Below, piece after piece: positions 1 through 64,000 of a DNA stretch of 64,000 bases (positions are counted from its first letter, which is position 1; every line of letters starts with the position of its first letter). The position numbers were made by a program, and so were the translations under genes. The notes beneath the pieces were generated by a model that had not been told where the DNA came from, made no database searches, and was given only the letters and a program-made list of their open reading frames with translations. The stretch is from NCBI GenBank assembly GCA_051294905.1, contig CM119376.1:23746001-23810000 (forward strand), read 5' to 3'. This stretch comes from Botryllus schlosseri. Lineage: Eukaryota.

Positions 1-3000
1 AAACGAGGAATGTCAATCGCTGTGGCAATGGATGCGGGACGAGGTCTGTGCGCCTTCCGACAATTGTTTTGCCAGTTACGTTCTGGCTCTGGTGGCGAGA
101 GGCGTAGCGATTGCGCGCAATGCTGAGGAAAATAAGGAAGAGGTACTTTGCTGTTTGTATTTTGAGTGTTTTCAGAGTTCGTTAAAACTGTGTGTGTTAC
201 TCGACTGTAAGTCGCAGGTGATTAAAGTATTCAGTGTTATAGTTGCTACTCGAGCGGTTTGTGGTGCAAATGGTGTGAATTTCTAGTACATTACAAGTAG
301 AAGTAGCAATTACCGAGACATGTGAAGACTATTTCCCGCGGTAGTTAAAAATGAAAGTCCTCTGTAGCACTCAAGCAATCAGCTTAAAATAGTAGATTAG
401 GTCAGGTGTTCACATACTTTTAGTGGTTAATTGGAGGTTGTCACTTTCGGAATTGCAAGTTGTGTCTTCGCGACAAACGCAAAGTGACTAATGACGCAAC
501 GAATTGGTGAAATCTTTGAAAATATACTCAGTTCTTATGATGAAGGGGCTTACGACAGTTTCACTCATAAAAGGGACAAACACTGATCACAAAACTACTT
601 TTTAAAAGCCAAAAGTGTAAAAACCAAGTAGTTTTACGGTTGCCTTGAAACTGTTCAAGTAGTCTGTAAACATAACCAAAGGAATAAGGTAAAACCTACT
701 TGAGTAATCTGAAAACGTAACACTACTTTGTTACTCACCATCTCTGGTGTAATACAAGTAATGCTGCCCGAAACAGATCGAAAGTGCCTAGTGCCAAGCT
801 TGAAAAGGAACCTTTGTATGATTACTCTACCGCGAAGCTTCATAGTGTAAATCGACGCTAGGCTTGCGCAACATGTATCTGCCTACATACGCATCTGATC
901 TGGAATCTGAAATTCTCCGTTCAGCTCTGGTCTAGAGCTCTAATTGCGAATTTATCTCAACAAATTCCACGGCTTTCACAGGAAAGCAGCTCGGATCTGG
1001 AAGGTTGGGAGAAGATGAACGTAGATGAAAAAGAACACACCAGTCCCCCGTCGTATCGGGACTCGTGCGGCGACAGGAATGCGCGCCGTAAATCAGGTTT
1101 GACTCCACCGTTTTAGGGTTTTGGCATCGTTGTATGGTATTTGAGTGTACGACGCAATGAAGGTGACAATTGAGAATGTGATTTCGCATCCCTAAATCTA
1201 ACCCAAACCTCACCCTCTATCTAACGCTAACCCGACTCAAACCATAACTGTAACCCAGATACTTCAGTATCGTATGCTGAATTGCCGCATTCCAGTATGT
1301 CGCATTATCATAGTATGTCCACGGACCTCATCCACTACCTCAAGGCTGACTTGAATATTATTTGAAGCAGAATTTGCCCAACTTCACCTGTCACGGTGTA
1401 GCCATCGAAACTGTTGCGCTTGAGGTGGTCAGTAGTGAAGTAATTCTACTTTTCTAACGTACCTACCTACCTATCTGCTTGATGCTCAAGCGGTTATATT
1501 TTTTAACTACTTCCTCGGCTAATCGGACATTTTTTGGCAAAACTAATCTCTTTTCATATTCTTTCTAACAGTAAAGTTGTTTTGGGATAAGTTTGCGTCG
1601 TTTTTATCGTGATTTTGTGTGAAAATTCATCTTGCAATTCCGAAAGTAGTTGCCGCCGATTAACTGCTGAAAGAAAGTGAACCCTGGACCGATTCTACTG
1701 TTTTAAATTACTTGCTTTTCAGCCCTCAACGTTTTCTACTTCCGCTTGAAGGAGTTTTGAAATATCTCGGGAATTGCTAGTTCTGTGTGTGCTCGAGCAG
1801 CAATGCTGACTAATTTAACCATCTCTGATCACAGGCGACTGGGAAACCTTGTGGATCGATGTGGAAAAATGGAATTTGCTCGTTTCGCAAATTCAGGACT
1901 GCATTCTCATCAACGCCGCTATTTCTTTGGGACACGCTGCTGCATCAAAGGCGTCATCCGAAAAAGAAGAAAAAAGCGTCACGCCGTTAAACGAACAATA
2001 CAAAGAGTCCGTCAGTGTCAGGGACTTATTGTCCAATGGACCAGGTACATGAGATCGGTGATTTTAACTTTGGCTGTTTTAGTAGAGATGTCGGTACTAG
2101 TCAACTCTGGCTGATGACATCATCACTCCTACCTACGATTGAGAGAGCTGTCAGCAGGAGTGGTCAGTAACGAAGTACTTCTGTTTTTTTGGAGTACTTG
2201 AGTAGGTTTCGCCTACTTGCTCGATTGGTTATGATTTGAGACTACTTTTACTTCTACTCAATAGTGTAAAGCTTTTCCGCAAAACTAGGCCTATTATATC
2301 TCCTTTTGTACTTGAATTTTTACTTCTGCTTATAATTGACTAGAAATGTAGAACGTTACTTACACTCGAGTACAAACTACGACCGCTTTAACCCACTCTG
2401 ATCGTCAGTATTGCGAGATAGATCTACGAGGACCACAATTCAATTCTTGGTAAAAATGTTAAAAACTTGTAGAGCTTCTTGGAGGTACAGAACTTGAATA
2501 TACAATTGAACAGTATATTCATATTGAAATGAACCCAAATATTTTTGGCTGACACTCGTCAGGGATAATCGTCAGCAACTAGCAGAATATTGGAAAGAAC
2601 ATTGTATATCAACAATCGTATCACAAAATATGACGTCACCAGCATGAAATTTCCAACTAGAGACCGTTCAATGTACTATTTTTAAGTGGTACACAAACTT
2701 GACAGAGTTTTGGTTGGTCGACTCCAAGGCACACAAATGGAAGTGTGAACGGCCCCTCCCGACGACGCGAAATCTGTCGTCTCGATAATTATTCGCACAA
2801 ATCGGATTATCCAACAGATATTTGCAGATGGCAGAATTTATGGCCTTTGATCGCTCGGCATCAAGCTTGAGCGGATGAGTCAAGGGTGAGCTTTTCACCG
2901 AGCGGGATGCACGTGTTCTGATAAATCTGGGGAATTTTGTGATACGATTGTTGATATACAATGTTCCTACCAATTCTCCACTAGTTGCTGACGTTTACCC

Positions 3001-6000
3001 CTGGCGAGTGTCAGCCGAAAATATTCAGGTTCATTTCAATATGAATATACCATTCAATTGAAAAACTTGTGTATCCCAAATTGCAAGTACGGCTGTCGGA
3101 TTTGAAGTACCAGTTTCTTACTCATCTGGAGTTCTATTGTAAATGAATGAAGTTGATTCGATTTATATTTTTTTAATTTACGGTCGCTGATTCGAAATTC
3201 TAGTCGAAACACTTCCCATTTTGATATCGAGTTTATCGGTTAACATACTTCATATTGGTATCAGCTACAAGTTTTCATACCGATTGTACTATTTTTGCAA
3301 CTATCCGTGTTTCAGGTTACATGGCAGAGGTCGTGTCGCATTCTTTGTGCCAATTGAATATTCCTGCATCGTGCGTTGAGAAAGAGAACGACGAAGGAGC
3401 GTCCAAACACTCGCAGTTATCGGAATCTCAGCAGCAATTTGTGGGTGAGATTTCAATTTATGATATTTTGGGTCAATCCCCTAATGTTTGCGACCTGATC
3501 AACTTGTGGTCCATGGGGAACACTGATTTTTTTCTTCGGGATATGTACAATAGGGCTGTTCAAAAATAAACTTTTTCTTCAGATTTCACTGGCTACTTGA
3601 TAAAATTGTTAGGTTGGTGAAAACAATGCTGCACACCAACTTTGGCTCAATTCCAACCAGTAGAAGCGATATTCTTGCAGTAGAAAGTTTTGAATTTATT
3701 TATCATTAAAAAACAAAAGAACAAATTTTCAAAATTTTTCTGTCAACCCCATAAAATTGTTAGGCTGTCAGCAAAGATGATGCACACCAAATTTGGCTCA
3801 ATTCCAACCACTAGTAGCGAAGTTATTGCAGTATAAAAATTTCCAATTCCATGATTTTATAATAAATAATTAAAGAGTTAGTCACCGTAAATGCTATTTT
3901 ATTCAAATCCAAATTTGTATACTGCAATAACTCCGCTTCTAGTGGTTGGAATTGAGCCAAATTTGGTGTGCATCATCTCTACTGACAGCCTAACAATTTC
4001 ATGGGGTTGACAGAAAAAATTTTAAAATTCATTTTTTTGTTTCTTAATGATAAATTCAAAACTTTCTACTGCAAGAAAATCGATTCTACTGGTTGGAATT
4101 GAGCCAAAGTTGGTGAGCAGCGTTGTTTTCACCAACCTAACAATTTTATCAAGTAGCCAGTGAAATCTGAAGAAAAAGTTTTTTTTGAACAGCCCTGCTG
4201 TACAATCTGCCAGTTGATGGATATCCTTTTCTTTTCACGCCCTCTCCCTGGTTTTGAGATATTGCTCCATGTGCTCGAAAGACGAGTAATTTTATGGGTA
4301 ACATAGGCCTGTAGGCCTACCTGTAATTTCAATGTTAAAATTTTTGAATTTTCGAATTTAAGTCCACAATGGTCTCTGGTCCGGTTCTATACTATTACCG
4401 AGAAAACCATTACCGAGAATGGACATTACCGAGAATGATCATTACCGAGAATGGACATTACCGAGAATGGACAACGTCAAGAATATAGTTTACTGGGACT
4501 GACGAAGTCGAGAAATTTATACCTGAGCATCGATACCGAATGTGGCAACGCCGTGGTGCACACACACACACTTGTTCATAGTGTTCATGTGCATAACATG
4601 CCTGCATTGCATATATTGCATTCTCGGTAATGTCCATTCTCGGTGGTGTCGATTCTCGGTAATGTCCATTCTCTGTGGTGTCCATTCTCGGTAATGTCCA
4701 TTCTCGGTGGTGTCCATTCTCGGTAAAGGCATTCTCGGTAATGGTTTTCTCGGTATTGACCGGACACCCTCTGGTCCTGCTTCTTATCCGATGTACCGGT
4801 ATTGTTAGATACGATCACGTCACTTTGATTATTTGAAATTTCTTGCCGGTGACGTTGTATTTTGTGATACGTTTGTTGATATACAATGTTCTCTCCAATT
4901 CTCTATTATTTGGTGACGATTACCCCTGATGAGTGTCAGCCGAAAATGTTCGAGCTTATTTCAATATGAACACACTATTCAATTGATTATATTATTAATT
5001 GAAAAATAATTAGTGTTCCCTATAGATTCGACCTAAACTAACCCGAAAACAAAAACGCTCATCGATGAATTTTTCTACTCTCTACATTGTAGGTTTCTTG
5101 CACAATGTGCTGTTCTCCAAATTTCCGTACTCGTTAGCACCGGACTGTTTGCATGCTCACAGCTTTTGGGAGCTCGTGGTGGAATGGAACAGAGACCCGA
5201 TGGTGACTTGACTATCTGCGAATACAAATTTACAAATATCAGTGATCTTAATTTTGTTTTAGATGATTTCACACCTCAAGCGTGGCATTGAACATTTGAA
5301 ACTAATCCACGGGGACACGCATGCCAGACACGGGCTTGCTTTGATGTCGTGGAAAACGTTTGTTGCGAAAAGATACGCGGCTCTTTTGAAACTGGTGGAA
5401 AAAGTGGGGAAGGCACCCAAAGACAGGCTTTGTAGAAAGGTACAGCTTTTCGGCGACTAAACATCACTAGCATTAGATTATATCCTATAGTATTTCACAT
5501 TGAGTATACCCAGGGTTGTAACCAAGTCACAAGGTCCTAAATCACAAGTCAATTCTACTCTTATGGTTTTGACCTCATGTCAAGTCGAGTCATTTTCAAT
5601 TCGGTACCGAGTCGAATCTGAGTCTAAGTCAGGGTTAAAAGGTTCGAGTCTGGAGTCAATGTTGAGACTCGAGTCCAAGGCCAAGTCATTGTGTTCACTG
5701 TTCATTTCAGAGTTCAATCCTGTTCCAAGTTTTTTTTTACAACCATATTTGGGTGATGTTATATGCTTCGCATTCATAATAGAATTGAATAGTATATTCA
5801 TATTGAAATGAACCCGAATATTTTCGGCTGACACTCGTCAGGGGTAATCGTCAGCAACTAGTAGAGAATTGGAAAGAACATTGTATATCAACAATCGTAT
5901 CACAAAATATGACGTCACCAGCATGAAATTTCGTGAATGAGAGAGCGTTCAATGTACTATTTTTAGGTGGTACACGAACTCCTTTTGTTGACAGAGTTTT

Positions 6001-9000
6001 GGTTGGTGTATTTTGATAAAAGTCGACTCCAAGGCACCCAAATGGAATTGTGAACGGCCTCGCCCAACGATTCGAAATCGGTCGTCTCGTCTCGTTCACA
6101 ATTCCATTTGGGTGCCTTGGAGTCGACTTTTATCAAAATACACCAACCAAAACTCTGTCAACAAAAGGAGTTCGTGTACCACCTAAAAATAGTACATTGA
6201 ACGCTCTCTCTTTCATGCTGGTGACGTCATATTTTGTGATACGATTGTTGATATACAATGTTCTTTCCAATTCTCTACTAGTTGCTGACGATTACCCCTG
6301 ACGAGTGTCAGCCGAAAATATTCGGGTTCATTTCAATATGAATATACTATTCAATTGTATATTGAAGTTCTGTACCTCCAAGAAGCTATTCATAATAGAG
6401 TAATTTTCCTCACTTTACACAGCATCTGGCCCTCTATTACCAGCACGAGTACTGATAGACGATACACCAAACATGTGGCAGCTAACTATTCAAAGTTACA
6501 GCGAAATGCCTGTCTGGGCCGTCCGGGTCTCGAGTCATGTGACTTGGTCGACTCGATGCATAAATTGTCTCAATTTGAGTCGAATCACCAAAAATCGTGA
6601 CTCGAGTCATTACAACCTTGAGTATACCCCGTGAGCAGTATTCTCAGCGACTCATATCTTCTTGGTAGTTAAGATAGAAATGGTATGGAACCAAATTTAG
6701 CGAGGTCTCTAACATGCAGCAATGCATGCAATATATGTGATTGGTTGGAGATTGACTCGGGATCGGAATATTTGTTGCGACTTGAAATGACTTCTCTCCT
6801 ACTTTACGTAAATAGTATTTTGAGTACGATCAATTACTATTTTGTCCACCGCATTTCATAAAAACGTGTTATCAGACACAGTCAAAGTAAACCGTGGGGG
6901 TACTCGAGTAAAAGTAGCAGTAAATCCGTAGATATATACTCAATTACAAGCAGCAGTGGCAATTTCTGAGAGGTTAAAACTACTTCAGTAGCAGTAGAAA
7001 GTGGAACGTCTTAAAAGTACCCAGCAGTTAGTTTTAAGCGATAGATTTGATCGAAGGGTCGCATACTGGAGCAGTTAATCGGATATGGCTAATTTAAAAA
7101 TTGCAAGATGTATCTTTTACTAACGCAAAATGAATAGTGTGTAGAATCTTTGAAAATACATTCAGTCACTGTGGTACAGGGGCTGTTGCGCGTGGTTCTT
7201 ATGACAATTTCTCTGATAAAAGTGATGCAATCTTATCGTAAAACTGATCGTGAAAGTGAAAGTGTGAAATATTGTTTGTTTTGCCTAAAAGCTGTGTAAT
7301 TAGAAGTAGAAGTACTTTGTTACTGACCAACTCTGCAGATTATGCATCCAATCACTAATACCGCCCTTAAAACGCACAGTATGTCCAGTCAATGTGCAAT
7401 ACACGTTCAACGCGCCCGTGTTATCGCAGGAAGTGAGCATCAGCGACGCGCTCATGCCGCAATTCTGCCAAGCCTGCACGGACCTGCTGCAAGTGATGGC
7501 GGATTCCGAGCCTGTTCTACAAAACACGCGCGTCAAGCAAGTCACGCCAATGGCGGCGGAAGACTGCTGGTCGAATGTCGAAGGGAAGCGCTCCATCATG
7601 GACATCGCGAGAGGCCACGCGTGCGCTAACGTCGACCTCATACAACAGCACATGCACGCAACCTTGTAAGTTTTCATAACAAAATTTACTCGCGCCAGTG
7701 GCGAAGACAGGGGGGTAGTAACAGAGAATCTTCTACCCCCTTTCCAAGCTCGACTCTACCCCCTTTAAAAAACCTGATTGTTCTCTGGGAGAGACTAATC
7801 TGCTTATCCCTTATTCTGAATCAGACTGAATGCATTCGCATATTGTTCAGATTGTTTTTCTTCACTGTTACTTACACTTACAGTGTTTCAACGACCTAAA
7901 TCTTTATAATTAACGACACATCATACTAGGTTTTGCCTCCACATTCAGTTATCAATAGCGCACCGAAATTTGTTTGCGATTCCCTTCCCCCACTGTTTGA
8001 GTAAGTCATCATTCACATATCTGTACTGAATAGAATAAAATCTATCTAAATTCATATTTGAATATACCCTAACTGGCATATGTTTGTGCGTATAGAGACG
8101 TTGAGCAAGATGATCTGATCCTTGTTGCATTGGCATTTTTACATAAATTTGAACCGATTAATCTATTAGCACTTGGAACATTGTCTGTTTTCTACATTTT
8201 CCTCTTCCCACTATGTTTTTCGACTTCTTCCACTTTTGATCTACTCTATTCTTTGGGCAAAAAACTTAACCCTTGAATTTAGTAAAGCAGAAAGTAGTTT
8301 TGGGGTACTCTTTTTTTGCTTTCATGAGTGAAATTGTCACAGTAGCTGCATGGAATAGCCCTTTTATCGCGGGAACTGAATGCTTTTTCGTAGATGGTAA
8401 CGGTTATAGTGTCATTAGTCGTTTTGCACTACTCGTGAAGATACAGCTTGCAATTTAGAAAGTGACCGCTCCCAACAAACCGCTAAAAGTATGCGACCCG
8501 TCTACCATATCTACTTTTTGACACTAGACTAGGGTTGCCATACGTCCGGAATTTCCCGGACATGTCCGGAATTTCACTGTTCGAACTTGCGTCCGAGAGG
8601 AATTTCTAAAATATGCCCAAATGTCCGGAATTTTGCAGGCTGACGTAGGCTCATAATTTTTTCGTGAATCAACATAATAACATTAGTTTTGGGAATATTT
8701 ATGCTACATAATATTTTTCTTCGCGCTGCACGCGATTTACTATCAGATTTATTAATTTTGTTATTGGGACAGCCACGTACCACCCTCGCAAAAACTGCAA
8801 TAAAATATAGATAAAAATAACCTTCATTTACTGAAATAAGCCTAATTGTAATTGCAATTATAGGAGAGCGGTATATTCCCAGCGATGGTTATAAGGCCGT
8901 TTAAATTCTTTATTCAAAGATAGTGGTTCCAAACGTGGCGGTCGTTTGCCTTTATTCTGGGGTTCGCGAAGATGCTGAACGTAATCAGCATCCAAAATAG

Positions 9001-12000
9001 CCCGTGAGTAAGTCAGGGCAAAGGTGTTGACTTCTTTTAGTAATCAGCTCGTCAAATTTTGATCTGGGCCACGGAACATTTCAAATTGGAGATGGAGTCG
9101 CGACCATAAAAGGTTTTGAACCAGAAACCACTGGTTGCGGGGTGCTTATAAAGCTCCATGGTGCGCACCGGCATAAGGCTGATAAACAATCTTATCGGTC
9201 CGACATGAACATAACTTAACGATGTACAATTACGCTCCTTGTATTTTTGAAGTCATTATCCTCCACAAGCTCTACCGCTAACTCTGATCATGAGGGCGGA
9301 GAAAGGAACAAACTAGTGATATGGAAGAACGAATATTAATTAGAAAATTCATTAAAAATATTTAACGACCAGATGCAAATAGAAACCAGATGCATATAGC
9401 AAGCTCCCCCACCAGAAATTGCATCGATAACCCTATGGTGGCCCAAAATCATTGTTTAGGGCGGGAAGAGGCTGAAAAAATGTGGTTTCGGTCCCGGTTA
9501 CACAACACACAGTCACATACTCCTGAACCTCTGGTCCATAAGCGAAGTTTTGCTGGTGTGACGTCATATTGAAAGACAATGTGCTCATAACTCATTTTGA
9601 AATCCACTAGTGGGCGCTAAAGAATGTCCGGAATTTAGGTCACAGAAATATGGTAACCCTACACTAGACCTACTTTTCGTTTGAGACCTTTTGAGACTTG
9701 AGAAAATAGTTTTGACTTTCTCGGAAATCGACATTTCTACTATTAATTCAGTATGAATTTACATCGTTACTTCTCGAGTACTAATTTGACCACCTGTGCT
9801 TAGCCGGCGCCGGATGAGTTGATTACGCCTGTGGATTTGATTGCAATATCCCGCCTACACTGATTCGTGTTTTCAGTTTTCATTTCCCACACCCACACCG
9901 GCTGCTTCCTGTTGAGATTTTGCATGTAAATGTTGATCGCGCGTCAACAGCACTATCCTGCGCCCACTATCCTGAAATCTTTCCTTGTTCCAACGTGCTA
10001 TTTAAACATACGCCGATGACGTCACCGTTCCGGCATTTTCATGCTTACAGCATCCTGCACGCCACGATGGAGTTTCTGATTCGAGGCGTTAAACCGCTGT
10101 CGGCGCTTTTCGACCAGAAAAGCAGATCTTGCCTCGCTCTGGATCTCACTACCAAGGACCCTGCGTTACCTGATACGAATGCGACGCCCGCTGAAGTGAT
10201 CAAGACCCGACATCAGGTGATTAACCTTTTCTTCGTGAAGACTTTTCAGTTTTAAAGACATGTAATGAGGCTTGGTGAAAGAAGTCAGGGTTTATGCTCT
10301 AATAGAAGTAAAATTAACGCTGTACATTCTACTACTCAATTGCAAGTAGTAGTGGCAATTCTCAAGACGTGCCAAACTGCTTCAAGTGGAAGCAGAAAAT
10401 GAGAAGTTTTGAAAAGTACTTTTGGCAGTTGATCGGTGGTTTCTACTTTAAAATTGCAAGATCATCTTCGTGACTAACACAGAATCACTGTTGTCGCTAA
10501 AATCAGGTACAATCTTCATCAGCAGTTACCGTGATTAGCTATTTCACACGGTTCTTATGATGGAAACTAATCTCGAAACGTTTCAAAATCACAAGTGTAA
10601 AAAGGGCGTAGCCGTGTCTAAAAACTGGTCAAGTAAAAGTCTAAAAAGTCGAAAGTATGTATTGCAAGTTGGCAAAACTTACTTGAGTACTTTAAAAAAG
10701 TAGATCTGCATTGTCACTGACCACGTCTGCCCGCAACGATATCTCACGTCGGGGCGTTTCTATATTACAGCAAGTTAATATGATGTGTATCACGAGCCTA
10801 GGTGGTAACGAAGGGCTTCCACATTTTCTGAGTCCGAGTAGGTTTCAACTGCTTTCGTTACTTACCCGAGCGGTTATGTTTCCAGACTGCATCCACTTAT
10901 GCTTGACAGCATGTGAAGCACTAGCTTTTGACGCCCTGAACTTTGTAAAGTTGAGAGTAGTTTTTTGATGGGTTTGCGTCGCTGTTACCGGCAAGATTGC
11001 CATAACATACGTGCTGCAATTGATACTGTGTAGCGACGATTGAATATGTTCACGTCAATCACACCAGTTTGTAGTGTGCACTTTAAAAACTACTTGAGTA
11101 CTTTTCAGATACTCTCTACTTGACTTCAGCACTTTCACTGTCTGCAACGTGAAGTAGTTTTGACACGTCATCCTTTACTTCCGCGTGCAATCGAGTAGAA
11201 CTTGACCGCATTAGTTCTACTTGAGTAACATCGCGGACTGTGCCAACCATCTACGATTACAATTCTATTCGCGGCTCTAAATTCCGTTTTAATCGCACAC
11301 CTACAATTGTCCGCTCTGTCTACGTTATGTCGTTTTGCCAAATTTCAACTGTTATGCTAATCTCACCTTTTCTCTGCGCAGTTCCTCCGAAAAGTTGCTT
11401 CAGGCGCAGTACAAAAACTCGCGGCAGCCGTCAATGGCGAGGAAACCCCGATCATGTCCCGCAAAGAGGTCAAAAACGAAATGGAAAGCTGGCTGGAAAC
11501 TGTGAATCACGTGGCATACGAGTTTCAAGTGGAGGAGCATAAGGTTGGGATATTTATTTTGCGATAATACCGCTGCCTGGTCCAACTGTCCTAAATGGAG
11601 AATTTAGCCACGGCACGATAATTTGACGGTGGTTATGCTGAGCAGGAAGTCGTGATATTGACTCGTTATGCTGAGAAAAATTGCAATCTCGTTTTTGAGC
11701 AATACCTATGCCATGATCTACCAGCACCAACACATTAAGCGTGTGGCTGGGTTATAAAAATATATCTGTAACCACGTTTTTATTAACTAGACTAGTAACA
11801 AGAGCTCAAATATTTTAAATTCCTCTTCATTTCGACAGATCAAACTGTACGTTGCGGAAGAAATGTTTAGGAACGGCGTTGACAGTCTCGGTTTGGAGGT
11901 AATTACAACTTTTTAACCCAAGTTTCCAGATGCAATGTTTTCTTTATTTAAAATGCTACTGAAAACTATAAAACCGCAAGTCACAGTTTATCGGTTGGTC

Positions 12001-12643
12001 ACCTGTTTCATCATTTTCAGATCTGCGCCACCATAACGGACAAAGATGTACTGGCGACTTCCCTGGTTCTCATCATCGGCCAGAGAATATCTTACATTTT
12101 GCTGCGATCCAGCGCGGAGGAGAGTCTGCAAATGATGACGTTGATGTCCACAACTGTCAGCACTTGGATCAAGTCTCAGGTAGTTGAAATTTGAAGTAAA
12201 ATTCCATGCTAGCCTTGTGCACGTAGCGTTCTTTGCACATGGAAGCGTTTATAACCATTTAGTGATCGGGAGTGATGATCGCGCACCAGGTTGGGTTATC
12301 GTGAATGCTGTGACCCGAATCCGAACGGATATGAAATAGAACCACAGGGTATAGGTGTATCATGTACTTCTATTCAGAGCTGGGGACAGTGTTAAATGAT
12401 GCTATACAAGCAGTAAGCACAAGTGGAATTGAGAAAGAAATAGCAAATCTTCACCAATCGCTCTCGTTAACACGTTTTTATTGTGGTACTCAGGACTGTG
12501 GCGCTCTCAAACGACCCGACGTTCCGATTAAAGACACCGCGGCCCTCGCCGGACACGTTTTGAACATGATGTCGGAGAGGAACTCTTTGCACGGCATCGC
12601 GCAGTCTTTGAAAGGTTTAACTGCAAGCCTGTCTTCGAGATGA
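1..12643 (+). CDS. RAB3GAP2: Rab3 GTPase-activating protein non-catalytic subunit, 3' part (12 exons in window, 5' end upstream of window)
   Basis: Exons <1-142, 982-1096, 1835-2044, 3316-3444, 5093-5202, 5263-5439, 7430-7665, 10051-10216, 11382-11543, 11839-11898, 12021-12179, 12494-12643 (TGA). All are GT-AG and phase-compatible. Peptides match the RAB3GAP2 C-terminal region as I recall it: DWETLWIDVEKWNLLVSQIQDC, FPYSLAPDCLHAHSFWELVVEWNRDP, KLVEKVGKAPKDRLCRKEVSISD, ILHATMEFLIRGVKPLSALFD. Exon 982-1096 is supported by phase only. Confidence 0.93.
2475..3061. mobile_element. MITE with ~130-bp TIR (GTCAGCCGAAAATATTC family); other copies or fragments at ~4840-4985, 5783-6356, ~14025-14110, ~48910-49020
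   Basis: Inverted arms ...GGCTGACACTCGTCAGGG.../...CCCTGGCGAGTGTCAGCCGAAAATATTC... recur across the window. Boundaries approximate. Confidence 0.75.
3551..4197. mobile_element. hAT-type MITE, almost fully palindromic
   Basis: TIR TAGGGCTGTTC.../...GAACAGCCCTG with long internal inverted arms; 8-bp TSD ATGTACAA/CTGTACAA (7/8). Confidence 0.85.
4383..4768. mobile_element. MITE with arrays of 16-bp subterminal repeats and a 9-bp TSD (Mutator/Foldback-like)
   Basis: Left arm (ATTACCGAGAATGGAC)n, right arm (GTCCATTCTCGGTAAT/GGT)n in inverted orientation; perfect TSD CTCTGGTCC at 4374-4382 and 4769-4777. Confidence 0.8.
5511..6620. mobile_element. hAT-type non-autonomous element (GACTCGAGTC-repeat family, CAGGGTTG ends) containing a foldback MITE
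   Basis: Ends CAGGGTTGTAA.../...TTACAACCTTG; perfect 8-bp TSD AGTATACC (5503-5510, 6621-6628). Confidence 0.85.
5783..6356. repeat. Near-perfect long palindrome (arms ~270 bp, 36-nt spacer)
   Basis: Arm 5783-6056 is the reverse complement of 6093-6356 apart from one ~10-bp indel; the ORF track shows identical peptides on opposite strands (5851-6099 - and 6050-6301 +). Confidence 0.9.
8530..9661. mobile_element. hAT-type MITE (TAGGGTTGCCATA family)
   Basis: TIR TAGGGTTGCCATA/TATGGTAACCCTA, subterminal GTCCGGAATTT repeats, perfect 8-bp TSD CACTAGAC. Confidence 0.88.
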
Positions 12644-13703
12644 CTTGGGCTGAGCCAAAGATATTGTTGAATTCGGTATCGCGTTTGATCTGTGCACTGT
12701 AGCTAGGTTGAGTTTGTCCATGGTCGCTGTCACGTGAAAAGCTCAACGGTAATATGTCCCCTGTGTCAAGTATGCTCTCTTGGCGTGCGAACGAAAAGGC
12801 GTGTTATTAGTCTTCATAATGGATTGTGTTATTTTGCCCCTATGGTTGACAAGTGGCATGGAAAGCCAGTGTTCTTTTTTGAAATATAGACTTTAGGGAA
12901 AGATTTCCAGTTTTCGATGTTAGATACCGTCGGTGACCCTGCATCACTAAAATTGTTACTTGAATTGATCATGATCATTGAAAATAGTTAGCTTTCATTG
13001 AACAGTATTGAGTCCGTGACGTATTTTCTAGCCCTGGGCTGGATTGCTGATGTGCTTAAACATGGTTACAGTCAGTGTGAATTGCTGTGAATGACACACC
13101 TTACCAATTCTACCCAATTCTTATGGCCACGTATTCATTTGTTGCAAAATCCGAATCTGGCATTGTTGTGTAAGGGGGACTCTGTAACTGAATTATTTTG
13201 CCGATCGTTGCTAATTTATTTTCATGCGTTAGATTGGATGTATCTACCTTCATTACGGTATTACTTTGTGCAATAATACAGCTTCTAAACTGGTCTGCGA
13301 TTTTGGATGCGTATTTCATTGCATAAGTTGCTAGTGACGTACGTCTCTAGTGGGGGTACAGTGTACAGATTTTATCAGTCCTACCGATGTCACAGATGGC
13401 AACTTAACGAACAGCGTAGACTCCTTTTAGTCGTGGAAAGATTACCCGCAGGTGTAGCGTGAGAACACTACTGTGTTTACGGTTAAATCCAAGATACCGA
13501 TATCACAGCGGAAATCACATTGAGCAACATGTGCAGTAGAAAAGTCCCCTTCGTCAGGGTATTTGCGTGAATGGTCACTTCATCCGTATTAGCTACGTCA
13601 CGAATTCATCCTTGTCATTTTTAAAACAGCTTTGTCCAGTCTATTCCTATGCCCATAGAAGGCTAAATAGTCTGAAATGGTAGGCTGGCGATACTCACTA
13701 GGC

Positions 13704-14996
13704 CAGCGGTTCTCAACCGGGGGTCCGCGAGACCTCTAAAGTTTTAGAATGGTTGATAACCTAATTTTTATTCTATTTTTTAATTTGAGAAAGCATGAAG
13801 CAGTTTCGCACCACAACTGCTGAAACCTCATGACTCATATCATCAAAATGTTGTTTTGTTGGGGTTTGTGGAAAAAATAAAAATATGGAGATAGTAACGT
13901 CAATCAGGGTGACTTCGTAATGTCTGCGAAACCTTTTCGATATGAAGTTAGCAGTCGTTTGAACAGTCGTTTGAAATAAAAATTTCCGAAGTATTTCCAT
14001 AATTTGTCGCAATGCAGGGAACAGCTTCTTGGAGGTACAGAACTTTAATATACAATTGAATAGCATATTCATATTGATATGGACCCGAATACTTTCGGCT
14101 GACACTCGTCATAAATCGGACAATGATATACCTACTCTTAAAGCTCGGCAATCAGATTTTGAGCATTCTTATTGCGGATTCCCTATCGACAAGGCTGATT
14201 TTTTGATGAACAAGGAGTGTTTCGTTGCTATCAAAGCATTACACTCCAACCCAGAAATTCATATCACAAGTTATATTGGTATGCAGCCTTGTCTTGTTAA
14301 TGTTCAATTGTTCATGGTCGAAAATGTTTGCTCGTAAATATATATGTATACCCGAACAGAACAAATCGTTTCATGACAGACTTTCTCTGGTAGGAAAACT
14401 TGGATCCATTCTTTGGAGCATAAAATTTGTCTATACTTTTAGATTAGGATTTCACTTTGACGGTAGAAACTCTCTGCGGGCCGATGAAAATGCCGTTGCA
14501 GGCCGAATTCGGCCAGCGGTCCGTATGTTGCCCGTCCCTGCGCTAGATGCTGGACGTGATGTGTTCATAAAATATGTGTTTTTTCATTTTGGTGCCATAA
14601 ATGTTGCGATCACACCAAAAGTATCGTCGGAAGCGTTATGCGTTAATATTGCATTAGCCTCCATCTATCTTTGCGGAAATGGTTTTCGGCACTCCTCGTT
14701 CATATCAAAACAAAGCCGCGGATTTTCAAGACACGACCACGTACTTCAAGAAATACCGCTGCAATATTAGCTTTGAAATAATAAAAGTCCACCAATTTCT
14801 ACATAAATAGTATGATGTTATCTTCAAGAAAAATCATTATTTTGCTGTTTATCACAAGCCTACAGTTCATATTTTCACAAGACAGATGAAGGTTGCACCA
14901 TAACAGAGCTAAAATTGTACTAAAACTTGAGGGGGTCCGCGAGGGTCCGTGACGGTCAAAAGGGGTCCGCGAGGCCAAAAAGGTTGAGAACCACTG
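13704..14996. mobile_element. hAT/Charlie-like non-autonomous element; related copy in opposite orientation at ~37821-39071
   Basis: Ends CAGCGGTTCTCAACC/GGTTGAGAACCACTG, subterminal GGGGTCCGCGAG repeats, perfect 8-bp TSD CACTAGGC. Internal sequence 14560-14760 matches 38080-38225 (rev-comp). Confidence 0.88.
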
Positions 14997-15017
14997 CACT
15001 AGGCTAACAGTTTGTAA

Positions 15018-15549
15018 CATAGTGTCCTATATGGCGTCGACACAGGCAAATCTCACGCCTCAGTGGGATTGTATCACGTCATAATTTCCATTTGGCTACA
15101 GGCAATTTGACGGTCATTTTTGACCGGCTTGCCAAGCATTAAATTTGGTAAGACGGGTATCAATCGAAAGCTGACTCTGCACTGATTACAAAAATATAAA
15201 TTTTATTCCGCTCGTGGAATGGACAATGCTGTCTGGTTCTTTTTCTCTTGAGCTACTCTCTCCTTTCGCCAGAGAGCATTGTTGCGTCACAATGCCAATC
15301 TCCATAACAATGAAAAATTCGAGGCTGGTTGTGGGAGTTCCAGGGCCACGAGCGGAATAAAATTTATATTTTCGTAATCAGTGCAGAGTCAGCTTTCGAT
15401 TGATACCCATTTTACCAAATTTAATGCTCGGCAAGCCGATCAAAAATGGCCGTCAAATTGCCTGTAGCCAAATGGAAATTGTGACGTGTTACAATTAATT
15501 TCATTGAGGCGTGAGATTTGCCTGTGTCGACACCATATAGGACACTATG
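15018..15549. mobile_element. MITE with ~205-bp TIRs, ~600 bp upstream of peptide precursor 1 ATG
   Basis: CATAGTGTCCTATATGG...CCATATAGGACACTATG inverted arms, flanked by GTAA on both sides (possible 4-bp TSD). Confidence 0.8.
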
Positions 15550-16148
15550 GTAACATAGTCCGATATTAAAGTCATACGGCAGGTCGTCAGTCATGTTATA
15601 ATATTTTTATTAAGTCCTACTCAAAACGACGCAAGGATATCCTATACACTGAAAAGATGTTGGGGAGTCGAACCGACTTGAAACATCCACGCACCCTACC
15701 TTAGCCTACATATAATGATAAACGAATTAAAATAAGAGGCATTAGCCTGTGCCTATTTGCCCTACGCTGGGACATGGGCACATCATAACACACATAGCAT
15801 GTAAATATAACACATAGATGTTCTCGACAAGACATAGGCCTATACTTCCCAGTATATTTGGTGAAGATAAATTTCCAGCAAGATAATAATTGAAGAAGGA
15901 TGGATGACCCATACAGCTATTGGAAAAGTACTCGAATTCAAATATTCGACGCCCACACGTGGCAATAAGCAACACTGCTGTGCAAACCACGAGAGGAACC
16001 TACAGAAGGTATATTAGACTTCACTTCCTCTTCATCGTTGTAGTGATATTTACACAATGCATATTATCACTATATATACCTGTATATATATGGGCGTATT
16101 TATTCGACAGTGTAGGTTTGAGAAGTACACTCGGGACGTAAGATTCTT

Positions 16149-17059
16149 GTGATGAAATTAGCGTTCGCTGCTCTTCTTCTCCTGGCTGTGGTAGCCGGGG
16201 GGTATGGTCGTACCATAAGTCACTACAAAAGTATATTGTGTAGACATCATACGCGGCACTACAGACATCTCTTCAATAAGTATCGTCGTCTGTATCTGGC
16301 AGCCAACAGAAACTATGCGGTCATGCTGAATCGCCAACGCCATATGGCTAGAATGCTGATGAGAACTGGTAACTCCCTCGTCAAACAAGCGCGCGTTATG
16401 AGAAAGTGGTAAGGTCCGATTTATCCTGAGACCAACACTAGTAAAATATGAAATGTGATTCTTTTACAGGAGAGGAGACGAAATTGAAGAATTAAAACCC
16501 ATTAATGATGAATCGTTCGACAGCGTCCCTGAAAACATCCAGGAACCCGATTTTGAACAAAATATCGAGAAAAGTGACCAGAAAACTGATCTCGATAATG
16601 TGGCCGACCACTTCGCCGATTCTGATGTAGAAAAGGACCAGTTATTGGCTTATGATGACCTTGATAAATCGGATCACGAAGGTATAGGTTTGCTTCATTG
16701 CTTATCACGCATGGCACTTTAGAAGCGACACGCTGCTGGCGTGCATGGCAGTCATTTATCAAATGCTGGAGATTGTAAATATAGTGATCTTATTGTGATT
16801 CAGACAGTCTCGATGTTGGCACCTCTATTGCGAAGTCCACTAGCGCACTGCAATGCCTTTTAAAAGACTTTGTTTTTCATTGATCCACTTTAGGCCTACA
16901 CATCTTTTAACCGGACCACATTTCTAAAAACTTCACTTGACATTTTGCGATACTTTCATAATCTACCAACTAATTTTACCATCGAACATTGACATAATAA
17001 CGTGACCCATTCATCTGGTTTGCATTGCAGAAGCCACGGAAGAAGCCAAAAGCGAATAG
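16149..17059 (+). CDS. Secreted cationic-peptide precursor 1 (signal + 68-aa Arg/His/Tyr-rich domain + G + acidic tail), 166 aa; putative antimicrobial/host-defence peptide
   Basis: Coding exons 16149-16408, 16470-16681, 17031-17059 (TAG); probable 5'UTR intron 16009-16115; AATAAA at 17209. Protein: MMKLAFAALLLLAVVAGGYG / RTISHYKSILCRHHTRHYRHLFNKYRRLYLAANRNYAVMLNRQRHMARMLMRTGNSLVKQARVMRKWR / GDEIEELKPINDESFDS...DDLDKSDHEEATEEAKSE. Gene model seen in sequence; function inferred. Confidence 0.85.
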
Positions 17060-18987
17060 ACCATGGACCGATACTACAAAACTGTGATGATCGATCCCGT
17101 GATATCCCATCACGAATTATTGTAATGATGTGTGTGATATGTATACTTGGGATTTTCAGAATCGTATTGATATGTTCGTGCATACGTAAAAAACTACATG
17201 GCGAATACAATAAATTTGTGCATTTGCAAGTTATACGTCTTCTTCTATCTTGTCGCATCACATGAGCCAAGGCGACAGTGAATAATCGCCGGGCCTTATA
17301 GACACTGAGCTATATAAACTATATGAGCTTATAGAACGTTGGGCCATTGCATGAATGGGAAAACGCGCAACAATATTCATATACGACAGATAAAAATTTC
17401 CCAAGGATGATGATGCCTCATTGTACAGAAAGATAGCCTACGTCATATCATATTTTATATGAACTGTAGAATAGCTACTGTTAATGTCGTGACAAGTCCA
17501 GGAACACTCGTGAGCAATCTGAGCATATGTTCAAAGGCAAAACCTTCCATACTATTGATCCGCTTGGTCGGATATGAAGACGTTAGTGTCCGAGCTCTTA
17601 GGCGCCAGGTCGTATAGAAATCGATGGTTTCGGTCAGGGATATCTAGATGTCCCTGGTTTCGGTCAACATGCGACGTTCATTTCTGGCAAGTTCTTTTAT
17701 CACCAACGATCTTTCTGGCTCTTAGTTTTAGAGCTGTACTTTACTGGCTGTTTTGTATATCCTGGAGCCCAAAAATTATGGGTTATTATGGGTTAAGCTT
17801 TTTCCATGCTCTTGCAGAACGAAAGCGAATAAGGCATGCTTAGGACTATAGCATCTACATGGCGTGTTAGGAGGGCCTGTGACCGAGCTAGCACAGCACT
17901 GTATACTGCACTAGGCCTTTATAAGCAATAAACCTTCGAAATAGAATAGAGTAGTAAATCTTTACTCAAGTAGGATACCAGTAAAAGTAGCGATTCCCAA
18001 GTATAGGTAAAAAGGGTAAGTAATCTGACCCTATAGTTTTACCTAAAACCTAAAAAAGACTGCCAAGTAGAAGTAGTCTGAGACCATACCTACTTGAGCA
18101 AGTAGTGCAAGTGGCCACAATCTACTTGAGTAGATAGAATAGAAGTACTTCGCTACTGGCCACACCTCAGTCAATAACAGAGGCAAGTAAATCGATCCTT
18201 TCTGCTGATCCATTAAAGTGAAATTATTTTAACTCCCCTTCCCGGACCGACAATTTGTTTAGTGGGCGCTTACCAATAAATCGATCTTTTGAAACGACTG
18301 AGATGAAATCAATACAAAATACAAATACAGTGGACAAATAATTATTTCACTCGTTAATCTGTTTCGGGTGGCCATGGATTCAATCATCTCTCTCTGTCTG
18401 TGATAACTTAATTCCTCAAATGGAACTAGTTGACTAATCGTAAATTAGGTACTTTGAGCAGGTAGAACGATGCCAATAGGAGCTTTTTGACACCACAAGA
18501 TACGGTTATAACTTGGATTGCATTTAAAACAAAAATCAAATAAAACAATTATGTTTAAAACATGGCCCTAGCTTAAAACATATTATTTATTGTTATTTTT
18601 AAGCCCCGATGTCGCGATTTTCAATTGTGTCGTCACAGTTGATTGTCGTTGTTATATGGTTTGGTCAACATGGTTCCTTTGACGGAAAAGCTTTCTGAGT
18701 CCTGTTTTAAACGGAACAAAAATATTGGTGGCCAGGACTCATTGTCATGAACCATTTTTACGGTCGGCGACCAGTTAAACATAACTACATGCTACAACTG
18801 CTGAACCGACGACAATTTCGTGTGTTGCAACCATTCCATATCGTATACGTTGACTGTATCTAATGCAAGTCGATCTTTGACGTCGACTACATGTCTTTTT
18901 GAAAGTATTTACACAATTATGACATCATTACACAACTCTTGAAAAAAATGGTTTTTATTTGAAATTACTTTTTTTCAAAACAAAGTC

Positions 18988-21376
18988 CAGTGTTGGGATG
19001 ACTCGAGTCATGACTTGACTCGAGTCAGACTCGAGTCACCTTTTTCGTATGACTTGACTTGACTCGAGTCACTTTGCTGAAATGACTTGACTTGACTTGA
19101 CTCGGCCTATCAGAAATGGGGATTGACTCGTGACTCGGAGCAAAATTCACGAGTCTATTTCAAGTCATCAAGTAATCGGTGTCGATCAGAATCACTGCAT
19201 CTTGCATATGTTCGGATTGTTAGCGAAACGCTGGTGTAACCCGTGAGAGCGACCAATCAATTAATGAACGTGCGTTTTACTGAGCCTCCATTGTTCTCTC
19301 ACAAATACATTAACCGCAAACGAAGTGATCGAAGCTTACAGCTTACGTTGCCGTAAACTAGTATAGTAAAGTAATTTTTGTTCTCTGTTTTACCTTAACC
19401 AAACTTCTTGTTTTATTGAAACTGAATTCGAATATAGTTTGTATCAGAGTTGGACCAATTACATTATTTCAGTTCAATTACAATTACAATTACAATTACT
19501 TTCATGCATGTTTCAATTACATTACAATTACAATTACTCCATGCTAAAAATATCAAATTACAATTACAATTACAATTACTCCTTGCACGCTTCAATTACA
19601 TTACAATTACAATTACAATTGCTGCTGTTGAACATGTAATTGAATAATCATAAATTCAACCGTGCTCCTTGACAACCGTAGCGTCGTAATTAACAACAAT
19701 TCAAGTATTCATGTTTCATTCATGATAAGCTAATACCCGGTAATTAATAAAAGAAAAACGTTTTCGAACTATTCCAGTATGCACTATGTCGTTGAAAAAA
19801 GTATTATAATCATGCACGGGTTGGATTTGCGTATATAGTATATAATTAAAGAAATAATATTATTTTTATCGAGGGACGTAGGAATTAGGATGAGTGGTGG
19901 AAACAAAACCGTGCTTTGTCAGATAAGACGTTGTATAATATCCGGTGGTCTGGTTAGTTAGCCAGACGAAGTAACGATGCAGCATCGTGATCTGAAATCG
20001 TATTGTAGATTGCCAACCCACGGATAGATGCGCAAGATGTGAGTCACGGATGAATGCACCGACAAACGTACTGCAGAGCCGGCTAAAAGCAGCAAACTTT
20101 GTAGTCCTAGAGCTGGCAATTCAAGCGTCCAAATTTGATGCATCTGGTCTTTATCGTAAGCTATTGATGCACTAATTCCGAAAATACAAATTAAAATCTC
20201 GTCAGGGCAATGCAACTGCTCCAAAATAGCCGTTTAAGGCCGACTGTTCTGAAAAGTGAGAGCGTCGCAGCAGCATGACCACAACAATGACCAATTACTC
20301 CCAGCGATTGTTCAGAACAATGCCGATTCCCAGACTTTCACGACTATTTTGGGATGGTACCATTGCCTGGAAATATACTTTTATTGCGGAGTCAGTGTGA
20401 CACATAGCTTTCGATTAGGACCATACATATCAAATTTCGACGCTTGGATCGTTAGCTATGGGACTATCAATTCTGCTGCTTTTAGCCGGCTCAGCAGTTC
20501 GCTTCTCGGCGTATTCAATCGTGAGTCACGTGTTGCGAATCCATCCGTTGGTTAGTAATCTAATAATTGTATACAATGGCAGCCGAGGCCAGCATAGCGG
20601 TAAAAATAAAAAACTTCGCCCGCAAGGGCGCAGTCAAGGGCTTCCTCGAATGGATCCACCAAATTCCTTGTCGACATTTAAAGAGAATGCATTATAAGTC
20701 AATTATTTTATGTTGTGCAACTTGTGCTTGTCAGGTCTCAATAGCAATTTAATGTAATTGAAATTGTAATTGAGCAAAATTTTTGTCAAATTACAATTAC
20801 AATTACAATTACACAAAATAAAAATGCTTCAATTACAATTACATTACAATTACATTGAAATATGTAATTAATTACATTACATTACATTACAAATTACAAT
20901 TGATCCAACTCTGGTTTGTATAGTCCTCAACCATTGGCGCAGGCTCGAATTGTATCATATCGATTTGTAAATGCGTAATGTATTGCATCTTATCAATTCG
21001 TATCTATTCCCTATCTTGGCTGGTAACTATAAACTGAGGTTTACGCATATGTGAGCGATACAGCGCCTTCTCGCATGTATATTTAACTTTATATTCGTTC
21101 ATCGGTTCAAAATCAATGACCACTCAATCTGTATTGCAGACAGCTAGCAAAATGCAATGGCGTTATCATGCCTCATACTTCGAAAAGGCAACTTGACTTG
21201 AATTGTGACTTGACTTGACTTGACTCGACTTGACTCGAGTCACCTCCAAAAATCGAGTGACTTGACTTGACTCGAGTCACCTTTGAAAATCGATTGACTT
21301 GACTTGACTCGAGTCAAAATGTTCAATGACTCGAAATGACTCGTGACTCGAAGGTAGTGACTTGATCCCAACACTG
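18988..21376. mobile_element. hAT-type element of the GACTCGAGTC family (CAGTGTTGGG ends), interrupted by an ATTACA-repeat MITE
   Basis: Ends CAGTGTTGGGA/TCCCAACACTG. After removing 19445-20913 it is colinear (rev-comp) with the uninterrupted copy at 45596-46553. Confidence 0.85.
19445..20913. mobile_element. hAT-type MITE with (ATTACA)n subterminal arrays
   Basis: TIR CAGAGTTGGACCAATT/AATTGATCCAACTCTG; perfect 8-bp TSD GTTTGTAT (19437-19444, 20914-20921). Confidence 0.88.
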
Positions 21377-22121
21377 TTGTAAACATGTTTTGAACAAACA
21401 GTTTTACCACACTTCTTGTTTTAAATACAACCCTATAGTTATAACCTATTTTGTTATGGATCGCTTTTGGTTAAAAAAAATGCAACATCCTGTAGTGTAG
21501 ATACCAATCTGTTCATATGTTATGATCTATGTCCATGTCCAGCAATGCCATTCGTGGGATGGTTCGAGGCATTGGAAGTGGAACACTGTTATCGGAGTTG
21601 TTTTTTACGCACGCATTCAGTGGCGTATATTCGCCACATTTCAGAAAGACCCAAATGTCAGACTTGTACCAACTAATCTGGATTTTCAGAATGCGCAGCT
21701 ATTATAGATCAAGAACTAGGCTACTTCATTTTCAACGCTCGCAACTAGCACTGGAACCACTCAAAATTAGCAGTTAGTCGATCTTCAACTAACTATATTG
21801 GTAATTTGTAGAAGTCTGGAATCATCAAGCGAGCAAGCGTGAGCAATTGGGCACGGAGCAAGCTCCTCGAATTTTCACTATAAATTCATTCCGTCACATT
21901 AAAGTCCGGAATTGTGTTTTGTTTTCAACTCAACACCGATGTCTTCGCACGTCGCAGACCGCTTTCGAGGCATGTCAGATCTGACATTCCTATGACACTG
22001 AAAGAGTTCACAGAGTTTGTGGTAATATAGTATATATCTTTCATTGATATAATATTTAAGCGTCGGGACATATAGACAGGTCGCCATAGCAATTCTCATG
22101 ATTGCTTGAGAGCATTTGATG

Positions 22122-24139
22122 CAGGGTTGTAATGACTCGAGTCAGACTCGAGTCACGATTTTTTTATGACTCGACTTGACTCGAGTCATTTTCTTGAAAT
22201 GGGAAAATGACTCGACTCGACTCGAGTCAATATTTGGATTGACTCGACTTGTACTCGAGTCATTACGCATGACTCGACCCAAGTCATTGACTCGGCTTAT
22301 TTTATATGACTTGAAGATGAAGAAATTTGCGAATCGTAATGGCTAGATCAACGCATCCGACGAATTCTGCCGACATCGCTATTTGTCACCACTGCTTTCG
22401 TTGCACTTGTCTGATATCAGATATGCCACCGTAAAAACAACAGGAAATGATACATAGTAGCAATAATGCATTGTACAAAATCGTCCAGTGATGAAGAGGT
22501 AATAGATCCTCCGCAATTAAAGTACTCAAGACTTTTCAATTATACAAGCAAACAATTGAAGCAAAATTAGAGCCAATGAAATGACTCAGATGGTCAAGAG
22601 ACTGATAAGCTCATGTGTAGATTTGAAGGCGATGATTCTTTGCATTTTTGGGCGACTAGAAAGAATGAGTATTCAATGCTCTTCAGTGTGGTTCAAAAAT
22701 GCTCTAGTGCACTAGTGGAACGTGTATTCAATAGATGTGGATTCATTCTACGGCCATGCCGCTTTAACATATCTGAGGATCTCCTTTCCACATTAGTATT
22801 TTTGAGGTGTAACTCATTGATTTGATCTGCTGTCTGTGAAGACACACAATGCCCCTCGTCCATTTGACGTTTTGTTAGGTATGTGCATTGTGCACGTGAG
22901 TATAATAATAAATGGATAATGTTGTGTGATGTTTGTACAATATGGCTGTTCTAAAATATCTTCTTTTTTATTTTACTGGGTGGTTACTTGATAAAATTGT
23001 TATGTTGCATAAAAGGAACACTGAATCTGGCTTAATTTGAAAAAAGTGGAATCAATGATGTGAGAGGAGAATATTTTGGATTTGAAAATAAATGGAGTAT
23101 TTTAGTTAGAAATTCTCTCACATAATATAATTACATAGTAGTAAGCCGACTATTCTTTCATATCCAAAACATTCTACTCTAATAACTTCACTTTTTCTAG
23201 TTGGAATTGAGTCAAATTTGCTATGAATCATATTTTTACACAATGTAACAATATTATGAGATAGCCGGTAAAATTCTAAAATCTCTATTTGTAATTAGTC
23301 TAAAATTTTCTTTCACAGCATTGCTTTCTACTGGTTGGAATTGAGCCAAATTTGATTTTTTAGGCAATCTAGTAATTTTAAGAAGTAGCCGGAAAATTTG
23401 AAAAAATGTTTTTGAACAGCTCCATTGTACAAATATTTATCCAATGCTGTAACTGCGATGTAGTCTGTAATGCAATTGGGAAAACCTTTAGTATAATCAA
23501 AAGGTATCTGTTCTGTTGTCGCTGCACAATGCACATAGTTGCATGCACGCTTTTACAGCATGCTCGCCTGTTGTAAATACCTCTACATAAACATGCATCT
23601 ATTGATTCTCTATCAACTAGTATCTTGCCGTGAATTTGTTGGTTCTCTATCAGATAGTATGTAGACGTGAATTCGTTGGTTCTCAATCAGCTATTCGTGA
23701 GCTATCGTCGATGTGCTCATAATAAAAACTGAATGCTTGTATTGGTGATGTTTCTGACTGACAAGAGAGATATTTGATTGTAAGTTCAAAGATTAGTAAA
23801 GTTATATTTAGCATCGGTAAATGAGGCAAGGACCTGTCCGTTATCTGCCTAAATAAACACGTGCCAAGACTCTGATAGGGACAAAATGAGCATGTTTCGC
23901 AAACAAGGAATTCGATATCACCCAAGCAGGATTGAAAACATGAGTTGAACATATGACTTCAATACTGTGACTTGGACTCGACTCGAGTCATAACACCATG
24001 ACTCGGACTTGACCCTTTAAACGGTGACTTGGACTCGGACTCGAGTCTGTGATGAATTGAAAATGACTCGACTCGAGTCAAAACCACAAAAGTATGATTG
24101 ACTCGTGACTCGTGACCATGTGACTTGGTTACAACCCTG
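22122..24139. mobile_element. hAT deletion derivative (GACTCGAGTC family) retaining a transposase C-terminal relic
   Basis: Ends CAGGGTTGTAA/TTACAACCCTG; TSD ATTTGATG/ATTCGATG (7/8); carries a hAT dimerisation-domain relic and a nested MITE at 22941-23424 (TSD TTGTACAA). Confidence 0.85.
22613..22825 (+). pseudogene. hAT transposase C-terminal dimerisation domain remnant
   Basis: DSLHFWATRKNEYSMLFSVVQKCSSALVERVFNRCGFILRPCRFNISEDLLSTLVFLRCN fits the L-x-FW...YP-x-L...S-x-x-x-ER-x-FS...R-x-x-L...L-x-FL-x-x-N pattern, with the IPAT segment lost. Confidence 0.8.
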
Positions 24140-27100
24140 ATTCGATGATTATTACTTTACATTTGCACTTACAAATTAAATTTGTCGGTGCAAAATAGGT
24201 AGCCTACCTTCGTGGGATTATTCCTGTGGTCCGGATGTTCACTGTTGATGTAAGGGCTAATGCGTGTTTTAATATGACGTTAGCATCCGTTTAGCCTATG
24301 CATAATAGGTCTAAGTATGCTCTACAAGTCTACAGAATCTATGGTATAACTGCTAAGCTTCCATCAGGGATATATAGAACTCCGGGATGGCTGACTTCAT
24401 TTTGGCCTTTACCTAAGTAGGTCCAGAAAGTTACCTGCAATCTGCGTCGAAATATCCACTTTTCTGCAAGCTAGCGATACAGCTGTTTCTAGAATAACGA
24501 TCCTCAGCCTTTTGCGGAATAGTTAGTAAGCTAGACATTCTTCCCTTATCACAACCTTACTGCTGTATAGCCAACCTAGTAAAGTATGACACTGCTTTAT
24601 AGCCGACCAAGTTAACTATGACAACTCTGAATTTCAGTAAATCATGAATGTGTTTAATTTCTACACATCATATAATTGGCATCGGGCCATAAATAACAGA
24701 GTGAATAACGAATGATATCAGCGTCTTCTACCTATTTACAAGCCATTGTCGGAAACCTTGCAGCTGGAAGGGGAGGGGAGGTTTATAGGATTGATTAAAT
24801 TAACCGTTTCAATTAGGGTTAATCGACAATTACCATGGAGTATAGGGTTGCATTTAAAACAAACATGTTTAAAACTAGGCCCTTGTATAAAACATACTTT
24901 TTTAAGCCATGACGTCAAGAATATTCAATAGTGACGTCATATTGGATTGACAATATAGTGTAAATATAGCTGCTTTGACGGAATATCTGTGCTATTGCTG
25001 TTGAACCGACTATTTTGAGGGTTCCAGCCATCCCATATCGATATTAGTCGGCTATATCGCGTGGTAATCGTCCGTAGGCTCATACAACACGTATTTTGGA
25101 AAGTATTTACACAATTATGGCATAATTTTACAACTTAGAAAGAATTTTTTTCAAAAGGCCTTTGTTCAAAACACTGTTTAAAGCACGTTTTAAACATAGT
25201 GTTTCAAACACCGTTTGTTTTAAATGCACCCCCACCATGGAGCATTTCCAATAACGAAAAGATAGCACGGCCTGTAAGGACTCGAAATTGTGATAGCAGC
25301 ATTGTCAGCTTCTATGTCACTCAATGAAAGTTGATCAAGAAATCAACACACCATTGATACTTCTCTTCAGGTTTAAATGTAGCCAAAATAGCAGTTTGGT
25401 ACATATCATTATCAATTTAAGAAGCATTCGGTAGACCCAGTTGTTGAATTCATCTGATATTTTGTTCACCGAGAAATAGTTTCATGACCGCAGTGAAGAA
25501 ATTACCACCATGGCTTAAAGGTACATCACGAATAGGCCTCCTGAAGCATTTCATGCCATTTATCAGTTAAGAAATATTCAGTGTCACTGTCTTGCAGATT
25601 TTCCGATGGAGCGATAGATGATTCCATGTCAAAAAATCATCTCGGTGAGGAGGCACGAGATCCAAATATTCAGATCGTGGCCATCTTTGCCAAGATTTCA
25701 ATGGAATGTGCCCAGTATAATATATCAGGATATCCACTGTTGACGTGATGCAAATGCTGGAACATCGCGTTTGTTTTTCCGGAATCTGCAACAAAAATGA
25801 ACAAATGATGTATTTAGAGACACAAATTAACTTTAAGAATACATATAGATGTATACAGAGTTGGTCAGTAATGAAGAACTTCTACTTCATTGCAGTACTC
25901 AAGTAGGTGTTGCCTATTTTCGAAGATACATCTTGTAATTTTGAAGCAGCCATCTCCAAACCTAAGTACCTTGCAGGCATTTCACTTTCTACAGCTACTT
26001 GAGGAAGTTCAAATACCAGTACGCCCGGGAATACAACTGTTACTTGAGTAGCAATGCAGACTACTTTAACCACATCAGGATTAATGTAAATCGCTCATTT
26101 AATAGCGTATCACTAGAATCAGCCAAACTTACCTTGGGCCGACTGAGGAGAGGTCCATGCGTTATTGCGACGATTTGACTAAACCTTGCAAATTGAAAGC
26201 AATCTTCAGAGTTTTCTCTTCCTCCACCGTACAGACCTATAGCCTATAGGCTATAAGTGTTTATATGGTAAAGACAGGCCGTATCTCAGGGTCGTATCGT
26301 GTCCTGACGATTGTGTTGGCTTATCCATTCAAGGGAGTGGGCATCTTCATGGCTTCAGTAAGAGCAAATGGTCAACAAATGCAGTGGCCATATACTGGGA
26401 GTCAGCCATTGGCAGTTCACAACAGTGCACTTCTGTTGAGGTATAATTCCAGTACTGTAGCATTGAGGTGCCGTTCATTAACAAACATATGCCTGCCTTG
26501 TTTTACCAGACATGTAACTGATGAATAGTATCTGTAAAAAGAGATTGGAATCAACTGTTGTTATGGACACTTACAACTGCAACGACCTTGACGTGTTGTG
26601 TTTGTATTAGATTCAAATGTTTGGTTATCCCTAATTGAAATGCCTCTTGAATCTTGCACACCGGTGGTAAACTCAGTGGCTCCAATTCTTACTAGGAATA
26701 TTCCAGCAATTATCTGGAATACCGGTAAGCCTGCAATATTCACACATTAATCTATAGTACAAGATCTTAGCTGACGAAGTCCCTCCTAACGGTCGCCTTC
26801 ATAGTTGACACGGCACAGTCTAAACGTACGCTTGTACTTGTACAATGTATACAGCCTTGGATGGTGACATACATTCGCATAACATACCGGTAAATGAAAA
26901 ACATACCGCAAGGCGTAATCAAAATCATACTGCGGATATCAATGTTAACGTTGGAAATTATTCTACATTTTGTTATCTTCTCACGATTATCAGCGCAGCA
27001 AAACATGTTACATAAGATACTACAGAAGCAGAGATATTCCGAAGGCGAGTAAATGACCGTACCGGTATACCGGTAAATTGCTGCTGAAGGAATAGGGCTA

Positions 27101-27354
27101 ATACCGCAAAGTTTCAGACTACCTGAACATCTCATAACCTAGTTAACCTCTAGCTTTATATAATAACATAAACATGGATATTATATGCCTCTACCGCTCT
27201 CAGAAACTTAAAATTACACACAGATGAAGCGGCTGAACGGAACGTGCATCAAAACTGAATACGCGAATCTGGACCCACTTAGGTAATACCGCGATGACGC
27301 AGTCAGTCATCCCGGAGTTCTATATATCCCTGGCTTCCATTAGTTCAATCCTAT

Positions 27355-29179
27355 ACGGCCGTAAACCAAACTTTACGCTGATTGGTCGAGAGACAATGGC
27401 CATGGATACGACGCAGCAACGGAGGACGCTGCATTTACTTCAACATATAGTCGGCACTACGATGTATTCCTATAGCCGTGTAGACTGTATAAAAACGACA
27501 AGATTACAGTTAAATGTTTATTTCTTCATCAATAATGAAATTAGGAATGGAAATAAAATATTTAATAACATATACTGAAATATAATGCCGAAATACTACT
27601 GTGTTTATGAATGCAGTGCCACCAATGGCAATGAACTGGGGCGAAGAACAGATCTTTCAATTCATTTTCTTCCAACGCAAAGGACAGAAAGGCTTGGGAA
27701 GGCAGAGTATAAGAAGGCATACATTTGGGCCTGAATTTGATGCCAATAAGAGTGATTTACTTGTAATTATCTAGCAGCAGTCAAATAAAAACTCCTTTCC
27801 TGTGATTTCTGCCCAAGTTCAAATTTCATGAACTCATTGCATGTGCTGTTACGATACCTCAAGCACACCAGTGCAGATGAGGTCTGCTCAGCTAGAATCA
27901 CTCTATCATGTGAAGCACCCAGATATCCATATGGAAAAAGAACATCACCAATCTTTGCTACATTCACATGCGTGATGCTTAGTAGTCTTGAATGGCGCTT
28001 TCTTCGTGCAATAACCCCCACAATATTGAATACCTGTTCATACTGTACTGTCATTGAAGTGATTTGAAAAGAGATGTTGCATATGGAGTACCTGCTGTCT
28101 TGTTCCCCTCAAAGCAGTTCAAAACCCTACCAAAATTGCTACTTGTGAGTCAAAGAGCCCTATGTATTTGCCCCATTCTGCACATCCTCTCTGTTCTGGT
28201 GTTCTGTGGGCTTAGGTAGCTAATCTGCATATGACTGACTTCGTTGGCTTCTCACCCTAAGATTTCGGTGATGGATTTGAAGATTCCATTTCAAGGCTAC
28301 ACGATGGCGATTCTAGATCAGGATCACCAGATGATTTGCATGTGCAGCATCCACAACATTGCAGGAAGACAGTTGACACGGCATGGAGTTCAGGGTCCGC
28401 CTCTTTGCAATGCGCAAAATCTTCTGCTTCACCACGGAGATTGCGACTGGGAATCGCACCTCTCTTTAGACGTGACTGTATTGGTATATCTATAATGCAC
28501 TAGCAGCAAAATCTTCCTTGCAAAATTGGTAGGAGCAAATTATTATTATTATTAATATTGTAGACAACAGTGGTGCTTTTATCCTGTTTAAGGCTTTGTG
28601 CTCCACGACATGACAGTATTCGAACTGATCAATGCATTTATTCTTGTCTTTGACATTCTTTCCACTCTCTCATGCATCGGCTCGCGATTCATCGGCACTT
28701 TAGCTGCCGACTTGTAGCTCGCCTCACTGTGATTTCTGGACTTTTTAAGTCAGTGCAACTGCAGTGAGGTCGGCGATGAGGAGTAAATGAAGCTTGTGGA
28801 AGTAGGCTTGAAATCCTGCCTTATTACTCTGCATTCCCAAGCCTTCTTGACCTTGGACCGTTGGAAGGAAATGAATGGAAAAATCTGTTCTTCCCCAGTT
28901 CATTGCCATTGGTGGCACTGCATTCATAAACACAGTAGTATTTCGGCATTATATTTCAGTATATGTTATTAAATATTTTATTTCCTTTCCTAATTTCATT
29001 ATTGATGAAGAAATAAACATTTAACTGTAATCTTGTCGTTTTTATACAGTCTACACGGCTATAGGAATACATCGTAGTGCCGACTATATGTTGAAGTAAA
29101 TGCAGCGTCCTCCGTTGCTGCGTCGTATCCATGGCCATTGTCTCTCGACCAATCAGCGTAAAGTTTGGTTTACGGCCGT
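27355..29179 (-). mobile_element. ISL2EU-like non-autonomous DNA transposon, copy 1 (~300-bp TIRs; THAP, SWIM-like and YqaJ relics)
   Basis: Termini ACGGCCGTAAACC/GGTTTACGGCCGT flanked by AT on both sides (a TA reading is also possible); near-identical inverted copy at 35797-37642; strand given is that of the YqaJ relic. Confidence 0.8.
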
Positions 29180-30494
29180 ATAGGCCTATACATGTTTAAA
29201 TCGCGTCGTGTTAAAGCTGACTCAGTAAGTACAGACCTCATTCAATCACATATCTTTGCTGGGTGACGGATACCAGGGTAACGGGAGCATATTATACATA
29301 CACCATGAGCACATCCATGGAGAGAACAGCCTGTGACCGAATTTGGATTGCCGTGGCGATCTCATCATTCCAATCATTAGAATATATGCAACACTCGATA
29401 GTGGCCTCATACTCTTTACGCGCCGTATCAGTATCAGTATAGAGGATGTAGTCCTACATCCTCTATAGTATCAGTTTTATCTGTAATTCGAATATCGTGT
29501 GTAACAGTTTTTTTACCCGTGGCTAAATAAAGACAACCGGAAACGGGGGAAAACTAAATAACCAAATTTATTGAGAAGTGGTTTAACTGTCAAAACACTT
29601 GATTATATAGGGTTATCATATTTTGGAATCCGAAAAGTAGAAAACGTTTTACAGGTCATAAAAGTCAGATTACTGGACTAGAAAACTGCTGGTTATAAAA
29701 TTTGTACTAAAAATCTTGTTGTGTTGACTAATAAAAGGGCATTTTTTCATTCTTACTCCCGAATGACCCGCTCGAACGACCGCGTTATAGATTTCGCGTC
29801 ATTTATGTCGTTTTTTTAGTTCAGCGTTCAGCCTGTTCATTACTCCGGCTGTCAAAGCTCTAAAGGAGGATTTCCAAAAATGAGGACATTTGAGTGTCCT
29901 CTTAGGACATTTTCGATTTCTTTAAAAAGGAGGACAAATTCTCATAAATGACGACATATGGTAACCCTAGAGGCCTGGATCATACCATTTTGCGCTTCGG
30001 TAAAAGCAAAAGTCGACATGTCATCAACGAAAAATACAAGAACAACTGTACAGCACATTGCTGAGAAAGAAAAACAGCGCTTCGGATATAGTGACTTGTA
30101 GATGTTTGTATGTGCACTGTGCACTGTACGACTGTACGTACAGCACGCTGTGGATCTTAATTGTACCTGTGCAATGTGCACTGTACACATAAATTACATG
30201 TAAATTATTTCTATATGCAAACGTAGTATATAGTTTAATAAGCAATAAAGATCACATAGTTAGGATGTGGGTGTCAAAAAAAATATTTCGTTGTAAGTTA
30301 TACATCCAAATTTGCTCGTAGGCGGACACTTATACGGCATCCGTCCCATATTAGTCGATGATATTTTTCTTCCAACTAATAGCTATAGAGGAAGTCAGCA
30401 ACAGTAAGACACCCGGAACGAGAACCGTTTATGCGGATGAGAATTCCGACTGTGTAATGCGTGGTGCTAAAGTCCTTCCTGCAGGCTATGACAG

Positions 30495-30566
30495 TTTATA
30501 AGTAAAGTCGATCCATCAGTGTGAATAAAACATCCTTCGTCCATCGTGCACGATTGCAGTAGAACG
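30495..30566 (+). promoter_or_regulatory. Probable core promoter and non-coding first exon of peptide precursor 2
   Basis: TTTATAAGTAAA at 30495-30506, Inr-like TCAGT at 30516-30520, strong donor ACG|GTAAGT at 30566/30567, acceptor TTTCAG at 30730. TATA-Inr spacing is slightly short. Confidence 0.5.
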
Positions 30567-30765
30567 GTAAGTACAGCAGCTTTTGTTCGTTCCTCACTAC
30601 ATTCTGAAGGGGAAAATTTAAGTTTCGGATATGAGTGCTATTTAACATTCTAACAATCTGCTGCTCATATGAGGTACCCGTCTTTTTCGTCGTTTCATCA
30701 TCATGGAGCGTATTATCGCATATATTTCAGGTTTACACGGAGATTTTCGAGAGCAATCACCAAAC

Positions 30766-32468
30766 ATGAAATTAGCCTTCGTTGCACTTGCACTGATGGC
30801 AGTACTAGCCGGCTGTTCAGGTGCTAGGTGTCATACGAAGTTCGAAAGACTTTTCCATTCGTACTTTGGACTGTATCACCGTACTCTGAAGAAGACGTAC
30901 GCTATCAAGCGTCATATGAGAGGGGTAGAACATTATCTGTGGCAAAATGGAGTTAAATTGAACAAATATGGCCGTTCTCTCATCCGCTACAGGTAAAGTC
31001 AATACTTATAGCATCCGACTTATTATATTAGTCACATATATCGCCGCTGTGGAATCAAAGTATAGCTTACTTTCATTTTGCACATTTTGAGAAAATTAAT
31101 TCATGTTAAGTTTTCATTTTCTTTCGGTCATATCTTGGCCACGATAAACTTTGAGAAAATGTGATAAACATAAACATGGTCATGATATGGCCGAAAAAAT
31201 GAATATTTTACAAAAACTTGATTTTCTATAACTTTGAAAAATGGGTCTCAAAATTTAAAAAAAGACATAAGATACTTTGATCCCATCGCGACAATATACG
31301 GTATCATGAGTCTCATCTCTAATTCCAATATCAAATTATGGAGTTTGAATATCGCCTTGATAAGACACTACAGGACAAAGTGTATCGTGAGGAGCCATAC
31401 GCACGAATTACCTCTTCCATTCTTGAGCGGCGAGTTAGCATGCTTTTTACCGCACCAACAGTAAACAATAGTACTTGAGTCATTATTTGATAGCCAATGC
31501 ACGCTTTGAAGGACAAGGTAATTTCTGTTGTTCGTGTCGCAAGATTGTGAAATCATATAGGATCGGTATATCTGAGTTTCTCATTAACAGTCCCTTAAAA
31601 TGCGTAGGCCTATATATCTGTAAAAGTCCCACATGATACGTTGACTTCATGTCCATGGAATAATAAGGCTGTATTATTGTGTCGCAAATAGGAATGGTCC
31701 TGAACAATGCCTATTTGTCTGTCAGACCTCGTGGGGATCAGGAGATTGCTGACATTCCTGATATCCAAAATTTGGAAGACACTGAAGACATGAATCCGAC
31801 TGCAGACGAAGCGAATCAATACGAAAACTTGTTTGAGGATTCAGACCTTGACGATCATCACGGTGAGACACGTCTTAAATCAGATTCTTTCTAGCCTACT
31901 TGATTTAAATGCGAAGCCTGACTTTTTGTTTTTCACAAGCATTATACTATGTGAGATATGGCTGTCATTACGGTAGAACTGAAAAATGGAAATATTCTAT
32001 ATTTATTTTAGGATAGCGTACTATTGTCAGTGGTCTAAATAAATGACGTGACGCGTGCAAACTCAGCACAAACAATACTATTGCAGGTTAATATCCATAG
32101 TGAGTGAGAGAAGGGAGGGGGTAGGTTGGGACATCACCGTATAGTGGGGGTGGTTACAGTGGCATAGTGGAAATATGCTGACACGCTGTACGTCCATGAT
32201 GTTGACATCTCATCCCTCCCCCAATTAGCATATTATGTATGTAGTTTGGATATAGATGGTTGAAGGCACAGTATCACATGTATAAAAGGGATGAGACCAG
32301 GTAGGCCTATATTTACACCGGGTGTATCACTATAAATGCGTTCAGCATATATTATATCTGTTTACGATTCGTATCATTCATCACTCGGGAAATTCACAGA
32401 ATAATAAAAAAATGTACATGCTTACTTTTACAGACGAAGACGAAGAATCACAGTCTATTCAAGAATGA
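30766..32468 (+). CDS. Secreted cationic-peptide precursor 2 (paralogue of precursor 1), 132 aa; putative antimicrobial/host-defence peptide
   Basis: Coding exons 30766-30992, 31726-31862, 32434-32468 (TGA); 5'UTR intron 30567-30730; AATAAA at 32534. Protein: MKLAFVALALMAVLAGCSG / ARCHTKFERLFHSYFGLYHRTLKKTYAIKRHMRGVEHYLWQNGVKLNKYGRSLIRYRPR / GDQEIADIPDIQNLEDTED...DLDDHHDEDEESQSIQE. Intron phases (2, then 1) are the same as in precursor 1. Confidence 0.85.
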
Positions 32469-33544
32469 AGAAGATCGATATCGAAACAGTCCGCATTTGC
32501 ACAATTATGTTGATGTAATAACGCCATTCAGCTAATAAATATTCGGGGATTCATTTTGCTATTTGTTATTTATTGGAAAATGCCCTTATATCTAGACTAG
32601 AAGATAAGAATGATATCACAGTCATGAAAAATAATATATTTCCTTTGTGATATTTGCGCCGGCGTTGGGATCAAGTCCTTCGAGTCACAAGGCATTTCAT
32701 GAGTCATTGCAAATTTTGCCGTTATCGACGAGTAGGGGTGGATGGCATGTCACATCTCGTATGCGATGTCGCTGCTGCTGATGGATCGAACCTTATTGAA
32801 AACGTAACCGGACATGGAGTTCAGTAAATAGAGGATTAGAATTGTTTACATGACTTCAAGACGTTGAATAGTCGATGACTTGAACATTGACTCGAAAATT
32901 TGTCTCCTAATGTTAAGTTGTTCAGAAGACGTGACTTAAGCCATCAACACATGTCTGTATAGATATTTAAATTGATCGTAACCTCATATTCTTCAATATG
33001 ATATCAAATCATTCAAATGACTATTTGACAATGAAGGTCTTAGCTATTAGTCAAATTGTAGATCCAGACGTGAGTAAGGGTGAGCGAGACAGGACGCCCC
33101 GATTGGAACATCCTCTTCTTGAAAAAGTCTCCTAATTTATTCGTGTCCTTGTCTCTCTTTAATTGGAAGAACATAAACTTCTACTTCACAAGTTGTAAAT
33201 GGTGAATATTAAGTAATTCACTACATATGTTAAAGAAGAAGTAAAAGTATAGTCTAAGATTACATTAACTTGAGTAAGTGCTCCGAGTATGGAAAGACGC
33301 ATGCGTAGAAGAACATCATTATACTAACCATCACTGGGTCAAACCGTGCGGATTCCGTATGCGAACTCAGAATTGCAGCCACTGTAATCTCCCTCATTGT
33401 CGCACAGTCGTGGTCGCATATCACTATCTCATCAAGTGCATTTTTTTTGCTATAGGATAGGGAAAGTCCTCACAATAGGCCTCGCTATAGCATATATAGT
33501 GTGAAGATATCAGTATCAGATGAAGAAACGTCGCGCTAAGAGCC

Positions 33545-33640
33545 GTAAACAATGCAAAGCCCTCGTAATGGGGTCATATCGATTACAGCTCTTCGCTTGA
33601 TCAACGTATGAAGCCGACTTATTTATGTTGGTTAGGCAAC
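33545..33640 (+). promoter_or_regulatory. Candidate ciliary-gene promoter motifs upstream of WDR64 (forkhead site + RFX X-box)
   Basis: GTAAACAA at 33545-33552. GTTGGTTAGGCAAC at 33627-33640 matches the GTTGCCATGGCAAC X-box at 10/14 with an intact GGCAAC half. They lie 60-160 bp before the ATG. Confidence 0.45.
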
Positions 33641-33702
33641 AAGTGCTGTTACAGTATAGTCGTAGATATTACGAATCAATACGTTAGCTTTGACTTTTGA
33701 TA

Positions 33703-59637
<25,935 letters not shown>

Positions 59638-62600
59638 GACCGGACTGACACGCGCATCTTCGGTTTCGTGGTGTCATATAAACAATAAACATATTCATTT
59701 CAATAACCATGCATTCCTTTAGTATGCTATATGCCTTCCGGATATATTTGTACCATGTCGCATATTTAATTTAAACGGGTTCGTCACAATGCGCAAGATC
59801 CCTAAAAGAGGCATTGATCACATCTGAATGTTGCCCAATTAACTGTACAGTATACTGCTTCTTCTATCACAATAGGCAAAGAACACATCGTAGGCGTGTT
59901 TAATGTAACCGATACACCCACCTCACATGTATTATTACTCCTTATATAGTCAAACTGTGAACTGTCAAATTGTGAGAAAAGTCAGTCCTTTCCAAGGATA
60001 ATTGGTACCAGGCTATTCTGTATTCGTACTCAATGCGAACATTTGAATTGTATGTGGCATCATTTATAATTATTTTACAAGATTTCGTCGCGTCGATTAG
60101 TCACACGAGCCACGCAACCCATAATAAAGGGACAGCGGCAAAATGAAATATATATGTATAAAGTTGGCACGTCCGACATTCTTTTAGACTTTGTACAAAT
60201 TTGTATATACATTTTAAAATTCTAAGCACACCATAGCACAACAGCAGATTCAACAGAAACTAACACCGCGTAGTGTTTAGTGAAATGAAAGTCTCTGGTC
60301 AATAAAGCGCTCAGCTTAGATATGTGCGTATCAGATTCTATACCCATGACTACAGTCCTATTCATAGTAAAGCTGGTTATGGGATCGGAATTCATGCGGC
60401 TGATTTGAATACTTTAAGCTTTGTGCCGGCGGTCATTATTTGCAATGGTAAAAGAGCATAGTAGTTTATGCACGGTTTTATTGTCGGAATACGCATTAAG
60501 TAAATCAAAGCGCTACTATTTGCTAATTTTGTTACATCGTATTTATGCAACAATCACTTATGATCGCATGCATTTGTCACGGAAGAATTTACCGAATCGC
60601 CTTCACCAAGGCATTCTGAATAAATTCCTGAACCGAGTACGAGAGCGTTTCACAACGTTGTCGTTGTCAAAGGTCATCTGTGACGTATCTCTTTGAAACG
60701 CCGATTTGTTCTTATAATTGAGACCAAATGTGAGGTGTTAAAAATATAGTTGATTGTTTGATATTTATGCTGTTAAAATTCTAACACTAGTCACTTGTCT
60801 AATCTTGGCAGCAGGTTTGCGTTCCTGAGACCAGTAAATTTGAAAAAGCTTTTCCGTATTTAAAAGGAAAAAATGGCGTAAATACTGATAATCCAGTAAA
60901 TTGCTTCTACGAACTTAATCTGTAATCTTTTACCTGTTTTGACTTGCGCGTATGCCTATTTAAGAGGTTTTTACCGTTAACAAAACCGACGGGCCGAATT
61001 TACCGGTATAACCAGGGTAAATTTACAAATATACGACACGAAAGATCATCGGAATTATACAGCCGAATACAGTCTGCACGAAAAACCTTCCGTTCGCTAA
61101 ATTCATCCGGTGTGACGAAGGTGTTATTCGCAAGACGAGAGTACGCGCATTGATTTGATCGACTTCCTCATTTCTATAACATGTGACATTTTGCCGATGG
61201 TGGATCGGTGGAAAATTCCTATTTGCAATCCGGCCGCACAAAGGCTTGAATAGAATTATCGCTTCCGGTGACGACATATAAACGACCGGGTGTACGAATC
61301 GTTACATCATAGCGGAATGGAATATTGTTTGGCGGGCTACTGCGAACGTCTCTTCTGCATTTCCATGTATAGGTGTATAAACGAATCTGATCACGTGTGA
61401 TTAGGCATTGCATGGCTGATCACAGTATCGGCTGAAAAGAGGGTTTTTATGATATTTCTGCACAAAAACAAATGTCACAATCGTAAAACAACAGCCTCGA
61501 AATATTGATATCAGTCCTTGCTAATGTTTAGTGGAATAAATCGGAATGTGATTTGATTAATAATGTCAAATGCTGTGCCGGTCAACTCTGCGAGTGTGCG
61601 TATCTGTACGAAGATGTACTTTATTGAGAAACGTTCAAGACCTGCTAGAGGGATTTAAGTGGCCCGCGAGATAATTTTCGAAATTAGTTATATTAACAAA
61701 AAATAAATGACCCAGGTAATTTACTGTGAACTTGCAAAGTCAACCTAAAATTTGATTATTGTGACCGCAAAATTTGTGATGTTGATCAGTTCCGACCCAT
61801 TGCCGTAGTCAGGAGCCAAACACATTTATCGTAGATCTTGGTATATGACTTAAAGTATAATATTTCATGGCAGATTTATTTGACGTGAAATTGGTCTTAG
61901 CACTTCGCGGGATTTATTGTCACTCGATTTCACACTTTTAGTATATTGGTACCCCTTCTGCATTTACAGAATTGGGTCTAACTATACTCACAATTATGAG
62001 AGAACGTATCGACCAACATGCAACTTCGCGTCTGCACTGCACTCGCAGAAAGATCGTCGCCGATGAAACCTTCGCACGAAATTGATAGACGCAAACCTTC
62101 GATATTGATATGTTCAAGCGCCAAATAATCCTGTCCTTGCCAAATGAGCGCACCGGTATACAGACTACAGAGGTGGCCCACAGTATATGCAAGAAACAAT
62201 ATTAATGACCGAATTTATTTATTAACTTTGAAAAATTTTCGTGCTTCGCGCGGCAAGGACATAAATGCACACTGAGTTTTCATGATCAGTTTCTCCGATC
62301 GAAGTGTCATAAAATACGTTCGTATTCAAAATATTGTGTCGCTCGTGACATTGGTCATCTGATGATATTGAGTTATCTCATAATTTTTTGTACAAATACA
62401 TATTACATATACTCCGAACATACACATACAGCGAAAGCGCAAAACGCCCCAGTATAGCCATTAATCATTCTAAAGCCCACTTCGCCTCTGTTATAAGAGT
62501 GCGCTGCATTGTGCTATATGAATCGATGAGCGAAAATCACCTAACATATAATAATCATAAAATAGTGTATGCAAGCTCGCAGACCTCATTTCTTACGCCA

Positions 62601-63283
62601 AGACATTCGAAATGAACCTTGAACGATCTCGCCATTGCAGCGATGATTCAATACATGAGCTTATTTCCAAAGTTTTGTGAGTATCGCCGTACGTGTGGTC
62701 TATAGAACAGCTCTGTGAGTACAACTCATTTGGCGTTTAAGTAGCCCTAGCTATTTTGTTTATAGTATTTATTGCCGCCACTCGTTTGTTTAGGAGGGGG
62801 GACTGACTCTAAGACCAATTAGTATTTGTGCAAGACCAATCGGTATTTGTATGTATTTGTGCATTTAGGGGCCGCGCGGCAAAGCACCTATCAAGAAACC
62901 CACTCAGGGGACTGTGAGCGGTATTCCGATGATCAACATAGTGTCTCCGAAGAAGAAAAGATAACCAAATAATATTATGGTTGCGAATTTATCTTGCCGT
63001 TTCCTTTCGCTTGAAATAAATTGTAAATTTACCTTGATTTCGTTTTGGTTAATACAAAACCGTGATACCTATGCCGATCGATGATGAAACGCACACGCTA
63101 TTCTCCCAACCGCTCTAGTAAGACATAGATTACACGGGGAATGCCCGCCGTGAAAACATCGATATTGTATTTACAATTCATGCAAAGGCATATATATAAG
63201 CGTGCTGTTAGGGATTTTGCAAGGACTACAGAACTTAGCTAGTCGTAAAGTTGTCAGTTAGTTGAAGATAAAACGTGAATAGT

Positions 63284-63856
63284 ATGACAATGGATTACAT
63301 ATTCAAAGCGATCACGATTGCTTCGATATTCAGTAGCAATTCAGGTAAGTCTAAAAGTTTAATCGATTTGAATTGAAATTCTGAAGTTATAACGAGACAT
63401 TGACAACGATTCATTTAAACTGTTGAACATTTGTTTTTTTCGTTTAGTGATTGCGGTTCACTACGACATCTCAAACGTATATTGCCTGCGTCAGGGACTC
63501 TGCCAGCATCAGCAAAACGAAGAAATATTCACATGCGTGAAACATGAAATGGAATGTTGCACAAACGCAACTGGATCGCTTGTGCTTCAAGAAGCTCCGA
63601 GGGGCTATTTATGCTGCGAAGGTGAGCGGAGTCATTTTGCGAGAATGTGGACAAATTTTGTAAGTTTTAAATCTACATATAGGCAGCGGTCTTTACAATC
63701 CGCAAACGCACGCGTGCAGTCGTGACAGCGGAATAGAGCGATTGCCCACCACCAGACATTGTCCGACCGGAAGGGAAACGATGTACAACGAAAACAACCA
63801 AATCTGCTGCCAAGCACCTAATTCTTTGGAGGAGCCGAAAGTTCACTTTTGGAAAG
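63284..63856 (+). CDS. Secreted cysteine-rich protein with galaxin-like di-cysteine repeats, 5' part (continues past window)
   Basis: Exons 63284-63344, 63448-63621, 63683-63856 (phase 1-1, GT-AG). MTMDYIFKAITIASIFSSNSVIAVHYD...MECCTNATG...GYLCCEGSGLYNPQTHACS...MYNENNQICCQ contains the CC-x-G-x(2-3)-YNP-x-T-x-x-C and YN-x(4)-ICC patterns typical of galaxin/usherin-type repeats. The signal peptide is only moderately hydrophobic. Confidence 0.7.
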
Positions 63857-64000
63857 GTAAGATGAGGTGACAATAGGCCAGTTACGATTCAATTTAATTT
63901 ATTGCTAGAAATTTCATCATTTCAATGCACCACAAGACTGCGATACAATGAAAGATAAGAAGGTGTTGAAACTTTCAATTGTATAATCTCTCATTTCTAT

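What the first reader, a model, noticed from the sequence alone, without database searches (positions are those of the whole stretch)
16149..32468. Two-gene family of long cationic/anionic secreted precursors: a candidate new host-defence peptide system
Seen: two genes 13.7 kb apart share a 5'UTR intron, a phase-2 intron at the end of the cationic region, a phase-1 intron and a short acidic last exon. Their signals are near-identical (MKLAF[AV]AL[LA]L[LM]AV[VL]AG). The mature regions align without gaps over ~50 aa (LF-x-x-Y-x-x-LY ... R-x-[MV]-x3-L-x3-G-x2-L-x-K-x2-R-x-[ML]-x2-[WY]R) at only about a quarter identity. Hydrophobic residues recur every 3-4 positions, as in an amphipathic helix. 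Known: ascidian styelin, clavanin and Ciona MAM/PAP precursors use signal + cationic peptide + anionic C-terminal extension, but their mature peptides are about 20-35 aa. Inference: a rapidly diverging family of unusually long (59-68 aa) membrane-active peptides that I cannot assign to a named family. ORF finders see only the first coding exon.
Basis: partly seen in the sequence, partly recalled or inferred. Interest (0 to 1): 0.92.

Follow-up and report, generated by a model that had tools for sequence, protein, structure and literature searches.

The report
Paired cationic-anionic secreted peptide genes
A colonial sea squirt carries two neighbouring, actively transcribed genes, with no detectable relatives, whose secreted products join a long positively charged helix to an acidic tail; this is the layout of sea-squirt antimicrobial-peptide precursors, but no activity has been shown.

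Summary
Two same-strand genes (A 16152-17059, B 30766-32468) share a 14/19-identical signal peptide, a phase-2 and a phase-1 intron at matching positions, and a short acidic last exon.

RNA reads confirm all three introns of gene B, its cap site and its poly(A) site. Gene A is supported only indirectly.

Each protein consists of:
- a signal peptide;
- a 59-68 aa cationic domain (net +13/+18) that is amphipathic over its whole length (period 3.55-3.58, P~0.001);
- an invariant Arg-Gly-Asp;
- an acidic tail (net -22/-23).

Most or all 18-residue windows pass the published HeliQuest filter that found active Ciona peptides. No homologue turned up in Pfam, PDB, the Atlas or 1.84 billion representative proteins. 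There is no third copy in the genome. The pair is unrelated to botryllin, the styelin-like peptide of this botryllid, which lies on another chromosome.

My verdict is a new, lineage-restricted family of a known kind (ascidian signal/cationic-helix/anionic-propiece precursors). Host-defence function is plausible (~0.5) but untested.

It is either the Gly-amide/Asp cleavage boundary typical of ascidian peptides or an integrin motif. The scan has flagged other cationic-anionic precursors in this genome, but not this family.

The parts
15970..16009 (+). Gene A: putative short non-coding 5' exon (start approximate), ending at donor AAG|GTATAT
   Evidence: Inferred by analogy with gene B's verified 39-nt 5' exon. 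Sequence read. Not verified by RNA.
16010..16110 (+). Gene A: putative 5'UTR intron (GT..AG)
   Evidence: Sequence only. Unverified.
16111..16408 (+). Gene A: exon with 5'UTR, start codon 16152, signal peptide (16152-16208) and cationic amphipathic domain (from 16209)
   Evidence: ORF. Gene model. Charge +18. HeliQuest windows 51/51 pass. AF2 single helix, pLDDT 80.
16409..16469 (+). Gene A: phase-2 intron (61 nt, GT..AG)
   Evidence: Same phase and position as the RNA-verified intron of gene B.
16470..16681 (+). Gene A: exon encoding RGD (16471-16479) and most of the acidic tail
16682..17030 (+). Gene A: phase-1 intron (GT..AG)
   Evidence: Inferred. The last-exon peptides of A and B resemble each other (x-x-x-E-E-x-x-S).
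17031..17230 (+). Gene A: last exon, with 9 acidic codons plus stop (to 17059) and a 3'UTR carrying AATAAA at 17209 (end approximate)
   Evidence: The word share of RNA runs is consistent with exons only.
30497..30566 (+). Gene B: TATA box (30497-30501), cap site about 30528 and 39-nt non-coding 5' exon (30528-30566)
   Evidence: 24 reads carry the template-switch oligo directly before 30528. TATA.
30567..30730 (+). Gene B: 5'UTR intron. Its acceptor is also used for spliced-leader trans-splicing.
   Evidence: Cis joint in 53 raw reads and one contig. 18 reads carry oligo plus leader before the acceptor. The leader 19-mer has about 776 genomic copies. An SL gene ends ..GTATTAAG|GT.
30731..30992 (+). 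Gene B: exon with 5'UTR, start codon 30766, signal peptide (30766-30822) and cationic amphipathic domain
   Evidence: AF2 helices 21-60 and 67-75, low confidence.
30993..31725 (+). Gene B: phase-2 intron (733 nt), containing a high-copy repeat at about 31100-31270
   Evidence: Joint in X1 and X3 contigs and 41 raw reads.
31726..31862 (+). Gene B: exon encoding Pro-RGD (RGD 31730-31738) and the acidic tail
31863..32433 (+). Gene B: phase-1 intron (571 nt)
   Evidence: Joint in X1 and X3 contigs and 45 raw reads. It is reported as 31860>32433 with one inserted T because of the synonymous SNP at 31861.
32434..32555 (+). Gene B: last exon, with 11 acidic codons plus stop (to 32468), 3'UTR, AATAAA at 32534 and a main poly(A) site near 32555
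   Evidence: The depth of raw reads falls after 32567 and the X3 contig ends at 32533. Signal.

Best explanation
These are two old tandem paralogues of a lineage-restricted gene family in a botryllid sea squirt. Each encodes a secreted prepropeptide: a cleavable signal peptide; one long Arg/His/Tyr-rich amphipathic alpha-helix (up to 68 and 59 residues, net +18 and +13, one Cys); and a disordered acidic tail of about the opposite charge (-23, -22). The most likely mechanism (inferred, not shown) follows. The acidic tail keeps the cationic helix harmless during synthesis and storage. A protease cuts N-terminal of the Asp in the conserved Arg-Gly-Asp, as in styelins and clavanins. The exposed Gly may then be converted to a C-terminal amide. 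The freed helix, or shorter pieces of it, binds and disturbs anionic microbial membranes. Shown: the genes, the splicing and high expression of B, the charge partition, the whole-length amphipathicity, and the absence of homologues. Inferred: the processing site, amidation, membrane activity and the immune role.
For: - The gene models are in frame with canonical splice sites.
- All three introns, the cap site and the poly(A) site of B are confirmed. About 60 reads per million were laid in a bulk RNA run (782 of 12.9 M records).
- Exon-sized word shares in many probable RNA runs from several studies support both genes.
- Charge is +18/-23 and +13/-22.
- My HeliQuest re-implementation reproduces Table 3 of PMC7387483 exactly. 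With it, 51/51 (A) and 27/42 (B) 18-residue windows meet the criteria that yielded five of five active Ciona peptides. Whole-domain moment is 0.32/0.33, P~0.001, with period 3.58/3.55.
- AF2 predicts a continuous helix for A (pLDDT 80; 89-93 over residues 41-80).
- The signal is conserved at the protein level (14/19) despite six synonymous differences, while the mature part is at 22% identity. This is the signal-conserved, mature-hypervariable pattern described for LCAMP families (PMC7387483).
- RGD is kept although the third base of each of its three codons differs, and Arg differs at all three (AGA GGA GAC against CGT GGG GAT). It fits the X-Gly|Asp boundary implied by cleavage N-terminal of D/DD plus C-terminal amidation in styelins and clavanins (PMC7387483, PMC10608444).
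- Botryllin of the same animal also has a long (158 aa) precursor (PMC9966394).
Against: - There is no activity, peptide or cell-type data.
- The precursors (132, 165 aa) exceed the 50-100 aa class filter, and each cationic domain has a Cys, which that filter excludes.
- The hydrophobic stripe is narrow (31-37% hydrophobic residues) and the helix is two to three times longer than known ascidian peptides. Such helices also occur in non-immune proteins.
- No furin or dibasic site is conserved at the boundary.
- No NF-kB-like motif lies near either gene.
- Gene A's junctions were not checked with reads.
- Passing a permissive physico-chemical filter is weak evidence on its own.
Confidence: 0.5

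Rival explanations
1. RGD-dependent bridging or adhesion protein (opsonin-like or matrix/tunic protein). The protein stays uncleaved or acts as a whole. The cationic helix sticks to anionic surfaces (microbes, sulfated tunic glycans, nucleic-acid nets), and the exposed Arg-Gly-Asp at the helix/tail junction is bound by haemocyte integrins.
For: RGD is the longest identical block outside the signal peptide. It is conserved although the third base of each of its three codons differs, and Arg differs at all three. It sits between a helix and a probably disordered tail, so it should be accessible. Ascidian phagocytosis and macropinocytosis involve integrins and RGD-bearing molecules (PMC5465252).
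Against: A tripeptide is weak evidence. The same residues are explained by a Gly-amide/Asp cleavage boundary. There is no similarity to any known integrin ligand.
Confidence: 0.15
2. A secreted protein with another role that also uses a cationic/anionic two-domain design. Examples are granule-packing or cytotoxic cargo of morula cells used in allorejection, a self-coacervating adhesive or tunic component, a gamete-surface protein, or a signalling peptide precursor.
For: The facts are the same: secretion signal, charge-balanced halves, fast divergence, tandem duplication, high expression. Tyr/His richness would suit phenoloxidase cross-linking. Nothing ties expression to immune cells.
Against: There are no conserved dibasic sites for hormone processing (sequences). 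No repeats or Gly/Ser/DOPA-type adhesive composition are present. The coherent amphipathic helix is not required by these roles.
Confidence: 0.25
3. Transcribed but not functional as proteins (young or decaying orphan ORFs).
For: There are no homologues anywhere. The mature regions are barely alignable.
Against: Both copies keep an open frame across three coding exons, the same intron phases, a conserved signal peptide and RGD after synonymous sites have diverged. Amphipathic phase is kept over about 60 residues in both. In gene B no non-synonymous variant was seen in the cationic domain. Expression is high.
Confidence: 0.05

Closest known systems
Ciona linear cationic alpha-helical AMP precursors (Ci-MAM, Ci-PAP and the families of PMC7387483)
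   Same: The order is signal peptide, cationic amphipathic helix, anionic C-terminal region. The signal is conserved within a family while the mature part diverges. An acidic residue sits at the boundary instead of a dibasic site. The HeliQuest values fall in the same range.
   Different: There is no sequence similarity and the signal consensus differs. The precursors are 132-165 aa rather than 50-100. The cationic domain is 59-68 aa rather than about 20-30. One Cys is present. An RGD is conserved.
Styelins and clavanins (Styela clava) and botryllin (Botryllus schlosseri)
   Same: These are haemocyte peptides made as prepropeptides with an acidic C-terminal extension, cut N-terminal of Asp and C-terminally amidated (styelins, clavanins). 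Botryllin's precursor is of similar length (158 aa).
   Different: tblastn of A and B against the two botryllin loci of this genome gives only noise (E>=0.12). Botryllin lies on another chromosome (C11). Its intron splits the mature peptide, whereas here signal plus the whole cationic domain sit in one exon. Mature peptides there are 23-37 aa.
Dicynthaurin and halocidin (Halocynthia aurantium)
   Same: They are helical cationic ascidian peptides with a single Cys that forms covalent dimers (PMC10608444). A and B each have one Cys near the N-terminus of the cationic domain.
   Different: Those chains are much shorter (15-30 aa). There is no sequence relation. Dimerisation here is pure conjecture.
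Acidic RGD-bearing secreted integrin ligands (osteopontin/SIBLING-like, by analogy only)
   Same: They are secreted, carry an RGD and have a strongly acidic, probably disordered region.
   Different: There is no homology. Those proteins lack a long cationic helix. The comparison rests on my own knowledge and was not tested.

Membership tests
Ascidian LCAMP-type precursor (operational class of PMC7387483) | N-terminal secretory signal peptide | tested here: met
   The sequence has MK, a 13-residue hydrophobic core and a small-residue -3/-1 site (G-Y-G|R; C-S-G|A). This was read directly from the sequence. No SignalP was available.
Ascidian LCAMP-type precursor (operational class of PMC7387483) | 18-residue windows with hydrophobicity 0-0.6, hydrophobic moment 0.1-1.0 and net charge +3 to +10 | tested here: met
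   A passes in 51/51 windows and B in 27/42. The calculation was validated against the paper's own Table 3 values.
Ascidian LCAMP-type precursor (operational class of PMC7387483) | Precursor length 50-100 aa and no cysteine in the mature part | tested here: not met
   The precursors are 165 and 132 aa, with one Cys in each cationic domain. These are screening conveniences, not biology: botryllin is 158 aa, and dicynthaurin and halocidin carry a Cys.
Ascidian LCAMP-type precursor (operational class of PMC7387483) | Anionic C-terminal region following the cationic helix, with an acidic residue at the boundary | tested here: met
   Net charge is -23 and -22. The boundary is R-G-D in both. Helical periodicity of the tail is not supported.
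Ascidian LCAMP-type precursor (operational class of PMC7387483) | Antimicrobial activity of the released peptide; haemocyte expression or induction | not testable with these tools
   The run metadata are coded, and no tissue or challenge information is available.
Styelin/botryllin family | Detectable sequence similarity to styelins or botryllin, and the same gene structure | tested here: not met
   tblastn against the genome's two botryllin loci gives E>=0.12. The intron position differs. The profile search of 1.84 billion proteins found nothing.
Ci-MAM / novel Ciona LCAMP families | Family-specific conserved signal peptide (MDRKIVFAL.. or MNKSALL..) | tested here: not met
   The signal here is MKLAF[AV]AL... 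The consensus sequences come from PMC7387483.
RGD integrin ligands | Exposed RGD that is required for integrin-dependent cell binding | tested here: inconclusive
   The motif is present and conserved at a helix/disorder junction. Binding is not testable here.

The most novel reading that the evidence does not exclude
The proteins are bifunctional immune bridges rather than simple pro-peptides. A roughly 10-nm polycationic helix coats microbes or extracellular nets. The invariant Arg-Gly-Asp beside it presents the coated target to RGD-dependent phagocyte integrins. Cleavage at Gly|Asp would then act as a switch from opsonin to free lytic peptide.
Probability: 0.1. Interest if true: 0.7.

Novelty: new member of a known kind. 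Interest (0 to 1): 0.4.

Why it matters
Only one gene-encoded antimicrobial peptide (botryllin) turned up in my literature searches for this colonial chordate, a model for allorecognition and regeneration. A second, unrelated and highly expressed family would widen its known humoral arsenal. If the peptide is active, it would be an unusually long, salt-water-adapted amphipathic helix to study. The conserved RGD at the pro-piece boundary offers a simple experiment that separates 'cleavage/amidation site' from 'integrin motif'. The case also shows that such genes escape ORF finders and protein databases: neither protein was found in the collections searched.

Tried and rejected
- **Family and structure searches.** Pfam on all four coding pieces gave nothing above noise. 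A PDB profile search gave 0 hits at E<=10. The ESM Atlas gave no usable hit for either exon 1.
- **Protein database searches.** The word-index search with B exon 1 found no candidate. The exhaustive profile search of 1.84 billion representatives gave 0 hits at E<=0.001.
- **Further paralogues in the genome.**
  - Single-protein, profile, exact-DNA and degenerate back-translated signal-peptide searches found only A and B.
  - The weak extra hits (L002, L005-L010, L013-L015, L044-L050) have no signal-plus-cationic open frame or lie in repeats.
  - A feature scan and a permissive tblastn over 264 kb around the window found no third copy or pseudogene.
- **Non-coding similarity.** The 5' regions of A and B show none.
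- **Literature.** A text search for the signal-peptide strings gave 0 papers.
- **Complex prediction.** The cationic domain against the acidic exon returned 'no answer' (score 0.00). This is no evidence either way.
- **Acidic tails.** There is no shared alpha-helical periodicity, so a charge-zipper helical hairpin is not supported.
- **Promoter motifs.** None of the 5 NF-kB-like motif matches in the window lies near either gene, and the count is at chance level.
- **Internal processing.** Internal dibasic sites (RR in A, KK in B) do not align, so conserved internal processing was rejected. A furin reading of the boundary fits A (R-K-W-R) but not B (R-Y-R-P-R).
- **Botryllin/styelin membership.** Rejected.
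- **Full-length proteins.** The spliced full-length proteins were not submitted to search, fold or look-up tools, because they have no reference and would have had to be typed.
Full report
**What is there**

The window comes from chromosome-scale contig C6 of a 495.5-Mb sea-squirt genome. Two + strand open frames begin with nearly the same signal peptide: 16152-16408 (gene A) and 30766-30992 (gene B).

Canonical GT..AG splicing joins each frame to two further coding exons:
- Gene A: 16152-16408 | 16470-16681 | 17031-17059, giving 165 aa.
- Gene B: 30766-30992 | 31726-31862 | 32434-32468, giving 132 aa.

In both genes the first coding intron is phase 2 and the second is phase 1. Both last exons encode 9-11 mostly acidic residues with a shared x-x-x-E-E-x-x-S pattern. 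Each stop is followed by AATAAA, at 17209 in A and 32534 in B.

**RNA evidence**

I had one read-laying run and used it on gene B.

- Transcript contigs from two independent studies (X1, X3) and raw reads of a bulk RNA-seq run (X23) show three joints.
  - 30566>30731: the 5'UTR intron, seen in 53 reads.
  - 30992>31726: seen in 41 reads.
  - 31862>32434: seen in 45 reads. The tool reports this one as 31860>32433 with an extra T, because of the synonymous C>T variant at 31861.
- Depth is about 100-fold over exons and zero over unique intron sequence, with only 6% of the run read.
- 782 of 12.9 million records were laid, roughly 60 per million, so the gene is strongly expressed in that sample.
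- Twenty-four reads carry the template-switch oligo immediately before 30528. This places the cap site 31 nt downstream of a TATAA box.
- Raw-read depth collapses after about 32560, which fits the poly(A) signal.
- X16, labelled as another organism, is low-coverage DNA about 99% identical to the window. It gives no cross-species information.

For gene A I have only indirect support. Fourteen probable RNA runs, plus several of unknown type, come from several studies. They hold 0.36-0.50 of the sampled 31-mers of 16100-17250. Exons alone would give about 0.55, and DNA-like runs hold 0.75. Gene A's junctions are therefore inferred from sequence and from the parallel with B. Its 5'UTR intron (about 16010-16110) is unverified.

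**Are the two genes related?**

- The signal peptides are 14/19 identical (z=8.6 against shuffles).
- The signal peptide is conserved at the protein level only. The 57 nt are 41/57 identical, with six purely synonymous codon differences. The duplication is therefore old, not a recent conversion.
- The cationic domains align without gaps over 49 residues at 11/49 identity and 38% nucleotide identity. On its own this is marginal (z=2.3, P=0.03).
- The acidic tails are not significantly alignable (P=0.18).
- Whole-protein blastp gives E=3e-12. tblastn in a 264-kb database gives reciprocal hits at 4e-5 and 9e-5.

Homology is secure when the identical intron phases and positions, the same strand, the adjacency and the conserved RGD are added. 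The pattern is the classic 'conserved signal, hypervariable mature peptide'.

**The proteins**

- After a predicted signal cleavage (G-Y-G|R in A, C-S-G|A in B) comes a domain of up to 68 (A) or 59 (B) residues.
  - Net charge is +18 and +13.
  - There are zero or two acidic residues, 5-6 His, 5-6 Tyr and a single Cys near the N-terminus.
- The tails have net charge -23 and -22, so the proproteins are slightly negative overall.
- I re-implemented the HeliQuest calculation. It reproduces the hydrophobicity and moment values in Table 3 of PMC7387483 to three decimals.
- With it, 51/51 windows of A and 27/42 of B satisfy the criteria those authors used in Ciona. All five peptides they chose from that screen and synthesised were active.
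- The amphipathic phase is kept over the entire domain.
  - The whole-length moment is 0.32 and 0.33, against 0.11-0.12 for shuffles (P~0.001).
  - A single sharp spectral peak falls at 100.5 and 101.5 degrees, a period of 3.58 and 3.55.
- AlphaFold2 predicts one continuous helix for A (mean pLDDT 80; 89-93 over residues 41-80).
- For B it predicts helices 21-60 and 67-75, at low confidence.
- The hydrophobic stripe is narrow (31-37% hydrophobic residues).
- The acidic tails contain prolines and show no shared helical periodicity, so they are probably disordered.

Immediately after the phase-2 intron both proteins read Arg-Gly-Asp: W-RGD-EIEEL in A and R-P-RGD-QEIADI in B. The third base of each of the three codons differs, and Arg differs at all three (AGA GGA GAC against CGT GGG GAT). 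The tripeptide is therefore held by selection on the protein. It is the longest identical block outside the signal. There are two readings.

1. **Processing boundary.** Ascidian helical peptides are cut N-terminal of an acidic residue rather than at dibasic sites. Styelins are cut before D and clavanins before DD (PMC7387483). Both are C-terminally amidated (PMC10608444), which by established PAM chemistry requires a Gly before the cut. X-Gly|Asp is exactly what is conserved here. The predicted products end ..KWR-amide and ..RPR-amide.
2. **Integrin motif.** Ascidian phagocytosis and macropinocytosis involve integrins and RGD-bearing molecules (PMC5465252). The motif lies at an exposed helix/disorder junction.

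I cannot decide between these readings with the tools available.

**Relatives**

- None were found. This covers Pfam, the PDB, the Atlas, the word-indexed 5.8-billion-protein set and an exhaustive HMM search of 1.84 billion representatives. Neither search retrieved the window's own proteins; at least protein B, the query of the word-index search, is absent from that collection.
- Within the genome, protein, profile, exact and degenerate DNA searches, plus a feature scan of 264 kb, found only these two genes.
- No eukaryotic genome collection other than the window's own assembly was available. 'Restricted to this lineage' therefore means only 'no detectable relative among deposited proteins'.

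**Relation to the known peptide of this animal**

The published botryllin qPCR primer (PMC9966394) matches the genome exactly on contig C11, with a second copy 55 kb away. This identifies the genome as a botryllid very close to Botryllus schlosseri.

Botryllin's first coding exon carries the signal and the N-terminal part of the mature peptide, with an intron inside GWYNKHK|PTIHK. That is a different gene structure. tblastn of A and B against both botryllin loci gives only noise. The new family is therefore not styelin/botryllin. Botryllin's 158-aa precursor does show that long acidic pro-regions are normal here.

**Interpretation**

The best-supported reading is a new family of the known ascidian signal/cationic-helix/anionic-propiece kind. 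Its most likely role is host-defence peptide precursor (confidence about 0.5). Under this reading the acidic tail masks the helix until cleavage at Gly|Asp. Every functional step is inference.

Several points count against a simple filing:
- The precursors and cationic domains are two to three times longer than in known members.
- A Cys is present.
- The hydrophobic face is narrow.
- No immune-type expression data exist.

The rivals are:
- an RGD-dependent bridging or adhesion protein (0.15);
- another secreted role using charge-balanced halves, such as cytotoxic-granule cargo, adhesive or tunic component, or gamete or signalling protein (0.25);
- non-functional ORFs (0.05). This last is disfavoured by frame, phase, signal, RGD and amphipathic phase all being retained after synonymous sites have diverged.

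Variants seen in gene B are L14I, L58L, P100P, L117F, H121H and D124G. There is no amino-acid change in the cationic domain, but the numbers are too small to weigh.

**Novelty and score**

The architecture is known and the family is new. The verified expression, the unusually long coherent helix and the conserved RGD make it a reasonable bench target, so I score it 0.4. Other cationic-anionic precursors have been flagged elsewhere in this genome by the scan (s1-231974, s1-234317, s1-249639, s1-268369). None of them is this family, as far as their notes show.

Noticed in passing
window 30528-30731: The same acceptor (AG at 30729-30730) is used in cis, joined to a capped 39-nt 5' exon (53 reads), and in trans, joined to the spliced leader ..ATTGGAGTATTTGGTTGTATTAAG (18 reads with template-switch oligo plus leader). 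The leader 19-mer has about 776 genomic copies against 8 for the control. One copy (L038:1499-1522) is followed by a GT donor.
   Followed up: partly
window 44696-45148 (+): An intronless 150-aa ORF has a basic helix-loop-helix domain (Pfam HLH, E=2e-10), 12 kb downstream of gene B. It is a probable transcription-factor gene.
   Followed up: partly
window 27294-27734 (+) and 28745-29138 (-); also 35610-36023 (+): Near-identical ORF fragments lie in inverted orientation about 1 kb apart between the two genes. They read ..[20 protein letters not shown].. and a Cys-rich [19 protein letters not shown].. that looks THAP-like from memory. A third copy lies downstream. They look like remnants of a transposable element.
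   Followed up: no
window 31100-31270 (inside gene B's phase-2 intron): This is a short high-copy repeat. Contig depth spikes, and many contigs run on into unrelated sequence in the RNA and DNA runs.
   Followed up: no
L016 and L017 (G000:C11:9117417 and 9172179): The published botryllin primer hits two loci 55 kb apart. Both encode MKFLVP.. signal plus GRRRRRGKSGWFKK..GWY(N/K)KHK first exons, so botryllin has a tandem paralogue with a diverged second exon.
   Followed up: partly
window 19025-19150, 21240-21410, 22142-22282, 23959-24087, 50706-51038: ORF fragments rich in the repeated peptide ..(T/S)RVKSS(H/Q).. recur on both strands across the window. They suggest a dispersed repeat family with an internal tandem motif.
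   Followed up: no

What the first reader, a model, noticed from the sequence alone, without database searches (positions are those of the whole stretch)
16401..16490. Conserved R-G-D at the cationic/acidic boundary: amidation and processing site (or integrin ligand)
Seen: precursor 1 reads ...MRKW|R-G-D-EIEE and precursor 2 reads ...IRYR|PR-G-D-QEIAD (31726-31745). RGD is kept although the surrounding sequence has diverged, and it appears only after splicing. Known: as I recall, clavanin and styelin precursors end the mature peptide at X-G-D, where Gly is the amide donor. RGD is also the canonical integrin motif. Inference: most likely an amidated C-terminal Arg released by cleavage before Asp; a second role as an opsonin/integrin ligand in the unprocessed form is possible.
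Basis: partly seen in the sequence, partly recalled or inferred. Interest (0 to 1): 0.7.

Follow-up and report, generated by a model that had tools for sequence, protein, structure and literature searches.

The report
RGD at sea-squirt peptide-precursor boundary
Two neighbouring sea-squirt genes encode secreted precursors in which a positively charged, antimicrobial-peptide-like part meets an acidic tail exactly at Arg-Gly-Asp. This matches the Gly-Asp processing and amidation boundary of the known sea-squirt peptides clavanin and styelin, but with only two genes available neither that role nor an integrin-binding role is shown.

Summary
The sequence facts hold. P1 (16152-17059, 165 aa) reads ...MRKW-RGD-EIEE and P2 (30766-32468, 132 aa) reads ...IRYRP-RGD-QEIAD. 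RNA contigs and raw RNA reads confirm both P1 introns and high expression; P2 splicing is inferred only.

Three corrections apply:
- The RGD codons lie wholly inside exon 2, so splicing does not create them.
- Glu-Ile after RGD is also kept.
- With two paralogues about 27% identical, a kept tripeptide at a named place has p of roughly 0.02-0.06.

However, P1 and P2 belong to neither family. They give no Pfam hit, no profile or shuffle-tested similarity, and have different intron positions, and 1.84 billion representative proteins gave no relative. In botryllin, a true styelin relative, the boundary Gly is Lys.

Most likely (about 0.4) RGD marks a Gly|Asp processing site that yields a C-terminal Arg-amide on a long amphipathic cationic peptide. 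Inherited sequence with no special role is nearly as likely. An integrin role has no support. This is an orphan variant of a known precursor layout, of modest interest. The scan had already noted the gene pair on this window.

The parts
16102..17221 (+). P1 transcript (about 710 nt after splicing), no 5'-UTR intron
   Evidence: Contig pieces of runs X3 and X7 span 16102/16109 to 17203/17221. Raw reads carrying a template-switch-oligo tail begin at 16102 and 16114, which marks the transcription start.
16152..16408 (+). P1 coding exon 1: 19-aa signal peptide plus the 67-aa cationic His/Tyr/Arg-rich part (net +17); ends inside the Trp86 codon (phase 2)
   Evidence: Translation and charge count. 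Mean helical hydrophobic moment above shuffles, p=0.003.
16409..16469 (+). P1 intron 1, 61 nt, GT..AG
   Evidence: Joint 16407>16469 (cut +1) in contigs of X1, X3 and X7 and in 287 raw reads of X23.
16471..16479 (+). P1 Arg87-Gly88-Asp89 codons (AGA GGA GAC), wholly inside exon 2
   Evidence: No variant here in four runs.
16470..16681 (+). P1 coding exon 2: RGD plus most of the acidic tail
   Evidence: From RGD to the stop the tail has net charge -22.
17031..17059 (+). P1 coding exon 3 (last 9 residues and TAG stop at 17057-17059)
   Evidence: Joint 16679>17029 (cut +2), GT..AG, in X3 and X7 contigs and 358 raw reads; translation.
30766..30992 (+). P2 coding exon 1: signal peptide plus the 58-aa cationic part (net +12); ends inside the Arg76 codon (phase 2)
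   Evidence: Mean hydrophobic moment p=0.014. The only DNA-level similarity to P1 is the signal-peptide region, 47 nt at 77%.
31730..31738 (+). P2 Arg78-Gly79-Asp80 codons (CGT GGG GAT), inside exon 2 after a Pro codon
31726..31862 (+). P2 coding exon 2 (acidic tail). Splice sites are canonical but not checked with reads.
   Evidence: AG acceptor with a pyrimidine tract, GT donor, continuous frame, and the same intron phases as P1.
32434..32468 (+). P2 coding exon 3 (last 11 residues and TGA stop at 32466-32468)
   Evidence: From RGD to the stop the tail has net charge -21.

Best explanation
P1 and P2 are two old tandem paralogues, 14.6 kb apart on the same strand, of a family without detectable relatives in a styelid sea squirt. 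Each encodes a prepro-protein with three parts: a conserved signal peptide, a long (58-67 aa) amphipathic, cationic part rich in His, Tyr and Arg, and a Gly-free acidic tail of about equal and opposite charge. This is the layout of tunicate haemocyte antimicrobial-peptide precursors.

The Gly of R-G-D sits exactly at the charge flip, as the Gly does in clavanin and styelin precursors. The most likely reading is that RGD is the processing boundary. An endoprotease would cut between Gly and Asp. Peptidylglycine alpha-amidating monooxygenase (PAM) would then use the exposed Gly to leave a C-terminal Arg-amide. The acidic tail would serve as a neutralising pro-piece that is discarded.

Shown: the gene models, P1 splicing and high P1 expression, the charge layout, the amphipathicity, the X-G-D precedent, and retention of RGD at protein level despite different codons.

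Inferred: the signal-peptide cleavage site, the processing site, amidation, antimicrobial activity, and the cell type that expresses the genes.
For: - Gene models and splicing.
- P1 is highly expressed. 4,515 of 12.9 million sampled reads lie on a 0.7-kb mRNA, about 350 per million.
- Charges are +17/-22 and +12/-21.
- The cationic parts have a higher mean helical hydrophobic moment than their own shuffles, p=0.003 and 0.014.
- P1 and P2 are truly related outside the signal peptide: Smith-Waterman score 78 against 47+-9 for shuffles, p=0.001.
- They are old. DNA similarity survives only in 47 nt of the signal peptide, and about half of identical residues use other codons.
- RGD is kept with all three codons changed.
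- This Gly is the only x-G-[D/E] in each protein and one of only two Gly in mature P1. The acidic tails contain no Gly.
- All nine fetched clavanin and styelin precursors read mature peptide-G-D-acidic tail, and those peptides are amidated (PMC10608444).
- From general knowledge, not tested here: C-terminal Arg-amide occurs in other marine antimicrobial peptides such as tachyplesin.
Against: - There are only two family members, so a kept triple at this place has p of roughly 0.02-0.06.
- No Lys or Arg follows the Gly, as in canonical amidation signals (G-K-R, G-R-R). A Gly|Asp endoprotease is postulated, not known.
- P1 and P2 show no homology to clavanins or styelins. Their intron lies before RGD in phase 2, whereas styelin-E has a phase-0 intron after G-D-M and clavanin-C has none at that point. 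The precedent is therefore at best convergent.
- In botryllin the residue aligned to the styelin Gly is Lys, so a boundary Gly is dispensable even within that family.
- A 58-68-aa product is long for a linear helical antimicrobial peptide and may be cut further.
- No peptide-level data exist.
Confidence: 0.4

Rival explanations
1. The tripeptide has no specific role. RGD is simply inherited sequence at the hinge between the two parts. Arg belongs to the basic side, Asp to the acidic side, and Gly is a flexible linker residue. The protein is processed elsewhere or not at all.
For: - Only two sequences are available, at 27% identity outside the signal peptide. About 1.6 identical runs of 3 or more are expected there.
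- The global alignment does not pair the RGDs.
- Other islands are kept as well, including E-I after RGD and F-x-D-S-D in the tails.
- Botryllin lacks the boundary Gly.
- The AlphaFold model of P2 puts RGD in its least confident, non-helical stretch, residues 73-83, which would suit a plain linker.
Against: - The Gly sits exactly at the charge flip in both genes, and Gly is otherwise rare or absent around it.
- All three codons have changed while the residues stayed the same.
- The same G-D boundary is used by two other tunicate peptide families.
Confidence: 0.35
2. Cleavage is by a basic-residue-specific convertase after the Arg (R|G-D). Carboxypeptidase trimming may follow. Gly stays on the discarded tail and there is no amidation.
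For: - In P1, R-K-W-R|G fits the minimal furin pattern R-x-x-R (read from the sequence; the consensus is from general knowledge).
- Furin is reported inside Botryllus morula-cell granules (PMC9966394).
- The database botryllin has K-K-D at the aligned place.
Against: - In P2 the site is R-Y-R-P-R|G. Basic residues fall at P1, P3 and P5, with Pro at P2. That does not fit the convertase rule of basic residues at P2, P4 or P6 (sequence; rule from general knowledge).
- This reading does not explain why Gly is kept.
Confidence: 0.12
3. RGD is a working integrin ligand. The unprocessed protein, or the released tail, bridges microbes bound by the cationic part to haemocyte integrins and so acts as an opsonin or adhesion cue.
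For: - RGD is present in both proteins.
- It lies in a probably flexible stretch, though the model confidence is low.
- Ascidian macropinocytosis and phagocytosis are reported to involve integrins and RGD-containing molecules (PMC5465252).
Against: - There is no evidence beyond the tripeptide itself, and RGD occurs by chance in many proteins.
- If the precursor is processed at this boundary, as in clavanins and styelins, the motif is destroyed.
- Botryllin has no RGD.
- Nothing here tests binding.
Confidence: 0.05

Closest known systems
Styelins (Pfam PF17562) of Styela clava, and botryllin of Botryllus schlosseri
   Same: The layout is the same: signal peptide, a cationic helical peptide rich in Tyr, His, Lys and Arg directly after it, then a boundary and an acidic C-terminal tail. 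Styelins read ...HAL-G-D-MTDEE and are amidated. The precursor size of botryllin (158 aa) is similar to P1 (165 aa). All come from styelid ascidians.
   Different: - P1 and P2 give no Pfam hit at E<=10, whereas botryllin still scores E=0.008 and styelin D 1e-41.
- hhalign probability is below 1% and shuffle tests give p>0.5.
- Styelin-E has four coding exons with a phase-0 intron after G-D-M. P1 and P2 have three, with a phase-2 intron just before RGD.
- The cationic part is about twice as long (58-67 aa against 32).
- Botryllin has K-K-D, not G-D.
Clavanins (Pfam PF05452) of Styela clava
   Same: They are His-rich cationic helical peptides. The mature peptide ends at ...SHVF, followed by G-D and an acidic tail, and is C-terminally amidated.
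   Different: - Clavanins carry an extra N-terminal acidic pro-piece (LEERKSEEEK) and a 23-aa mature peptide.
- Mature peptide, Gly and tail lie in one exon.
- There is no sequence similarity to P1 or P2.
Tachyplesin/polyphemusin-type precursors (horseshoe crab)
   Same: From general knowledge: a signal peptide, a cationic peptide ending in Arg-amide, an amidation signal, then an acidic C-terminal extension.
   Different: These use the canonical Gly-Lys-Arg signal and are disulphide-bonded beta-hairpin peptides from an unrelated phylum. This comparison was not tested here.
Dicynthaurin and halocidin (Halocynthia)
   Same: They are helical tunicate peptides with a single Cys that form disulphide-linked dimers (PMC2866484). 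P1 has one Cys (C30) and P2 has one (C22) near the start of the cationic part.
   Different: Dimerisation of P1 or P2 is only a possibility.

Membership tests
Styelin family (PF17562, including botryllin) | Match to the Styelin profile | tested here: not met
   P1 and P2 give no Styelin hit at E<=10. Controls with the same tool: styelin D 1.1e-41, botryllin 0.0083. hhalign probability 0.2-0.4% and Smith-Waterman shuffle p=0.83-0.89.
Styelin family (PF17562, including botryllin) | Gene structure: four coding exons, cationic peptide split by an intron, phase-0 intron after G-D-M | tested here: not met
   Styelin-E was mapped on locus L001. P1 and P2 have three coding exons, an unsplit cationic part, and a phase-2 intron before RGD.
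Styelin family (PF17562, including botryllin) | Signal peptide directly followed by the cationic peptide, then a Gly-Asp boundary and an acidic tail | tested here: met
   This is a layout resemblance only.
Clavanin family (PF05452) | Match to the Clavanin profile, and an N-terminal acidic pro-piece before a 23-aa His/Phe-rich peptide | tested here: not met
   No hit at E<=10; control clavanin A 1.4e-52. P1 and P2 have no pro-piece between the signal peptide and the cationic part.
Precursors of C-terminally amidated peptides (PAM substrates) | Gly immediately after the last residue of the mature peptide | tested here: inconclusive
   Gly88 (P1) and Gly79 (P2) sit at the charge flip, but the mature end is not known.
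Precursors of C-terminally amidated peptides (PAM substrates) | Basic cleavage signal after the Gly (G-K-R, G-R-R, G-K or G-R) | tested here: not met
   Asp follows the Gly in both proteins. The same exception is seen in clavanins and styelins.
Precursors of C-terminally amidated peptides (PAM substrates) | Amide group on the isolated peptide | not testable with these tools
   Needs mass spectrometry.
Integrin-binding RGD ligands | RGD tripeptide present | tested here: met
Integrin-binding RGD ligands | RGD exposed on a flexible loop of the secreted, unprocessed protein | tested here: inconclusive
   The single-sequence AlphaFold model of P2 has mean pLDDT 55. RGD lies in the non-helical stretch 73-83, where pLDDT is below 50. 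Whether the proprotein is secreted uncut is unknown.
Integrin-binding RGD ligands | RGD-dependent binding to integrin or cells | not testable with these tools
   Needs an adhesion or uptake assay comparing RGD with RGE.
Linear cationic alpha-helical antimicrobial peptides (functional class) | Net positive charge and amphipathic helix | tested here: met
   Charges +17 and +12. Mean hydrophobic moment 0.47 and 0.41 against 0.27 and 0.25 for shuffles. Helix 20-60 in the low-confidence P2 model.
Linear cationic alpha-helical antimicrobial peptides (functional class) | Microbicidal activity | not testable with these tools
   Needs synthetic or purified peptide.

The most novel reading that the evidence does not exclude
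The RGD has two uses. The unprocessed proprotein, released by haemocytes, binds microbes through its cationic helix and presents RGD to phagocyte integrins as an opsonin. Cleavage at Gly|Asp then destroys the motif and frees an Arg-amidated killing peptide. Processing would thus switch the molecule from 'eat me' tag to antibiotic.
Probability: 0.05. Interest if true: 0.65.

Novelty: new variant of a known kind. Interest (0 to 1): 0.3.

Why it matters
If the Gly|Asp reading is right, three styelid peptide families with no detectable sequence relationship use the same non-canonical boundary: clavanins, styelins and this pair. In all three a Gly amide donor is followed directly by Asp, with no basic residues. 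That would point to a dedicated, still unidentified endoprotease that cuts before Asp in ascidian haemocyte granules. It would also give a simple rule for predicting mature ends of tunicate host-defence peptides from genomes. The pair would add a new, unusually long His/Tyr/Arg-rich peptide type to that repertoire. If the reading is wrong, RGD here is just a hinge sequence in two paralogues.

Tried and rejected
**Searches for relatives that found nothing**
- The word-based search with P1 gave no hit at E<=10.
- The exhaustive HMMER search of 1.84 billion representatives with the exon-1 profile gave none. Neither search even returned the query itself, so this genome's proteins are not in those libraries.
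- The ESM Atlas feature search gave nothing usable.
- The PDB sequence search with P2 exon 1 gave nothing.
- Pfam gave only a sub-threshold lipoprotein signal-peptide match for P2.
- tblastn and blastn of the window found no third paralogue.
- A search with botryllin as query returned only botryllin.

**Botryllin lead, rejected**
- The boundary strings look alike (V-M-R-K-W-R-G-D...E-L against V-V-K-K-W-K-K-D...E-L).
- Whole-protein similarity is no better than shuffles, p about 0.2 for P1 and 0.75 for P2, and hhalign agrees.
- Botryllin PCR primers from the paper are not in the window.
- To fetch botryllin I used a probe that combined three epitope strings printed in PMC9966394 with filler. 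Only the returned database sequence was used afterwards.

**Exact-product look-ups**
- P2 is not on record.
After that I sent full-length P1 to no remote tool and used it only in local scripts.

**Literature**
- A text search for printed clavanin or styelin precursor strings found nothing relevant.
- Lehrer 2003 and Tincu & Taylor 2004 are not held.

**Considered and set aside**
- Resemblance of the acidic RGD-bearing tail to osteopontin/SIBLING-type proteins is compositional only, and no test was possible.
- A neuropeptide-precursor reading does not fit. The cationic part follows the signal peptide directly, the tail is acidic, and there is no dibasic-flanked repeat pattern.

Full report
**1. 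What is in the sequence**

The window carries two small three-exon genes on the + strand, 14.6 kb apart.
- P1 has coding exons 16152-16408, 16470-16681 and 17031-17059 and encodes 165 aa.
- P2 has coding exons 30766-30992, 31726-31862 and 32434-32468 and encodes 132 aa.

Both start with the same signal peptide (M-K-L-A-F...A-G). A cationic part rich in His, Tyr and Arg follows: 67 aa with net +17 in P1, and 58 aa with net +12 in P2. Each ends in an acidic tail, net -22 and -21. The intron phases are the same in both genes: phase 2, then phase 1.

P1 reads ...M-R-K-W-R-G-D-E-I-E-E across the first junction.

**2. Transcript evidence**

Transcript contigs from two independent studies (X3, X7) and raw RNA reads (X23) join 16408 to 16470 and 16681 to 17031, at GT..AG introns of 61 and 349 nt.
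- About 290 and 360 raw reads cross the two joints.
- Reads carrying a template-switch-oligo tail start at 16102 and 16114, so the transcript begins there.
- 4,515 of 12.9 million sampled reads fall on this 0.7-kb mRNA, which means strong expression.
- Several amino-acid variants are seen among runs (K26R, S27R, R71S, K78R, F102L, D136N). None lies in W-R-G-D.

Reads were laid on P1. The P2 model therefore rests on canonical splice sites, frame continuity and the shared phases.

**3. Corrections to the observation**

- The RGD codons lie entirely inside exon 2 in both genes (16471-16479 and 31730-31738). Splicing does not create the motif; it only brings it next to the cationic part.
- Relative to the shared intron, the two RGDs are offset by one residue (Pro in P2).
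- Glu-Ile after RGD is kept as well.

**4. Is it more than chance?**

- P1 and P2 are truly related outside the signal peptide: Smith-Waterman score 78 against 47+-9 for segment-wise shuffles, p=0.001.
- The duplication is old. Identity in the mature part is 27%. DNA similarity survives only in 47 nt of the signal-peptide region. About half of identical residues use different codons.
- All three RGD codons differ (AGA GGA GAC against CGT GGG GAT). The retention is therefore at protein level and is not a splice-site or DNA-level constraint.
- At 27% identity, a pre-named triple stays identical with p about 0.02, times up to three for the allowed offset. About 1.6 identical runs of three or more are expected somewhere in the mature part. 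A global MAFFT alignment does not pair the two RGDs.

What makes the site notable is its position, not the statistics. The Gly sits exactly at the charge flip in both proteins. It is the only x-G-[D/E] in each and one of only two Gly in mature P1. The acidic tails contain no Gly.

**5. The recalled precedent**

An exact look-up returned Styela clava clavanin A, C, D and E and styelin D, E and a styelin-D-like precursor.
- Every clavanin reads ...S-H-V-F-G-D-D-Q-Q.
- Every styelin reads ...H-A-L (or H-V-V)-G-D-M-T-D-E-E.

In each case the known mature peptide is followed by Gly, then Asp and an acidic tail. A review lists both groups as C-terminally amidated (PMC10608444).

**6. Family membership**

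P1 and P2 belong to neither family.
- Pfam holds Styelin (PF17562) and Clavanin (PF05452) models. P1 and P2 hit neither at E<=10. With the same tool, styelin D scores 1e-41, clavanin A 1e-52, and the divergent botryllin still scores E=0.008.
- hhalign of the P1/P2 pair against styelins, styelins plus botryllin, or clavanins gives probabilities below 1%. Shuffle tests give p>0.5. The control botryllin against styelin D is clearly significant, 82 against 33+-7.
- Gene structures differ. Styelin-E has four coding exons, with the cationic peptide split and a phase-0 intron after G-D-M. Clavanin-C has peptide, Gly and tail in one exon. P1 and P2 have an unsplit cationic exon and a phase-2 intron just before RGD.

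Earlier notes of this scan identify the genome as a styelid sea squirt other than S. clava. They also report a botryllin-like paralogue on another piece. I could not read that sequence.

**7. Botryllin as a check on the Gly**

Botryllin (P0001) is a true styelin relative. In the botryllin-styelin alignment, the styelin G-D pairs with K-D. The paper's own epitope variant reads W-G-K-D (PMC9966394). So even within one family the boundary Gly is not fixed.

The botryllin boundary (V-V-K-K-W-K-K-D-S-D-K-E-L) looks like that of P1 (V-M-R-K-W-R-G-D-E-I-E-E-L). However, the whole-protein similarity is not above shuffles, p about 0.2. I treat this as a lead only.

**8. Function of the cationic part**

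- Both cationic parts have a mean helical hydrophobic moment well above their own shuffles: 0.47 against 0.27, p=0.003, and 0.41 against 0.25, p=0.014.
- A single-sequence AlphaFold model of P2 has low confidence (mean pLDDT 55). It shows one long helix, residues 20-60, and places RGD in its least confident, non-helical stretch, residues 73-83.
- Each protein has a single Cys near the start of the cationic part. This recalls the disulphide-linked tunicate peptides dicynthaurin and halocidin (PMC2866484).
- A conserved signal peptide combined with a fast-diverging mature part is typical of host-defence peptide gene families. That statement rests on general knowledge.

**9. Weighing the readings**

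- **Processing boundary with Gly as amide donor, about 0.4.** It fits the position of the Gly, the protein-level retention and the two precedents. It needs an unknown protease that cuts before Asp, and it rests on two sequences.
- **No specific role, hinge sequence kept by descent, about 0.35.** The statistics and botryllin keep this rival strong.
- **Convertase cleavage after Arg, about 0.12.** This fits P1 (R-K-W-R|G, the R-x-x-R pattern). It does not fit P2 (R-Y-R-P-R|G, with basic residues at P1, P3 and P5 and Pro at P2).
- **Integrin ligand or opsonin, about 0.05.** The only support is the tripeptide and the report that ascidian uptake involves integrins and RGD-containing molecules (PMC5465252). 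Processing at this site would destroy the motif.

**10. Verdict**

The sequence observation is real, with small corrections.

The gene pair is an orphan variant of the known 'signal - cationic peptide - acidic tail' precursor kind. Interest is modest.

Noticed in passing
window 16239-16241 (P1 Cys30) and 30829-30831 (P2 Cys22): Each precursor has a single Cys near the start of the cationic part. P2 has another inside the signal-peptide region (Cys17). This could allow disulphide-linked dimers, as in the tunicate peptides dicynthaurin and halocidin.
   Followed up: no
window 16682-17030 (P1 intron 2), run X1: One 835-nt contig of run X1 splices intron 1 but runs straight through intron 2 at full depth. 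It is either an intron-retaining transcript, which would end the tail early, or pre-mRNA/DNA carry-over. X3, X7 and the raw reads of X23 splice it out.
   Followed up: no
window 16228, 16230, 16364, 16384, 16518, 16618: Six amino-acid-changing variants of P1 appear among four RNA runs: K26R, S27R, R71S, K78R, F102L and D136N. Three of the four in the cationic part exchange or add a basic residue (K26R, S27R, K78R); R71S removes one. K78R and F102L differ from the assembly in every run.
   Followed up: partly
window 16590-16620 (P1) and 31830-31850 (P2): There is a second conserved island in the otherwise diverged acidic tails: F-[A/E]-D-S-D-[V/L]-[E/D]. D-H is also kept as the last residues before intron 2. 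The Ser flanked by acidic residues could be a phosphorylation site.
   Followed up: no
window 19016-22247: This stretch holds a cluster of short repeats built on the palindrome TGACTCGAGTCA and on TGACTTGACTTGAC units. There are eight or more copies, lying between the two genes.
   Followed up: no
window 31037-31298 (P2 intron 1): A roughly 230-nt stretch matches its own reverse complement at 65% identity. It may be a foldback or a MITE-like insertion inside the intron.
   Followed up: no
window 15019-15045 (-), 15522-15557 (+), 51830-51880 (-): Three short translated matches of the type L-C-[R/N]-[R/H]-H-I-x-H-Y resemble the L-C-R-H-H-T-R-H-Y stretch of P1. They are probably a dispersed repeat that resembles it by chance, since no DNA-level match to P1 was found.
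   Followed up: partly
P0001 (botryllin, nr) against PMC9966394 Table 4: The database botryllin reads V-V-K-K-W-K-K-D-S-D-K-E-L at the cationic/acidic boundary. The paper's antibody epitope reads V-K-G-W-G-K-D-S-D-K-E-L. The boundary Gly therefore varies between botryllin transcripts or alleles.
   Followed up: partly
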